Of a DNA stretch of 64,000 nucleotides, positions 1 through 64,000 are shown piece by piece. The stretch is taken from positions 160,001 to 224,000 of the forward strand of contig JAXHMG010000003.1 of the NCBI GenBank assembly GCA_034521595.1. Direction: 5' to 3'. Origin of the DNA: Gemmatimonadota bacterium. GTDB lineage: Bacteria; Gemmatimonadota; Gemmatimonadetes; Longimicrobiales; Gaopeijiaceae. Position 1 is the stretch's first letter. Each line of letters opens with the position of its first letter. The notes under the pieces are model-generated. The model worked only from the letters and a program-made list of their open reading frames with translations. It was not told the origin of the DNA and made no database searches. The position numbers and the translations under genes are program-made.

Positions 1-1
1 C

Positions 2-850
2 GACCAGGACTTCTCGGCTTGGGTCGGGAAGACGCGAGTCCGGAGGGACACGGTTTCCGCGTGGCCCGCGCAAGCGCTCGCTGCCACGTTGGACCGCGAC
101 CCCCGCGCCTTCGCCGAGGGTGTCGAGCTCCCGCACGGATGGCACTGGATGTACTTCAACGATGCCGTTCCCGCCTCCGGGCTGGGTGAGGACGGCCATG
201 AAGCCCGTGGCGGCTTCCTGCCGCCGATTCCCCTTCCGAGGAGGATGTGGGCGGGCGGGCGGATTCGCTTCCACGAGCCCGTGCGCATCGGAGAGGTGGC
301 CGAGCGCACGTCTGAGATCGAGCGCGTGCGTACGAAGCGGGGACGCTCGGGGCCCCTGGTCTTCGTCACGGTGCGACACCGGATCGTGGGGAGCGCGGGG
401 CTCGCTGTGGACGAGGAACAGGATCTGGTCTACCGGGCTCCTTCCGGAAAGGGAGCCGTGGCGAGCCCGGAGGGCGACGGCTGGAGCGCGCCCGAGGGGA
501 CCGAGATCGTGGGGCGCTTTCAGGCCGATCCCGTGACTCTGTTCCGGTTTTCGGCGCTGACGTTCAACGGGCACCGGATTCACTACGACCGGCCCTATGC
601 CACGGAGGTCGAAGGGTACCCGGACCTGGTGGTCCACGGCCCGCTGCTCGCGCTGCTCCTCCTCGACGCCGCCGAGGCTCGGACGGGGCAATCCTCGGGT
701 ATATATCACTATCGTGCGCTCGCTCCGATCTTTTGCCACGAACCCTGCGAGATCTGCGCGGCGCCCGAGTCCGCCGAGGAAGGGAGCGGCGTCAAGCTGT
801 GGGCGGCACATCCCCGTCGCGGCCCCGCAATGGAGGCGGAACTCCGATGA
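2..850 (+). CDS. MaoC/HTD2-family acyl-CoA hydratase (mesaconyl-C4-CoA/itaconyl-CoA hydratase-like), 5' end outside window
   Basis: Frame open from base 2 (DQDFSAWVGK...). Motifs LGEDGH, PRRMWAGG, LFRFSALTFNGHRIHYD, LVVHGPL. Confidence 0.85.
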   Translation, partial: DQDFSAWVGKTRVRRDTVSAWPAQALAATLDRDPRAFAEGVELPHGWHWMYFNDAVPASGLGEDGHEARGGFLPPIPLPRRMWAGGRIRFHEPVRIGEVAERTSEIERVRTKRGRSGPLVFVTVRHRIVGSAGLAVDEEQDLVYRAPSGKGAVASPEGDGWSAPEGTEIVGRFQADPVTLFRFSALTFNGHRIHYDRPYATEVEGYPDLVVHGPLLALLLLDAAEARTGQSSGIYHYRALAPIFCHEPCEICAAPESAEEGSGVKLWAAHPRRGPAMEAELR

Positions 851-3800
851 GCTCTCTCCCGCTCCGGCCCGAGGGGTTCGGCCCCCTCCGGATGCTGACG
901 TTCTCCGTGTTGCTCGGGGTGGCGCCCGTCGGCACGGAGGCGCAGGAGGCTTCCTTCGATTTGGCCGGGGTCTTCGATCTCGGGTCGGTCGTGATCGACA
1001 CGAACGACGATGACGTTCCCGATCGGCTCGACGCCTCTCTGATGCTGGGGGACGAGCCCCGTCCCGCGGCACTGGCGTCAGCGGCCGAGATCTCCGCCCG
1101 GTTGGGCTTCGAGACGATGGCGCTGGACCTACCGGTGGCCCGGGGCGCGACCCCGGAAGGTGTGTCCGTCGTCGTCGGGCGAGGTGGGCTCGCCGTATCG
1201 GGCCTCGACCGGCCGGGCGTGGATCCCGCTTCGCTCGACGCGGGGGAGGGCGTCGTCGCGACCGTGTCCGAGAACGGCCGCCGCTGGTTGCTGGTTCTCG
1301 GGGGTGACGACGAAGGGCTCCTTGCGGCCGGCCGGTTACTCGCCGGCGTCATGCCGCACACCCGGACGCTCTCGTCGCCGACGCTCGCCGAGGTCCGGGA
1401 CGACGTCCTGACCATCCTCGCCGCCGACGAGGTCACTCCGGAGGTGGTGCGCGTCGCTCAGGCGCGTGCTCGCTCGGGGACGGAAGGTGTCGAGCGGTTG
1501 GTCTTGGAGCTCGATGTCGGAGCGGAGGATCGGGTGCGCGCGGTGCGCGCATTGCGGGACTTTCCCGGACCGGACGTCGGGGAGGATCCGCTGGCGCACC
1601 CGGGCCTCGGCTCCGTGGAGGTGCGCATCGGCACGTCGACCGTGAGGCTCGACGGCAGGGCCACGACCCCGGAAGCCGGCCCGGTGCTGGACCGGCCGGG
1701 CAGCGGGGCCAAGGACGAGATGGACCTCTCCAACCTGCTTTCGCCCGCCGGCTTGCTCGGAGATTCCGACAACAACCTGATTCCCGACCGCGTGGATGCC
1801 GTGGTCGCCACGGGCAGCGTCGGGGTGAGCGGGCTCCCCGATCTGACCGCCCGGTTGGGGCTGGAATCCACCGGCCTGGTCGTTCCGCTCGTCGAGCTCG
1901 CCGAGGCGGTGGACGAGCCGGCTTCCCGCCCGACACTCGTTTTGACCGGCTCGGACAACGTGCTCACGCAGGAGTTGGCCGATAGCGGAAGGATCGACCT
2001 CTCCGGACTGGAGGCGGGCGAGGGTATCCTTCAGGTCGTGCCGGACGCGTTCGGGTCCAAGCCCGCGCTCGTCGTGACGGGCGGTGACCGAGAGGGAGCG
2101 CGGCGGGCCGCGGAGCACCTCGCCGTGACATATCCGAATCTGCGGGAGCGAGGGACCGACCGGCCCACCCTCGACGAGGTGGAGCGGGTCCTGTGGCACG
2201 CCTTGGCCGGCCACGCGCCGGAGGGCCAGGCCGCCATCGGCATGTACAAGCTCGGACAGATCGCCGACAGCCTCGACGCTCGTGACCTCGAGTCGGTGAG
2301 GGTCACCTTGTCGGTCGACCGTGCCGACCCGCGGCTCGAGCGATATCTGGAAGGGCGCGTGGCCGAGCGGTTCGGAGCCGGCGTGGCCACCGAGGTCCAC
2401 GTCGACGACCGCGACGTCCGCTTCGCTTCCCCCATCTATGAGGACGAGCTGACGCTCCCCTCCGAGGTCGAGCGGTTCCGGACCTTGGTCGAGGAACGGT
2501 TGGTCCCCCAAGTGCGGGACGGCTCACCGGTGCGGGTGGAAGCTCGGCTGAGCGAGCCTCCGGCGGTCCGGCGGGGGCTGGCCGAGGAGACGCGGGCCAC
2601 GCTCATGGCGGCGGGCGCGGATCCGGACCGGACCGAAGTCACCGTGCTCAGTGCCTTCAAGCAGGGGTATTCGTGGATCGACGAGGTCGTGCGCCCGCGG
2701 CTCGTCGATGAGGAGATCGGCGAGATCCGGATTCGCTTCCTCCGGAACGATCCGCCGGACGATTGGCCACAGCAGGCCATGCACACCCCGGTGCGCTGGC
2801 TCCACGAGATCTATCCCGTCGACGAGGTTCTTGCCGAGGATCTCGGGCTCGACATGGATCGGATCGTGTTCGAGGAAGTGGAGGAGGGGCCGGTGTACGA
2901 GGTCGTCGTCACGGATCCCGGTGGCGAACGGATCTTGCGGGAGACCTTCGATCCCAAGTGGATCCTGCGTCCCTATTTCGACCGCTTCCGGGATTACGAG
3001 CAAGTTCGTGTGACGACCGGCTGGCTTCACGCGGCGAGCGGGGACCGGACGCTCGTGGACGAGCGGATCCGTACCGACCCCGAAGCGTTCTGGGACTACT
3101 ACCAAGCGGAGGTCCTCCCGGCGCTCTACGACTATGTCATGGATCGCCATGACGGTCTTCCTCGAGGTGGGTCCGTCGATGCGCCCTATTTCGGGGAGCT
3201 GGCCGTCGAGGTCGGCATGAGCGAGCCGAACTATCGGCTCGGAGTGGACAACGAGATCCACGCGCCCATGGATGCGCTGCACGAAGAGATCTACTTCGGC
3301 ACCCTCGAGTTTTTCGAGCTCCTCGGGCGCAACGCGGGCGGGGAGGGCCTTTCTTATCCTGGAAGAGTCTTGCCCGTGATGCGCCCCAGAGGCGACGGGG
3401 AGCCGGCCCGGGTCGAGGTGCGGGCGACCGGATTCGCGACCTCTCGGCCGGCCGTGGTCGTCGAGTACCGGGAGCGGTCCGGGCGCGAGGGAGAGCTTCG
3501 ACTCGATATCCCCGAAACGACGCTCGAGCGTCCGTCCGCCCGGATGGCCCGGATTGCCGCTGCCGGCGGACTTTCGCACCTGGCGCTGCGAGTGCGGGTC
3601 GATACCGATGCCGACATGCGTGACAGCCTCCTCACGCACGCGCCTCCGCGCAGGGTCGATCGAACGATGGTCTCGGCCGAGCAGGTGACCGCGACGGTCG
3701 AGGAGCTCGAGGCGTTGCGCGCTGCCGGACTCTACACGTCCGCGCTGGCCTTCCCTGGACTCGGTTCCCTCGAGGTTCGCGCCGAATGGACCCACGAGGA

Positions 3801-5082
3801 GAATCCCGAGGCGCGTCGCACGGCCGTCCTGGCCCCGAACGGGACCCCCGAGCCGCTTCCGGATCCGGCGACGCTCGTGCCCGACGACTGGCGCTACGGC
3901 GGTGAACGGCTCGTCCAGTGGGAGACGCCCATCCCACCGGCCGAGGGCCACGAGCTGGTGGGCAAGATGGCGGCGACGTTCGAGGAAGCTTCGGCGTACA
4001 GGGTCGGCAAGAGCTATCTGGGCCGGGAGATCTGGGCCATGGACCTCATGTCGCCCGTCCAGGCGACGCACTGGTCCCGCGCCAAGGCGACGACCTTCAA
4101 GCCCACCGTGATCTATTCCGCGAGGGAGCACGCCAACGAGGTCTCGTCGACGAGCCACGTCCTGCGGCATGCGGAGCTGCTGCTCACGGACTCCGCAGGC
4201 CGACGGAAGCTGGACCGTGTGAACGTGGTCATCCATCCGTTCACCAACCCCGACGGAGCCCAGCTCGCTTACGACCTGTACGGCATCACCCCGGACTACA
4301 TCCTGCACGCCGGCTATCTGGGGTCGCTCGGGCAAGGTGCCACGGCCGGCTCGGAGGATGATCATCCCATCTATCCGGAAGCCCCCTTGAGGGACCGTCT
4401 CTGGGAGGTGTGGCTCCCCGACATCTTTCTGAATCCGCACGGATACCCGTCCCATCAGGTCGTGCAACTCTTCTCGGAGTATACGGGCCTCGTCCGGCGG
4501 GGGCGCGTGACGGAGCGGAACTGGGGGTTCAACAAGGGATGGTTCATGCCGGGCTTCGGATACGTGGACGATCCGGATCTTCCCAGGCACAAGGACGCCG
4601 CGTTCCGAATCCGTGACTACATCACGGAGGCCATCAACGCGGAATCGGATGTCGTGGCGCTGAACCGCCGCGCGTACGACCGTTACGTGCGCTACGGAGC
4701 GCGCTTCGATCCGGAGGTGTTCCGACTCCCGCTCGTCGACGACGTCCTGATCGAGATGCCTCTCAAGGGGCGGAGTAGCGATGGGGGCGGCCGAAACCCC
4801 CGCGTCACGATCTGGAGCGGGACCACGGAGGCGCCCGACGAGACCGCTTACGGGCCGTGGATGGAGCTCGTGGCCAGCGCGGGCCTCGCATGGGATCAGG
4901 CCATTCTCGACTATCTCTACGATGGCGACCATGGCGTAGAACGGTCCGGGTCCACATTCTTCGGTGGAGTGAGCCTCCGTATGAACCGCCCTCGTCCCCC
5001 CGAGGACGCGGAGGACGGGGACGGCGCGGTCGCCGAGGACGCGGCCGGCGATCCTGGCCCCGAGGACCCGGGCAACCGGTGA
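847..5082 (+). CDS. Large secreted M14-family zinc carboxypeptidase (~1411 aa)
   Basis: ATG 847 overlaps upstream TGA (ATGA). Signal-peptide-like N-terminus. C-terminal REHANE (HxxE), NPDG and NPHGYPSH motifs. Confidence 0.8.
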   Translation: MSSLPLRPEGFGPLRMLTFSVLLGVAPVGTEAQEASFDLAGVFDLGSVVIDTNDDDVPDRLDASLMLGDEPRPAALASAAEISARLGFETMALDLPVARGATPEGVSVVVGRGGLAVSGLDRPGVDPASLDAGEGVVATVSENGRRWLLVLGGDDEGLLAAGRLLAGVMPHTRTLSSPTLAEVRDDVLTILAADEVTPEVVRVAQARARSGTEGVERLVLELDVGAEDRVRAVRALRDFPGPDVGEDPLAHPGLGSVEVRIGTSTVRLDGRATTPEAGPVLDRPGSGAKDEMDLSNLLSPAGLLGDSDNNLIPDRVDAVVATGSVGVSGLPDLTARLGLESTGLVVPLVELAEAVDEPASRPTLVLTGSDNVLTQELADSGRIDLSGLEAGEGILQVVPDAFGSKPALVVTGGDREGARRAAEHLAVTYPNLRERGTDRPTLDEVERVLWHALAGHAPEGQAAIGMYKLGQIADSLDARDLESVRVTLSVDRADPRLERYLEGRVAERFGAGVATEVHVDDRDVRFASPIYEDELTLPSEVERFRTLVEERLVPQVRDGSPVRVEARLSEPPAVRRGLAEETRATLMAAGADPDRTEVTVLSAFKQGYSWIDEVVRPRLVDEEIGEIRIRFLRNDPPDDWPQQAMHTPVRWLHEIYPVDEVLAEDLGLDMDRIVFEEVEEGPVYEVVVTDPGGERILRETFDPKWILRPYFDRFRDYEQVRVTTGWLHAASGDRTLVDERIRTDPEAFWDYYQAEVLPALYDYVMDRHDGLPRGGSVDAPYFGELAVEVGMSEPNYRLGVDNEIHAPMDALHEEIYFGTLEFFELLGRNAGGEGLSYPGRVLPVMRPRGDGEPARVEVRATGFATSRPAVVVEYRERSGREGELRLDIPETTLERPSARMARIAAAGGLSHLALRVRVDTDADMRDSLLTHAPPRRVDRTMVSAEQVTATVEELEALRAAGLYTSALAFPGLGSLEVRAEWTHEENPEARRTAVLAPNGTPEPLPDPATLVPDDWRYGGERLVQWETPIPPAEGHELVGKMAATFEEASAYRVGKSYLGREIWAMDLMSPVQATHWSRAKATTFKPTVIYSAREHANEVSSTSHVLRHAELLLTDSAGRRKLDRVNVVIHPFTNPDGAQLAYDLYGITPDYILHAGYLGSLGQGATAGSEDDHPIYPEAPLRDRLWEVWLPDIFLNPHGYPSHQVVQLFSEYTGLVRRGRVTERNWGFNKGWFMPGFGYVDDPDLPRHKDAAFRIRDYITEAINAESDVVALNRRAYDRYVRYGARFDPEVFRLPLVDDVLIEMPLKGRSSDGGGRNPRVTIWSGTTEAPDETAYGPWMELVASAGLAWDQAILDYLYDGDHGVERSGSTFFGGVSLRMNRPRPPEDAEDGDGAVAEDAAGDPGPEDPGNR

Positions 5083-5205
5083 GACCGGCATGGAGCCCGG
5101 GGTCGCGGCGAGCGGATGGGAAGTTACAATACAACGGAGGCAAGACCGGCCGTTCCGGCCGGACTCGAACGCGACCTTCGACCCTCTACCTGTGAAAGGA
5201 ACGCC

Positions 5206-5694
5206 ATGAAGCACGCGCTCAAGCTCTCACTGATGCTCGCCATCGCCGCCGGTGCGTGCGGCGACGCCTCGCCCGACATGGACTCCGCCCCGGGCACCGA
5301 AGCGACCCCGTCCGAGGGGGCGCCGCAGCCACCGGAGCCGACGGATGAGCCCATCGGAACGGTCAGCATCGTCCAGCCCGCCGAGGGGGCCGAAGTCGAA
5401 GGACCGTCGGTGGAAGTCGAGCTCGACGTTTCCGGGTTTCCGATCGTGGAGGCGGGGGACATGACGCCTCGAACGGGCCACCATCACCTCTATCTCGATG
5501 CCGACCTCACACCGGCGGAACAGCCCGTGCCGACGGTCGAGGGAAGCATCATCCACATGGGCGAAGGCGGCTCGACCTACACGTTCGAGAACGTGGAGCC
5601 GGGAGAGCACCGGCTCATCGCGGTGGTCGCGGACGGTGCGCACTTTCCCGTGCAGCCCTGGGTGGTGGACACCGTGACGTTCCGGGTCCGGTGA
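5206..5694 (+). CDS. DUF4399-like His-rich lipoprotein
   Basis: Lipobox AGAC. Motifs GHHHLYLD, IHMGEG, PGEHRL, DGAH. Confidence 0.7.
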   Translation: MKHALKLSLMLAIAAGACGDASPDMDSAPGTEATPSEGAPQPPEPTDEPIGTVSIVQPAEGAEVEGPSVEVELDVSGFPIVEAGDMTPRTGHHHLYLDADLTPAEQPVPTVEGSIIHMGEGGSTYTFENVEPGEHRLIAVVADGAHFPVQPWVVDTVTFRVR

Positions 5695-5872
5695 GCCGGT
5701 ACCGGCTCACCGCTTTCTCCACACGCATTGGTGGCGTGAGCACGATTCGCGTCGTATGCTGTGGGCACGATACGCTGGAAGTGAGAGTGAACGCTCAGCA
5801 CTTTCGCGTCGGAATGTGTGTTAATTAGTGAAGATCAGATCACTCTGCGTAACGCGCTAAGCTGAGGAACGC

Positions 5873-8320
5873 ATGAACGCTGCAACACCCACGATACTCG
5901 TCGCCGGCTTGCTCCTGCTAGGATTGGCCGTGGAGCCGAACGACGAGACCCCATCCGCCGAGCCGTCGGCCGTGGCCGTGGAGCATGAGGCGACCGAGGC
6001 GAATCTCGACCAGTCCCTCAACGAGGTAGTGGATCAGTACTGCGTTCGGTGCCACAGCGAGCGTCGGATGACAGGCAACCTCACCCTCGAGGACTTCGAT
6101 GCCGCGGCGCCGGAACAGGACGCCCAGACGGCCGAGCGCGTCATCCACAAGCTGCGGGCGGGAATGATGCCCCCGGCTGGCGCACGGCGTCCTCCGGAGG
6201 ACTCGCTGACCCTCCTCGCCTCCAGCCTCGAGACGCGCATCGACGAGGCGGCCGCCGGGGATCCCAATCCGGGGCGGCGCACGTTCCAACGGATGACCAC
6301 CTCCGACTACGAAAGGTCGATCCGCGACCTGTTCGGCCTCGAAGTGGACGCTTCGGCGTTCCTCCCGGGCGAGACCATGAGCGACAACTTCGACAACATC
6401 GCGGACGTGCAGATGTTGTCGGCCACGCTCATGGAGGGCTATTTGAAGGCTGCTGCCCACGTCGCACGGGCCGCGGTCGGCGATCGGTCGGCGAGTGCCT
6501 CGTCGAGCGTCTACAAGGTCGACAAGACGCGCTCGCAGATGGAGCATATCGAGGGCACGCCACTCGGCACGCGCGGAGGCACCTCGGTCCTCCACAACTT
6601 CCCTGCCGACGGGGACTACGTTTTTCAGGTGGATCTGCACGCTATTCCCACCGGGCAGCTCTACGGCTCCACCTCGCAGGACGAGCAGCTCGAGATCTCC
6701 ATCAATGGGGAACGGGTCGCCGTCTTGGAGGTCGATCGCTGGTCTACGGAGTCCGACCCGAGCGGTCATCGCATGGAGACGCCCCCGATCCACGTGGAGG
6801 CGGGTCAGCACCGCGTGGCCGCGGCGTTCGTGCAGAAGATCGAAGGACCGGTGATCGACCTCATCAAGCCGGTCGATTACACGCTCGCGGACTCCCAGAT
6901 CGGGTCCGACTACGGGGTGACGACCGCGCCGCACCTACGCGACCTGGTCATCACCGGTCCATTCCGCGTGAGCGGGGTTTCGAACACCGAGAGCCGGAGC
7001 CGAATCTTCACCTGCCGGCCGACCTCGCCCGAGGATGAGCGGCCATGCGCCGAATCCATCATCGAGAGGCTCGCCGAACAGGCGTATCGCCGTCCGCTTC
7101 GGAACGACGACCTCGAGAGCTTGATGTCCTTCTACGAGGACGGACGACAGGACGGCGGCTTCGAGGGCGGAATTCGCCGCGCGATCCAGGCGATGCTCGC
7201 GAGCCCGCACTTCGTGTTCCGGCTCGAGCAGACCAACGTGGACGCGGACGAACGCGAGATCTACGAGGTCGCGGACATGGATCTGGCCTCCAGGCTCTCG
7301 TTCTTCCTATGGGCCGCGCCGCCGGACGAGGAGTTGATCCGGGTCGCGAGCGAAGGCAAGCTGTCCGACGAAGAGGTCCTCGAGGAGCAGACCCTCCGAA
7401 TGCTGGAGGACCCACGGGCCGAAGCCCTGTCCACGCGCTTCGCGTCGCAGTGGCTGCGGCTCCAGGACCTCGACAAGATCCATCCGGACGCGCAGCACTT
7501 CCCGTACTGGGATCAGGCGCTGACGCAAGCGATGAAGAGGGAAACCCAGCTCCTCTTCCAGCACCTCGTCGAGGAAAATGGAAGCCTCATGGACCTCCTG
7601 ACGGCGGATTACAGCTTCGTCAACGAGCGGTTGGCCCGGCACTACGGGATTCCCCGCGTGTCCGGTGAGGATTTCCAGCGCGTGGCGCTGCGGAACGAGC
7701 ACCGCCGCGGACTGCTCGGACACGGAAGCATCCTGATGATGACCTCGCACGCGAATCGCACCTCACCGGTGCTTCGCGGAAAGTGGGTCATGGAGGTTCT
7801 GCTGGGATCTCCGCCGCCGCCGCCGCCGCCCAACGTGCCGTCACTCGACGAGTCGTCCGACGAGGCCCAGGAGGGGCGTACGCTGACTACTCGTGAGCGT
7901 ATGGCACAGCACCGGGACAACCCCGCGTGCGAGTCGTGCCACAGCGTCATCGACCCGATCGGGCTCGCGTTGGAGAACTTCGACGTGACCGGCGCTTGGC
8001 GGATCAAGGAGAACGGGAACCCGATCGATGCCAGGGGTGAGCTCTACGACGGGACTTCGATCGAGAACCCGAGCGATCTGCGCGAGGCGATCCTGGAACG
8101 ACCCTCGGTCTTCGTCCGGACGTTCACGAAGAACATGATGGCGTACGCGCTGGGTCGCCGCGTGGAGTACTACGACATGCCGACGGTGCGCAGCATCGAG
8201 GCCGAGGCGAAAGAAAACGATTACCGCATGTCCTCGTTCATCCTGGGCGTGGTGAAGAGCCCCGCCTTCCGGATGGCCCGCGCCGAAACGGTCGCGGAGC
8301 AGGACGCACAGCAGCAGTAG
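5873..8320 (+). CDS. DUF1592-family (PSD1-5 domain) cytochrome c-like protein
   Basis: Signal peptide. CVRCH and CESCH heme motifs. GMMPP, LASRLSFFLW, TSPVLRGKWV, PPPPPPNVP, LENFD. Confidence 0.85.
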   Translation: MNAATPTILVAGLLLLGLAVEPNDETPSAEPSAVAVEHEATEANLDQSLNEVVDQYCVRCHSERRMTGNLTLEDFDAAAPEQDAQTAERVIHKLRAGMMPPAGARRPPEDSLTLLASSLETRIDEAAAGDPNPGRRTFQRMTTSDYERSIRDLFGLEVDASAFLPGETMSDNFDNIADVQMLSATLMEGYLKAAAHVARAAVGDRSASASSSVYKVDKTRSQMEHIEGTPLGTRGGTSVLHNFPADGDYVFQVDLHAIPTGQLYGSTSQDEQLEISINGERVAVLEVDRWSTESDPSGHRMETPPIHVEAGQHRVAAAFVQKIEGPVIDLIKPVDYTLADSQIGSDYGVTTAPHLRDLVITGPFRVSGVSNTESRSRIFTCRPTSPEDERPCAESIIERLAEQAYRRPLRNDDLESLMSFYEDGRQDGGFEGGIRRAIQAMLASPHFVFRLEQTNVDADEREIYEVADMDLASRLSFFLWAAPPDEELIRVASEGKLSDEEVLEEQTLRMLEDPRAEALSTRFASQWLRLQDLDKIHPDAQHFPYWDQALTQAMKRETQLLFQHLVEENGSLMDLLTADYSFVNERLARHYGIPRVSGEDFQRVALRNEHRRGLLGHGSILMMTSHANRTSPVLRGKWVMEVLLGSPPPPPPPNVPSLDESSDEAQEGRTLTTRERMAQHRDNPACESCHSVIDPIGLALENFDVTGAWRIKENGNPIDARGELYDGTSIENPSDLREAILERPSVFVRTFTKNMMAYALGRRVEYYDMPTVRSIEAEAKENDYRMSSFILGVVKSPAFRMARAETVAEQDAQQQ

Positions 8321-8374
8321 ACCCTCTCGAACGATAGACGACGATCAGTACCTCTAGCCAGGAGACAACCAAAG

Positions 8375-9781
8375 ATGTTCCTGACACAAAAGCACCTTCC
8401 GCGTCGAACTTTCCTGAGGGGCATGGGCGCCTCGGTGGCGCTCCCGTTGCTGGACGCCATGACTCCCGCGGGGAGGCCGTGGACGGATTCCATGAAGGAA
8501 GCGGAGAAGACCCGTTTCGTCGGGATCGAGATGGTCCACGGCGCCGCGGGCTCGAATGAGTGGGGCGCCGAGCAGAACCTCTGGGCCCCGGCACAGGTGG
8601 GTCGGAACTTCGACCTTTCGCCGAGCGTCCTGCGGCAACTCGAGTCGTATCGCGACTATCTCACGATCGTGAGCAACACGGACGTGAGAATGGCCGAGGC
8701 GTTCGAGCCCAAGGAGATCGGAGGTGACCACTTCCGTTCGAGCGCGGTGTTCCTGACGCAGTCGCATCCGAAGCAGACGGAAGGCTCCGATGTGTACGTC
8801 GGAACCTCGATGGATCAGCTCTACGCTCAACGGTTCGGTCAGGACACGCCGATTCCCTCCATGCAGCTCTGCATCGAGAACGTGGATCAGGCTGGCGGCT
8901 GCGCCTACGGCTATGCGTGCGTCTACACGGACACCGTGAGCTGGAAGTCGCCTACCGAGCCCCTGCCGATGATCCGTGATCCGCGGGTCGCGTTCGATCA
9001 GATCTTCGGCGCCGGAGCGACCGCAGAGGAGCGGGCGGACCGCATGAAGACGAACCGGAGCATCCTCGACTGGGTGGCCGGTGAAGTGAGCGGTCTCAAG
9101 CAGACCCTGGGTCCGACGGACCGTAGACGCATGGATCAGTATCTCGAGAACATCCGTGACATCGAGAAACGGATCCAGCGGATCGAGGAACGAAACCGGA
9201 GCGGGGAGATCCGCGACTTGGCTGGCGCCCCCGCGGGCGTGCCCGACGACTTCGAAGAGCACGTCAAGCTGATGTTCGACATCCAGGTGCTGGCCTTCGA
9301 GTCCGACATGACCCGCGTCTTCTCGTTCAAGATGGGACGTGACGGTTCCGGACGCGTCTATCCCGAAAGCGGTGTCGACAACGGCTTCCACCAAGCGTCG
9401 CACCACGGTGGCACGCCGGAGCGCGTCATGGATTTCGCCAAGATCAACGAGTACCACGTCGGGCTCTTGCCGTACTTCCTCGAGCGACTGAAGGAATCGA
9501 CGGAAGGCGACTCGAACCTGCTCGAGAAGACCATGATCGCGTACGGGTCGCCGATGGCGGACAGCAACATCCACAACCATCGTCGCTGCCCGCTCATGTT
9601 CCTTGGTGGAGGCAATGGCGCGCTGCCGAAGGGTGGGGTCCATCTGAAGGCCCCCGACGGCACACCGATGGCGAATGTATTGCTTGGCGCGTTGCACGGG
9701 CTCGGACTCGATGACCGCGAGGAGTTCGGTGACAGCACCAGTGACTTCCCGTTGTCCGTGCCGGCAACGACGGCACTTTGA
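8375..9781 (+). CDS. DUF1552 (HXXSHH) family protein with Tat signal
   Basis: PRRTFLRG Tat motif, LPLLDAM, SMDQ, FHQASHH. Directly follows the DUF1592 gene, SD AGGAG. Confidence 0.85.
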   Translation: MFLTQKHLPRRTFLRGMGASVALPLLDAMTPAGRPWTDSMKEAEKTRFVGIEMVHGAAGSNEWGAEQNLWAPAQVGRNFDLSPSVLRQLESYRDYLTIVSNTDVRMAEAFEPKEIGGDHFRSSAVFLTQSHPKQTEGSDVYVGTSMDQLYAQRFGQDTPIPSMQLCIENVDQAGGCAYGYACVYTDTVSWKSPTEPLPMIRDPRVAFDQIFGAGATAEERADRMKTNRSILDWVAGEVSGLKQTLGPTDRRRMDQYLENIRDIEKRIQRIEERNRSGEIRDLAGAPAGVPDDFEEHVKLMFDIQVLAFESDMTRVFSFKMGRDGSGRVYPESGVDNGFHQASHHGGTPERVMDFAKINEYHVGLLPYFLERLKESTEGDSNLLEKTMIAYGSPMADSNIHNHRRCPLMFLGGGNGALPKGGVHLKAPDGTPMANVLLGALHGLGLDDREEFGDSTSDFPLSVPATTAL

Positions 9782-9800
9782 GCGTAATTGGGGAGAGACG

Positions 9801-11744
9801 ATGAATAGGAAGTTTCGAGTCAACGTCCTCGGGGCCTTGTTGGCCACTCTGTTGGTGACGGCAGGCTCCACGGATTCGCCCGTGGCGGATGCCGCACAGC
9901 GCGGTGACGTCGAGGCCGTGGTGGCCTTGCTGGAGCAAGGAGCCGATGTCAATGCGGCTCAGGGCGACGGCATGACGGCGCTCCACTGGGCGGCCCGGAA
10001 GGGCAACGCCGAGTTGGCGGAGGTGTTGTTGTATGCCGGAGCCAGCACCGAAGCAACCACGAGACTCGGAGGATATACGGCTCTGCACCTCGCGAGTCGC
10101 TCCAGAAACGAGCGCACGGTCGAGACACTCCTGGAGCACGGCGCGGATGCGGGCAACCCGACCGCGACCGGAGCACGGGCGCTCCACCTGGCTGCGGAGG
10201 CGGGTGATTCCACAACGGTGTCCGTCCTGCTCGAGAACGGGGCGGAAGTCGATGCACGCGAAGACGTTTATGACCAGACGCCGTTGATCTGGGCGACCGC
10301 GAATAACCGTGTCGAAGCGATGCGGACCCTTCTGGATGCGGGAGCCGACGTCAAAGCTCAGACGGCGGTGGTGGACTACGCGCTCCAGAGCGAGTTGGAT
10401 CGAGTGGATCGGCAGCGCCGCAATCGCATCCAGGATGCTCGTATCGAGGCCGAGCGCGAAGCTCAGACGGAGCGTGAAGCTCGGCTGGCCGAAGAACGGG
10501 CAGAGGAAGAGGGCGAGCAGAACGCGGTAGCATCCGAACCCGCGAACGCGGAAGAAGACGAGCCCGCGGAGGAGGAAGAGTCCGAGGGCGAGGAAGAAGG
10601 CGCTTCCGAAAACGAGGACGCAGCGGACTCCGAGGAAGAATCGGAGGCCGAAGCCGCTGAAGAAGAAGAACAGGAAGAGACTGCGGAAGACGAAGAGGCG
10701 CCCGAGGAGGAAGAGGACGAATCCGAGGAGTCGGAAGCGGATCTCGAACCTCTCGGCTATTCGGATCTGGTCGGCAAGGAAGGCGGCCTGACGCCCCTTC
10801 ACTATGCCGCGCGTGACGGTTATGCGGAGGCGGCAGAGCTTCTTCTGAGCCGTGGCGCGGATGTGAACCAGCCGAGCGGAGACGGCACGACACCGTTGCT
10901 CATGGCCACGATCAACGGCAACTACGACCTCGCGGTCCGGTTTCTCGAGGAAGGTGCCGATCCCAATCTCGACAGCGAAGACGGCGCGACGCCGCTCTTC
11001 ACGACGCTCAATAACCGGTGGGCACCGAAGGCACTGTTCCCGCAGCCGACTGCGTTCAAACAGCAGCGGACCGATTACCTCGAGATGATGGAGGCCCTCT
11101 TGGATGCGGGCGCGGATCCGAACCATCGGACGAAGCGTCACATCTGGTACACCTCCTACAACTTCGATCTGCTCGGTGTCGATTTCGTGGGGGCCACGCC
11201 CTTCTGGCGGGCCGCATACGCTCTCGACGTTTCGGCGATGAAGCTCCTCGTGGAGCATGGCGCCGACCCGACGATCCCGACCAGGAAGCCGGCCAGCCGC
11301 CGGTACCGTGGCGGTGGTGATGAAGACGAGGACGAAGACCCCTCCGGTCTGCCGCCCGCGAAGGTTGGTGGTCCGGCCGTCTATCCGATCCACGCCGCGT
11401 CCGGCGTCGGCTTCGGCGAGGGGTTCGCCGCCAACTCGCATCGGCACGCACCCGACCAATGGGTACCCGCGGTGCGTTACCTGGTGGAAGAGCTCGGCGC
11501 GGATGTGAACGCGCGGGACCACAACGGCTATTCGCCCGTACACCACGCGGCGGCTCGTGGGGACAACGAGCTTATTGAATACCTGGTCTCCCAGGGTGCG
11601 GACGTGACTCTGGTGAGCCGTGATGGTGAGACGACCGTCGACTTGGCGAACAGTCCGGTCCAGCGGATCTCTCCGTTCCCGAAGACCATCGATTTACTCG
11701 AGAGTCTCGGAGCGAAGAACAACAACAACTGCGCGATCTGCTAA
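9801..11744 (+). CDS. Secreted ankyrin-repeat protein with long acidic insertion
   Basis: Many G-TALH/TPL...GADVN repeats, signal peptide, Glu-rich tract at ~10500-10745, terminal CAIC. Confidence 0.85.
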   Translation: MNRKFRVNVLGALLATLLVTAGSTDSPVADAAQRGDVEAVVALLEQGADVNAAQGDGMTALHWAARKGNAELAEVLLYAGASTEATTRLGGYTALHLASRSRNERTVETLLEHGADAGNPTATGARALHLAAEAGDSTTVSVLLENGAEVDAREDVYDQTPLIWATANNRVEAMRTLLDAGADVKAQTAVVDYALQSELDRVDRQRRNRIQDARIEAEREAQTEREARLAEERAEEEGEQNAVASEPANAEEDEPAEEEESEGEEEGASENEDAADSEEESEAEAAEEEEQEETAEDEEAPEEEEDESEESEADLEPLGYSDLVGKEGGLTPLHYAARDGYAEAAELLLSRGADVNQPSGDGTTPLLMATINGNYDLAVRFLEEGADPNLDSEDGATPLFTTLNNRWAPKALFPQPTAFKQQRTDYLEMMEALLDAGADPNHRTKRHIWYTSYNFDLLGVDFVGATPFWRAAYALDVSAMKLLVEHGADPTIPTRKPASRRYRGGGDEDEDEDPSGLPPAKVGGPAVYPIHAASGVGFGEGFAANSHRHAPDQWVPAVRYLVEELGADVNARDHNGYSPVHHAAARGDNELIEYLVSQGADVTLVSRDGETTVDLANSPVQRISPFPKTIDLLESLGAKNNNNCAIC

Positions 11745-11796
11745 CGAGCGGAGGCGGAGCCCCTTCGGCCACGTGAGCGCCGGGGGCGGATCGAGG

Positions 11797-11836
11797 AAGA
11801 GGCGGTTGAGTCCTCATCGGGCTCAGCCGCCTCTTT
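11797..11836 (+). terminator. Probable intrinsic terminator of the DUF1592 operon
   Basis: Stem AAGAGGCGGTTGAGTCC / GGGCTCAGCCGCCTCTT with 5-nt loop and a short T run. Confidence 0.6.
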
Positions 11837-11928
11837 CGTGTCCGCGTCCCTTGCATCTGTGTGGGCCCTTCCGTATTGCTTTCGAGATGCATCGATATTC
11901 TTTCTGCCATCCCACACCCGACGATTTC

Positions 11929-12930
11929 ATGAGCACGACCGTTCGACTCGGACCGACCTCGCTCTTGCTCGCACTCGGCCTCGCGGCCTGTGGGCCCGCC
12001 GCATCGGATGATGCGAGCTCGGGCGCGAACACCACGGAGGAGGTGGAGTCCATTCGCACCGCGGACCCTGACGCCCGCGGTTACAACGACGAAGACTTCC
12101 CACGCGTCCAGGAGGTCGGGGACGGTGTGTATACGTACGAACAGCTGCGTTCGGCCGGTGACGAACGATTCACCACGGTCAGCCTCTTCGTGGTGACCGA
12201 GGAAGGCGTGGTGCTCGCGGACGGTCAAGGCAGCGTCGAAGAGACGGAGAGGCTGGTGGACCACATCGGGGAGATCACCGATCAGCCCATCACCCACGTG
12301 GTGATTGGCTCCGATCACGGGGATCATACCGGCGGGAACGCCGCGTTACCCGAAGATGCACGCTACTATGCGCATCCGACATCAGCCGCGGCTCTCGAGT
12401 CCCGGGCCGAATCCGCCGACGACCCTTCGGCGGTTCGGCTGGCCACGGACCTCGTGGAAGACCGCACCGTCCTGGAACTCGGTGGCCGGGAGATCGATCT
12501 ACGGTTTCTAGGCCGAGCGCATACGGGTGGAGACCTCGTGGTGTATTTGCCGGAAGAGAAGGTCCTCTTCATGAGCGAGGCTTATCTTCATAGAGTGTTC
12601 CCCGCGATGCGGTCCGCCTTCCCGTCGGAGTGGGTGGAGATGATCGAGCGGGCGCAGAGCATGGATGTCGACATGTACGTACCCGGACACGGGTTCGTGG
12701 ACTCCCCGGGGATTCTGGAAGAGGAGCTGGAGGTGTATCAGAGCGCGATCGAGCAGGTGATCGACGAGGCGAGGCGGCTACACGACGAAGGGCTCACGCT
12801 CGAGGAAGCACAGGAACAGGCGGATTTCGGAGCTCTGGAGGATTGGTCGCTACGAGCGAGCCAGGGCCCGATCGCGATCCGACGAGTCTACGCGGAGTTG
12901 AACGGCGAACTGCCGGGTGGTGAACGGTGA
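11929..12930 (+). CDS. MBL-fold metallo-hydrolase lipoprotein with variant metal motif
   Basis: Lipobox LAAC. GSDHGDHTGGN, AHTGGD, VPGHG. Confidence 0.8.
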   Translation: MSTTVRLGPTSLLLALGLAACGPAASDDASSGANTTEEVESIRTADPDARGYNDEDFPRVQEVGDGVYTYEQLRSAGDERFTTVSLFVVTEEGVVLADGQGSVEETERLVDHIGEITDQPITHVVIGSDHGDHTGGNAALPEDARYYAHPTSAAALESRAESADDPSAVRLATDLVEDRTVLELGGREIDLRFLGRAHTGGDLVVYLPEEKVLFMSEAYLHRVFPAMRSAFPSEWVEMIERAQSMDVDMYVPGHGFVDSPGILEEELEVYQSAIEQVIDEARRLHDEGLTLEEAQEQADFGALEDWSLRASQGPIAIRRVYAELNGELPGGER

Positions 12931-14174
12931 TCACGAGCACACGCTGCACACTCATTCCCGGTTCTCGCGATCGAGCGGGCATGGATCCGATCTTCCGGTT
13001 GCACGGAGAAGCGACGCGACGGGCGGCCGAAGGAGAGGACATCCTCAATTGTACGATGGGCGCGTTGATGGACGAGGACGGTAACCTCTCCGTGCTTCCG
13101 TCCGCCATCGAAGCGCTCCGCTCGGTGTCGATTCCGAGCGTGTCGGGCTACGGTCCAATCCCTGGAGATCCACGCTTCCAGGACGCGGCCATACGTGACC
13201 TCCTCGGTGAAAGCGAGTTGGCCGAGCACGCTCTGGCGTTGGCGACTCCGGGGGGGACCGGAGCCATCTATCAGACGGTGGAGAACTTTCTCGAACCCGG
13301 ACAGTCGCTGCTCACCACGAACTATCGATGGGGGCCATACGGTGACATCGCGGCCCACGCCGGGCGCGGGCTCGAAACGTTCAACATGTTCGACGCCGAC
13401 GGCGCCTTTGACGTGGCCGCCATGGAGGAAGCCGTTGGGCGGCAGGCCCGAGAGCAGCAACGGGTCCTGCTCGTGCTGAACTTTCCCAGCCACAATCCGA
13501 CCGGATACTCGTTGAACGAGCGCGAATGGGACGCCGTGGCCGACGTGCTCGTTGGCGCGGCCGAGAGCGTGCCCGTGACGGTGCTCATGGACTGCGCCTA
13601 CCTCAAGTATGGTGGAGATGCGATCCATGCCTGGGACGCGGTGCTGCCTCGACTCGTCGACCACATGACCGTTCTGTTCGCTTGGACGGCTTCGAAGGCC
13701 TTCACGCAGTATGGACTGCGGGTGGGTGCGCTCATCGCGTGCCACCGAGATCCGGAAGAAAGGGACCAGCTCACCCGGGCCCTCAACTACACGTCCCGGG
13801 CGACGTGGTCCAACTGCAACCGGCTGGGGATTCGGGCCATCACCGACCTCATCATGGACCCCGATCTCAGGGAACGCTCCGACGCGGAGCGCCAGGAGTT
13901 GATCGACCTGCTGGCTGCGCGCACGAAGGTGTTCAACGAGTCGGCGCGGGAAGTGGGGTTGGACTGGCCGCGCTTCGAGAGCGGCTTTTTCGTCTCGGTG
14001 TTCACGCCCGAGCCCGAAGTAACGGCCGCGAAGATGCGCGACGCCGGAGTGTTCGTGATCCCGATCAACGGTGCCGTGCGCGTGGCCCTATGCTCCACGC
14101 CGACCCGAGCGCTACCCCGGCTGGTCGAGGCGTTGTCGGACGGCGTGGAGGCGGCGACGGTATCGGTGGCGTGA
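12927..14174 (+). CDS. Class I/II PLP aminotransferase (aspartate aminotransferase-like)
   Basis: TPGGTGA, HNPTG, DCAY, ASKAFTQYGLRVG. GTG start overlaps the upstream TGA. Confidence 0.85.
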   Translation: MITSTRCTLIPGSRDRAGMDPIFRLHGEATRRAAEGEDILNCTMGALMDEDGNLSVLPSAIEALRSVSIPSVSGYGPIPGDPRFQDAAIRDLLGESELAEHALALATPGGTGAIYQTVENFLEPGQSLLTTNYRWGPYGDIAAHAGRGLETFNMFDADGAFDVAAMEEAVGRQAREQQRVLLVLNFPSHNPTGYSLNEREWDAVADVLVGAAESVPVTVLMDCAYLKYGGDAIHAWDAVLPRLVDHMTVLFAWTASKAFTQYGLRVGALIACHRDPEERDQLTRALNYTSRATWSNCNRLGIRAITDLIMDPDLRERSDAERQELIDLLAARTKVFNESAREVGLDWPRFESGFFVSVFTPEPEVTAAKMRDAGVFVIPINGAVRVALCSTPTRALPRLVEALSDGVEAATVSVA

Positions 14175-14208
14175 ACGGAGGATAGGACGGCAACCGCGTA
14201 GCCCGGGC

Positions 14209-15100
14209 TCAGTTCATCGACGACCGGCCCGTGGCTTCGTGTCCACGGAGAATCACATCTTCCGCCTCCTCGGGCGATCCATACAGCAGGAGGCCCTGAA
14301 AACCCTGTTCGATCCGGTCGACGATGTTGTCCCCGTTCGCGGTCATCATGCTCGTCATTCCGGCTTCCGTCGCGAGTCGCAGCACGTCGTCGCACGCCGC
14401 CTCGGCAGCCTTCTCGGTCGCCGTCCATGTCACTCGTGAGGCTCCCGATGCCGCAGGAGAGCATGCTGTAGCCCGGAATGGAGGCAATCTCGTCCGCGGC
14501 GGCTACCGCCTCCTGGTCTTCCACCATCAGCATGGCGATGACCGATCCGGTGGGATTGTCCGGCGACCATACGTCCGCGCCGGCCTCTCGAAAGAAGCTC
14601 GTCGCGAGCCGGGCTTCCTCCGGACTGCGGACGTGCGGGATGACGACGCCGTCAGCGCCGATGTCGAGGACTTCGGCGACCCGTTCTCGGGTGGCGTCTT
14701 CGCCCGCGTCTCCGATCGTCGGAATGCGTACCAGCAACGTGGGGCGGTGTCCGGTCGTGCCGGTCTCGAGCCCTTCGACGATCGTGCGGACCGCCTCGGG
14801 ATCGTATGCGCCTTCCAGATTGAGGAAGAGGTAGTCGAGCAGCGGATTGTCCGCCAGCGCGCGGGCGCCTTCGACGGTGTACATCGGGGGAAGCCGATTC
14901 CCTTCCGCGTCGGTGGCGCCCTGCTCACGCTCGTTGGGGACGAAGATGCCGAAGGCCGGCGTATCCGCATTCCAGAGCTCAATCAACTCGGGGCTACCGC
15001 TCCCGGAGATCGAGGCTTCGGAGGAGGCCATGTCGCTGCCCCCCGTGTCTCCGCAGGCGATGAGGAGCGGAGCGATCAACATCCAGGACGCACGGCGCAT
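14209..15100 (-). pseudogene. HpcH/HpaI aldolase-like lipoprotein, +1 frameshift near 14410 (may be a sequencing error)
   Basis: Lipobox LIAC. LVRIP, GADGVVIPHV, MVED. Similarity to the adjacent paralog continues in another frame (AAEAACDDVL...RIEQGF). Span 892 bp = 3n+1. Confidence 0.7.
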
Positions 15101-15102
15101 GG

Positions 15103-15930
15103 TCAGCTCTCCCGCCCGGCGGCTGCACGTCCGACTTCGATCGCTTCGGGCTCCGTCACGATGAAGAAGCGGAACCCTTGCTCGATGCGGGATTCGATGT
15201 CGTCCACACCCGCGGTGATGCCGCAGGCGACGTCCTGTTCCAGGCACGCGGCGAGAACGGTCTGGATCGCGTTCTCCACCGCCTCCATATCGCCTTCATA
15301 GGCCCGGCGGAGGTCACCCGGCCCCGGGATGACGACGCCCGCGCCCGGCGTGCCGACGATCTCGGTTGCGCGCTCGATGCCGATCTGGTCTTCGATGAGC
15401 AGCACGTTGAGCACATCTCCGTCCGGATTCGTCGGCCAAAGGCGGTCCCCGACCGCTTCAGCCGCGAGCTCGGCGTCTTCGACCGACTCCACGTGCGGGT
15501 AGACGATCGCGCTCGCCCCGGCCGCGAGGCCCTGAGCCGTACGCTCGACGGCGGCTTCCCGGTCGTCGCGGATCGGAGGGATGCGCAGCGCGAGCGGGGG
15601 CGGGGGACCGGCCGAGGCCTCCTCCAGGCCCGTCATGTATGCACCCATGGCATCGAGGTCGAATGGCCCGGACTCGAGCGAGTAGAAGACGAAGTCGACG
15701 CCGCTGTTCTCCGCCATCATCCTGCCGCCTTCAGGCGTCTGCTCTCCGGAGAAGATCCCGAAGACCACCTCGTCGTCCTCGAGCAGCTCGATCATACGGT
15801 TGCCCTGCACGGCTTGGGACGCGGGCGTGTCGGACATCTCCGCGCCGTCGTCGCCCTCCGTACCGCAGGCCGAGAGCACCAGCGGCATGAGCGTCAGTGC
15901 TAGAAAGGACTTCGCTCGCATTCCTGTCAT
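15103..15930 (-). CDS. HpcH/HpaI aldolase-like lipoprotein
   Basis: Lipobox LSAC. LRIPP, IVYPHVES, LIED, PGPGDL, RIEQGFRF. Start 15930 or 15921. Confidence 0.75.
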   Translation of the reverse strand: MTGMRAKSFLALTLMPLVLSACGTEGDDGAEMSDTPASQAVQGNRMIELLEDDEVVFGIFSGEQTPEGGRMMAENSGVDFVFYSLESGPFDLDAMGAYMTGLEEASAGPPPPLALRIPPIRDDREAAVERTAQGLAAGASAIVYPHVESVEDAELAAEAVGDRLWPTNPDGDVLNVLLIEDQIGIERATEIVGTPGAGVVIPGPGDLRRAYEGDMEAVENAIQTVLAACLEQDVACGITAGVDDIESRIEQGFRFFIVTEPEAIEVGRAAAGRES

Positions 15931-16129
15931 GACATGATCCCTTGAGGTCCATGGAAATCGGAGACACCGATGTAACGTCCTCGGGCCTTTCGCGACAGGG
16001 TCCGAGGGTCGTTGGGTAACTCGTGCAGGTGGCTCACTCCCGTGGGCGGGGGTACCTTTTCGCCTTGGGCACGGCGCACGAACTACGGGGCTCCGTCCGG
16101 TCCCCACCGTCACTCGAGAAGGATTCACG

Positions 16130-16735
16130 ATGCTCAATCGGCCGCGTTTCGCCCCAATGATCCTCGCCGTTCCGTTCATTCTGGGATCGTCGGGCTGCGC
16201 CACGGTCCAGCAGATGATGGCTGTGCGTGACGTCGATTTCTCGTTCGACCGTGTGGCGGAGGTGAACCTTGCCGGGATCGATATCGAGGCGGTGAGCTCG
16301 TTCTCCGAGCTCGGTCTTTCCGACGCCAGTCGGTTGATGACGGCCGTATCCGAGCGTGACCTTCCCCTGACGCTGGATGTGCACCTCCGAGCGCTGAACC
16401 CGGAGGACAACGCGATCGATGCTCGGCTGGTCCGCATGGATTGGACGCTTCTCATCGAAGGGCGGGAGACGCTGTCCGGTGTGTTCGACGACGAGGTCGT
16501 GCTGCCGCCGGGAGAGCCGAGAGACGTGAGGGTGCCCGTGTCATTGAACCTCGTGGAGTTCTTCGACGGCTCGGCTCGAGACCTCGTGGAGCTCACGCGC
16601 TCTTTGGCCGGGATCGGAGGGAGACCGGCCGAGGTCGCTCTCAGGGCATCTCCCGTCGTGGAGACTGCCGTGGGTCCGATCCGGTATCCGAGACCGTTAA
16701 CTCTCGCGCGCGGCACCGTGGGAGGTGCGCGGTAG
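16130..16735 (+). CDS. LEA_2/WHy-domain lipoprotein
   Basis: Lipobox SSGC. Pattern L-x-A-x-NP...RMDWTLLIEG typical of LEA type 2. Confidence 0.65.
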   Translation: MLNRPRFAPMILAVPFILGSSGCATVQQMMAVRDVDFSFDRVAEVNLAGIDIEAVSSFSELGLSDASRLMTAVSERDLPLTLDVHLRALNPEDNAIDARLVRMDWTLLIEGRETLSGVFDDEVVLPPGEPRDVRVPVSLNLVEFFDGSARDLVELTRSLAGIGGRPAEVALRASPVVETAVGPIRYPRPLTLARGTVGGAR

Positions 16736-17587
16736 GGGATCGTCGAAATCCAACGCCACGTCGAGCGACGGCGCGGAGTGCGTCAACCAACCCACCGAGA
16801 TCCAATCCACCCCGGTGGCCGCGACGGCACCGACCGTTTCCAGGGTGATGCCTCCGGACGCCTCGAGCACGCAGCGCCCGCCCGCTCGACGGACCGCATC
16901 ACGCATGCGTTCCGGTTCCATGTTGTCGAGCATCACGATGTCGGCCCCGGACTCGATCACGGGCTCGAGGTCATCCAGGGACTCGATCTCCACTTCCACC
17001 CTGAAATCCGGGCCGACATGGTCCCGAGCTCGCCGCACAGCTTCCGCGGGGGATCCGACCGCCGCGATGTGGTTGTCCTTGATGAGCACGGCGTCGTAGA
17101 GGCCCATTCGGTGGTTCTTCCCCCCTCCCGCACGCACCGCCGCTTTCTGGAGGGCCCGGATACCGGGCACGGTCTTGCGCGTATCCACGATGCGCGCTCC
17201 GGTACCGGAAACTCGGTCAACCAGCCGGGACGTAGCGGTCGCGACACCGGAGAGCTGTCCCAGCATGTTGAGGGCGACTCTCTCCGCCGACAAGATCGCC
17301 CTCGCCGGGCCGGTGACGCGCGCGAGGCGACTCCCGCCCTCGACCGAGGCCCCGTCTCGCACGAGCGCATCGATGTCGACGCGATCATCAAGCAGCTGAA
17401 ACGTCCTGAGGGCCACGTCCAGGCCTGCCACGCACCCGGATTCCCGAGCCACCATGTAGGCGGTCGCCGTCGCGTCTTCGGGGATCGTGGCCGAGGACGT
17501 GACGTCCCCCGCGTCACCGAGGTCTTCGTGGAGGCTCGCGCGGAGAAAGGCGTCGAACGCTCCCTGTAGAGGCTCGGACCCGTTCAG
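16697..17587 (-). CDS. nadC: Nicotinate-nucleotide diphosphorylase (carboxylating), probable CTG start
   Basis: [38 protein letters not shown]. The conserved N-terminal EDLG..GDVT lies upstream of the first ATG (17455). Confidence 0.9.
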
Positions 17588-18561
17588 ACCTGGACCTCGA
17601 GCATGCGCTCGACTGCGGTGCGTGCTCTGGCGGCGACATCCGGTGTGACCGTGACTTCGTTTTTCATGTCACGGAGGCTGTCCCGGATCCCTTCGAGGGT
17701 GATCCGCTTCATATGAGGGCAGAGGTTGCACGGCCGGATGAACTCGGTGTCGGGAGACTCCGCGGCGACGTTGTCGCTCATGGAGCATTCCGTCACCATG
17801 ACGACTTGCCGCGGGCGCTCGTTATGAACCCAATCGATCATGCGGGCGGTGGAGCCGACGAAGTCGGCCTCGTCGAGGACGTCCGGTGGACACTCCGGAT
17901 GCGCGATGATTTGAATGCCCGGATGTTGGGATCTGTAGGCTTGGAGCTCCGCGCCGGTGAAACGCTCGTGAACCTCGCAGGACCCGTTCCACAGAACGAT
18001 CTCGACGTCGGTTTGCGAGGCGACCCAGCGCCCCAGATACTGGTCGGGTAGGAAGATCACCTTCGGGACGTCTAGGGATTCGACGACCTGGACCGCGTTG
18101 CCGGAGGTGCAGCAGATGTCCGATTCGGCCTTCACCTCGGCCGACGTGTTGACGTACGTGACCACCGGAACGCCGGGATACCGCTCACGCAGCAGCCGGA
18201 CATCGTCGCCGGTGATCCCTTCCGCAAGCGAGCATCCGGCTTGGAGGTCGGGGATCAAGATCGTCTTGTGCTCGTTGACGATCTTCGCGGTCTCCGCCAT
18301 GAAATGAACACCCGCCATGACGATGACTTCCGCGTCCGTCTCGCTCGCCATGCGAGCGAGGGCGAGGGAGTCCCCTTTGAGGTCCGCGGCGCCGTGGAAG
18401 ATGTCGGGCGTCATGTAGTTGTGGGCCAACACCACGGCGTTTCGCTGCTGCTTCAACTCGTCGATCTCGACGAGGATGGGTTCCAAGGCCGCGATCTCCA
18501 CGTCCGGCAAGACTCCGGCCAGACGCTCCTGGGGGCCGACTTCGGTCGAAGGTGTGGTCAC
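17584..18561 (-). CDS. nadA: Quinolinate synthase
   Basis: LAHNY, GDSLAL, GVHFMAE, AGCSLA, YVNTSA, CEVH, HPEC, CPHM. GTG start with GGAG SD. Confidence 0.95.
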
Positions 18562-18835
18562 GACGACTCCGGGTTGTTGAACGGATAAAGACGGGCGATC
18601 GATTGCGGTCCAACTACGAAATGAATACACCTCAAGCGGCCCGTAGATTCACTCTGGCCCGGAACGCCGGGGGTAGACGCGTGTTTCTGGACGCGGACGT
18701 GAAGCTAGACGGCACGGCGCTTCCCTACAAGAATGGGGGGCGTCGCCCGATTTTCCGAAAACCTCCGTACGGCGTTGGGTACCGGCGCCGTACTCGTTAG
18801 CTTCGAAGCTCTTCATCCTCGCAGGAAAGGGTCTC

Positions 18836-19540
18836 ATGACTTTTCGTCTCGGTACGGGGCTGGTAGCCCTGACATTCTCGCTCGCCGCGTGCTCGAACGG
18901 TACGGCGTCCTTCGACTCCGCTGCTCTTGACAGCGACGATCAGAAAGCCAGCTACGGCATCGGCCTGAACGTCGGCAGTCAGATCGCCGACTCGCGCGAT
19001 CGACTCGACCGCGCCGCTTTCATGCGGGGGGTGGAGGACGCGCTCCAGGGGAATCAGCCGGCCGTGCCTCGCGAGGAACTCCAACCCGCCCTCGAAACCT
19101 TCGCGGAAGAGGTCCAGGCCGCCGCGGCCGAGGCCCGCCAGCAAGAAGCCGTCGAGAACGCGGAAGCCGGCGAGAGCTTCCTGGAGGAGAACGCTCAGCG
19201 TGAGGAAGTGACGACCACCGAGAGCGGCCTCCAGTACGAGGTTCTGCAGGAGGGAGACGGTCCGGTCCCGACCGCTGAAGACGAAGTCGAGGTGCACTAC
19301 CAGGGGACGCTCATCGACGGCACGGAGTTCGACAGCTCGTACGGTGGCGACCCCGCGACATTCGGCGTGGGCGCGGTGATTCCCGGCTTCGCGGAAGCGT
19401 TGCAGCTCATGCCGGTCGGAAGTGAGTACCGGGTCTGGATCCCGTCGGAGCTCGGTTATGGTGAGCAGGGCTCCGGGCCGGTGATCGGGCCGAATTCGGT
19501 CCTCGTCTTCGACATCGAGCTCCTGGACATCGTCGAGTAA
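18836..19540 (+). CDS. FKBP-type peptidyl-prolyl isomerase (FkpA/Mip-like) lipoprotein
   Basis: SYGIG, SGLQYEV, VHYQGTLIDGTEFDSS, VIPGF, IPSELGYG. Confidence 0.9.
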   Translation: MTFRLGTGLVALTFSLAACSNGTASFDSAALDSDDQKASYGIGLNVGSQIADSRDRLDRAAFMRGVEDALQGNQPAVPREELQPALETFAEEVQAAAAEARQQEAVENAEAGESFLEENAQREEVTTTESGLQYEVLQEGDGPVPTAEDEVEVHYQGTLIDGTEFDSSYGGDPATFGVGAVIPGFAEALQLMPVGSEYRVWIPSELGYGEQGSGPVIGPNSVLVFDIELLDIVE

Positions 19541-19555
19541 CACCGTTTTTCGGCC

Positions 19556-20167
19556 ATGTCGCTTCTCTCACGCTTCTTCCGCTCGAAGACGGGTCCGGAC
19601 TTCGGCCCGGAGGAGCTGGAAAGCAGACTCCAAACCCTCGAGGAGGAGGCGTCGGGCGCCCGGCCAGGACATCAGGGCACACCTCTGAACAAGGCTGGTG
19701 ATCTGGCGTTGCGCGCCGGCTATCGGGCACGAGCCGTCGAGTACTACGGGCGTGCGATCGACTCCTTCCTGGAAGATCAGCAACGGGAAGCGGCGCGTGG
19801 CGTGGCCAACAAGATCATCCGCGTTCACCCGAAAGCGGTGCGCACGCTGTGCACGCTCACATGGCTCGATCTCGCGGCTCGGCACAAGGCTACGGCCCTC
19901 CTTCACTTGCGCGACTACGTGGAGGCGGCGCACGAGATCGGTGAGCACGACCGTGCCGCCCGGCAGATCCTCGAGATGGCACGGGTAGCTCCGCAGATGG
20001 AGTTCGTGGATGCGGTCGCCGACGCCCTCGACGGGCTCGATTTCGACGAGCGGGCCACGGAGGTGCGCGAATGGGCGCGCTCGGGAGGCTCCCCGGACGT
20101 GCTGAACGACGACGATGTGCTCGCCGAGCACTGCGTTCGTGCCGCCGTGGACTCGGCGAAGGGTTGA
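19556..20167 (+). CDS. Hypothetical helical (TPR-like) protein
   Basis: Clean 203-aa ORF co-oriented with the FKBP gene, helical repeat-like pattern. Confidence 0.6.
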   Translation: MSLLSRFFRSKTGPDFGPEELESRLQTLEEEASGARPGHQGTPLNKAGDLALRAGYRARAVEYYGRAIDSFLEDQQREAARGVANKIIRVHPKAVRTLCTLTWLDLAARHKATALLHLRDYVEAAHEIGEHDRAARQILEMARVAPQMEFVDAVADALDGLDFDERATEVREWARSGGSPDVLNDDDVLAEHCVRAAVDSAKG

Positions 20168-20262
20168 AGGAAGCGCCCGCCGCGCCCCGAGAATGTTGGT
20201 GACGGGCCAAGCTCCCGGGCATAGCTTGGAAATATCGGCGCACTCCCGGCACGAGGTTCACT

Positions 20263-21594
20263 ATGTCCTCACGGCGTAGGCACGTCGCGGTCTTGTTGAT
20301 CGGCGTGGTCTTTGCCCTTGCGTGCGCTTCGGCGGAGGACCGGCTCGAAGAGGGCGTCGTGTTGCAGGCGCAGGGCCGGTACATGGAGGCCGTATACCGG
20401 TACGCCGAGGCTGTCGAGAAGGACGGCTCGCTCCGGGAAGCCCGTGAACGCCTCCTTGCCGCCGGGGACTCCGCGGTCGAAGAGGCGCTCCGTGACGCGG
20501 AGCGCCTCGTGGAGAGGTCCGATCCGGTCGGCGCGGCGTCGCGGTACCGGGACATCGACCGGATGCTGAGGCGTATCCGGGAGGCCGGGACGCGTCTCGA
20601 GCCGCCGGCCACGTACGAGGAGGATCGCCGAGCCCTGTTCGACCGTGCCATCGCCTGGCGCATGAGCCTCGGCGACGAGGCCCGTCGCGAAGGTCGCTGG
20701 ACGGATGCCCGCCGGGCCTACGCCGACGCCCGAGCCGCATTCTCCCCTTCACGGAGACAGGTCGAGGCGTCGTTGGAGGCGGAAACGGAGCTTCTTCTGG
20801 AATGGGCGGAGGTCGAGTTGGACGACGAGCGCCCGCGCGCGGCCTACCTCGTCGCGGCAGAGGCGGCGGAAGTTCGTAGCTCGACGCCCCGCGACGTCGT
20901 GCTGTCGGTTCGCGACCTACAGGGTCGGGCGCTCGAACGTGGCTCCATCGTCGTCGCGGTGCCTCCGGTCGTGGCCCGGGAGCCCGTTCGGCACCGGCTC
21001 GGCCCGGAGTTCGAGATCGACCTCGATGAGCGTCTCGCTCTGGATCATTGGACCGAGCCTCCACCGTTCGTGCGCATGGCCGACCACACCGCGATGCGTG
21101 GAGAGCTGCGGAGTCTGCTCCGCGGGGTTCCCCAAACGCCGCTCTTGGTGGGGCGTGCGCTCGAGCTGGTCGGGGGGGATCTGGCCGCGATGATCGAGGT
21201 ATCCGACGTGGAGGTCGTCGAGGAGGACGTACAGCGAATCACCCGGGAGGCCCGACTGACCGATGGCGCGGGCCAACGCGCGCCACGGTCGGTGGAGTAC
21301 ACGGTGGTCGAGGGCACGCTCGTCTATCGCGCGAGCGCGGACGTGATCCTCGTGGACCACGCCGGCCGGGAAGTGACCCGCTTGCGTGCCGAGGGCCACA
21401 GCTCGGGAGCGTTCCGGCGGGGGGCGTTCGACGGCAACCCGGACCGACTCGAGCTGTCGGACGACGAGCGAGCCCTGTTCGATCCGAGGACGCTCGCGGA
21501 ACAGGCGGAGCCGATCGAAGCGGCGCTCATGGCCGACCTCGCCATGGCGATCGCCGCGGGTACCTACGATACGGTTGTCGAGCGCATCCCCTGA
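20263..21594 (+). CDS. Hypothetical lipoprotein with TPR-like N-terminus
   Basis: Lipobox ALAC. QGRYMEAVYRY TPR-like segment. Confidence 0.6.
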   Translation: MSSRRRHVAVLLIGVVFALACASAEDRLEEGVVLQAQGRYMEAVYRYAEAVEKDGSLREARERLLAAGDSAVEEALRDAERLVERSDPVGAASRYRDIDRMLRRIREAGTRLEPPATYEEDRRALFDRAIAWRMSLGDEARREGRWTDARRAYADARAAFSPSRRQVEASLEAETELLLEWAEVELDDERPRAAYLVAAEAAEVRSSTPRDVVLSVRDLQGRALERGSIVVAVPPVVAREPVRHRLGPEFEIDLDERLALDHWTEPPPFVRMADHTAMRGELRSLLRGVPQTPLLVGRALELVGGDLAAMIEVSDVEVVEEDVQRITREARLTDGAGQRAPRSVEYTVVEGTLVYRASADVILVDHAGREVTRLRAEGHSSGAFRRGAFDGNPDRLELSDDERALFDPRTLAEQAEPIEAALMADLAMAIAAGTYDTVVERIP

Positions 21595-21610
21595 GGGATC
21601 CGAGGGAGCG

Positions 21611-21907
21611 TCAGCGCAGGAGCACCGGCTCGTCCGGGTCGGGCCGGTAGAGCACCGCCGTCCGACCGATGGTCTGGACGGTATGAGCGTCGTCGAGGCC
21701 CTCGGTGAGCGTGTCGGCGATCTCCCGGATCGTGGAGGGCGCCGAATCGAGCGCCTTGATCTTGATGAGCTCTCGCGTGTTGAACGCCTCGCGCACGGAT
21801 TGGGCGACGGGATCGGTCACTCCGTCGCCGCCGACGAGCACGGTGGGCTTCAACGAGTGCGCCAACCGGCGGAGCTCGGCGCGCTGCTTCGATGTGAGTC
21901 GGGTCAT
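21611..21907 (-). CDS. yhbY: YhbY/CRM-domain RNA-binding protein
   Basis: LTSKQRAELRRLAHSLKPTV.VG, ELIKIK, QTIGRTAVLYR. Confidence 0.9.
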   Translation of the reverse strand: MTRLTSKQRAELRRLAHSLKPTVLVGGDGVTDPVAQSVREAFNTRELIKIKALDSAPSTIREIADTLTEGLDDAHTVQTIGRTAVLYRPDPDEPVLLR

Positions 21908-22593
21908 GCACCAACATCGCCCGTACGCAGGATCAGGTCCATCGCCTGCTCGGCCGTGCGGATCTCGGGGTAGCGGCCGAGAAGGGCGGCGAGCACGCCG
22001 CTGGCGTTGGCGACCGCGAAGCTGATCCCTTGAAGGTTCCTCTCTCTGGGCACGCCCGGGATCGGGCGGGGGAATGGAGAGGCGACGAGCGCGCGTTCGC
22101 CGTCGGGGAGCGAGCGAATCGTGAGGGACGCGCGCTCCTGTTCAGGGTCCGGGAGCACACCCGCCACCCCGGGCAAGCAACCCGGGAGCCAGCGTACCCC
22201 GTCGTGCTCCCGCGCGGAGACCAGAATGGCGCCCGCCGCCTCCACTCGTGCGACCGCGCCTTCCAAATGAGCCCGACGGAGGTCGTTGGGGGTGCCGAGG
22301 CTCAGGTTCACGATCCGGGCTTCCCAGGCCAACGCGTGGTCGACGGCCCTCACGAGGGTCGGCACGCTCGTGGCGAGCTTGCTCTCGAAGACCTTGATGG
22401 TGAAGAGCTCCGCCTCGGGGGCCTTCTCGTGGATCGCTGCCGCCACGGCCGTGCCGTGCCCAAGCCGGTCCACGAAGTCGTCGTGTTGACGGCCTTGGAG
22501 GTCCAACCCCATCCCGCCCGCCACTCGCGGGAGGTGGGGGTGGGGGACGTTGACGCCGCTATCGATCACGGCGACGCGGACCGGTCCGCTCAT
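21904..22593 (-). CDS. Small cytoplasmic S8 subtilisin-like protease (QhpE-like)
   Basis: VAVIDSG, DRLGHGT, NLSLG, GISFA triad. No signal peptide or propeptide, ~229 aa. ATGA coupling on both sides. Confidence 0.8.
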   Translation of the reverse strand: MSGPVRVAVIDSGVNVPHPHLPRVAGGMGLDLQGRQHDDFVDRLGHGTAVAAAIHEKAPEAELFTIKVFESKLATSVPTLVRAVDHALAWEARIVNLSLGTPNDLRRAHLEGAVARVEAAGAILVSAREHDGVRWLPGCLPGVAGVLPDPEQERASLTIRSLPDGERALVASPFPRPIPGVPRERNLQGISFAVANASGVLAALLGRYPEIRTAEQAMDLILRTGDVGA

Positions 22594-24323
22594 CCCTTCA
22601 GCACGTCGAGGAAGAGCTCGCGAAACGAAGTGCCCTCGGTTTCGAGCGTGTCCGGCGGTCCGTCTTCGGCGATACGACCGTTCTCGACGACCACGACGCG
22701 CTCGCAACGACGTGCCAGATCCAGGCGGTGCGTGATCACGACCGTCGTCCGGTGGCGCATCAGGCGTTCGTATCCCTGGAGCACGGTCGCTTCGGACGAG
22801 GGGTCGAGCGCGCCCGTCGCTTCGTCCAGGATCAGCACCGCCGGATCGGCGAGGAATGCACGGGCGATCGCCAACCTTTGCCGCTCTCCGGCCGAGAGCT
22901 CCCTGCCGCGCTCACCCACCACGGTGTCGACACCCTGAGGCAGATCCTGGACGAGGGACGTGAGCCCGGCGGCTACGAGCGCCTCTTCGATGTCCGCGTC
23001 GGTGGCGTCGGGGTTGCCGAAGCGGACGTTCTCCCGGATGGTCGCGTGGAAGATGAAGGGATCCTGCTCGACCACGTGCACGAGCCTGCGGACGTCCTCG
23101 AGCGCGAGCGCGCGCAGATCCGTCCCGTCCAGCAGAACCCGTCCGTCGTCGGGGTCGATGAACCGGGCCAGCAGGTCCGCGATGGTCGATTTTCCGCTAC
23201 CGCTCTCGCCTACGATGGCAATGGTCTGGCCGGGTGGAACGTCGAGATCCACCCCGTCGAGGACACCCTCTCCACGGCCGAATCCGAACCGTACGCCCTC
23301 CAGCCGCAGCGAGCCCGGGGTCCGGTCGATCCGGACGGGCTCTTCCGTTTCGACGATCTCGGGTGGAGTGTCCAGCAGCTCGTGGACGCGCAGGAGCGAG
23401 GCGCGGGCGGTCGCCATGTTCGAATAGAGGCCCATGAGCCCCTGGATGGGGCCGAGGAGTCGCATCTGATAGGCCATGAACGCCACGAACGTCCCGAGGG
23501 TGGTGGCTCCGTCGATGACCCTGTATCCGCCGTACAGGAAGACGAGCGCCGTGCCCAGGGACAGCAGGAGCCCGGGGAGGCCTCCGGCGAGATACGTGTA
23601 TAGGCGCATGGAGAGGAGGGCTCGCACGAAGGAGTCGTTCTTCTCCGAGAACCGTCGGATCTCCCGTTCCTGAGCGTTGAGACCGACGATCGTGCGCATC
23701 CCTTGGATGGTCTCGATGAGAAACGTGCCGATGCTCGCGCTTTTTTCCCGCAGGGTGCGCACGCGTTCTTCCAACTCTCTTCGGTACCGGAGCAACGCCC
23801 AGACCGCCGGCGGGAGCGCCAGCATCCCGACCAAGAAGAGCTGTACGTCGAGCCAGACCAACATGGCGAGGGTGCCGATCAGCGCGAGTGACTGGCCGAG
23901 CCAACCCAGGGCCGCTTCACCCGTCACCCGCTGAATCTCTCCGATGTCGCCGTTGATGCGGGATACGATGTCTCCGAGCGGCGTGCGCGCGAAGAACCGG
24001 GGGGAGAGCCGCTGAAGGTGCCGGTACAGCGCGACCCGCATGTCGAACAGGATGTCGGCCGATACGCGGGTGTAGCGGAGGCCGCTCCACGCGTTCATCC
24101 CGAAGGACACGAGCGTGACCAGCAGGAAAGCGAACACGATGCGTACGAGGGCGGTGAAATCGCCCACGAGAATCGCGTCGTCGATCAGCAGCTTGGAGAG
24201 GTAGGGGATCACCAAGTTGAGCGCCGTGCCCGCCATCTGCGCGAGCACGACCGGAACCAACGCGGGCAGGTACGGACGCACGTACCGGAGCGCGCGCATG
24301 AGGTGGGGGTCCGAACGCAGCAT
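22590..24323 (-). CDS. ABC exporter, fused permease/ATPase (QhpF-like)
   Basis: TMD followed by GESGSGKST, LSAGERQR, ILDEAT. Start is a TAATG overlap with the upstream gene. Confidence 0.85.
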   Translation of the reverse strand: MLRSDPHLMRALRYVRPYLPALVPVVLAQMAGTALNLVIPYLSKLLIDDAILVGDFTALVRIVFAFLLVTLVSFGMNAWSGLRYTRVSADILFDMRVALYRHLQRLSPRFFARTPLGDIVSRINGDIGEIQRVTGEAALGWLGQSLALIGTLAMLVWLDVQLFLVGMLALPPAVWALLRYRRELEERVRTLREKSASIGTFLIETIQGMRTIVGLNAQEREIRRFSEKNDSFVRALLSMRLYTYLAGGLPGLLLSLGTALVFLYGGYRVIDGATTLGTFVAFMAYQMRLLGPIQGLMGLYSNMATARASLLRVHELLDTPPEIVETEEPVRIDRTPGSLRLEGVRFGFGRGEGVLDGVDLDVPPGQTIAIVGESGSGKSTIADLLARFIDPDDGRVLLDGTDLRALALEDVRRLVHVVEQDPFIFHATIRENVRFGNPDATDADIEEALVAAGLTSLVQDLPQGVDTVVGERGRELSAGERQRLAIARAFLADPAVLILDEATGALDPSSEATVLQGYERLMRHRTTVVITHRLDLARRCERVVVVENGRIAEDGPPDTLETEGTSFRELFLDVLKG

Positions 24324-25888
24324 TAGCAGCCCTCGGTGATCACGAGAAAGCCGGCGGCGCATGCCACCGACAGGGCCGTCAGCAGCTCCGGAAGATCCAC
24401 GGGCGGCCCCGACCGATTATAGGACTCCCAGAGCTCGGGAACAGAGTGGACGTCGGGAGCGAGCTCGACCAGCCGACGAAGGTCGACGGATCGGTGGAAG
24501 CGGGCCGGACCCGGATGGGCGTCGCTCGTGAGCGACGGTTCGAGCACGATTCTCCGGCCGCGGAGGGTGGGCGCTGAAGCCAGCCGTACGGTGGGCCCGC
24601 GGTGGACGTGTAGCGCCGGAGCTACACGAATGCGCTCGTGCGCTCGACGTACCGCGGGCTCGGGCACGTCGCAGCCTCCACCGGGGAGTGGTCCGGGATC
24701 CGAACCGAGCCCGGGCTTCCCGTGTGGCCAGGAGGGGGGAGACGCGGCTGTGTCCGGCTCCACCTGCTCCGCGGCGGCGTGGGCCGCCCTCGCCCGCTCG
24801 GACCAGAAGGGGTGTCCGTGCGCGGCGGTGGCTTCCTCGAAGAAGCGCGCCGATGCCGCCCGGTACTCGGCGGCCGTTTTCCGTTCGTGCCCTTCGTGGA
24901 ACGAGAGTGCGGCTCCGGTCATCGACGGGTTTTCGAGAGTGGTGAGCGCGACGATTCCGGCCAGCCGGCCCGACCCGAACGCCTTCTTCACCCCCTCGGA
25001 CGAGAGCGGGTCGACGAAGGCTCCCGCGTCTCCGGCCAGAACAATGCCGTCTTCGACGTAGCGACGACTCGTATAGAGCGAGGACGGACAAGCCCACGTT
25101 CCGGGCAGAAGCCTCCACGCGTGTGCGGTTTCCTCGAGCAGGGAAGTCTTCCGGAGCTCGGCCCTGAGGGCTTCGTCGACCGTCGAGCGACCCAGCGGGG
25201 TGTGTCTCGGGTCGATCATCGCCGTGACGCAACGCGTATGCCGGTTGATGGGCACCGACCACGCCCAGCCGTCCTCGTAGCTTTCCACGAGGGTTCGTCC
25301 GGGATGGGCCTCCGGACCCTCCACGCGTGCCCACCGTCCGACCAACGCGAGCGTGGTCGTGTGCCGGTCCGGCTCTCGGCCGAGCCGTCGCGCGAGGAAG
25401 CCGTGTCGTCCCGTCGCGTCGATCACGTGGGGAGCGATGAACGTTCGGGAGCTACCGGCGGCAGAGAGGCAACGGACCCGCCACCCGTCGTCCGTGGGGC
25501 TGGCGGACCGAGCCGAATACCCTGCGATCACCTCGGCTCCGGCGGAGCGCACGGCTTCGTCGAGCACCTCTTCGAGCCCGGTGCGGTCTACGTGGAAACC
25601 ATGGGCACCCCGAGCGAACGTTTCCGTCCGCACCGGACCGCCGGCCCACCGGACCCTGTTTCCCACATTGGCGACGAAGCCGAAGGACTCGACGCGGCCG
25701 AGCATCCCGAGCTCTTCGAGGAGTGGGCGTGCCGAAGGGGGGACGGATTGGACCAGAGAGCCGCCAGCGGGCACCGCGGGCTTCACGAGACGGACGGATC
25801 GGCCCCCCTCGGCGAGTACCGTGGCGGCGGCGGCCCCGGCCGGCCCCCCGCCGAGGACCAGGACTTCGACCTGCTCCGGGGAGCTCAG
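24323..25888 (-). CDS. FAD-dependent monooxygenase/halogenase-fold protein (QhpG-like), probable CTG start
   Basis: VLGGGPAG, HVDR, IDATGR, DGWAW, AGDAGAFVDPLSSEG, with a C-terminal extension. Confidence 0.75.
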   Translation of the reverse strand: MSSPEQVEVLVLGGGPAGAAAATVLAEGGRSVRLVKPAVPAGGSLVQSVPPSARPLLEELGMLGRVESFGFVANVGNRVRWAGGPVRTETFARGAHGFHVDRTGLEEVLDEAVRSAGAEVIAGYSARSASPTDDGWRVRCLSAAGSSRTFIAPHVIDATGRHGFLARRLGREPDRHTTTLALVGRWARVEGPEAHPGRTLVESYEDGWAWSVPINRHTRCVTAMIDPRHTPLGRSTVDEALRAELRKTSLLEETAHAWRLLPGTWACPSSLYTSRRYVEDGIVLAGDAGAFVDPLSSEGVKKAFGSGRLAGIVALTTLENPSMTGAALSFHEGHERKTAAEYRAASARFFEEATAAHGHPFWSERARAAHAAAEQVEPDTAASPPSWPHGKPGLGSDPGPLPGGGCDVPEPAVRRAHERIRVAPALHVHRGPTVRLASAPTLRGRRIVLEPSLTSDAHPGPARFHRSVDLRRLVELAPDVHSVPELWESYNRSGPPVDLPELLTALSVACAAGFLVITEGC

Positions 25889-26127
25889 GGTCGTGGAGCG
25901 CAGGCGCAGCCCAGCCCGCAGGCCTCGTTCGAGACCTGCTCGGACGTTCCCTTCGGTGGCGCGGGTGAGCTCATCAGACGCTCGACTGGGGCCGTCGGTG
26001 GGGTAGCGCCCGGCTCGATCCCCGCGCGGTCGGCGAGCGATCCCCAGGTTTCGACTCGCTCGCGCATACCGTGACGAACCTCGACCGTACGGCCGTTCCT
26101 GGCGCAGTGATACTCGTAGTAGGGCAT
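25885..26127 (-). CDS. Small FmdB-like zinc-ribbon protein
   Basis: MPYYEYHC...VERLMS, Cys-rich tail ACGLGCAC, SD AGGAG. Confidence 0.7.
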   Translation of the reverse strand: MPYYEYHCARNGRTVEVRHGMRERVETWGSLADRAGIEPGATPPTAPVERLMSSPAPPKGTSEQVSNEACGLGCACAPRP

Positions 26128-26364
26128 CGGTGTCACGCTCCTGTGTGCGGTTACATCCGTGGCATGCAAGGTATAGGCTCGGGCGGCTGATCGGTTCCAG
26201 TCGGGGGGACGGATGTTGCATCGATGCCAAGCCAACTGTTGTGCGTGTGCAGCATTTCGGGGGCGTGCCTGTGGTCGATCTGAAGCGCGTGGAGCCCGCT
26301 CGAACGCCCATGGCCCTTGCAACGAAGGGACGAACGCCCTTAGAGCCGCCCTTTGTTCGGCTAT

Positions 26365-26380
26365 GGGCATGTGGGTTGCA
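26365..26380 (+). promoter_or_regulatory. Candidate sigma-54 -24/-12 promoter of the PEP-CTERM gene
   Basis: GGGCAT-GTGGG-TTGCA, GG-N10-GC spacing, 52 bp before the ATG. Confidence 0.6.
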
Positions 26381-26432
26381 ACTTCGATGTGGTTGAAAGC
26401 TTCTGACCCTTCCAAGATCGAGAGGACCTTAG

Positions 26433-27167
26433 ATGAAGCGGTTTGCCAGATCGATCGTGCTGTGGGCTGTGTTCGCGCTCTTCCCTGTTTCAGTGAGTGC
26501 GCAGATCACGGACTTCACGGGCACGTTGGGCTCCGAGGAGTATATGAACTTCGTCTCGGGCTCCGATGTCGTGTCCGATCGTTATCTCGACGGGAACCGT
26601 GTCTACGTCGGACCGTACGTGGGGAATTTCGATCGCGGAGACGGGCTCACGACGCCCAACTTCAGCCTCCTGTGCGTGGACTTCGACAACTACGCCGGTT
26701 CTCAGCGCGTGAACGTCACGGGGTTGGGGTCGGCCTCGGACGATAGCGATCTGGGCGCGACCCGGCTCGGAGGTAGCGCCGGTAGCCTGACTCGGTACCG
26801 GCAGGCCGCCTATCTCGGGTCGCTGTTCGACTCCTGGGAAGGGCTCGAATACGACGCGGGCCAGGGACAGCTCTGGACGGCGATCCACTCCGCCGTCTGG
26901 ACGGTCATGACGGGCAGAGAGATCGGGGGATCCGAGTACGACCTGCGGGATCGGATCCTCGCCGATCATTCGGAAGCGTCCGGGGACTTCACGGCGGACG
27001 GGTGGTACGTGCTGTCCGGTGAAGGTGACGAGACGGCTCAGGAAATGCTGATCCGCACGCCCGCTAGCACGGTGCCCGAGCCCTCGACCTACCTGCTTAT
27101 GGCCACGGGTCTCCTCTTCCTCGTGGCGTTCGGCCGGAAGCGGATGAGTGGTCTTTCCGAGGGTTGA
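26433..27167 (+). CDS. PEP-CTERM sorting domain surface protein
   Basis: Signal peptide. C-terminal VPEPSTYLLMATGLLFLVAFGRKR. Confidence 0.9.
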   Translation: MKRFARSIVLWAVFALFPVSVSAQITDFTGTLGSEEYMNFVSGSDVVSDRYLDGNRVYVGPYVGNFDRGDGLTTPNFSLLCVDFDNYAGSQRVNVTGLGSASDDSDLGATRLGGSAGSLTRYRQAAYLGSLFDSWEGLEYDAGQGQLWTAIHSAVWTVMTGREIGGSEYDLRDRILADHSEASGDFTADGWYVLSGEGDETAQEMLIRTPASTVPEPSTYLLMATGLLFLVAFGRKRMSGLSEG

Positions 27168-27185
27168 CCCTTCCGAGGGTTGACC
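27155..27185. repeat. Tandem direct duplication, 16-bp period
   Basis: TTCCGAGGGTTGACC at 27155-27169 and 27171-27185, spanning the stop codon. Confidence 0.85.
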
Positions 27186-27222
27186 TCCGTCACCGGTGAC
27201 CCCCCTTTAGCCGGTGCCGGGC

Positions 27223-27262
27223 GAGCGGAGTGCGCTTCGGCGCGCTCCGCTCCTTTTTCTTT
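27223..27262 (+). terminator. Intrinsic terminator after the PEP-CTERM gene
   Basis: GAGCGGAGTGCGC-TTCG-GCGCGCTCCGCTC followed by CTTTTTCTTT. Confidence 0.85.
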
Positions 27263-27277
27263 CAGCCACCCACCGCT

Positions 27278-27805
27278 ATGAGCCGACCTACTTTGCAACC
27301 CTCTCCGTGGGCTGTGCGCGGCCTGTACCTCTTCGCGATCGTGCTGATGGTCATGCCACTGGCGGATCTCGTATCCACGGTGCTGCCCGCGAGGCCGGGG
27401 GACTTCAGTTGGCGGTACGGCACGCTGGGGTTGGCGGCCGGATACCTGCACACCCCGATGATCGGCCTCGCGCTCGCGCTCGGACTCGGATTCTGGCGGG
27501 AACACCCTTGGGTGCTCCGGTTCGGCGGAGCGGTGGCCATGGTCGGCTCTGTCGCGCTCGGTCTCGTGATCGTCGTCTTCGCCCTCGACGTGCTCCAGAT
27601 GCGCGGGATGCGGGAGGAAGAGGTCCAGTCGGCCGTGCTGGCGGGCGGGGTGCTGCAGGAGATCAAATACCTTACCGCGGCGCTTGTGCTGGCCCCCCTC
27701 GGGTATGGGGCCTGGCGCACGGCCGGTGCGATCAAGCGCTCTTCCGCGTCCCGAGCCTCGGGCGCGCCCGGCATCGTTACGCGGAGCGGCAAGGCTCCGA
27801 CCTGA
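27278..27805 (+). CDS. Hypothetical 4-TM membrane protein
   Basis: Four hydrophobic segments, WRYG motif. Confidence 0.65.
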   Translation: MSRPTLQPSPWAVRGLYLFAIVLMVMPLADLVSTVLPARPGDFSWRYGTLGLAAGYLHTPMIGLALALGLGFWREHPWVLRFGGAVAMVGSVALGLVIVVFALDVLQMRGMREEEVQSAVLAGGVLQEIKYLTAALVLAPLGYGAWRTAGAIKRSSASRASGAPGIVTRSGKAPT

Positions 27806-27808
27806 GGC

Positions 27809-28767
27809 TCACCAGAACGTCCAGGACCCCGTGACCAGGACCCATCCTCCGAGGATCGCGTTGGTGACCGCATGGGCGATCACGGGGACCCAAAGGTTGG
27901 CGGTGCGAAGGTAGAGCCACCCGTAGCAGCCCGTGGCAGAAGTCTGGTGGGTCGCGCACGAGGGTCTTGCGGATTGTACAAGGAAGAGCGACGATGCGAT
28001 GCCGAAGCATGGGAGGAGCTATGACGCCACGATGCCACCCGTGCCCTTCGGTTGGGCGGCACGGCCCCATCTCCGTCGTTGCCACTCCTTGACGTAGCTC
28101 AGGGCTATGCCTTCGTCGTGTCGCCTAGGGTCTGGGGCCGTGGCGCTCCCAACGCGACCCACCAGACTTCTGCCACGGGCTGCTAGGCCAGGCCCGCTAG
28201 GAAGCCGGCGAGCCAAAGGTGGTGCTCCGTGGCGAAGAGAGCGGAGCTGATCAGGAGCGGAACCACGCCGACCGCCGACGGATGGACTCCCTTGAAGCGG
28301 GGATGCTCGAGCCACCGCAAGATGAAGGAGCGCCAAAAAAGCTCCTCCATCACCGGAACTACGAGCGTCGCGCCGAAGAGCCGCACGAATGCGAGGCCGA
28401 TCAGGAGCCGTCCCGTCTCGTTCCGTGGGTCGAAACCCTCGCTCTCGCCGATCACCCACGGGGGGAAGTCGAGTCGGATCCACACGGCGAACACTCCGGC
28501 ACCGAGAGCGAGGGCGAGTAGAAGGTGCTGCGGACCGGGCATCGGCGAATCCCGGAGCTCGGTATAGCCGGGCCACAGGTACATCAACGCCGCCAGGGGG
28601 AGCGCCACCTGCAAGGCGTACAGCCACCGAGGGTCGTACGCCTCCGGGAGAACGGCCCGAAGCGCCGGCTGCAGCGCCAACAGCAGGATGTAGAGCGCGA
28701 AGGGAGCGATCCGCCCGGCCGCGTCCCGGTAGCGTGAGTTGACGGGAAGCTCCCCCCCGGGCTTCAG
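27809..28767 (-). pseudogene. PEP-CTERM-associated CAAX prenyl protease-related protein (CPBP), interrupted by a MITE
   Basis: 5' part has PVMEELFWRSF and FATEH. 3' part beyond the MITE reads YGWLYLRTANLWVPVIAHAVTNAILGGWVLVTGSWTFW*. Removing 260 bp restores a 699-bp frame. Confidence 0.85.
27926..28183. mobile_element. MITE copy 1 (258 bp), 31-bp perfect TIRs, TA target duplication
   Basis: GCAGCCCGTGGCAGAAGTCTGGTGGGTCGCG at 27926-27956, its reverse complement at 28153-28183. TA at 27924-25 and 28184-85. Confidence 0.9.
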
Positions 28768-30377
28768 AAGATCGGGCCGCGAATATAGGTGTCGGAGCGG
28801 GCCCAGGCATCTTCGAACGCATCGCGCACCCGGTCGGCTTCCGAATCCTTCCCTTGGGCCCGCAACGCGGTCTCCAGGCCGTACAACGACCATCCGTTGT
28901 TGGGATGATCTTCGAGCTCACGTTCGAAGACCCGGGCCGCTTCGTCGTGGCGGCCCGCTTCGTTCAAGGCATCGCCGAGCCAGTGGCGAACCGAGAAGTT
29001 CAATGGCTCGGGCTCGTCGTATCGGAGCGTGTCCTCGAGGTCGGCCCCGGCTCTCAACGTTTCGATCGCGGCGGACAGCTCCCCGTTCGCGCGCAGGATC
29101 TCACCTTCGAGAATGGCGGCGACGGTCCCGAGGAGCTGGTCCGCCGTGTGGCCTCGGAAGCTCGTGTCCTCGGAGCTTTCTTCAATGGTGCTGCGCAACC
29201 GGTGCAGATACCAGCGTGCTGTTCCCTCGTCACCGCTCCGGAGGTGCGCGTAGCCCTTTCCAAAGTCCCAGAGACCTCGGAAGATCGGGTTGTCGGGGGG
29301 ATCCCGAAGCTCGAGGATCTCGTCGAACCGACCGAAGCGCAGCAGGGTCAGGACGTGGTAGAAGCTGCCTCCGTCCATGAGCTTCGCATAGTCCTTGCCG
29401 GCCTGGATCGCGATGGCGCCCTGACCGTCGTTCGAGGCGGCGAAGAGGAGCATGTGGAGGTTGTGTGAGGGGTAGATGGCGAAGCCCTCACCGTGCCGTG
29501 CCTTCAGGTCCGAGTGCCACGCATCGATGTTGGCGCGCACGGCGTCCCCCCAACGGCCGATCCGGTTGTACGTGTGGGACGGCATGTGCTGGATGTGGCT
29601 CGCACCCGGAATCGCGGAGCCCAGGAAATTCGCACAGGCCTCGGCTTTTTCCGGGCGCTCGGTGGGTTCCGTCGAGTGGATGTAGAGGTGACAGGCGCCG
29701 GGGTGCTCGATGTCCTGTTCCAGAACGGATTGCAGGACCTCGTGGATCTCCTGCACCTCCGGGTTCTCGATATCCCAGAGCCCGCGGCGGGGCTGGAGGA
29801 GCATCAAGGCCTCGCCCGCCAGGAATCCGGCGTCCAGGTCGGCGGGGAAGCGCTCGTATACCGTCATGACCGTGTCGGCCCAGCGCTCGTCGAGCATGCG
29901 TCGACGCTCGGGATCGTGCTCGGGTTCGTAGCGCACGGCCATCGCTTCGATCAGGGCCTGCTCGACCGGAGTGGTGTTCCCCTCCATGGTTTCGAGGGCT
30001 TTCTGAATGGCCGCGTGCGCTCTCGGGGCGTCCACGGAGGTCATGGGGCCGTTCAGGTAGGGGCCCCAAGCCCACGCTTCACCGAAGTAGCACATCGCGC
30101 ACTCCGGATCGAGCTTCCAGGCTTCCCGGAAGGAGCGAGCCGCGGCCGTCGGATCGAAGGCATAGAGGAGCTGGATGCCTTGATCGAAGTATGCCTGAGC
30201 TTCAGGCGAGGCGGTCGTGATCGGGCGGGAGAAGGGCCCGAGCCCGCCGCCGTCGTGGTGCAGGGGCATGGGCTCCGAGAAGGAAGCGGGCAGGATGGCG
30301 CCGCTCTCCTGTCCGTTGGCGGCAAGCGGAACCGTCAAGAACAACGTGGTGAGAGCCACGAGCGCACGATGAAACAT
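28764..30377 (-). CDS. Secreted TPR-repeat protein with His motifs
   Basis: SD AGGAGG, signal peptide, AQAYFDQG, DPECAMCY, HPGACHLYIH, SHIQHMPSH, PNNGWSLYGL. Confidence 0.8.
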   Translation of the reverse strand: MFHRALVALTTLFLTVPLAANGQESGAILPASFSEPMPLHHDGGGLGPFSRPITTASPEAQAYFDQGIQLLYAFDPTAAARSFREAWKLDPECAMCYFGEAWAWGPYLNGPMTSVDAPRAHAAIQKALETMEGNTTPVEQALIEAMAVRYEPEHDPERRRMLDERWADTVMTVYERFPADLDAGFLAGEALMLLQPRRGLWDIENPEVQEIHEVLQSVLEQDIEHPGACHLYIHSTEPTERPEKAEACANFLGSAIPGASHIQHMPSHTYNRIGRWGDAVRANIDAWHSDLKARHGEGFAIYPSHNLHMLLFAASNDGQGAIAIQAGKDYAKLMDGGSFYHVLTLLRFGRFDEILELRDPPDNPIFRGLWDFGKGYAHLRSGDEGTARWYLHRLRSTIEESSEDTSFRGHTADQLLGTVAAILEGEILRANGELSAAIETLRAGADLEDTLRYDEPEPLNFSVRHWLGDALNEAGRHDEAARVFERELEDHPNNGWSLYGLETALRAQGKDSEADRVRDAFEDAWARSDTYIRGPIF

Positions 30378-30525
30378 CCGTAACCTCCTTCGGCGACTGA
30401 CGAGTGCGGGGCAACATGAGGCAATCTGTTCGTCCGACCGAACCGCGTCCAGCGGCCGGCTCTGGCAGGATGGGCCTCGGGATCGCACGTTGTGCTGACC
30501 ATGTACCCGGGACCGGAGGGGAAGA

Positions 30526-31812
30526 ATGCCGCCGTTCGATGGATCGTCGCTCTCGCGCCGTGCTTGGTTGACCACGACCACGGGGGTGATCGCCGCCGGA
30601 GTGCTCAAGACGCAGTCGGACGCCTTGCGGCTGGACGCGCAGGAGGCTCCGGCCGGCGCTTCCGATGACCCTCCTCCGGATCCGGATCCGACGAAGGTGC
30701 CCGGCCGAATCGTTTCGGAAGTGGGCTCCAGGGCTCCGGGGGAGCAGCCGAAGCGGATCTTGAGGTCGGAAGAGCTGTCGAGCTCGTCTCGTTGCCCGCT
30801 GCAGGACTTTCACGGGATCATCACGCCTTCCGACCTCCACTTCGAGCGGCACCACGCCGGTGTTCCCACGATCGGGGCCGAAGACCACGAGCTCCTGGTG
30901 CACGGCATGGTCGAGCGGCCGATGGTCTTTCGCATGGCGGACCTGAAGCGCTATCCCTCGGTGTCGCGCATCTACTTCATCGAGTGCTCGGGGAATGGTG
31001 GCGGGATCTACAACCGTGACCGGATGCCGTCCGAGGTCACGGTGCAACAGATCGACGGTCTCGTCAGCACGAGCGAGTGGACCGGCGTGCCGCTGGCCTG
31101 GATCCTGCGCGAAGTCGGCGTGCGTCCGGGGGCGAGCTGGCTTCTCGCGGAGGGAAGCGACGCCGCGGCGCTCGCGCGGAGCGTCCCGATCGAGAAGGCG
31201 ATGGACGATGCGCTCCTCGCCTACGGACAGAACGGGGAGGCGATCCGGCCGGAGCAGGGTTATCCGCTCCGCCTCATGCTTCCGGGCTGGGAGGGGAACC
31301 CACAGGTGAAGTGGCTGCGTCGGATCGAGGTGACCGACCGACCGACGATGACGCGGGAAGAAACCTCGAAGTACACGGATCCTCTCGGCGATGGAACGGC
31401 GCGGCAATTCAGCTTCGTCATGGACGCGAAGTCCGTGATCACCTTTCCGTCGTACCCGTATGTGCTCCCGGAACACGGTTGGTGGGAGATCAAAGGACTC
31501 GCGTGGACAGGCCGTGGCCGCATCACCCGCGTGGAGGTGAGCACCGACGGGGGGCGTCGGTGGGTCGATGCGGAGCTGCAACAGCCCGTCCTGCCGCTGG
31601 CCACGGTTCGTTTCCGGCATCTTTGGAACTGGGACGGCCGGGAGACGGTGATCCTGAGTCGGGCCACCGACGAGACCGGCTACGTGCAGCCGACGGTGCA
31701 TCAACTCTGGGAAGCGCGCGGGGAACGGACCTCTTACCACCAGAACCATCAGCGTGCGTGGCGGGTCGCCTCGGACGGCGCGGTGACCTTCGGCCTGGGA
31801 GATCTCGTATGA
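30526..31812 (+). CDS. soxC: Sulfite/sulfane dehydrogenase molybdopterin subunit (SoxC/SorA-like)
   Basis: Tat-like SRRAW, ITPSDLHFERHH, FIECSGN, QNGEAIRPEQGYPLRL, GLAWTGRG, SRATDETG. Confidence 0.85.
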   Translation: MPPFDGSSLSRRAWLTTTTGVIAAGVLKTQSDALRLDAQEAPAGASDDPPPDPDPTKVPGRIVSEVGSRAPGEQPKRILRSEELSSSSRCPLQDFHGIITPSDLHFERHHAGVPTIGAEDHELLVHGMVERPMVFRMADLKRYPSVSRIYFIECSGNGGGIYNRDRMPSEVTVQQIDGLVSTSEWTGVPLAWILREVGVRPGASWLLAEGSDAAALARSVPIEKAMDDALLAYGQNGEAIRPEQGYPLRLMLPGWEGNPQVKWLRRIEVTDRPTMTREETSKYTDPLGDGTARQFSFVMDAKSVITFPSYPYVLPEHGWWEIKGLAWTGRGRITRVEVSTDGGRRWVDAELQQPVLPLATVRFRHLWNWDGRETVILSRATDETGYVQPTVHQLWEARGERTSYHQNHQRAWRVASDGAVTFGLGDLV

Positions 31813-32426
31813 GGCGCGGGCCGGGGGGAACGCTGATGGCCGCGCTCGCAGGGGTGCTGCTGGCCGCTTGTGGTGACGAGGAGGCGGTGTCGGGGAGCTC
31901 TCCGGCCACCGTGGACGCGGCGGGCTCGGCGTACGAGCTGCCGCCCGACGCCCCGGAGCGTTTCGCGTTCGGACGCCCCGCCTCGCCAGAGCGCGTCGAT
32001 CAATGGGACATCGATGTGAAACCCGACGGTGAAGGCCTCCCGCCGGGACGTGGCACCGTGGAGGAAGGGGAACAGGTGTACATGACGCACTGTGTCGCGT
32101 GTCACGGCCCGACGGGCGTCGAAGGTCCGTACGATCGCCTGGTCGCGACGGATCCCTGGGACGAGTGGCCCCTGAACAGGGGGATCGGCAACTACTGGCC
32201 GTATGCCACGACGCTGTACGACTACACCCGGAGAGCCATGCCCCAGCTCACGCCCGGAATCCTGACGCCGGACGAGACCTACGCGGTGATCGCCTATCTC
32301 CTCTACCGGAACGAGATCATCGACGAAGATGCCGTCATGGACCAGAACACCCTGCCGGAGGTGTCCATGCCGGCGAGGGGACGGTTCGTGGTCGATGACC
32401 GCGCCGGCGGAAGCGAGATCAAGTAG
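31809..32426 (+). CDS. Monoheme cytochrome c lipoprotein (SoxD-like)
   Basis: Lipobox LAAC, WDIDVKPDGEGLPPG, CVACH, YWPYATTLYDY.RRAMP. Confidence 0.85.
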   Translation: MRRGPGGTLMAALAGVLLAACGDEEAVSGSSPATVDAAGSAYELPPDAPERFAFGRPASPERVDQWDIDVKPDGEGLPPGRGTVEEGEQVYMTHCVACHGPTGVEGPYDRLVATDPWDEWPLNRGIGNYWPYATTLYDYTRRAMPQLTPGILTPDETYAVIAYLLYRNEIIDEDAVMDQNTLPEVSMPARGRFVVDDRAGGSEIK

Positions 32427-32471
32427 GGGGCGGGCGGAGCTTTCTACCAGCGGGCGCGGTGGCCGTCGACG

Positions 32472-33683
32472 TCAGCGGCTCCCCCGCTCCCGGTTCATCA
32501 ACGCGTCGAGGTCTTCGGAAAGCTGTCCCGACATGTAGCCCATGAGCGACCTGGTCGCGGAGGATTGGTTGAGGGACGTGAGCTGGATGCTGTAGGCGAC
32601 CTCTCCCTCCCCGCCGTCACCGTCTTCGACGACCGCGGTGAACCGGAGCGGGTGTCCGGACCCGAGCCTCCCCAGGTGCGTTGGCGAGAGCGGCATCGTG
32701 GCCTCGACCGCGTCTCCGGTACCGGCCGGACCCGTCCAGAGGACGTCGGCGTCTTCCGGCCCGTCGAAGTGGAGAACGTAGAGCGTTTCGCCGGCCAGCG
32801 GCTCCGGGACGGTGGCCTGGATTGTGAGCGCCGGCGCGAATGCCATGTCCGGGTGGTCGAACTCGAAGCCCGCGGAGTCGACGATCGATTGGAACCGATC
32901 GAGCTGCTCGGGTGTGAAGTCGTCGCGGCTACCGAGGAGCGGGGAGAACGCCGCGGTGAGAGTCACGTTGCCGCTGCGCGCGTACCCGACGGTGCGTGCT
33001 CCCCCGACCTGGCCGTCCTCCCTCACGCCGAGTGACGTGGGGCTCGTCCAAGGACGGAGCTCCTCGACCTCCCACAAATCGCTCGGGGCGTTCACGAACC
33101 GGTAGGGGCTGTCCAGGCTCGGATCACGCGCCGGCTCGCAGACGGGGCTGGAGGTGTTCTCGCATTCCTCGACCACCGCGTCCCGGAGGAGAATGGCGCC
33201 GTCACATCCGCCGACCGACGTCGTGAGATCTCCCGCCGCCGCGATCTTCTCCTCCGCTTCCCTCCGCAGCGAGGTGACGGCTTCCGACACGGTCTGCTTA
33301 ATGGCCTGGCGCCGGGCTGCCCGCTCCTCGACCAGCGCCTCGTCGTCCTCTTCGAGAATGCGTTCCGCCAACGCCTGATCCCGGTCGAACCATTCGGCGA
33401 CGTCGGCCTCGACGGGGTCCGTGGTGTCGAACGGCTCGACGCTCGCACGGTCTTCCAGGGCGATCGCGTTCGAGAGATCCATCAGCCGCTGCGAGCGGTT
33501 CGCGAGGGGCTCCAACTCCGTCTCGAGGGCCTCGATCCGCGCGATGACCTCCACGCACTGCCGGGAGCGCTCGAGTTCGACCCGAGCCAAGCCGGTGGGT
33601 GGTCCCTCCTGTGAGCGGGCTGGCACGGCGAGGCTGCCGAGCAGCAAGAGTGCGACGGTGAGTCGCGAACACGAAGGTGACAA
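32472..33683 (-). CDS. Hypothetical secreted protein
   Basis: TTG start 6 nt after GGAG, signal peptide ending ARSQ, coiled N-half with 4 Cys. Confidence 0.6.
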   Translation of the reverse strand: MSPSCSRLTVALLLLGSLAVPARSQEGPPTGLARVELERSRQCVEVIARIEALETELEPLANRSQRLMDLSNAIALEDRASVEPFDTTDPVEADVAEWFDRDQALAERILEEDDEALVEERAARRQAIKQTVSEAVTSLRREAEEKIAAAGDLTTSVGGCDGAILLRDAVVEECENTSSPVCEPARDPSLDSPYRFVNAPSDLWEVEELRPWTSPTSLGVREDGQVGGARTVGYARSGNVTLTAAFSPLLGSRDDFTPEQLDRFQSIVDSAGFEFDHPDMAFAPALTIQATVPEPLAGETLYVLHFDGPEDADVLWTGPAGTGDAVEATMPLSPTHLGRLGSGHPLRFTAVVEDGDGGEGEVAYSIQLTSLNQSSATRSLMGYMSGQLSEDLDALMNRERGSR

Positions 33684-33892
33684 CGGTGGCTCCAGTGGTC
33701 GGTTCCGATGGTGATGTAGCTTCTGCGCGTCGGTCTCTACACCGCGCGGCCGTGGGGGTTGCCCGGACGCGCGTGCAACTTTTTTCGCCCGGGTCTCGTC
33801 GTATCCAGTGAAGGGCACGTGAGACCCATCGGTGAGATCGGGTGGCTGGTTGTGTGGGAGTGAGGTCGAGCGTGCCGAGCGCTTCGAGGCTA

Positions 33893-34217
33893 GCAGCCCG
33901 TGGCAGAAGTCTGGTGGGTCGCGTCGCGAGGGTCTCGCGGACCCCGACACGGAAGAGCGACCAATGCGATGCCGAAGGCATCGGGGAGGCGCTATGACGC
34001 TACGTACGATGCCGAGTGGCACCGACGCGACAGCGTTGGGCCGCTGCGCGCCCTTCGGACCACCGCTGGGCACGGCGGTGCCGGCGGCATGGCTCATCGC
34101 CGTCGTTGCTCACTCCTCGACGTAGCTTCGGGCTATCGCCTTCGTCGCTCGTCGCCTGTACGGTATGCCGCCAAGGCGCTCCCGTGCGCGACCCACCAGA
34201 CTTCTGCCACGGGCTGC
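33893..34217. mobile_element. MITE copy 2 (325 bp), same 31-bp TIRs, intergenic
   Basis: TIRs identical to copy 1, TA flanks at 33891-92 and 34218-19, shared internal blocks. Confidence 0.9.
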
Positions 34218-34271
34218 TAGGGTGGATGTGTGGATGCCGGGTGGCCTCGTCGTTCGTCGACCCCGGAGGAC

Positions 34272-35225
34272 TCAGTCCTCCGGGGTCACTTCGTTCAGCG
34301 CGACCGCGCACGTCGCGGCGTCCAGAAGCGGCGTGGGCACCCCGACGGCCCGCCCTAGCCGGGCGAGCGTGCCTCCGAGCGCGTCCATCTCCGTCCGGCG
34401 GCCGCTCCGTAAATCGTGCAGGACGCTCGGGTAGAAGCTCTCGGGAAACCCGTCCAGGGTCCGCTCCACGCGGGATTCCGCGTCCGGTGGCAAGGCGACG
34501 CCGTGTCCACGCCCCACGGCCAACACTTCCGAGATCGCTCCGGTTTGGAGGTCGCGGCCGAACGGATGAGCCCGGATCGGACCCAGGGCCGCGCCGGTGA
34601 TGCCGCAGATCGTGGCCAGCGCTGAAACCACGGCCATCTTGAGCCAGATCTCGACTCGGATATCGTCCGCCGTGACGACCTCCACGTCCGTGGGTGCGAA
34701 GAGATCGTGAATGGTTTGGAGTCCCTGGGCGTTATGGCCACCAGTCGATCCGATGACGAGCCTTTGGTGCTCACCCTTACGCTCGACGACTCCGGGCGCG
34801 GTCCGGAAAGCCGTGAGATACGCCACCCCGTCCACCAGGCGATCCTCCGGGACGCCGGCGGCTCGCAGGCGGTCGGAAATGTCCACGCCGTTCAAAAGGG
34901 GGACGACGACCGCGCCCTCGGCGGCGAGCGCGGCCAGCCGCGGCGCGACCTCGTCGAGTGAGTACGCCTTGACCGCCACGAACGCCACGTCGGCCGGAGC
35001 GGGCGCCGACTCGGGGCTCACGGGACGTGGATGTGCGAGAAATCCGTCCCGAGGCGTTCGGATCTCGAGGCCTCGAGTCTCCACGGCCTCGGCGTGCGCT
35101 CCCCGGATGACGAGGCGGACGTCGTGTCCCGCGTTCGCGAGGATCCCGGCTACGTAGCTGCCGAGGCCACCGGCACCGACCACCTCGACCCGTAGCGGCC
35201 GGGCCGCGATCGTCCCGTCGCTCAT
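34272..35225 (-). CDS. panE: 2-dehydropantoate 2-reductase family protein
   Basis: [41 protein letters not shown] overlap with ilvD. Confidence 0.85.
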
Positions 35226-36910
35226 GCGTCGGTCACGCACCCGAAGGACGCCGAGGACACGGTACGCACGTACCGTCCCAGAACGCCGCGCCGGGTGGCT
35301 GGCGGGGGCTCGACCCAGGCCGCTCGCCGGCGCGCTCGCTCCGGCTCCTCGACGTCCCATTCGATGCGATCCGCTTCGGCATCGATCGTCACCGTATCTC
35401 CGTCCCTCAGGAGCGCGATGGGGCCCCCGGACTGCGCTTCGGGCGTGACGTGCCCCACCACGAATCCGTGGCTGCCGCCCGAGAAGCGCCCATCGGTGAT
35501 CAAGGCGACCGAGTCCCCGAGCCCCGCCCCGGTTATGGCGGACGTGATCGTGAGCATCTCCGGCATCCCTGGTCCACCGCGCGGGCCCTCGTACCGGATG
35601 ACGACGACGTCTCCGGGCACGATCTCGCCCTGCTGTATGCCGCGGAGCGCCGCTTCTTCACGGTCGTAGACACGAGCGGGGCCAGTGAAGCGCACCCCCT
35701 CCTTGCCGGTGATCTTCGCCACGGCCCCCTCCGGAGCGAGGCTGCCCTCGAGGATCCGGATGTGGCCGGTCGGCTTGATGGGATCGGCGGGCGGCCGGAC
35801 GATCTCCTGCCCCGCGGACAACCCGGGGAGCTCCGCGAGGTTCTCGGCCAGGGTGTGTCCCGTGACGGTCATGCAGCTCCCGTCGATGAGCCCGTGCTCG
35901 AGGAGGAGCTTGAGCACCGCGGGGATTCCACCGACGCGGTGCAGATCTTCCATCACGTGCCGGCCGCTCGGTTTCAGGTCGGCCAAGTAGGGCACGCGCG
36001 CGCTCACCGCCCGGAAGTCGTCCAGGCTCAAATCGACCTCCGCGGCGTGGGCCACGGCGAGCAGGTGGAGGACCGCGTTCGTCGAGCCGCCCAGCGCGGT
36101 CACGAGCGTCATGGCGTTTTCGAAGGCGGCGCGGGTCATGATGGCCCGGGGCGTCAGGCCCGTCTCCAGCAAGCGGGTGACCGCGGTTCCCGCGGCCCGA
36201 CACTCCTCGAGCTTTCGGGGGTCGGTGGCCGGAGTGCAGGCGCTGTATGGCAGGGTCATGCCCATGGCTTCCGCCGCGCTGGCCATCGTGTTCGCCGTGT
36301 ACATGCCGCCGCATGCTCCGGGGCCGGGGCATGCGTGTCTCACGACCTGCGCGAAGCGCTCTTCATCGATCTTTCCCGAGATCAGAGCGCCATAGCTCTC
36401 GAACGTGCTGACGATGTCGAGCGGCTCGTCTCCGAGGCGGCCGGGACGGATCGTGCCTCCGTAGACCATCAACGAAGGTCGGTCTATCCGGGCCATGGCC
36501 ATGAGCGATCCCGGCATGTTCTTGTCACATCCGGGGATGCTCACGTTCGCGTCGTACCACTGCGCCCGCATGACGGTTTCGATCGAGTCCGCGATGAGGT
36601 CGCGGGACGGCAGCGAGTAGCTCATTCCCTCCGTGCCCATCGAGATGCCGTCACTGACTCCGATGGTATTGAACCGCATGGGAACCAGCCCCGCGTCCCG
36701 GGCACCACTCCCGACCGCTTCAGCCAGGTCGAGGAGGTGCATGTTGCACGGGTTGCCCTCCCACCACATGGAGGCGATGCCCACCTGGGCTTTCGACATG
36801 TCCTCGGGGGTCAGGCCCGTGGCGTAGAGCATGGCCTGCGCGTTCGCGTGCGCCGGATCCTGGGTGACGGTGGCGCTGTGCCGGTTCAGCGTCGGGAGGC
36901 GTCGGGTCAC
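35222..36910 (-). CDS. ilvD: Dihydroxy-acid dehydratase
   Basis: [60 protein letters not shown]. Confidence 0.95.
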
Positions 36911-36994
36911 GTCTTCATCTCACGATCTGGATGGTCGGTATCGCTTGCGCCCCGCCGGAATCCGGCTCTTGCCGGGTGGTTTCGACGCGGTGCC

Positions 36995-37468
36995 TCAGTG
37001 CGGCAGGTTGGGGCGCAGCAGGCCGTACGTCCAGGCTCCGGCCAGGGCGGCGAGGAGTCCCACGACGAGGACACCGATCCCGCTCCCGATGAGCGCGAAC
37101 AGGGGCCCGGGGCAGGCACCGATGAAGCCCCATCCGAGTCCGAACGCGATCCCACCGAGGATGTGGTTCTTACGAGGGCGGGCCTGATCACTCTCCGGAA
37201 ACGCGATGGGCTCGCCCCGGATCGTGCGGATGCCGAACCGCTTCATCAGGAATACGGAGAGCGCCCCCACGGCGACGGCCGAGCCGATCACCCCGTACAT
37301 ATGGACGGCGTCGAAGTGGAACATCTCCTGGATCCGGAACCAAGAGGCGACCTCCGACTTGATGAAGATCACGCCGAGATAGATCCCCACCAGGAAGTAG
37401 ACGGCGAGAGACTCCGAGCGGAGGGACTCTCCCGAGCGTCGCGGGTGTTGGACGGCGGTCGGGCTCAT
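36995..37468 (-). CDS. YeeE/YedE family membrane protein (second half, DUF6691-like)
   Basis: KSEVASWFRIQEMF, GGIAFGLGW, GACPGP. Confidence 0.8.
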   Translation of the reverse strand: MSPTAVQHPRRSGESLRSESLAVYFLVGIYLGVIFIKSEVASWFRIQEMFHFDAVHMYGVIGSAVAVGALSVFLMKRFGIRTIRGEPIAFPESDQARPRKNHILGGIAFGLGWGFIGACPGPLFALIGSGIGVLVVGLLAALAGAWTYGLLRPNLPH

Positions 37469-37473
37469 GGCGG

Positions 37474-38037
37474 TCAGAGCACCCAGGGGAGGAGGACGTG
37501 AACCGTGAGCAGGCCTCCGGCGAAGAAGCCGAGGACCGCGACGAGCGAGGAGCGTTGGAGGGTCGAGAGGCCGGAGATCGCGTGCCCGCTGGTGCACCCG
37601 TTCGCATAGCGGGCGCCGAACCCGACCAGGAATCCGCCGAGCAGGACGAGCACGAGTCCCGGCACGGACGTCAGGGCTTCGAAGCTGAAGAGGTCGGAGG
37701 GGACCATTCCCGCGAAGTCACGCACTCCGAGTGCCGTGAGCTCCTCCCGCGTTCCCTCCGCGATGGCGACCACGTGATCGGGGCGCGAGAGCACCCGCCA
37801 GCCCAGGAACCCACCGACGAGCATGCCTCCCGCCATGGCCAGGTGCCAGCCGCCGCGGCGCTTCCAGTCGTATCGGAAGTACTCGAGGCCGCTCGGGACC
37901 GCGGCGGCGCAGAGGTGCTGGAGCGACGATGACACACCCCACTTCTTGCCACCGTACCAGTAGATGAAGGGCACGACGAGCCCGATCAACGGGCCCGCGA
38001 CGTACCAGGGCCAGGGACGCGTCAGGATGTCCAGCAC
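37474..38037 (-). CDS. YeeE/YedE family sulfur-compound transporter (first half)
   Basis: PWPWYVAGPLIG, GGFLVGFGARYANGCTSGHAISG. Confidence 0.85.
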   Translation of the reverse strand: MLDILTRPWPWYVAGPLIGLVVPFIYWYGGKKWGVSSSLQHLCAAAVPSGLEYFRYDWKRRGGWHLAMAGGMLVGGFLGWRVLSRPDHVVAIAEGTREELTALGVRDFAGMVPSDLFSFEALTSVPGLVLVLLGGFLVGFGARYANGCTSGHAISGLSTLQRSSLVAVLGFFAGGLLTVHVLLPWVL

Positions 38038-38152
38038 TCGGGTGTCCTCCGGGGTCCACGGTGCGCTCGCACGGGAGCGATGCCCATCGTCTCGAACACG
38101 AATCTGCGCGGTCGGTCGGCCGCGTGCCAGCCCGGTCGCCTGCGCCGTCCCG

Positions 38153-39628
38153 TCAACCTCCGCCCGATGCGGCGTCCTCGCGGTAGTCCAGCGGTGGATC
38201 CCTGTCCCCGAGCAAAGGCTCGTAGGTCCAGTCGTCGGGAAGCCGCTCCCGATGCTCGGCGCGTGCCCGGTCCAGCAGCGCCGGATCAGTGAGGAGATCC
38301 GCCGCGGTCAGCGCGAGGGTCTTGGCCGCCACGATCATCCCCTTGTTCCCGATCGAGGTCCCGCCGGCGGCGATGGCCTGCCAGGAGTGGGTCGCCGTCC
38401 CCGGTACCCAGGTCGCCGCGCTCATTCCGCCGGTCGGAACGACCCAGCTGACGTCGGCCACGTCCGTGGACCACGACCCCGCGCTCTCGACGACGGCGAA
38501 CGGCTGGACTTCGGAGGCGGATTCGAGCGGAGGGGCGTCGGACGGCAAGCTCTCGCGCAGTCGCTCGGCGAAGGCGCGCTCGTCCTCGTCGTACGTGACA
38601 CCGCCCACGCGCACCAGATTCTCGTGAATGGCCTCCTGGAGTGCGACGTTGGGCAGGAGGTTGTAGAGGCCGTGCATGACCTCGACGTTCATGGTCGTGC
38701 CCGTTCCGAGCGCCGCACCTTCCGCGGCGGCCGTGATGCGGTCGAAGATGGACTGCACTTCGGCGGGGTCGGGGTGCCGGACGTAGTAGTAGACCTCGGC
38801 TGCGTCCGGGACCACGTTGGGCGCGGCGCCTCCGTTGGTGATCACGTAGTGGATCCGCGTCTCCTGCGGCACGTGCTCGCGCATGAGATTCACCATGTGG
38901 TTCATGGCCTCCACGCCGTCGAGCGCGGAGCGGCCCCGCTCCGGGGCGGCGGCGGCGTGCGCGGACACTCCCGAAAAACGGAACCGTGCGGATTTATTCG
39001 CGAGGGTGCTGATCGCGCCCGCGTCGTTGCGGTCGCCCGGGTGCCAGTTGAGGACGACGTCCGCGTCGTCGAAGAGCCCCTCGCGGACCATGTAGACCTT
39101 TCCGGCGCCGCCTTCCTCGGCCGGCGTTCCGTACAGCCGGATCTCGCCGGCTTCGCCGGTCGCGGCCATCCATTCCTTGGTGGCGACCGCCGCCGCGACC
39201 GAACCGGCCGCGAAGAGATGGTGACCGCAGGCGTGGCCCGCGTGGGTTCCTTCCAGTGGCGCCCGCGTCGGGTCGCGGCCCTGGGTGATGCCGGGAAGGG
39301 CGTCGTATTCGGCCAGGATCCCGATGACCGGGCCTTCTTCCTGCTTCCAACTCGCGACGAAGGCGGTCGGGATTCCGGCGACGCCCATCTCCACCTCGAA
39401 ACCCGCCTCGGTGAGCGACGACGCCAACAGCTCGGCACTTTGCTCTTCCTGGTAGCCGACTTCGGCGAGGTCCCAGATCCGTTGGGCCATCTCCCCGTAC
39501 TCCGCCGCATGCCCGTCGATGAAGTCGGTCAGCGCGGAGGGATCGTACTGGGCTTCGGCGATGGACGGCAACGCGACGAGCCCGGACACGAGGACGAGGC
39601 ACGCTTTCGGGGAGCGGAGTCGAAGCAT
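38153..39628 (-). CDS. Secreted M20 amidohydrolase (AbgB-like)
   Basis: Signal peptide, EYDALPG, GHACGH, GTPAEEGG, WHP, GRSALD, STDVADVSW, HSWQ. Confidence 0.85.
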   Translation of the reverse strand: MLRLRSPKACLVLVSGLVALPSIAEAQYDPSALTDFIDGHAAEYGEMAQRIWDLAEVGYQEEQSAELLASSLTEAGFEVEMGVAGIPTAFVASWKQEEGPVIGILAEYDALPGITQGRDPTRAPLEGTHAGHACGHHLFAAGSVAAAVATKEWMAATGEAGEIRLYGTPAEEGGAGKVYMVREGLFDDADVVLNWHPGDRNDAGAISTLANKSARFRFSGVSAHAAAAPERGRSALDGVEAMNHMVNLMREHVPQETRIHYVITNGGAAPNVVPDAAEVYYYVRHPDPAEVQSIFDRITAAAEGAALGTGTTMNVEVMHGLYNLLPNVALQEAIHENLVRVGGVTYDEDERAFAERLRESLPSDAPPLESASEVQPFAVVESAGSWSTDVADVSWVVPTGGMSAATWVPGTATHSWQAIAAGGTSIGNKGMIVAAKTLALTAADLLTDPALLDRARAEHRERLPDDWTYEPLLGDRDPPLDYREDAASGGG

Positions 39629-39832
39629 GTTCGTGGTTTTCTCCTGTCGTGGTTCGGGGTCGCTCGCTCGATGAGCGGGCGGAACTGGTAACACCGGTAG
39701 GGCTCGGGGGTTGCACTCGCCGTGGCCCCGCAGGGAGCGGAACACCCGCCGAGGCTCACCCTCTCTTGGGAATCCCTCTTCCGTTCGTGAGATTAAAGCG
39801 GCCGCTATCCCCGAGGTGGAGCTTCATGCCCG

Positions 39833-40222
39833 ATGCCCAGAAAGCGTCTCATCGTCGTCGGTGACCGTGTGCTGATCGAGCCGGAGGAAGGTGAAGACCG
39901 GACGAAGGTGGGCCTCTACCTGCCTCAAACAGCCATGGACAACCAGGCCGTGCAAGGAGGAACCGTGGCGGCGACCGGCCCGGGGAACGCCGTGTCTCCT
40001 CCCGCCGATCTCGGGGACGAACCCTGGAAGATGGGGAGCGATACGGCCGAGGCCCAGTATGTCCCTCTGCAGGCGGAGATCGGTGACTACGCGATCTTCT
40101 TCCGCCGCGCCGCCGTGGAGATCACGTTCGAGGACGTACGCTATCTGGTCGTTCCGCAGGCCGCGATTCTCGCGCTCGTCCGGGAAGAGCTCGACGAAGA
40201 CGTGAACCTTCCGCCGCTCTGA
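39833..40222 (+). CDS. GroES-family co-chaperonin, stand-alone
   Basis: VVGDRVLI, TKVGLYLP, GTVAATGPG, YLVV...IL. Confidence 0.8.
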   Translation: MPRKRLIVVGDRVLIEPEEGEDRTKVGLYLPQTAMDNQAVQGGTVAATGPGNAVSPPADLGDEPWKMGSDTAEAQYVPLQAEIGDYAIFFRRAAVEITFEDVRYLVVPQAAILALVREELDEDVNLPPL

Positions 40223-40223
40223 G

Positions 40224-41750
40224 ATGGCCGTTCGCACGCCGAGCGGGAGCTCACGCCGGGCGCGGTCCGTGGACCTCGAGCGCTACCGGGCGATCATCCC
40301 GGACTGGAAGGCGTTCACCGACGCGGCCTCTCGTGAGGAACCCACGGTCTTCCGAGTGAGGGCCGGACGCGTCGACGAGTCCGGGCTGGTCGAACGGCTG
40401 CGTGCGCAGGGATTCCGGACCCGCCCGTTGGACGGCATGCCCGGATTTCATCAGGTGGAACGTGAGCCCTATCCGTTGTCGAGAACCTTCGAGCATTGGA
40501 ACGGCCTCCTCTATCTGCAGCAGGCTTCGACCGGAGTGGCCGCGCGGGCGCTGGGACCGCGCCCGGGAGAGCGCGTGCTCGACCTGTGCTCGGCTCCCGG
40601 AGGCAAGACCGCCCATCTCGCGGATCTCATGGAGGACAGTGGGTGCCTCGTCGCCTCCGAGATCAGCGAAAGTCGCATTCGCGGCTTGCTCGGGAACCTG
40701 TACCGATTGGGGCACACCAACGTGCTGACCGTGGCGGCGGACGGCCGTGCGTTCCCCACCGGGGCGCGCTTCGACCGTGTTCTGGTGGATGCTCCGTGCT
40801 CGGGCGAAGGCACCCTCCGGAGACGCGCAGGCAAGGCCGGGCGGCAATCGCGTTCGTTCCTGGGGTACGTCACGTCGGCGCAGCAGCAGCTCCTGGAGCG
40901 AGCCGTCGAGCTCACGAAGCCCGGCGGCGATGTCCTCTATGTCACGTGCACGTTCGCTCCCGAGGAGAACGAGGCCATCGTGAGCCGCGCGCTCGCGGAG
41001 CTTCCGGTCGAGCTCGTGCCGCTCGAGCTTCCGGTTCCCCACGCGCCGGGACTGACCGCCTGGGACGGTGCCCGGTTCGATCCGCGCCTCGAAGGAGCCG
41101 CGCGCATCTACCCGCAACATCTCGATTCGGGTGGGCTCTTCCTGGCCAAGCTGCGGCGCATGGACGACGCCACCGGTACGGCCTCCAGCGCGGGCGCGGG
41201 ATGGACCTCCGTGCCCGAAGCGTTTCCGGATGCCCGGGACGGGGAGGGGACCGAATCCCTCGTCGGCGGGGAGGTGGATCCGCGGGGGTTGGTCACGAGC
41301 GCGATGGACGAGCTCGGGGACCGGTTCGGAGTTTCTCGGGAGCGGCTGAACGCCCTGTCGTGGACGGTGCGTGGGGGACGCGTGTGGATGCACTCGGTGA
41401 GCGGCTGGCCGCTGGAAGCTTGGGCGGAAGGGACGTGGCGCGCGATCTCGATCGGGGTTCGGGCCGTCGAGTTCGACTCGAAGGGACGCGCGCGTCCGAC
41501 CAACGACGCGCTGAGGTTGCTGTCTCGCGATGTGGACGGACGCCGGGTGGAGCTGAGCCGATCCGAGCTACGGCGCTTTCTCGACCGGGAGCCGCTGGCC
41601 TCGACTCTCGATCTGCGCGGGCCGGTAGCGGTCAGCTACGACGGGGACGTGGTCGGACGGGGTGCGCTGACCCGGGAGGGCCTCAAGTCCGAAGTGCCGA
41701 AGGCCAGGGCGCAGGACCTGGTGCGGGTGCTCGACCAGGGCGGCGGCTGA
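40224..41750 (+). CDS. RsmB/NOP (RsmF-like) RNA m5C methyltransferase
   Basis: VLDLCSAPGGKT, VDAPCSGEG, YVTCT..PEENE. Confidence 0.9.
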   Translation: MAVRTPSGSSRRARSVDLERYRAIIPDWKAFTDAASREEPTVFRVRAGRVDESGLVERLRAQGFRTRPLDGMPGFHQVEREPYPLSRTFEHWNGLLYLQQASTGVAARALGPRPGERVLDLCSAPGGKTAHLADLMEDSGCLVASEISESRIRGLLGNLYRLGHTNVLTVAADGRAFPTGARFDRVLVDAPCSGEGTLRRRAGKAGRQSRSFLGYVTSAQQQLLERAVELTKPGGDVLYVTCTFAPEENEAIVSRALAELPVELVPLELPVPHAPGLTAWDGARFDPRLEGAARIYPQHLDSGGLFLAKLRRMDDATGTASSAGAGWTSVPEAFPDARDGEGTESLVGGEVDPRGLVTSAMDELGDRFGVSRERLNALSWTVRGGRVWMHSVSGWPLEAWAEGTWRAISIGVRAVEFDSKGRARPTNDALRLLSRDVDGRRVELSRSELRRFLDREPLASTLDLRGPVAVSYDGDVVGRGALTREGLKSEVPKARAQDLVRVLDQGGG

Positions 41751-41778
41751 GGTCGGTCCTCGGATCCGGTCCGTGGCC

Positions 41779-42204
41779 TCAACCGCGGCCGGCATCCCGC
41801 CGGTCACTCCGAAGGTGGCGGGCGAACGTCGCGTCCGCGGGGGCCATCGGGATCTCCAGCATCTCTCCGGGGGCGAACCAGCCGACCGCCTCGTGCTCGA
41901 GCGTGCTCGGCGTACCCTCTGCGAATATCTCGACGAACTCGATGAGGAACCGTGAGGTGCCGTCCATGACCGAGAGGAGCGGGCCACCCGCGGCGGTCAC
42001 GAGCAGCCCCATCTCTTCGAGGAGCTCACGTCTGACTGCGTCCAGCGTGGACTCGCCCGGGTCGAGCTTCCCTCCGGGAAACTCCCAAAGGCCCCCGTGT
42101 CTCTTACGGGCGGGACGGCGCCCCAGGAGGTAGCGGCCCTCTCGGTGGAGCACGGCCGCCACCACCCGTACCATCCCTTCCGGAGCCGCGCCGCCCGCGG
42201 TCAC
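41779..42204 (-). CDS. NUDIX hydrolase (MutT/NudG-like)
   Basis: WEFPGGKLDPGE....VRRELLEEMG Nudix box. Start 42204 (GTG) or 42174 (ATG). Confidence 0.85.
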   Translation of the reverse strand: MTAGGAAPEGMVRVVAAVLHREGRYLLGRRPARKRHGGLWEFPGGKLDPGESTLDAVRRELLEEMGLLVTAAGGPLLSVMDGTSRFLIEFVEIFAEGTPSTLEHEAVGWFAPGEMLEIPMAPADATFARHLRSDRRDAGRG

Positions 42205-42389
42205 TGCGTCGGTCCGGTCATCGGGTCACTCGGTCGTGACGAGGCATACGGAAGCTCCCACTTTTTCAACACCCTTCTAGTACCTGTAGACTGTAATACC
42301 CGGGCAGGGTAGAGAAAGCCCACGGGTGAACAGCCCGCGACGCGACTCGCGCCCGGTCCGTGTTTCATTGAACGTCGTCCGGAGCACTC

Positions 42390-43367
42390 ATGAACCCGCC
42401 GCGCAAGCTGAGTCGTCGTGCTTTCTTGACCCGGAGCACCATGGGAGCGGCCGGCCTCGGTCTGGCCGGCGTCGGTCTGGACGTGGGGTTCGGCGGACGG
42501 GAATTGGAATCGGCTCTACCCCGCGCGCGAGGGCAGTTCCCCGTCGTCGCCTCCGAGCCGTGGGGACGCATCCTCCGAATCGCGGACCGGGTCTGGGCGC
42601 TCGAATCCGACCCTCTGACCGATCGCACGACGCTTTGCAATGGCGGCATCGTGGCGGGGAGAGCCGGGGTCGTCATGATCGAAGCCTTCGGCTCGGACGA
42701 AGGCGCTCGGTGGATGGCGCGGCAAGCGGAACGGCTGGCCGGCCGGCCGCCCACGCACGTGGTGCTCACGCATCACCACGCGGACCACACGTCGGGCCTT
42801 CGGGGAGCGACCGAGACGCGCGGGCTCGAAATCCTCGCCACCGCCGCGACTCTGGAACGAGTCGCCGAGGCCTCTGGCACCCCGGAAGCGGCACCGGAAG
42901 CGGATGTCACCGTCATCGGGGACGGTCGTCCCACGGAGCTCGACCTCGGGGACCGCTCTCTCCTGCTCGTTCCGCGGCGGGGGCATACCGCTTCGGACCT
43001 CACCGTCGAAGTCTTCGATGCTCCGGTCGTCTTCGCGGGGGACCTCGTTTGGAACGGCATGTTCCCGAACTACGTCGACGCGAGTCCGGGACGCCTTTCC
43101 CGGACCGTTCGCGTCCTCAGGGCGCGTGGCGCGGAGATCTACGTGACCGGGCACGGTGCCCTCGCGGACGGCGAGGCTCTCGATCGCTACATCGACCTCC
43201 TCGACCATGTGGAAGGGGCGGCACGCACCGCGGCCGCCGAAGGATGGTCGGCGGCGGAGGCCGCCGCGCGCTACCGGCTCCCCGCCGAGATGGAAGACTG
43301 GACGTTGTTCGACCCCGGATACGTCCAACGTGCCCTCGGCGCGTGGCTCCGCGAGTTGGAGGGATGA
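42390..43367 (+). CDS. Tat-exported MBL-fold metallo-hydrolase
   Basis: SRRAFL, THHHADH, GHT, FAGDL, TGHG. Confidence 0.85.
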   Translation: MNPPRKLSRRAFLTRSTMGAAGLGLAGVGLDVGFGGRELESALPRARGQFPVVASEPWGRILRIADRVWALESDPLTDRTTLCNGGIVAGRAGVVMIEAFGSDEGARWMARQAERLAGRPPTHVVLTHHHADHTSGLRGATETRGLEILATAATLERVAEASGTPEAAPEADVTVIGDGRPTELDLGDRSLLLVPRRGHTASDLTVEVFDAPVVFAGDLVWNGMFPNYVDASPGRLSRTVRVLRARGAEIYVTGHGALADGEALDRYIDLLDHVEGAARTAAAEGWSAAEAAARYRLPAEMEDWTLFDPGYVQRALGAWLRELEG

Positions 43368-43406
43368 CAATTGTGTAGTATCGTCTAGCGCATACGACAA
43401 AATTGT
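43367..43406. promoter_or_regulatory. Paired ACA-N4-TGT sites upstream of the activator gene (candidate autoregulatory operator)
   Basis: ACAATTGTGT at 43367 and ACAAAATTGT at 43397, 30 bp apart. Confidence 0.6.
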
Positions 43407-43451
43407 AACCCCCGTGCTCGGGGGCGCCCTTCATCGGACGGACGCCATTCC

Positions 43452-45002
43452 GTGGACCGACGCGACGTACGCAAGCTCTCCACTCTGCTCGAGGTCAGCC
43501 AGACGCTCGGCTCGACGCCCGACCTCCGCACGGCGCTCGTGCGCGTGCTCGAGATCCTCGAGGAGCGACACGGAACGGTCGCGGGCGCGGTCACCCTCTT
43601 CGATCGTGACTCGGGGCGGCTGGCGATCGAGGCCGCGACGGGCATCACCTGGCAGGTGCGGCGGCGGGCGTCGTACAAGCTCGGCGAGGGCGTGACCGGA
43701 CGCGTCGTGCAAAGCGGCAAGCCGGTGGTCGTGCCCCGGGTGAGTCACGAGCCGCTCTTCCTCGACCGCACCGGGGTTTGGAAGGAAGGCGGTCACGACG
43801 AGCTGAGCTTCGTGTGCGTGCCCGTCTCCGTGGACGGACGAACGGAGGGGAGCCTCGGCGTCACCGTTCCGTACGATGGGAATCGCTCGTTCGATCGCGA
43901 GACCGAGTTTCTCGGGGTGGTCGCCTCGATGGTCGGGCAGTCGGTGCGGGTTCATCGGCTCGTCGAGACGGAGCGCGAGCGACTCCTGGAGGAGAACAGC
44001 CAGCTTCGCCAGGAGCTCAAAGAGCGCTACGAGTTCCGGAACATCATCGGCAACAGCCGTGAGATGCGGGAGGTGTACGAAGAGGTGGCGCAGGTGGCGG
44101 GGAGCCCGACCACCGTCATGATCCGCGGAGAGTCCGGGACCGGAAAGGAGATGGTCGCTCACGCCATCCACTACAACTCTCCTCGTGCCGAGCGCCCTTT
44201 CGTGAAGGTGAGCTGCGGGGCGCTCCCCGAGAGCCTGATCGAGTCGGAGCTCTTCGGATACGAGCCCGGGGCCTTCACCGATGCCCGCGCCCAGAAGAAG
44301 GGCCGCTTCGAGCTGGCGGACGGGGGGACGCTCTTTCTCGACGAGGTGGGCGAGCTGTCGCAGTCCACCCAGGTGAAGCTCCTGCGGGTGCTCCAGGAGC
44401 AGGAGTTCGAGCGGTTGGGCGGCGTAGAGTCCATCGCGGTGGACGTGCGCGTGATCGCCGCGACCAACAGAGACCTCGAGGGCGCGATGCGCGAGGGCGA
44501 GTTCCGTGAGGATCTGTATTACCGCCTCAACGTGTTCAGCATCTTCATGCCGTCGCTCCGGGACCGGAAACCGGACATTCTCCTGCTCGCGGATCACTTC
44601 GTCGACAAGTACGCGACCAAGCTGGGTAAGCCCGTCCGCCGGATCTCCACGCCGGCCATCGACATGCTGATGAGCCACCACTGGCCGGGGAACGTGCGGG
44701 AGCTCGAGAACTGTATCGAACGGGCGGTGCTGGTCTGCAACGGTGGGGTGATCCACGGTCACGACCTTCCGGCGACGCTTCAGACCGCACAGGTGTCGGG
44801 GACGCTCCCGGGTGCCTCGCTCGAGGACGCGGTGGGAAACTACGAGATGAACCTCATCGCGGATGCGCTCAAGACCGCGCGCGGCAACCAGGCCGAGGCC
44901 GCGAGGCTTCTCGATACGACCCCACGCGTGATCGGGTACAAGGCGAAGAAGCACGGTATCGATCCCGATCGCTACCGGGCCCCGGGGCGCGTCGACGGCT
45001 GA
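43452..45002 (+). CDS. Sigma-54 enhancer-binding protein, GAF-AAA-HTH (NifA-like)
   Basis: GAF ([14 protein letters not shown]), [41 protein letters not shown], Fis-type HTH. No receiver domain. Confidence 0.9.
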
Positions 45003-45068
45003 TCCGCCGGGCTGCCTCGTGTACGCCCGGGCCCATTCGCTTCTTCGTCTCCCCTTGTCCCCCATGCA

Positions 45069-45108
45069 ACGAAATTGTCGTTGTATAGGGCTAGGCCTAC
45101 AAAATTGT
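45069..45108. promoter_or_regulatory. Paired upstream activator sites of the glnB operon
   Basis: ACGAAATTGT at 45069 and (CT)ACAAAATTGT(AG) at 45099, 30 bp apart, 100-140 bp before the -24 element. Confidence 0.65.
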
Positions 45109-45178
45109 AGCTCTTTTTTGGCGCGTGGGTTTCGGCATCTGATCTTGTAAGTTCTTGCAGCCATTGAGGTTGTGGTGA

Positions 45179-45634
<456 letters not shown>

Positions 45635-45689
45635 CGCCCGCCCCGCTCCCGTCCCAAGTCCCTTCCCACTCCACACGGTGATCCGAGTG

Positions 45690-47060
45690 ATGAAGCATCA
45701 CATAGATACGGCGTTCTCGCGCATCCTCCTCCCGGGCCTGGCTCTGCTCCTCGCGTCACTGGCCGCTCCCGCCGCGTTGGCGGCTCAGTCGGAGCCTTCG
45801 GTCGATTCCGTAGCGGCCGCGACAGAGCTCGTACAGCGCCACGCGGATTTTCTCTGGACGCTCCTCGCGGCCATTCTCGTGTTCCTCATGCAGGCCGGCT
45901 TTTCCTTGATCGAGGCCGGCATGACTCGGGCGAAGAACGCCGTCAACATATGCATGAAGAACCTCATGGACCTTTCCCTGGGGTCGTTGGCGTTCTGGCT
46001 CGTCGGCTTCGGGATCATGTTCGGACCGAGCGGCGGCTGGTTCGGCACCAGCGGGTTCATGCTCTCCGACTACGCGGCGGACCAGGATCCGTGGCTCTAC
46101 GTCTTCTGGATCTTCCAGACGGTATTCGCGGCGACCGCGGCGACCATCGTGTCCGGAGCGATGGCCGAGCGAACCAAGTTCTCGGCCTACATCATGTACA
46201 GCGTCTTCCTCACGGCCCTGGTCTATCCCGTGTTCGGAAGCTGGGCGTGGGGGAGCCTGCACAAAGGTGACGGTTGGCTCGAAGGGCTGGGCTTCATCGA
46301 CTTCGCCGGCTCCACGGTGGTTCACAGCGTAGGAGGATGGGGCGCGCTGGCGGGCGCCCTGGTCATCGGGCCTCGGCTCGGCCGGTTCACCGCCGACGGC
46401 AAGCCGCGCGCGATGCCCGGGCACAACCTGATCTTCGCTACCCTCGGCATGTTCATCCTCTGGTTCGGTTGGTTCGGGTTCAACGCGGGGAGCACCACTG
46501 CGGCGACCTCCGACATCGCCCTGATCGCGGTGAACACGAACCTTTCGGCCGCGGCGGGCGCGGTCGCTGCGATGCTCACGTCCTGGACCTTCCTCAGGAA
46601 GCCCGACGCGACCATGACGATCAACGGAGCGCTCGCGGGTCTCGTGGGCATCACGGCGGGGTGCGCGAACGTCGTGCCCGGGTCGTCCATTCTCATCGGT
46701 CTGATCTCCGGGGTCATCGTCGTCTTTTCCGTGCTCTTCTTCGACCGGCTTCGGATCGACGATCCGGTCGGGGCGATCTCCGTGCACGGGGTGTGCGGCG
46801 CGTGGGGTACGCTCGCCGCCGGCTTGTTCAACGTGGGCGGCGTGACCTGGGCCATAATCGGTACGCAGCTCCTGGGCATCGCGGCCGCCTTCGTGTGGGC
46901 GTTCGGCATGATGTTCGTCTTCTTCAAGGTGGTTCACGCGACGTTCGGCATCCGGGTTTCCCCCGAAGAGGAAATCGCAGGCCTGGACGCCTTCGAACAC
47001 GGCAACGAGGCGTACGGCCCGGACACCTTCAGCTCCGACGCGCACGGGGTAACGGCGTGA
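45690..47060 (+). CDS. amtB: Ammonium transporter
   Basis: MQAGF, SGAMAER, DFAGSTVVH, WFGWFGFNAGS, DDPVGAISVHG. Confidence 0.95.
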   Translation: MKHHIDTAFSRILLPGLALLLASLAAPAALAAQSEPSVDSVAAATELVQRHADFLWTLLAAILVFLMQAGFSLIEAGMTRAKNAVNICMKNLMDLSLGSLAFWLVGFGIMFGPSGGWFGTSGFMLSDYAADQDPWLYVFWIFQTVFAATAATIVSGAMAERTKFSAYIMYSVFLTALVYPVFGSWAWGSLHKGDGWLEGLGFIDFAGSTVVHSVGGWGALAGALVIGPRLGRFTADGKPRAMPGHNLIFATLGMFILWFGWFGFNAGSTTAATSDIALIAVNTNLSAAAGAVAAMLTSWTFLRKPDATMTINGALAGLVGITAGCANVVPGSSILIGLISGVIVVFSVLFFDRLRIDDPVGAISVHGVCGAWGTLAAGLFNVGGVTWAIIGTQLLGIAAAFVWAFGMMFVFFKVVHATFGIRVSPEEEIAGLDAFEHGNEAYGPDTFSSDAHGVTA

Positions 47061-47134
47061 GGAGCCTTCCCATGCTCATCGAGTCCGACGGTCGGCCGAC
47101 TCGGGTTCGCTCCCGTCATACATCCACTTCCAGA

Positions 47135-47785
47135 ATGACCAAATCCATGATGAAGCCTTTGATCGTCGCCGTGTTCCTGCTCTCGCTCTCCCTCCCCTCC
47201 CGGGCGGTGAGTCAGGAGGTCGATATGACGGCCAACGTCGGCTGGGTGAGCGAGTATTTGTACCGGGGCATCCCGCAGAACACCTCCTCCGCCAGCATGG
47301 GCCTCGACCTGGCCGTGGGGCCCGTGTATCTGGGCACGTGGGCGGCTGATGTCGGGGAAGGCGCCGAGGTGGATCTCTACGGGGGCGTGGGCATCGACGT
47401 GCACGGGCTCGCCCTCAGCGCCGGCGGGACGGGTTATCTCTACACCGGAGAGTTCGACGACACGTATGCGGAGGGGAACTTCGGCGCCGCCTATGGGCCC
47501 GTGTCCGTGGATTTCGCGGTGGGACGGTATCTCACCGATCCCGAGACCCTCGACTACACCTTCCTGGTGGTCGGAGGAGAGGTGCGCGGGTGGTACGCGA
47601 ACCTCGGGCGGTTCGACGGGGACTTCGACGGCATGTACGGCGAGCTCGGATACGGCTTCACCGTCAGCGAGATCGACTTCACCGTCGGTTGGGTGTTGAG
47701 CGATGCCGAGCTCGCCTTGCTTCCTTCGGGTAGGTCGAATGCCACACTGGTCCTGGGGCTGTCCCGGGTCTTCACGTTGAGGTGA
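47135..47785 (+). CDS. TorF/Gcw_chp-like putative outer-membrane porin
   Basis: Signal peptide, SEYLYRGIPQ, EVDLYGG, alternating beta pattern. Family is commonly linked to glnK-amtB. Start could be 47135, 47147 or 47150. Confidence 0.75.
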   Translation: MTKSMMKPLIVAVFLLSLSLPSRAVSQEVDMTANVGWVSEYLYRGIPQNTSSASMGLDLAVGPVYLGTWAADVGEGAEVDLYGGVGIDVHGLALSAGGTGYLYTGEFDDTYAEGNFGAAYGPVSVDFAVGRYLTDPETLDYTFLVVGGEVRGWYANLGRFDGDFDGMYGELGYGFTVSEIDFTVGWVLSDAELALLPSGRSNATLVLGLSRVFTLR

Positions 47786-47794
47786 GTCGACGCC

Positions 47795-50506
47795 ATGCGC
47801 ATCCACGAGCACCGGCTACAGCGTCACGCGCAGCAGCGACTCGAGAAGGTCCCGGCCGAAACGGCCAAGCGGATCCGGTCGTTTCGCTCGTTTCTCGAGC
47901 TCGAGTCCGAGCACCTGAGGCGACGCCACGAGTTCGGCCTCGGGGGGCGGGAGATCGCTCGTGGGCGGAGCGACTTGGTGGATGTAGTGGTGGGGCGGGC
48001 GTGTCGGGCGGTGGCCGAGGACCTGGGGCCTACCGCCCGAGAAGAGCTGCGCGGCTGTGCGGTGGTGGCGTTGGGGGGGTACGGGAGGGGGGAGTTGTCT
48101 CCGTGCTCGGACGTGGACCTCCTCTTCCTGCACCCCGGCCGGCCTTCGGCGCTCGTCACCGACTTCGTGGAGGCCGTGCTGCCGCTGCTCTGGGACATCG
48201 GGCTGGAAGTGGGGCACAGCGTTCGCTCGGTTCCGGATTGCGTGCGTTTCGGCCGTACCGATTTGCATGCGCGCAACGCGATGTCGGAGGCTCGCCTGCT
48301 CCTCGGAAGCGAGGCTCTGTTCGATCGGCTTCGGTCCGAGATGCGTGTCAAGGTCTACGGTCAGCCGAAGGCGAACCGGTTCTTCAAGGAGGCCATGGCC
48401 GCGGAAGTCGAGGACCGGCGCGGTCGGTTCGGCTCCGTGGTCGGCATGCAGGAGCCCCATCTCAAGGAAGGAGCCGGCGGACTCAGGGACCTGCACCTGG
48501 TAGGTTGGGTCGGACTCGCCCGTTGGGGCTTCGGGCATCCGGACGAGCTCGTGCGCGCCGGGATCGTGACGGTGGCCGATCACGCCCGTGCCCTGCGGGC
48601 GTACGACTTCATTCTGCGGATCAGGAACGAGGCCCATTTCCAGACGGGGCGGCGCACCGACCTCATCTCCCTGGAGCTGCAGCCCGATCTCGCCAGCGCG
48701 CTCGGATACGCCGATCAGCGGGTGGCTTCGGCTTCGGAGATCTTCATGCGGGATTTTTACCTGCGGGCTCGCGAGCTCCTGCGCTTCTGTGACGCCTTTC
48801 TGGTCCAAGCGGATTTCTGGACTCCGGACGAGGGCGTTCTGTCGCTTCGGAACCGGCCGGCCGCTCGTGCCGTGGGGCCACACGGCCGGTACCGGCTGCG
48901 GGACGGGCGCCTCTTCGCGGCAGGCGAGGGTGCTGCTCGCCAGGACGATCCGATGCGCCTCTTCGAGGTCTGGGAGGTCGCCCAGAAGCACGGGGCGCGC
49001 GTGAGCGAGGAGTTGCTTCAGGAAGCACACGCCAACCTCGACGTGGTGGATCGTCGGGTCCGTCAGTCGCCCGAAGCGTCGGCCGCCTTCCTGCGCATGC
49101 TGGGGCGGGTCGGCCGGGTCGCGCTCGCCTTGCGGCCGATGCACGAGGCCGGATTGCTCGCGAAGTACCTGCCCGAGTTCCGGCGGGTGACACTGATGGT
49201 GCAGCACGACCACTACCATCGCTATACCATCGACGAGCACACGCTCAAGGCGGTGGAAGCGCTCGATGCTCTCGCGGATCCGGCCTCCCGTCCCGAGGCC
49301 CTCGCGGACCTGGGCGACGCATTGGAGGCGGTGGCCGACGTGCGCCGTCTGGCGCTGGGGATCCTTCTGCACGACATCGGCAAGGGCCAGGGCGGAGATC
49401 ACGTGACGAAGGGGGCTCACATCGCGAAGCGTGTGTGCCGGCGCCTGGGGTTGGACGAAAATACCACGTCCGACGTGGTGTTTCTCGTGGAGAACCATCT
49501 CGTCATGTCACGGATCTCTCAGCGTCGCGACCTGACGGATCAAGCCGTGGTCCGGGGCTTCGCCGAGACGGTGGGAAGCCTGGATCGGCTGCGGATGCTG
49601 TACGTGCTCACCTATGCCGACATTCGGGCGGTCGGGCCCGAGACGTGGAACGACTGGAAGGCGGCCTTGCTTCGCGAGCTCTTCGAGCGGACCGAGCCGC
49701 TCCTCGACGGGGGACGCACCCGTCCGGGGGAGCGTGACGTGGATGTCGCGGAACGTGTGCTCGAGCACCTTCCCGGAGAGCTCCGGAAGAGTGATGTCGA
49801 CGCCTTCCTGGACCGCTTGCCGTCACGGTACGGACGGTTGGTGCCTCCGGCTCTCATCGCGCGCCATGTCGAGATGACGCGCCAACTCGAGGACCGTCCG
49901 GTCTTGGTCGATTGGCGAGCTTCCGAGCGCGGCCCTTATACCGTGGTCACCACCTGCTTCAGGGACGCGCGGGGCAGGCTCGGTCGATTGGCGGGCGCCC
50001 TCACCGGCGCGGGCCTCGACATTCTGAGCGTCGACGTGTTCACGCGCGACGACGGTTTGGCTCTCGACGTGTTCAGGGTGAGCGAGGCCATGGGACCTCG
50101 GCAGGTTCAGCCGGTTCCCGAGCCTCGATGGCACGAGATCACCGCCCAGCTCGAAGCCGTGCTCGCCGGAAAAGCGGATCCGAGTGAAGCGGTCGAGCGT
50201 CAGCGGACGCGCCAGATGCGTCGGAGGGCCCGCCGGCCGCCTGCTTCGCCCCTCGTGCGGTTCGTGCCGCCCGACCGCTCGAACCGGACCGTCCTGGAGG
50301 TCCGGGCGGACGACGAGCCGGGCGTAGTCTATCGGATCGCGAAGACGTTGGCCGGGCTCGATCTCGACATCAAGCTGGCCAAGATCGCGACCGAGAAGAA
50401 CCAGGCGCTCGACATCTTCTACGTCACCGAGGAGGACGGATCCCCGCTCGGGGCGGATCGCCGGTCCGAGGTGGAGTCCGCTCTGCTCGAAGCGCTGGGG
50501 ATTTAG
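47795..50506 (+). CDS. glnD: [Protein-PII] uridylyltransferase/uridylyl-removing enzyme
   Basis: ALGGYGRGELSPCSDVDL, KEGAGGLRD, YHRYTIDEH, LLHDIGKG, two C-terminal ACT domains. Confidence 0.92.
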   Translation: MRIHEHRLQRHAQQRLEKVPAETAKRIRSFRSFLELESEHLRRRHEFGLGGREIARGRSDLVDVVVGRACRAVAEDLGPTAREELRGCAVVALGGYGRGELSPCSDVDLLFLHPGRPSALVTDFVEAVLPLLWDIGLEVGHSVRSVPDCVRFGRTDLHARNAMSEARLLLGSEALFDRLRSEMRVKVYGQPKANRFFKEAMAAEVEDRRGRFGSVVGMQEPHLKEGAGGLRDLHLVGWVGLARWGFGHPDELVRAGIVTVADHARALRAYDFILRIRNEAHFQTGRRTDLISLELQPDLASALGYADQRVASASEIFMRDFYLRARELLRFCDAFLVQADFWTPDEGVLSLRNRPAARAVGPHGRYRLRDGRLFAAGEGAARQDDPMRLFEVWEVAQKHGARVSEELLQEAHANLDVVDRRVRQSPEASAAFLRMLGRVGRVALALRPMHEAGLLAKYLPEFRRVTLMVQHDHYHRYTIDEHTLKAVEALDALADPASRPEALADLGDALEAVADVRRLALGILLHDIGKGQGGDHVTKGAHIAKRVCRRLGLDENTTSDVVFLVENHLVMSRISQRRDLTDQAVVRGFAETVGSLDRLRMLYVLTYADIRAVGPETWNDWKAALLRELFERTEPLLDGGRTRPGERDVDVAERVLEHLPGELRKSDVDAFLDRLPSRYGRLVPPALIARHVEMTRQLEDRPVLVDWRASERGPYTVVTTCFRDARGRLGRLAGALTGAGLDILSVDVFTRDDGLALDVFRVSEAMGPRQVQPVPEPRWHEITAQLEAVLAGKADPSEAVERQRTRQMRRRARRPPASPLVRFVPPDRSNRTVLEVRADDEPGVVYRIAKTLAGLDLDIKLAKIATEKNQALDIFYVTEEDGSPLGADRRSEVESALLEALGI

Positions 50507-50591
50507 TAGCCTCGCGTCCGGCGGGGGGCTCGGCGCTCCGAGCGCCTCGGTCGCTCGGTCGTGGCGAGCACGGCGTGTGAGCCACGGGCTA

Positions 50592-51248
50592 TCAGGGGTA
50601 GAGGCGGACGGTGCGCCACTCCGCCCCCACGCGCTCGAAGACGATTCGGTCGTGGAGACGGTCGTCCCGGCCTTGCCAGAACTCGATCCGTTGGGGGGTG
50701 AGGCGGTATCCGCCCCAATGCGGCGGCAGGGGGATCTCGGTTTCTTCGAAGCGTCGCCGGACATCCCGGACGCGCTGCTCGAGCTCCGCGCGGGACGCCA
50801 GCGGACGACTTTGATCCGAAGCCCACGCACCGATCTTGCTGCCTTCCGGGCGCGTGCTGAAGTAGCTGTGGCTTTCCTCCTCGGAGACGCGCGCCACCGG
50901 CCCTTCGATGCGTACTTGCCGGTCCTGCTCTTTCCAGTGGAAGCAGAGTGACGCGTGCGGATTCGCGTCCAACTCCGATGCCTTTCGACTCCCGTAATTC
51001 GTGAAGAAGGTGAAGCCCTGGTCGTCCATTCCCTTGAGGAGCACCATGCGGACGGAGGGGCGGCCTTCGGGCGTCGCCGTCGCGAGCGCCGTGGCTTCGG
51101 GAAGCTCCACGCCATCATCGCGCGCGGCATCGAACCAGCGCTCGAAGAGATCCAGGGGATCCTGCTCGTCATCCAGTTCCAGTTGGTGCGGTGCTCGCCC
51201 GGGCCCCGTGAGCGGCTCCCCTCCGGATGGGGCAACCCTTTCCGACAT
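50592..51248 (-). CDS. pdxH: Pyridoxamine 5'-phosphate oxidase
   Basis: PSVRMVLLK, FFTNYGSRK, GAWASDQS, WGGY, IEFWQG...LHDR, LYP. Confidence 0.95.
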   Translation of the reverse strand: MSERVAPSGGEPLTGPGRAPHQLELDDEQDPLDLFERWFDAARDDGVELPEATALATATPEGRPSVRMVLLKGMDDQGFTFFTNYGSRKASELDANPHASLCFHWKEQDRQVRIEGPVARVSEEESHSYFSTRPEGSKIGAWASDQSRPLASRAELEQRVRDVRRRFEETEIPLPPHWGGYRLTPQRIEFWQGRDDRLHDRIVFERVGAEWRTVRLYP

Positions 51249-51457
51249 AACGAAATCTCCAGCTCGTGCCGCGGTCGTATCGGTGAGTGCCGGCGGAGGC
51301 TACGTGCTGCGCCGTCGCCACCCGTGGCTCGGCCAATGACTTCCGCCGGGTCTCTGCCATGAACTGCCAACACAACCCCTTCGTGCCCGGGGAGGTCCCG
51401 CGCGCCCGGCGGCGACTTTGTCGATCGCCGGCTTTCCGGTACCTTTCATGACGGAAG

Positions 51458-51472
51458 CCCCCCCCGGGGGGG
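51458..51472. promoter_or_regulatory. Candidate CsoR operator (C8G7 palindrome)
   Basis: CCCCCCCCGGGGGGG 25 bp before csoR. CsoR/RcnR operators are known to contain C/G tracts. Confidence 0.5.
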
Positions 51473-51496
51473 ATGGGTTAATAGCAGGAGTGGCTG

Positions 51497-51775
51497 ATGG
51501 CACATGAGGAGAACGATGATGTGCTCCGACGGCTGAAGAGCGTCGAGGGCCATGTGCGGGGCGTTCAGCGCATGGTGGAGGAGGACGCGTACTGCATCGA
51601 TGTCGTCAACCAGATCCTCGCGATTCAGCGGGCCCTGAAGCAGGTGAGCGCTCGCGTGCTCGACGAGCACCTTCATTCGTGCGTGACGGAGGCGGTGCGT
51701 GGCCCGGACGTCGCGGATCGTGAGCGGGTGCTCACCGAGCTGTTACAGGTGTTCGAAGCAACCGGCAAGAGTTGA
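51497..51775 (+). CDS. csoR: CsoR-family copper-sensing repressor
   Basis: RLKSVEGHVRGV, YCIDV, HLHSCV. Confidence 0.9.
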   Translation: MAHEENDDVLRRLKSVEGHVRGVQRMVEEDAYCIDVVNQILAIQRALKQVSARVLDEHLHSCVTEAVRGPDVADRERVLTELLQVFEATGKS

Positions 51776-51799
51776 ACCAGACGCAACCAGGAGGAGATC

Positions 51800-52024
51800 A
51801 TGTCCGAGGAGACGAAGAAGACGGTGTCCGTTCCGAACATCAGCTGCGGGCACTGTGTGAACACGATCGAGCGCGAGGTCGGTGAAGTCCCTGGCGTGCG
51901 CGGCGTCGAGGCTGACGAGGGCAGCCGGAAGGTCACCATCAGTTGGGATCCGGAGACCACCGATTGGGTGGTCATCGAGGACACCATGAAGGAGATCGCG
52001 TACCCTCCGGCCGACGAGGCATGA
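51800..52024 (+). CDS. copZ: Copper chaperone (HMA domain)
   Basis: VPNISCGHCV. Confidence 0.9.
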   Translation: MSEETKKTVSVPNISCGHCVNTIEREVGEVPGVRGVEADEGSRKVTISWDPETTDWVVIEDTMKEIAYPPADEA

Positions 52025-52046
52025 GCCCGGGATCGGGTTGAGATGA

Positions 52047-54344
52047 GTGATGAGTAGAGCGGAGGAAGGGGGACCGGCGACCGTGCCGACGGACGAGGTC
52101 GAAGCGACCGACCTCGTGTTGCCCATCACGGGCATGACCTGTGCGAACTGTGCGGCCACGGTGGAGCGGACGCTTCGACGGACGGATGGCGTGGCGGAGG
52201 CGTCCGTGTCGTATGCGTCGGAGCGTGCCACCGTACGATACGACCCGGGTGCGGTGACTCCCGACGACCTGGTCGAGGCGGTGGAGCGCGCCGGTTACGG
52301 CGCGATCCTCGTCGACGAGGGTGACTTGGACGAGGCCGAGGCCGAGGCGCGCGACGACGAGCTGAGTGAGCAGAAGCGCACCTTCTGGGTGGGGGTCATC
52401 TTCTCCGCCCCGCTCTTCGTCCTCTCCATGGCGCGTGACTTCGCGCTTCTGGGGGCCTGGGCGCACGAGCCGTGGGTCAACTGGCTCATGCTCGTCCTGG
52501 CGACACCGGTCCAGCTCTACGTGGGCCGCGGCTTCTACGTGGGGGCGCGGAACGCGTTGCGGAACGGCACGGCCAACATGGACGTGCTCGTGGCCCTCGG
52601 CTCGTCCGTGGCCTACGTGTATTCGGTCGCGGTCACGGGGGCCCTCACGGTCGGCTACGCCGGTTGGGGCGACCACGTGTACTTCGAGACGGCCGCGCTC
52701 ATCATCACGCTCATCAAGCTGGGCAAGCTCCTCGAGGTCCGTGCCAAGGGAGAGACCAGCCTGGCGATCCGTCAGCTCATGGACCTGAGCCCGGCCTCGG
52801 CGCGCGTGGTCCGGGACGGCGTCGAGGAGGAGGTGCCCCTCGAGCAGGTGGCGGCGGGCGATGTCCTCGTCGTGCGGCCCGGAGAGCGGATCCCGGTGGA
52901 CGGCGTGGTCCTCGACGGTCGCTCCACGGTCGACGAGAGCATGCTCACGGGGGAAAGCATGCCGGTGGAGAAGGGAGAGGGCGACGAGGTGGTCGGCGCG
53001 ACCATCAACACGAGCGGATCGTTTCGCTTCCGGGCGACCCGAGTCGGATCGGACACGGCGTTGGCGCAGGTCGTGCGCATGGTTCGCGAGGCACAGGCCA
53101 GCAAGGCTCCGATCCAGCAACTGGCCGACCGCATCTCGGCGGTCTTCGTGCCGGTCGTCGTGCTGATCGCGCTCGGCACGCTTCTGGTCTGGTGGTTCTG
53201 GGTGGGAGCGGGCTTCACCCCCTCCATGATCCGGATGGTCGCCGTGCTCGTGATCGCGTGCCCGTGCGCGCTGGGTCTCGCCACCCCGACGGCGGTCATG
53301 GTGGGCACGGGGCGAGGTGCGCGCATGGGCATCCTCTTCCGGAGCTCGGAGGCCCTTCAACGTGCGCGTGAGCTCACCGTGGTGGTGCTCGACAAGACCG
53401 GAACCGTCACCACGGGCGAGCCCACCGTTCGCGAGGTCGTCTCGACCGAGGACGATCCGGATCGTGTGCTCCGCCTGGCGGCGTCCGCCGAGCTTCGCAG
53501 TGAGCACCCGCTCGGGGCGGCGGTGGTTCGCGAGGCGCGTGCGCGGGGCGTGAGCCCGGTGGAGCCCACGCACTTCGACGCCACGGCCGGGCGCGGCGTC
53601 GAAGCGCTCGTCGACGGTGCGCGCGTGCTCGTCGGGACGCGCGCCTTCCTGGAGATGCGGGACGTCCCGACGGCTCCGCTGGAGGCGGAGGCGGCCCGCA
53701 TATCCGACCGTGCGGCCACGCCGCTGTGGGTCGCGGTGGATGGTGCGGCCGTCGGTCTCGTCGGTGTGGCCGACGCCCTGAAGGAGGGGTCGGCCGAGGC
53801 GGTGCGTCGCATGAAGTCGGACGGACTTCGGGTCGTCATGCTCACCGGCGATCACCGCAGCGTCGCCGAGCACATCGGCCGCGAAGTGGGCATCGACGAA
53901 GTGATCGCCGAAGTGCTTCCGGACGAGAAGGCGGCCCGGGTCGCCCGGCTCCGCGAAGAAGCGAACGGGGGCGTCGCGATGGTCGGGGACGGGATCAACG
54001 ACGCGCCCGCGCTGGCGAGCGCCGACGTCGGCATCGCGCTCGGCACGGGGACCGACGTCGCGATGGAGACCGCGGACATCACGCTCATGCGAGGAGATCT
54101 GCGCTCGGTTCCGGAGGCGCTGGCGTTGAGCCGGGCGACGATGCGGTCGATCGTGCAGAACCTCTTCTGGGCGTTCTTCTACAACGTGGCGTTGATCCCC
54201 GTGGCCGCGGGCGCGTTCTACGCCGTGGCGTTCATGCCGGCCATCGTGCGGTCGCTCCATCCGATCCTCGCGGCCGTGGCCATGGCGCTCAGCTCGGTGA
54301 CCGTGGTCTTGAACAGCCTCCGCCTCGGACGCGCGCGCCTTTGA
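52047..54344 (+). CDS. copA: Cu(I)-translocating P1B-1 ATPase
   Basis: [45 protein letters not shown]. Confidence 0.95.
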
Positions 54345-54468
54345 GCCGGTGCGCCACCGTGTCGCTCCTCTGGTCCGGGAGCGCCGGGTGGCCCATCCTT
54401 GGGCGAGCGCCCGGTGGACACCCTCCGGGCGCGTTCGCCGGTTCCACACGAAACCCGAAGGATCCGTG

Positions 54469-56172
54469 ATGCTGAACAGCGCCATTCGCACCCTAGCAGT
54501 CATGACGGGCGTCGCCCTATTCGCTGCGTGCGGCTCCGACCCGGGCGAGGTGGCCGACCTGGTGTTGACGGGCGGCAAGGTCGTCACGGTGGATCCCGAG
54601 GTTCCCGAGGCCGAAGCCGTCGCGCTCCGCGACGGGCGGGTTGCCGCGGTCGGGACGGCCGCCGAGATCACCGAATGGGTCGGCTCGGACACCGAGGTGA
54701 TCGAGCTCGATGGGCGGCTCGCACTGCCGGGCTTCATCGAGGGGCATGCGCATTACATGCGCCTCGGGTCGGCGACCCTCGAACTGGACTTGAGCGACGC
54801 CGGGAATTGGGCCGAGATCGTGGACCGCGTCGAGGCCGCGGTGGCGGAGGCCGAGCCGGGCGAGCTGATCCTGGGGCAGGGGTGGCACCAGGAGCGCTGG
54901 ACGCCCCGGCCCCAGCCGAACGTGGACGGCCTTCCGTTCCATGACGGTCTGAGCGCGGTGTCGCCGGACAATCCGGTGATTCTGTCGCACGCCAGCGGGC
55001 ACGCTTCGTACGCGAACGAGCACGCGATGCGGCTGGCGGGAATCGATCGGAATACCCCGGACCCGGAGGGCGGAGAGATCGTTCGCGACGGTTCGGGGAA
55101 TCCCATCGGCGCGTTCCGCGAGACCGCGTCCGGGCTCCTCGCGCCGGCCCGGGAGGGAGCGTCCCGGCCGGATCCGCGACGGGTCGCCCTGCTCGCCCAG
55201 GAGGAGGCGTTCCGCAACGGGATCACCTCGTTCCAGGACGCGGGCTCCGGCTTCGAGACGATCGATTTGTGGCGGTCCATGGTCGACGACGGCAGTCTCC
55301 GGATCCGGCTGTACACGATGATCCGGGCGGACAACGACGCGCTGGCTCGCCACATGGCGGACTACCGCATGGTCGGCTACGGCGGCGACCGACTGACCGT
55401 GCGCGCGCTCAAGGTGTCGATCGACGGCGCGCTCGGCTCACACGGAGCGTGGCTTCTCGAGCCCTACGACGACCTTCCGACGAGCACCGGCCTCAACACG
55501 ACGCCGCCCGAGGAGATCCGTGAAAAGGCCGACCTCGCGCTCGAGCACGACTATCAGCTCAACGTCCACGCCATCGGTGACCGCGGGAATCGCGAGACGC
55601 TCGACATCTTCGAGGAGGCGTACGCGGCGGCCGACACGGAAGATCTGCGCTGGCGGATCGAGCACGCGCAGCACTTACACCCGGACGATATTCCGCGGTT
55701 CGGCTCGCTCGGCGTGATCGCGTCGATGCAGGGAGTGCACGCGACGTCCGACGGTCCGTGGGTGGAGCCCAAGCTGGGACCCCGGAGGACCGAGGAGGGG
55801 GCCTACGTGTGGCGGAAGCTCATGGACTCCGGCGCGGTGGTCATGAACGGCACGGACGCGCCCGTCGAGGACGTGAGCCCGATCGCGAGCTATTACTCCA
55901 GCGTGTCGCGCGTGATGGCCAACGGGGAGCGCTTCACGCCCGAGCAGCGCATGAGCCGCATGGAAGCCCTCGAGTCGTACACCGTGAACGCGGCGTACGG
56001 AGCGTTCGAGGAGGACGTCAAGGGCTCGTTGACCCCGGGGAAGCTCGCCGACGTGGTGGTGCTCTCCCAGGACATCCTCACGGTCGACGAGGAGCGGATT
56101 CCGGACACGCTTGTCGATCTGACGATCGTCGGCGGTGAGGTGGTCTACGCGCGCTCGGAGGGGGCCGGCTGA
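54469..56172 (+). CDS. Amidohydrolase_3 (YtcJ-like) lipoprotein
   Basis: Lipobox FAAC, PGFIEGHAH, DGALGS, HAIGD, RIEHAQ, GTDAPVE, GKLAD. Confidence 0.88.
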   Translation: MLNSAIRTLAVMTGVALFAACGSDPGEVADLVLTGGKVVTVDPEVPEAEAVALRDGRVAAVGTAAEITEWVGSDTEVIELDGRLALPGFIEGHAHYMRLGSATLELDLSDAGNWAEIVDRVEAAVAEAEPGELILGQGWHQERWTPRPQPNVDGLPFHDGLSAVSPDNPVILSHASGHASYANEHAMRLAGIDRNTPDPEGGEIVRDGSGNPIGAFRETASGLLAPAREGASRPDPRRVALLAQEEAFRNGITSFQDAGSGFETIDLWRSMVDDGSLRIRLYTMIRADNDALARHMADYRMVGYGGDRLTVRALKVSIDGALGSHGAWLLEPYDDLPTSTGLNTTPPEEIREKADLALEHDYQLNVHAIGDRGNRETLDIFEEAYAAADTEDLRWRIEHAQHLHPDDIPRFGSLGVIASMQGVHATSDGPWVEPKLGPRRTEEGAYVWRKLMDSGAVVMNGTDAPVEDVSPIASYYSSVSRVMANGERFTPEQRMSRMEALESYTVNAAYGAFEEDVKGSLTPGKLADVVVLSQDILTVDEERIPDTLVDLTIVGGEVVYARSEGAG

Positions 56173-56173
56173 C

Positions 56174-56704
56174 ATGTCCGAGTCCCGCGACACGTACGAC
56201 GACATCGTTGCCGTCATCGAGAGCGCGAAAGCGCGTGGAGGTGAAGCGAGCTTGCGTGCGTTCGTCGCCCAGGCGCTTCCCGAGGCGACCGAGGTCGAGA
56301 TCGAAGACGCAGCGGAGCTCGCGCTCGAGATCATCGATTCCGTGCCCGTCTTCCTGGCGCGCGCCCGCCAGGCCGCGAAGGAGCAGGAGCGCGAGCAGCT
56401 CGTCCTGCCCCTCCTCGAGCGGGCCGAGCGGTACTTCCTGAAGCCGATCGACCTGATCCCGGAGATGACGCACGGTCTACCCGGGTTGCTCGACGACTCC
56501 TACCTCGTCATTCGTGCGCTCCAGCACCTGGACGGTGAGGACGAGTCCTTCCTCGACTGGGATCTGGATGCCCCCGTACGGTTCCTGCGCCGGTTGCTGG
56601 GACGCTCCATGACGGGGCGGCTCGACGAGATCGCGGCCGAGGCCCTCGAGGACGTATCCGACCAGCTCGACGCGCTCTGGGACCAGACGGCGCATCGGGC
56701 CTGA
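56174..56704 (+). CDS. DUF1232/YkvA-like protein
   Basis: YFLKPIDLIPE..GLPGLLDD motif. Confidence 0.6.
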   Translation: MSESRDTYDDIVAVIESAKARGGEASLRAFVAQALPEATEVEIEDAAELALEIIDSVPVFLARARQAAKEQEREQLVLPLLERAERYFLKPIDLIPEMTHGLPGLLDDSYLVIRALQHLDGEDESFLDWDLDAPVRFLRRLLGRSMTGRLDEIAAEALEDVSDQLDALWDQTAHRA

Positions 56705-56710
56705 GCTCCC

Positions 56711-57391
56711 ATGCGCATTCTCGTCGTGGAGGACGACCGGAAGGTCGCGAGCTTCCTGGAACGGGGACTCCGAGAAGAGGGATACGCCGTCGATGTGGCA
56801 AACGACGGTGAAGACGGCCGCCTGAAGGCCCACGTGCACGACTACGACCTCCTGCTGCTCGACGTCATGCTCCCGGGAATCTCCGGGCTGGAGATCGTGA
56901 GGGAATTGCGGCGACGGGAGACGCCGACGCCCGTGCTCATGCTCACGGCCCGGGATGCCGAGGACGACGTGGTGTTGGGTCTCGATGCCGGGGCCGACGA
57001 CTATCTGACCAAGCCGTTCGGGTTCGATGAGCTGTTGGCCCGGGTTCGGGCCCTCTTGCGGAGAGGGGGATCGGCGCGGCCGGATCGCCTCATTTACGCC
57101 GACATCGAGCTGGATCGCGTCAAGCACGAGGCGACCAGGGGTGGGGCCAGGCTCGACCTCACGCCGAAGGAGTTCCGCTTGCTGGAGTTCTTCCTGCTCA
57201 ACGCGGAGCGGGTGGTCCGGCGCACCGAGCTGCTCGAGAAGGTGTGGGATCTCACGTTCGATCCCATGAGCAACGTCGTGGACGTCCACGTGGGCCACCT
57301 CCGGCAAAAGCTGCGGCAGGTCGGCTCGGATCCGTTGCTCCACACCGTGCGGGGCGTCGGATATATCCTGGAGCTGGACGCGGACCAATGA
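56711..57391 (+). CDS. OmpR-family response regulator (CusR/CopR-like)
   Basis: MRILVVEDD, DVMLP, GADDYLTKPF, LTPKEF, SNVVDVHV, TVRGVGY. Confidence 0.92.
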   Translation: MRILVVEDDRKVASFLERGLREEGYAVDVANDGEDGRLKAHVHDYDLLLLDVMLPGISGLEIVRELRRRETPTPVLMLTARDAEDDVVLGLDAGADDYLTKPFGFDELLARVRALLRRGGSARPDRLIYADIELDRVKHEATRGGARLDLTPKEFRLLEFFLLNAERVVRRTELLEKVWDLTFDPMSNVVDVHVGHLRQKLRQVGSDPLLHTVRGVGYILELDADQ

Positions 57392-58806
57392 GTCGAGCGT
57401 TCCGTACCCAGTTGGCGCTTCGCGCCACGCTGGTGATCGCCGGGGCGCTCGTGGCGATCTCGCTCGTCAGCGTGCTCGCGCTCCGCGTGCTCCTCGACCG
57501 GAGGATCGACGCCTCCGTCCTCAACGTCGCTTCGATCCAGGCCGCGTCCGTCACGGACGAGCCCTCCGGCGCCATGCATTTCCACGAGTGGGAGCTGACG
57601 CCCGAGGAAGCCTCGTCGGTTCGAGACCTCATCCAGTACGCACAGATCTGGCGAGCGGACGGGGTGAGCCTGCTTCGAAGCCAGTACATGACGAGCGATC
57701 TCCCCTTGGACCAGGAGGAGCTCTCCCGCGCCGCGGACGGCGAGATCGTGTGGACGCGGAGTTCGTTCGAGGACCTGCCGGTGCGGATCCTCTACTATCC
57801 GCTCGACCGCTTCGGGGCCGCGCACGAGCGACACGTGCTCCAGGTCGCCGCTCCGCTTCGGAATCGGAATCAGCTCGTCGCCAGGGTGGGAGCGTTCCTC
57901 ACGCTGCTCACCTTGGTGGGCGCCGCCGCGACGTACGGCGGGGCTTGGTGGCTGGCCGGTCGGGCCATACGCCCCGTGCACGAGGTCATCGACCAGGCCG
58001 AGGAGATCCGGGCGGGCTCGCTCGACCGACGGATCCATGCGTATGCGGACCTGCGGGAGTATCGACGTCTCGTCGAGGTGTTGAATTCCATGCTCGCGCG
58101 CATCCAGGGCGCGTTCGAGGCCCAGCGTCGCTTCGCGGCGGATGCCAGTCACGAGCTCCGTTCGCCCCTTACGGCGATGCGGGGTGAGCTCGAGATCGCG
58201 CTTAGACGGGACCGGAGCGCCGAAGAGTACCGGAGGGTGCTGGAAAGCACGCTGGAGGAGGTCGTGCGGCTCGGCCGCGTTACGGAGGACCTTCTGCTTC
58301 TCGCCCGATCGGACGCGGGCGCGCTGCGCGGGCACCCCGAGCCGGTCGACATCGGAGGTGCCGTGCGAAGCATCCTGGACCGGCTGGCTCGTCGGACCGC
58401 CGCCGGAGGCGCCGCTGTGGAATTCGACGTGCACGGGGAAGTGACCGCGGAGGCCGATCCGGTGCTCGTCGGCCAGGTCGTCTGGAATCTCGTGGAGAAT
58501 GCGCTGAGGTTCACTCCGGACGACGGAGGCGTGAGGGTGTTGGTCGAAGGTACGCCCGACGCCGTGACACTGGCCGTCGAGGACGACGGTCCCGGCTTTC
58601 CCACAGACGAGGCGGATCGGGTGTTCGACCGCTTCTTCCGTGCCGATTCGGCACGTCCTCATACCGGCGGCACCGGGCTGGGGTTGTCGATCGTGAAGGC
58701 GGTGGCCGATGCGCACGGGGGCAGTGTGCGTGCCGAGAACCGGGCCGAAGGCGGCGCGCGGGTGATCGTGACATTTCCACGTTCACACTCCTCCTCCGAT
58801 GCGTGA
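57388..58806 (+). CDS. Sensor histidine kinase (CusS-like)
   Basis: 2 TM segments, periplasmic MHFHEW, HAMP, DASHELRSPL, NLVENA, DDGPG, GTGLGL. Confidence 0.9.
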   Translation: MSRAFRTQLALRATLVIAGALVAISLVSVLALRVLLDRRIDASVLNVASIQAASVTDEPSGAMHFHEWELTPEEASSVRDLIQYAQIWRADGVSLLRSQYMTSDLPLDQEELSRAADGEIVWTRSSFEDLPVRILYYPLDRFGAAHERHVLQVAAPLRNRNQLVARVGAFLTLLTLVGAAATYGGAWWLAGRAIRPVHEVIDQAEEIRAGSLDRRIHAYADLREYRRLVEVLNSMLARIQGAFEAQRRFAADASHELRSPLTAMRGELEIALRRDRSAEEYRRVLESTLEEVVRLGRVTEDLLLLARSDAGALRGHPEPVDIGGAVRSILDRLARRTAAGGAAVEFDVHGEVTAEADPVLVGQVVWNLVENALRFTPDDGGVRVLVEGTPDAVTLAVEDDGPGFPTDEADRVFDRFFRADSARPHTGGTGLGLSIVKAVADAHGGSVRAENRAEGGARVIVTFPRSHSSSDA

Positions 58807-58840
58807 ACCCATCTTCACGCTCGAATCACGGACGCTTCAT
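58803..58840 (+). promoter_or_regulatory. Candidate response-regulator box 1
   Basis: TGAA 58804, then TTCAC 58814, ATCAC 58825, TTCAT 58836. Confidence 0.65.
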
Positions 58841-58919
58841 CCTCGACGGGTTATCCTCCAACCGGAGTCACAGGGTCGGCTGAGGGTTCGTGACCGGTCG
58901 GCCACCGAGAGCAGGAGGT

Positions 58920-59492
58920 ATGACGATGAGCGACGTGCCCGGAAGGCCCCCGGGATCCGGGGACGAAGACGGCAGGCCCGCACCGGCACGTAGAACCTTC
59001 CTCCAGGCGGTCGGGGCAGCGCTCGCGGGTGCGCTGGCCAGCATCCCACCGGTCGTCGCGGGGGCGGCGACACTACTTCACCCACTCCGGCGTGAGGAGA
59101 CGGTTGCGTCCGCGGTCAGGGTGGCGAGCTTGACGGGGCTCCCCGAAGGGGGGGCGCCACGCCGGGTTACCGTGATCGACGACCGGGTCGATGCCTGGAC
59201 CAGCTACGAGGCGACTCCCGTCGGCGCCGTGTACCTGCGGCGTGAAGGCGACCGCATCTCTGCTCTCAACGTCGTCTGTCCGCACGCGGGGTGCTCCGTG
59301 AACCTCGCACCGAATGGCACGCACTTCGCGTGTCCTTGTCATCGGAGCCGTTTCGCACTCGACGGCACTCGGGAGGAGGGCCCCGCGCCGCGCGACCTCG
59401 ATGCGCTCGAGGTGGAGGTCCGGAACGAGACCGAGGTTTGGGTGCGCTTCCAGAACTTCAGGCCGGGGACGGAGGAGAAGATTCCGATGTAG
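58920..59492 (+). CDS. Rieske [2Fe-2S] protein (QcrA/PetC-like), Tat-anchored
   Basis: ARRTFL, CPHAGC, CPCHRS.F, GPAPRDL. SD AGGAGG. Confidence 0.88.
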   Translation: MTMSDVPGRPPGSGDEDGRPAPARRTFLQAVGAALAGALASIPPVVAGAATLLHPLRREETVASAVRVASLTGLPEGGAPRRVTVIDDRVDAWTSYEATPVGAVYLRREGDRISALNVVCPHAGCSVNLAPNGTHFACPCHRSRFALDGTREEGPAPRDLDALEVEVRNETEVWVRFQNFRPGTEEKIPM

Positions 59493-59531
59493 GCGAGGTT
59501 CTCTCGGGCGACGTACGATCGATGCACGAAC

Positions 59532-59569
59532 GTGAAGGTGCGTTCATGCCGGTGTCATCGCCCCTTCAC
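59532..59569 (+). promoter_or_regulatory. Candidate response-regulator box 2
   Basis: TGAA 59533, then TTCAT 59543, GTCAT 59554, TTCAC 59565. Confidence 0.65.
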
Positions 59570-59629
59570 GGGACGTCCCGATATTTCAGGATGAGCGCGT
59601 AGTCTTCGTCTCGAGCAGGAGGAGGACCG

Positions 59630-59962
59630 ATGAGCCGGTACGAGAACCTCGGAGCCCTCGCGGTGCGTTGGTTGGGTCTCGCATTCCTCTCCCTGTCGGT
59701 CGTATCGCTGTTGGTGGGCCTCGTCGGTCCCTGGACCATGGGCGGTATGATGGGCGGCAGGATGGGCGGCCAGGGGATGACGGAGCTCCAGGAGCAGATG
59801 ATGCCGGGCAGCTTCGGTCACATGGCGCAAGGTGGCTTCGGAATGTGGTGGGGCCCGACGGTGTTGTTTCTCGTGATGGGGTTGCTGCTCATCGTGCTGG
59901 GGCGTCCGCTCGGCTCGGCGCTCGCGTCGGGGCTGACCGATCGGGAAGAAGGCACGGACTGA
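59630..59962 (+). CDS. Small 2-TM protein with Met/Gly-rich loop
   Basis: MGGMMGGRMGGQGM...MMPG..HM between two TM helices. SD AGGAGG. Confidence 0.7.
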   Translation: MSRYENLGALAVRWLGLAFLSLSVVSLLVGLVGPWTMGGMMGGRMGGQGMTELQEQMMPGSFGHMAQGGFGMWWGPTVLFLVMGLLLIVLGRPLGSALASGLTDREEGTD

Positions 59963-60069
59963 GTCCGACCCGGCGGATGGACGGGGACGCTTGCCTCGAC
60001 GTCCGAGGTGTCCCCTAATACAGCGGTGAGCTGCCCTGAACGAACATCCGCGCGGAGAGAGGACTGCCG

Positions 60070-60906
60070 ATGAGCAGCACCGGAGACAGACCCACCGATC
60101 CACCCCCACCCCCGGAAGACGAAGACCCGGATGAGCGGCCGAATGTGCCCGGTTCTCCCTCCGGCGCGTCCGTGGAACGGTCGCGATCTCGCCTGGCGTT
60201 GGCCGTACTGGCGCTCGCGCTCCTGGTCGTGGCCCTCGGCGCCCTGTCGGGCTTCGGGAGCCGTTGGGGCCTGTGGAACTTCCGGACGGGCTTCACCTTG
60301 CTACGGTGGAGCGCCTACGGCGCCATCGTGGTCGCGGTGCTCACCTTGCCCGTGCTGTGGCTCACCCGTCCCGGCGCGGGCCGCGCCCGGGATTTCCTCA
60401 CCGCGCTCGTGGCCCTGGTGGTGTCGGTGCCCGTCTTCGGCCTACCGCTCACCTGGCGTGCGCGCGCCGGTGAGGTTCCGCCGATCCACGACATCACCAC
60501 GGACACGAACGATCCGCCCGAGTTCGTCGCTGTCGCGCCGCTGCGCGCGGACGCGCCCAATCCGGTCGAGTACCCCGGTCCCGAGGTCGCGGCCCAGCAG
60601 CGTCGGGGCTATCCGGACATCCGGCCGGTCGTCCTCGACGCGCCGCTGTCCGAAGCGTACGAGACGGCACTCGACGCCGCGCATGCCGAGGGGTGGGAGA
60701 TCGTCGGATCGAACCTCGAGGAAGGGCGGATCGAAGCGACCGACCGAACCTTCTGGTTCGGGTTCCGGGACGACGTGGTCATCCGTCTCACACCGAACGG
60801 GAACCGCACCATCGTGGATGTGCGCTCCAAGTCCCGCGTGGGTGGGAGCGACGTCGGGACGAACGCCCGGCGGATCCGGTCCTACCTGGAACGGTTGGGG
60901 GGCTGA
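60070..60906 (+). CDS. DUF1499 domain membrane protein
   Basis: 3 TM segments, PPIHDITTD, IEAT...FGFRDDVVIR, DVRSKSRVG.SD.G.N..RI. Confidence 0.85.
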   Translation: MSSTGDRPTDPPPPPEDEDPDERPNVPGSPSGASVERSRSRLALAVLALALLVVALGALSGFGSRWGLWNFRTGFTLLRWSAYGAIVVAVLTLPVLWLTRPGAGRARDFLTALVALVVSVPVFGLPLTWRARAGEVPPIHDITTDTNDPPEFVAVAPLRADAPNPVEYPGPEVAAQQRRGYPDIRPVVLDAPLSEAYETALDAAHAEGWEIVGSNLEEGRIEATDRTFWFGFRDDVVIRLTPNGNRTIVDVRSKSRVGGSDVGTNARRIRSYLERLGG

Positions 60907-60929
60907 GCCTTCAGTAACAGCCCGGCCGG

Positions 60930-60967
60930 ATGAAGATTCCTTAACCCGGCATTCACGGGGCCTTCAG
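60930..60967 (+). promoter_or_regulatory. Candidate response-regulator box 3
   Basis: TGAA 60931, then TTAAC 60941, TTCAC 60952, TTCAG 60963. Confidence 0.65.
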
Positions 60968-61064
60968 CGCGAGTGTGTGTTCGTTGTACCGGTGACGATC
61001 TCCCCGCTCACAAAACGGTGGTCGTCCGCGTCGGTAGCGAACCTCCTTCTCAAGACCTTGTGCT

Positions 61065-62933
61065 ATGACTTCTCCCGTGATGCCGGAATCTCTGTCCCGC
61101 CGTGATTTCGTGCGTGTGGGCGCGACGCTCGGTGGTCTCGCCGGCCTCGACGCGCTGGTTCCCCGGTACGCCCGTGCCGGGGGGGACCTGGCCGCCAGAG
61201 CACCCGAAGTGCTCGACGGCAGCGCGGCTCCCCTCGATCTCACCATCGGACGGGTCTCCGTGCCGATCGGTGATCGTACCGGCCACGCGACCACGATCAA
61301 CGGCTCGCTACCCGGGCCGATCCTGCGTTTCCGTGAGGGGGACGAGGCGGTCATGCGCGTGACGAACGCTCTGGACGAAGACACGTCGGTCCACTGGCAC
61401 GGCATTCTCCTGCCCAACGGCATGGACGGCGTGCCCAACGTGAACTATCCGGGAATTCGGCCGGGCGAGACGTTCGAGTACCGGTATCCGATCGCGCAGT
61501 ACGGAACGTACTGGTACCACAGCCATTCCGGATTGCAGGAGCAGCTCGGCCAGTACGGTGCGCTGATCATCGACCCCGCGGAGCCCGAGCCGTTCGAGTA
61601 CGACCGCGATTACGTCGTGGTGCTGTCCGACTGGACGTTCGAGGATCCGTACCGGATCATGGCGCGCCTCAAGAAGGTCCCCCACTACTACAACCGGCAG
61701 AAACGGACGGTCTTCGACTTCATCCGTGACGCGGGCGATCAGGGCTTCGGTGCCGCATTGAGCGACCGCCTCATGTGGGGCGGGATGCGGATGGATCCCA
61801 CCGACATCGCCGACATCACGGGCGCGACGTACACCTACCTCATGAACGGGCTGCCGCCCGACGCGGGTTGGACCGGCCTCTTCGAGCCGGGAGAGCGGGT
61901 GCGTCTCCGCTTCATCAACGCTTCCGCCGCGTCCTTCTTCGACGTGCGGATCCCCGGGTTGCCGATGACCGTGGTGCAGTCCGACGGCCAGCACGTGAAA
62001 CCGGTCGAGACGGACGAGTTCCGCATCGGGATCGCCGAGACCTACGACGTGATCGTCGAGCCGCGAGAGGATCGTGCGTATACGGTCTTCGCCGAGGCCA
62101 TGGATCGGAGCGGATACGGTGCGGGCACGCTGGCGCCCCGGGAGGGAATGCGCGCCGAGGTACCCGAGCGGCGCGCGCGTCCGTTGCTGTCCATGGCGGA
62201 CATGGGCATGCAGCACGACATGGACGACATGGACGGTATGGGCGATGGCCAGGACATGCCGGGCGACGCGGATCCCGACGAGGCGCCGGCGATGGATCAC
62301 GGGGACCACGGGATGCAGCACATGGCCGGGAACCAGGACCGTCCACCGGGCACCGTCGCGCCGATGACGGAGCACGGCCCCGACGACCACGGCCCCGGAA
62401 GCGCCAGCGTGCCCGACCAGGTCATGAGCCGCCTCCACGAGCCCGGAAACGGCCTCGGTGAGGACGGTTGGCGGGTGCTCACCTACACGGACCTCGAGGC
62501 GCTCGAGGCGCGGCACCACCTCGACCCTCCGGAGCGGGAGATCGAGCTCCACCTCACGGGCAACATGGAGCGCTTCATGTGGTCCATCAACGGCACGACG
62601 TTCTCGGAAGCGGAGCCGATCCAGCTACGCCAAGGTGAGCGCATCCGGCTCACCATGGTGAACGACACCATGATGAACCACCCGATGCACCTGCACGGGA
62701 TGTGGATGGAGCTCGAGAACGGCAAGGGAGGCGCGATTCCCAGACAGCACACCGTGAACGTCAAGCCGGCCGAGAAGCTCTCGGCGCTGGTGACCGCCGA
62801 TGCGCCCGGCCCGTGGGCCTTCCACTGCCACGTCCTCTATCACATGGACGCGGGGATGTTCAGAGTCGTAATGGTCGGGGACGGAGAGGGGACGTACATG
62901 GACCGCTCGGGCACCGAGGGAGACGAAGCATGA
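61065..62933 (+). CDS. Copper-resistance multicopper oxidase (CopA/PcoA family)
   Basis: Tat SRRDF, HWHG, WYHSH, HPMHLHG, HCHVLYHMDAGM, Met/His-rich insert. Start may be 61080. Confidence 0.95.
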   Translation: MTSPVMPESLSRRDFVRVGATLGGLAGLDALVPRYARAGGDLAARAPEVLDGSAAPLDLTIGRVSVPIGDRTGHATTINGSLPGPILRFREGDEAVMRVTNALDEDTSVHWHGILLPNGMDGVPNVNYPGIRPGETFEYRYPIAQYGTYWYHSHSGLQEQLGQYGALIIDPAEPEPFEYDRDYVVVLSDWTFEDPYRIMARLKKVPHYYNRQKRTVFDFIRDAGDQGFGAALSDRLMWGGMRMDPTDIADITGATYTYLMNGLPPDAGWTGLFEPGERVRLRFINASAASFFDVRIPGLPMTVVQSDGQHVKPVETDEFRIGIAETYDVIVEPREDRAYTVFAEAMDRSGYGAGTLAPREGMRAEVPERRARPLLSMADMGMQHDMDDMDGMGDGQDMPGDADPDEAPAMDHGDHGMQHMAGNQDRPPGTVAPMTEHGPDDHGPGSASVPDQVMSRLHEPGNGLGEDGWRVLTYTDLEALEARHHLDPPEREIELHLTGNMERFMWSINGTTFSEAEPIQLRQGERIRLTMVNDTMMNHPMHLHGMWMELENGKGGAIPRQHTVNVKPAEKLSALVTADAPGPWAFHCHVLYHMDAGMFRVVMVGDGEGTYMDRSGTEGDEA

Positions 62934-63679
62934 TGCGCTTGTCGAGGGACCGGCCGCGGGCGGTTGGGTTCGCCGGGCTCATGTTGATCGTCCTGGCGCT
63001 TGCGGGACCGAGCCCCGCGGGGGCCCAGACCATGGATGACATGAACTACCTCTTCCTCATGGTCAACGAGCTCGAGCAGGCGCCCAACCTCGCCGAGCGC
63101 CCGGTGCGCCTCGGGGGGGAGGCGTGGTACGGGGGCGATTATAACCGGCTCTGGATGAAGGTCCACGGGGACGCCTCGACGAGGGAGTCCGAAGGCGACC
63201 TCGAGACGCAACTGCTGTTCAGCCGGCTGGTCTCTCCCTGGTGGGACCTCCAGGCGGGCATCCGGGTGGACCACGCTTGGGGCGAAGGGACACGCACCCG
63301 CCCGCACCTCGCGCTCGGGATCCAGGGCCTCGCCCCCTATTGGTTCGAGGTGGAGTCGTCGCTCTTCGTCGACGACGACGGGAACGTCAGCGCGGAAGTC
63401 GACGCGGGGTACGAGCTCCTCTTCTCCCAGAGCCTCATCCTCGAGCCCGAGGTGGCGGTGGGGGTGGCATTCCAGGACGTGCCGGAATGGGGCATCGCCG
63501 CGGGGATTCACGACTTCGAGGTGGGTGCGCGGCTTCGCTACGAGATCAGGCGGGAGTTCGCGCCCTATGTAGGATGGGTCTGGCAGCGGGCGTTCGGGGA
63601 CACCGCCGATCTGTTACGCGCCGGTGGGGCGCCGTACCGTGAGGGAAGCCTCGTGTTCGGGATCCGTGCCTGGTATTGA
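62930..63679 (+). CDS. copB: Copper resistance outer-membrane protein B (CopB/PcoB)
   Basis: WYGGDYNRLW, WDLQAG.R, QGLAPYWFE, RLRYEIRREFAPYVG, terminal WY. Confidence 0.92.
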   Translation: MMRLSRDRPRAVGFAGLMLIVLALAGPSPAGAQTMDDMNYLFLMVNELEQAPNLAERPVRLGGEAWYGGDYNRLWMKVHGDASTRESEGDLETQLLFSRLVSPWWDLQAGIRVDHAWGEGTRTRPHLALGIQGLAPYWFEVESSLFVDDDGNVSAEVDAGYELLFSQSLILEPEVAVGVAFQDVPEWGIAAGIHDFEVGARLRYEIRREFAPYVGWVWQRAFGDTADLLRAGGAPYREGSLVFGIRAWY

Positions 63680-63735
63680 TCCCACCGTCGGCGTGATCGA
63701 GGCCCAACCAGAGGCACCACCCATGAGGAGGGACG

Positions 63736-64000
63736 ATGTCGGAGGGCGCACACGCCGGTCACGCTGAGCACGGGGGACGTGACGAGCACGGGGGGCACGA
63801 CGAGCACGAGGGCCACAGCCCCGGCATGTTCCGGGACAAGTTCTGGCTCTCCCTGGCCCTCACGGTTCCGGTCGTGTTCTGGTCCGAGCATGTGGCGGGG
63901 CTTCTCGGCTATGAGCCTCCGGTGTTTCCAGGATCGGCGTGGATCGCGCCGGTTCTGGCCACCGTCGTCTTTCTCTACGGGGGCATGGTCTTCCTCCGCG
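63736..64000 (+). CDS. His-rich N-terminus of a second copper P-type ATPase (P1B-3-like), truncated by window end
   Basis: MSEGAHAGHAEHGGRDEHGGHDEHEGHSPGMFRDKFWLSLALTVP...FLYGG. SD GAGG. Confidence 0.8.
   Translation, partial: MSEGAHAGHAEHGGRDEHGGHDEHEGHSPGMFRDKFWLSLALTVPVVFWSEHVAGLLGYEPPVFPGSAWIAPVLATVVFLYGGMVFLR

Follow-up and report, generated by a model that had tools for sequence, protein, structure and literature searches.

A NifA-like one-component activator as the most likely regulator of a sigma-54-dependent glnB-amt-porin-glnD operon in a Gemmatimonadota genome

Nitrogen control is poorly described beyond the Proteobacteria, Firmicutes, Actinobacteria, and cyanobacteria. In a 64,000-nucleotide stretch of Gemmatimonadota DNA (contig JAXHMG010000003.1, hereafter the window), a gene for a NifA-like protein lies directly upstream of a sigma-54 promoter and an ammonium uptake operon. 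Which regulator activates this promoter, and which signal might it read? The locus is a compact testable case, with a single activator, an enhancer with exact sites, and a single promoter.

Gene content of the locus and its genome

The source genome is of Gemmatimonadota type (3.49 Mb, 93% complete). The locus contains five intact genes, all on the + strand, which encode the activator, PII, an ammonium transporter, a beta-barrel porin, and GlnD. The features are as follows.

43366..43407, no strand: candidate operator pair, 12-bp palindromes at 43366-43377 and 43396-43407 with a 30-bp period
43452..45002, + strand: one-component sigma-54 activator, 516 aa (Pfam and NCBIfam)
45068..45109, no strand: predicted enhancer pair, sites at 45068-45079 and 45098-45109
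45148..45157, - strand: possible IHF-type bending site, weak
45210..45224, + strand: sigma-54 -24/-12 promoter element, strict match
45296..45634, + strand: glnB/glnK, PII protein, 112 aa, with Tyr51 in the T-loop (PF00543)
45690..47060, + strand: amt, ammonium transporter (PF00909; TIGR00836 above cut-off)
47135..47785, + strand: Gcw_chp/TorF-like outer-membrane beta-barrel (PF09694), start at 47135, 47147 or 47150
47795..50506, + strand: glnD, uridylyltransferase/uridylyl-removing enzyme, 903 aa (TIGR01693; UR/UTase, HD, and ACT domains)

An earlier note on this DNA had named a GAFTDA activator, a sigma-54 site, PII, AmtB, a TorF-like porin, and GlnD; these assignments were confirmed by the Pfam and NCBIfam models and by a strict sigma-54 match. 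The amt gene is the sole ammonium transporter gene of the genome (single match). A second PF00543 match, at C3:1071570, is flanked by heavy-metal efflux genes and was disregarded. GlnD scores 660.7 with TIGR01693 (cut-off 519.4). The putative porin matches PF09694 above the cut-off, and its TIGR02001 (TorF) score of 43.7 is just below the cut-off of 47.15. The structure model (pLDDT 89) supports a beta-barrel fold: it has 12 beta-strands, and its best fold matches are porin-type barrels. The porin is accessory, and is missing from the operon in three relatives (G003, G004, and G006). Neither a sigma-70 promoter nor a + strand terminator was found in 43200-51000.

The absence of nif and ntrBC genes, noted earlier for the window, held genome-wide. 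No match to PF00148 (nitrogenase) was found in the 93% complete genome, and PF00142 gave just fragmentary P-loop matches. None of the 27 kinases scored above the NtrB cut-off, and none of the 11 bacterial enhancer-binding proteins (bEBPs) above the ntrC cut-off, which is strict and also fails Caulobacter in the control set. The rpoN gene is present. The ten other bEBPs mostly carry REC domains (eight or more are REC-type).

The activator contains GAF (24-164), sigma54-interaction (198-364), and Fis-HTH (465-500) domains, with GAF in place of REC at the N-terminus; PF00158 (E 6.9e-73) and PF02954 were both matched. Judged from its sequence features, it is a sigma-54 bEBP: an AAA+ domain with Walker A/B, a GAFTGA-type loop, a Fis HTH, and rpoN in the genome. 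The loop reads GAFTDA, and both GAFTGA and GAFTDA are seen among family members. The activator scores 526.1 bits with TIGR01817 (nifA), 2.75 bits short of the cut-off of 528.85, and 328.5 with TIGR01818 (ntrC; cut-off 558.6). The structure model consists of the GAF domain, a long coiled-coil helix (147-192), AAA+, and HTH. In the full-length model the AAA+ part is poor (pLDDT 69, pTM 0.45), and the fold search gave general bEBPs only. By profile search, the nearest solved GAF is that of Aquifex Nlh1 (E 2.6e-36), ahead of NifA.

In the best phylogenetic tree, the activator clade (100/100) is apart from the proteobacterial NifA and nif-linked Desulfovibrio regulators (97/92). The AU test with the activator forced to group with the nif-linked regulators gave a borderline p of 0.052. 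The iorAB-linked Desulfovibrionaceae proteins and the activator form one 100/100 clade, in which the iorAB-linked branch is long. The AAA and HTH domains are closer to these proteins, whereas the GAF is closer to the nif-linked class.

Predicted sites and their distribution in relatives

The predicted sites are paired 12-bp palindromes (KACR-W4-YGTM), 30 bp apart. The 3.49-Mb genome was scanned with a matrix trained on the flanks of relatives, its training pattern having been picked after the window's sites were seen; the predicted enhancer pair ranked first (38.7 bits), and the pair 45-86 bp before the activator start ranked second (37.0 bits). The third-best pair scored 20.1 bits, and the best at other spacings (24-39 bp) 18.2. 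Two pairs were rejected as chance. The one at C2:173350 falls within an extensive coding region, and the one at C3:1012474 is in A+T-rich sequence that has no strict sigma-54 site.

The genome contains just 11 strict sigma-54 matches over 3.49 Mb. One of them is the promoter site (TGGTAT-N5-TTGC), and its position is conserved in relatives. Relative to the inferred transcription start, the enhancer sites are centred near -162 and -132. Among the related genomes, which are not independent in these statistics, a spacing of 30-31 bp was found in 83 of 114 site pairs (108 loci). Of 21 promoter-pair combinations, 11 have the enhancer centre at -131 to -135, and another five have it one helical turn off, at -121 to -123. 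An IHF-type site occurs in 4/21 enhancer-promoter gaps, all four within the genus of the source genome. Among 76 metagenome homologues, 52 have a site of at least 12 bits upstream. The upstream activator sequence of NifA has the consensus TGT-N10-ACA. No such site was found in the flanks of the window's activator or of 12 related loci, and no NtrC-type box near the glnB promoter.

The activator was found in 7/61 relatives, all of which have amt, and in none of the 39 amt-less relatives. The site pair was ahead of amt at 0/15 loci in 14 relatives without a detected activator. In activator-bearing genomes, it precedes 7 of the 15 unlinked amt/PII/glnD operons, and none was found at threshold in the other eight. 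In the synteny survey, 17 of 28 Acidobacteriota loci and 20 of 80 metagenome loci, the latter mostly short, had the activator linked to amt, PII, glnD, GS, or gltBD. The remaining 11 Acidobacteriota loci have none of the queried nitrogen genes, and the site pair is below threshold or missing in 8/28. In some relatives (L265, L271, L267, and L319), glnA/glnN and gltBD were predicted targets. As to whether the activator serves nif genes in relatives, nitrogenase was found in none of 34 activator-bearing Gemmatimonadota/Acidobacteriota genomes; one spirochaete genome (G063) has both. Two unpublished genomes (G056 and G113) enter the tallies only, and no claim is based on them alone.

The NifA-like protein, not NtrC, most likely activates the glnB-amt-porin-glnD promoter, because the site pairs, their geometry, the synteny, the unlinked operons (tested in trans), and the lack of nif genes all point this way. 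The proposal of a NifA-like protein as ammonium-uptake regulator was thus borne out at this strength. The further suggestion of a complete nitrogen circuit, a full substitute for NtrC, was not: the glutamine synthetase (GSIII) and gltBD of the source genome both lack the site pair and any strict sigma-54 match.

Signal input and alternative explanations

The locus is probably best explained as a small self-regulating sigma-54 cassette for ammonium scavenging. Activator dimers would bind both 12-bp palindromes of the predicted enhancer, some 132 and 162 bp ahead of the glnB promoter, and would likewise occupy the second pair, before the activator's own gene. By the known biochemistry of bEBPs, nitrogen shortage would cause the GAF to free the AAA+ domain, which would then oligomerise, loop to the sigma-54 polymerase, and open the promoter. 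PII, Amt, the porin, and GlnD would be made. From its position, the pair at 43366..43407 is probably a repressing autoregulatory operator, which most likely damps activator synthesis.

By homology, the most likely input would be direct binding of a small metabolite to the GAF, with 2-oxoglutarate as the first candidate and glutamine as the second; we hold this view tentatively. The GAF of A. vinelandii NifA binds 2-oxoglutarate (PMC12998190). Direct PII binding is ranked behind a small metabolite and seems unlikely; modelling the GAF domain and the PII trimer as a complex (score 0.00) was uninformative either way. In this lineage, gating of the Amt channel is the most likely role of GlnD and PII-Tyr51, which would be outputs of the circuit and not its obligatory sensor.

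The earlier note had instead taken a loop from GlnD through PII-UMP to the activator as the working principle. GlnD would uridylylate PII under nitrogen limitation, and PII-UMP would bind the GAF and turn the activator on, with positive feedback inside the cassette. GlnB acts in this way on Azospirillum NifA, and there is precedent in A. brasilense and also in H. seropedicae (PMC9866876, PMC3023670). The window's PII has Tyr51, its GlnD is intact, PII was found in 30/33 activator-bearing genomes, and glnD among the Gemmatimonadota relatives occurs only alongside the activator (4/6 activator-bearing vs 0/18 others). However, of the 38 PII proteins encoded at activator loci (duplicates removed), 20 lack Tyr51, a position located by pairwise alignment. 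The glnD gene was found in 18 of 37 activator-bearing genomes and not in the other 19, several of which are incomplete. Activators 78% identical to the window's (L097 and L019) sit before a Val51 PII, and G009 (97% complete), a genome of a close homologue with a Tyr51-less PII, has no glnD match. The loop is improbable, and was not sustained as the working principle.

Unmodified PII (ADP-bound, at low 2-oxoglutarate) might instead inhibit the activator. The operon would make its own inhibitor, and uridylylation, if present, would only sharpen the switch. This would be compatible with Tyr51 and Tyr51-less PII alike and with the nearly constant presence of PII, and R. capsulatus NifA is inhibited by PII (PMC9866876). 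However, no PII was found at E 1e-15 in three activator-bearing genomes (G064, G065, and G074; completeness not given), and we also consider this explanation improbable.

It is very improbable that a REC-type bEBP encoded elsewhere drives the promoter, with the GAF activator as a mere neighbour or only a repressor. The genome does have its ten further bEBPs, and DVU1231-33 is reported under dual control (PMC4641369). But the site pair tracks the GAF activator across phyla, both in cis and in trans, the promoter has no NtrC box, and the neighbours of the other bEBPs suggest roles in pili, exopolysaccharide, and efflux (ORF translations). A REC-type bEBP may co-regulate the promoter, as DVU3220 co-regulates DVU1231-33. 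The reading as a genuine nif activator, with its nif genes lost or missing from the 93% complete assembly, has been largely refuted: the near-threshold TIGR01817 score, the borderline AU test, and the JGI label of most top relatives ('Nif-specific regulatory protein') would fit it, but the 34 nitrogenase-free genomes, the flanks without TGT-N10-ACA, and the separate clade argue against it.

A broader reading is possible, if doubtful: a large subfamily of NifA-like activators would serve Acidobacteriota and other non-proteobacterial phyla as their standard regulator of ammonium status. It would be a portable cassette, which here entered one Gemmatimonadota lineage together with glnD. Its GAF would read nitrogen directly or via a PII partner swappable between uridylylated and non-uridylylated types.

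Comparison with known systems

In a literature search that covered few subscription journals, no experimental study of such regulators in Acidobacteriota or Gemmatimonadota was found. For soil and sediment metagenomes, nitrogen fixation should not be read from a 'NifA' annotation, and the site pair may be used for mapping nitrogen-starvation regulons of uncultured phyla.

NtrB-NtrC control of nlmA-glnK-amtB in Herbaspirillum (PMC3023670) shares the kind of target operon and the sigma-54 promoter. However, the present activator has no receiver domain and no cognate kinase, and glutamine synthetase is outside its predicted regulon here. The proteobacterial NifA proteins (A. vinelandii, Azospirillum, and rhizobia) share the GAF-AAA+-HTH architecture and 39-47% identity, and their GAF input is 2-oxoglutarate or PII. 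The present activator differs in its lack of nif genes, separate clade, score below the TIGR01817 cut-off, and inverted site (ACA...TGT vs TGT-N10-ACA). As for the Azospirillum type activated by PII-UMP, a Tyr51 PII and GlnD are present in the source genome but not across the close homologues. Nlh1 (NifA-like homolog 1) of Aquifex aeolicus (PDB 4g3k, 4g3w) probably serves nitrogen assimilation, not fixation; its GAF has a coiled-coil signalling helix, and the ligand is not established (PMC9866876). The comparison with Nlh1, the nearest solved GAF, covers the GAF domain alone.

A further close system is DVU1949 of Desulfovibrio vulgaris and other Desulfovibrionales, a one-component EBP whose regulon was predicted computationally (Kazakov et al. 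2015, PMC4641369). Nine operons were predicted as its targets, among them glnA, gltBD, and amt-glnB-glnD (DVU1231-33), the last with a sigma-54 promoter; autoregulation was also predicted. The claim of an undescribed system does not stand, since a GAF-type EBP on these targets, with the same motif, had been predicted in 2015. Both are one-component GAF EBPs with a sigma-54-dependent amt-glnB-glnD target, and by eye comparison of the site lists both have a TACA-W4-TGTA core before the targets and their own operon. The motif marks a wider group, because the nif-regulator sites in the same paper share a similar core. The two proteins are 42-46% identical, where DVU1949 was assigned by gene context (iorAB linkage, as in the paper's text) and the DBD labels of the supplement conflict; the proteins matching DVU1949 by the supplement's DBD table adjoin nitrogenase genes, whereas the iorAB-linked class fits the text. 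The DVU1949 loop is GAFTGA instead of GAFTDA, but DVU2106, listed with targets in that paper, also carries GAFTDA. The DVU1949 regulon is global and unlinked, whereas here two linked targets are predicted and glnA/glnN and gltBD are not in the predicted regulon of the source genome. A fixed 30-bp pairing is not reported for DVU1949. The circuit is real and widespread, and its regulator class has already been predicted in sulfate-reducing bacteria.

Anatomy of the cassette and its genome

The activator-enhancer-promoter unit is real and well supported, with predicted sites. The earlier note described the gene anatomy correctly: all five genes and the sigma-54 element are present.

Features of the cassette (window positions)
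43366/43396: site pair before the activator; 12-bp palindromes, consensus KACR-W4-YGTM, 30 bp apart
43452-45002, +: activator, GAF-AAA+-HTH, 516 aa, loop GAFTDA
45068/45098: site pair before the sigma-54 promoter; same length, consensus and spacing
45210-45224: sigma-54 element, one of 11 strict genome matches
45296-45634, +: PII, Tyr51 present
45690-47060, +: Amt
47135-47785, +: Gcw_chp-family protein, porin candidate, 12 beta-strands in predicted fold
47795-50506, +: GlnD, whole

The activator scored 526.1 bits with the nifA model, slightly below the cut-off of 528.85. Structural matches of the porin candidate are porin-type barrels. The genome (G000; 3.49 Mb, 93% complete, 67% G+C) contains rpoN, a single amt, gltB, gdh, and a glutamine synthetase (GS) of 728 aa, judged type III by length. 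No nitrogenase was found in this 93% complete genome. None of its 11 enhancer-binding proteins (EBPs) passed the ntrC cut-off and no kinase passed the NtrB cut-off; the strict ntrC cut-off is also failed by Caulobacter, so this excludes enteric-type NtrC only.

A Tat-type metallo-beta-lactamase-fold gene (42390-43367) has a stop codon overlapping the first predicted operator site; its best matches are SoxH-like hydrolases, all under the cut-off. Such a gene also lies 5' of the activator in relatives G003, G004, and G006, not in G001. A second PII-like gene (G000:C3:1071570-1071854, L013) is flanked by genes for a CzcA-type RND transporter and a CDF metal exporter.

Predicted site pairs and linkage across relatives

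Both palindrome pairs were first spotted by reading the activator's two flanks. A matrix of 24 sites from eight related loci, with the window's own sites left out, ranked both window pairs first genome-wide (38.7 and 37.0 bits), with mild circularity, as the pattern selecting the matrix sites was written after the window had been seen. The next-ranked pair (20.1 bits) is within a coding region, and the best pair at other spacings (24 to 39 bp) reached only 18.2 bits. Across 80 metagenome loci encoding GAF homologues, a site of at least 12 bits was found upstream of the homologue in 52/76 loci with enough flank, downstream in 8/55, and in 1/73 coding controls. The spacing is 30-31 bp in 83 of 114 site pairs (108 loci). 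Among 21 promoter-pair combinations drawn from 23 chosen loci, the centre of the site nearer the promoter falls between -131 and -135 in 11 and between -121 and -123 in five, as would be expected of an enhancer kept on one face of the helix. No NtrC-type box was found near the window promoter. The activator-glnB gap of G003 (L094:9764-10483) is 724 bp, and in it a further sigma-54 pattern points the opposite way, 146 bp from the same site pair, possibly for a divergent small RNA or short gene.

With at most 24 candidates per genome scored, the activator was found in at least 7 of 61 relatives; amt is present in all 7, and the activator in none of 39 amt-less relatives. In G003, G004, and G001 the activator is followed by PII-amt-glnD; in G009, G015, and locus L019 it is followed by amt-PII. 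The activator was found in 28/201 genomes of Acidobacteriota (the phylum of G061). Among 28 loci from 26 activator-bearing genomes (G061 and G113 not included), 20 have the site pair and 17 contain amt, PII, glnD, GS, or gltBD. At L018, also from Acidobacteriota, glnD and amt look frameshifted in tblastn (13793-13798; 15104-16458), which may reflect long-read assembly errors.

The strongest test was in trans. The site pair is present at 7 of 15 unlinked amt/PII/glnD operons of activator-bearing genomes, with an adjoining sigma-54 pattern at five of the 7, versus 0/15 amt loci (two with short upstream flank) of 14 relatives without a detected activator. Service to nif genes, a refuting condition in the earlier note, is disfavoured: nitrogenase was found in 0/34 activator-bearing Gemmatimonadota/Acidobacteriota genomes, and in one activator-bearing spirochaete genome. 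The ntrC cut-off was passed in none of the 34 (at most 34 candidates scored).

Regulon scope and input signal

In genome-wide scans, GS and gltBD of G000 have neither the site pair nor a strict sigma-54 site. Only two promoters seem to belong to the predicted regulon in this genome. The unit is an uptake-and-sensing cassette and does not fully substitute for NtrC. An A+T-rich intergenic stretch 5' of the GS gene (G000:C3:2575628-2575760; L011), in this 67% G+C genome, has a palindrome-like alternating T/A run immediately before the gene; some other nitrogen regulator may bind there. Likely further targets in relatives include a second TorF-like porin, a BBP2 porin, molybdopterin oxidoreductases adjoining a tetrapyrrole methylase (possibly for assimilatory nitrate reduction), and a urea/amide-type binding protein; the coordinates of this set are L280:8551-9444, L287:7083-8492, L266:5149-8055, L270:11173-13347, and L159:2254-3627.

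Gemmatimonadota activators nest among Acidobacteriota proteins in trees, and glnD occurs in 4/6 relatives with the activator versus 0/18 without. This fits a candidate reading in which the cassette was gained by transfer.

A loop from GlnD through PII-UMP to the activator, as first suggested, has precedent in NifA of Azospirillum and Herbaspirillum (PMC9866876, PMC3023670). In G000 it is possible, since PII carries Tyr51 and GlnD is intact. As a rule for the whole family it fails, since glnD was found in 18/37 activator-bearing genomes and Tyr51 is missing in 20 of 38 PII proteins of activator loci (42 rows minus three duplicates and one from an activator-less genome). The L097 and L019 activators, 78% identical to the window's, stand before a Val51 PII, and one genome with such a homologue, G009, gave no glnD match. 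Binding of a metabolite by the GAF domain is thus tentatively favoured as input, by analogy with A. vinelandii NifA, which binds 2-oxoglutarate (PMC12998190); PII binding of either kind is the more doubtful input.

Relation to known regulators

In Kazakov et al. 2015 (PMC4641369), the predicted targets of DVU1949, a one-component EBP of Desulfovibrio vulgaris, include amt-glnB-glnD, glnA, gltBD, and its own operon. The listed DVU1949 sites and the window sites share a TACA-W4-TGTA core. Desulfovibrionaceae have two classes of GAF regulator. The first lies behind iorAB-like genes in 5/6 loci scanned, in genomes without nitrogenase, and iorAB linkage is the context given for DVU1949 in that paper; the second adjoins nitrogenase genes. 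In its supplementary file 2, the nif-linked class matches the DBD row that bears the label DVU1949, and the iorAB-linked class matches the one with the label DVU0569; the first DBD row labels seem to be shifted. DVU1949 was assigned to the iorAB-linked class by gene context, not by these labels. The same file gives sites of the nif regulator DVUA0143 sharing an ACA-W4-TGT core with DVU1949 sites, which suggests cross-talk between the two paralogues (label and site loci: L247-L255, L256-L264).

In a 45-protein tree, the window clade and the iorAB-linked class form one branch (100/100); proteobacterial NifA, identified by organism and similarity, and the nif-linked regulators group separately (97/92). 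Rejection of the forced alternative grouping was only borderline (p 0.052), and the activator's GAF domain is nearer to the nif-linked class; the activator is thus only a candidate DVU1949 orthologue. The closest solved GAF domain is that of Nlh1 (Aquifex aeolicus), which probably serves nitrogen assimilation according to a review (PMC9866876). No bench test of such regulators in Gemmatimonadota/Acidobacteriota was found in the literature searched. The system is not undescribed as once supposed: its kind was already predicted for DVU1949 in 2015, and the window holds a further member.
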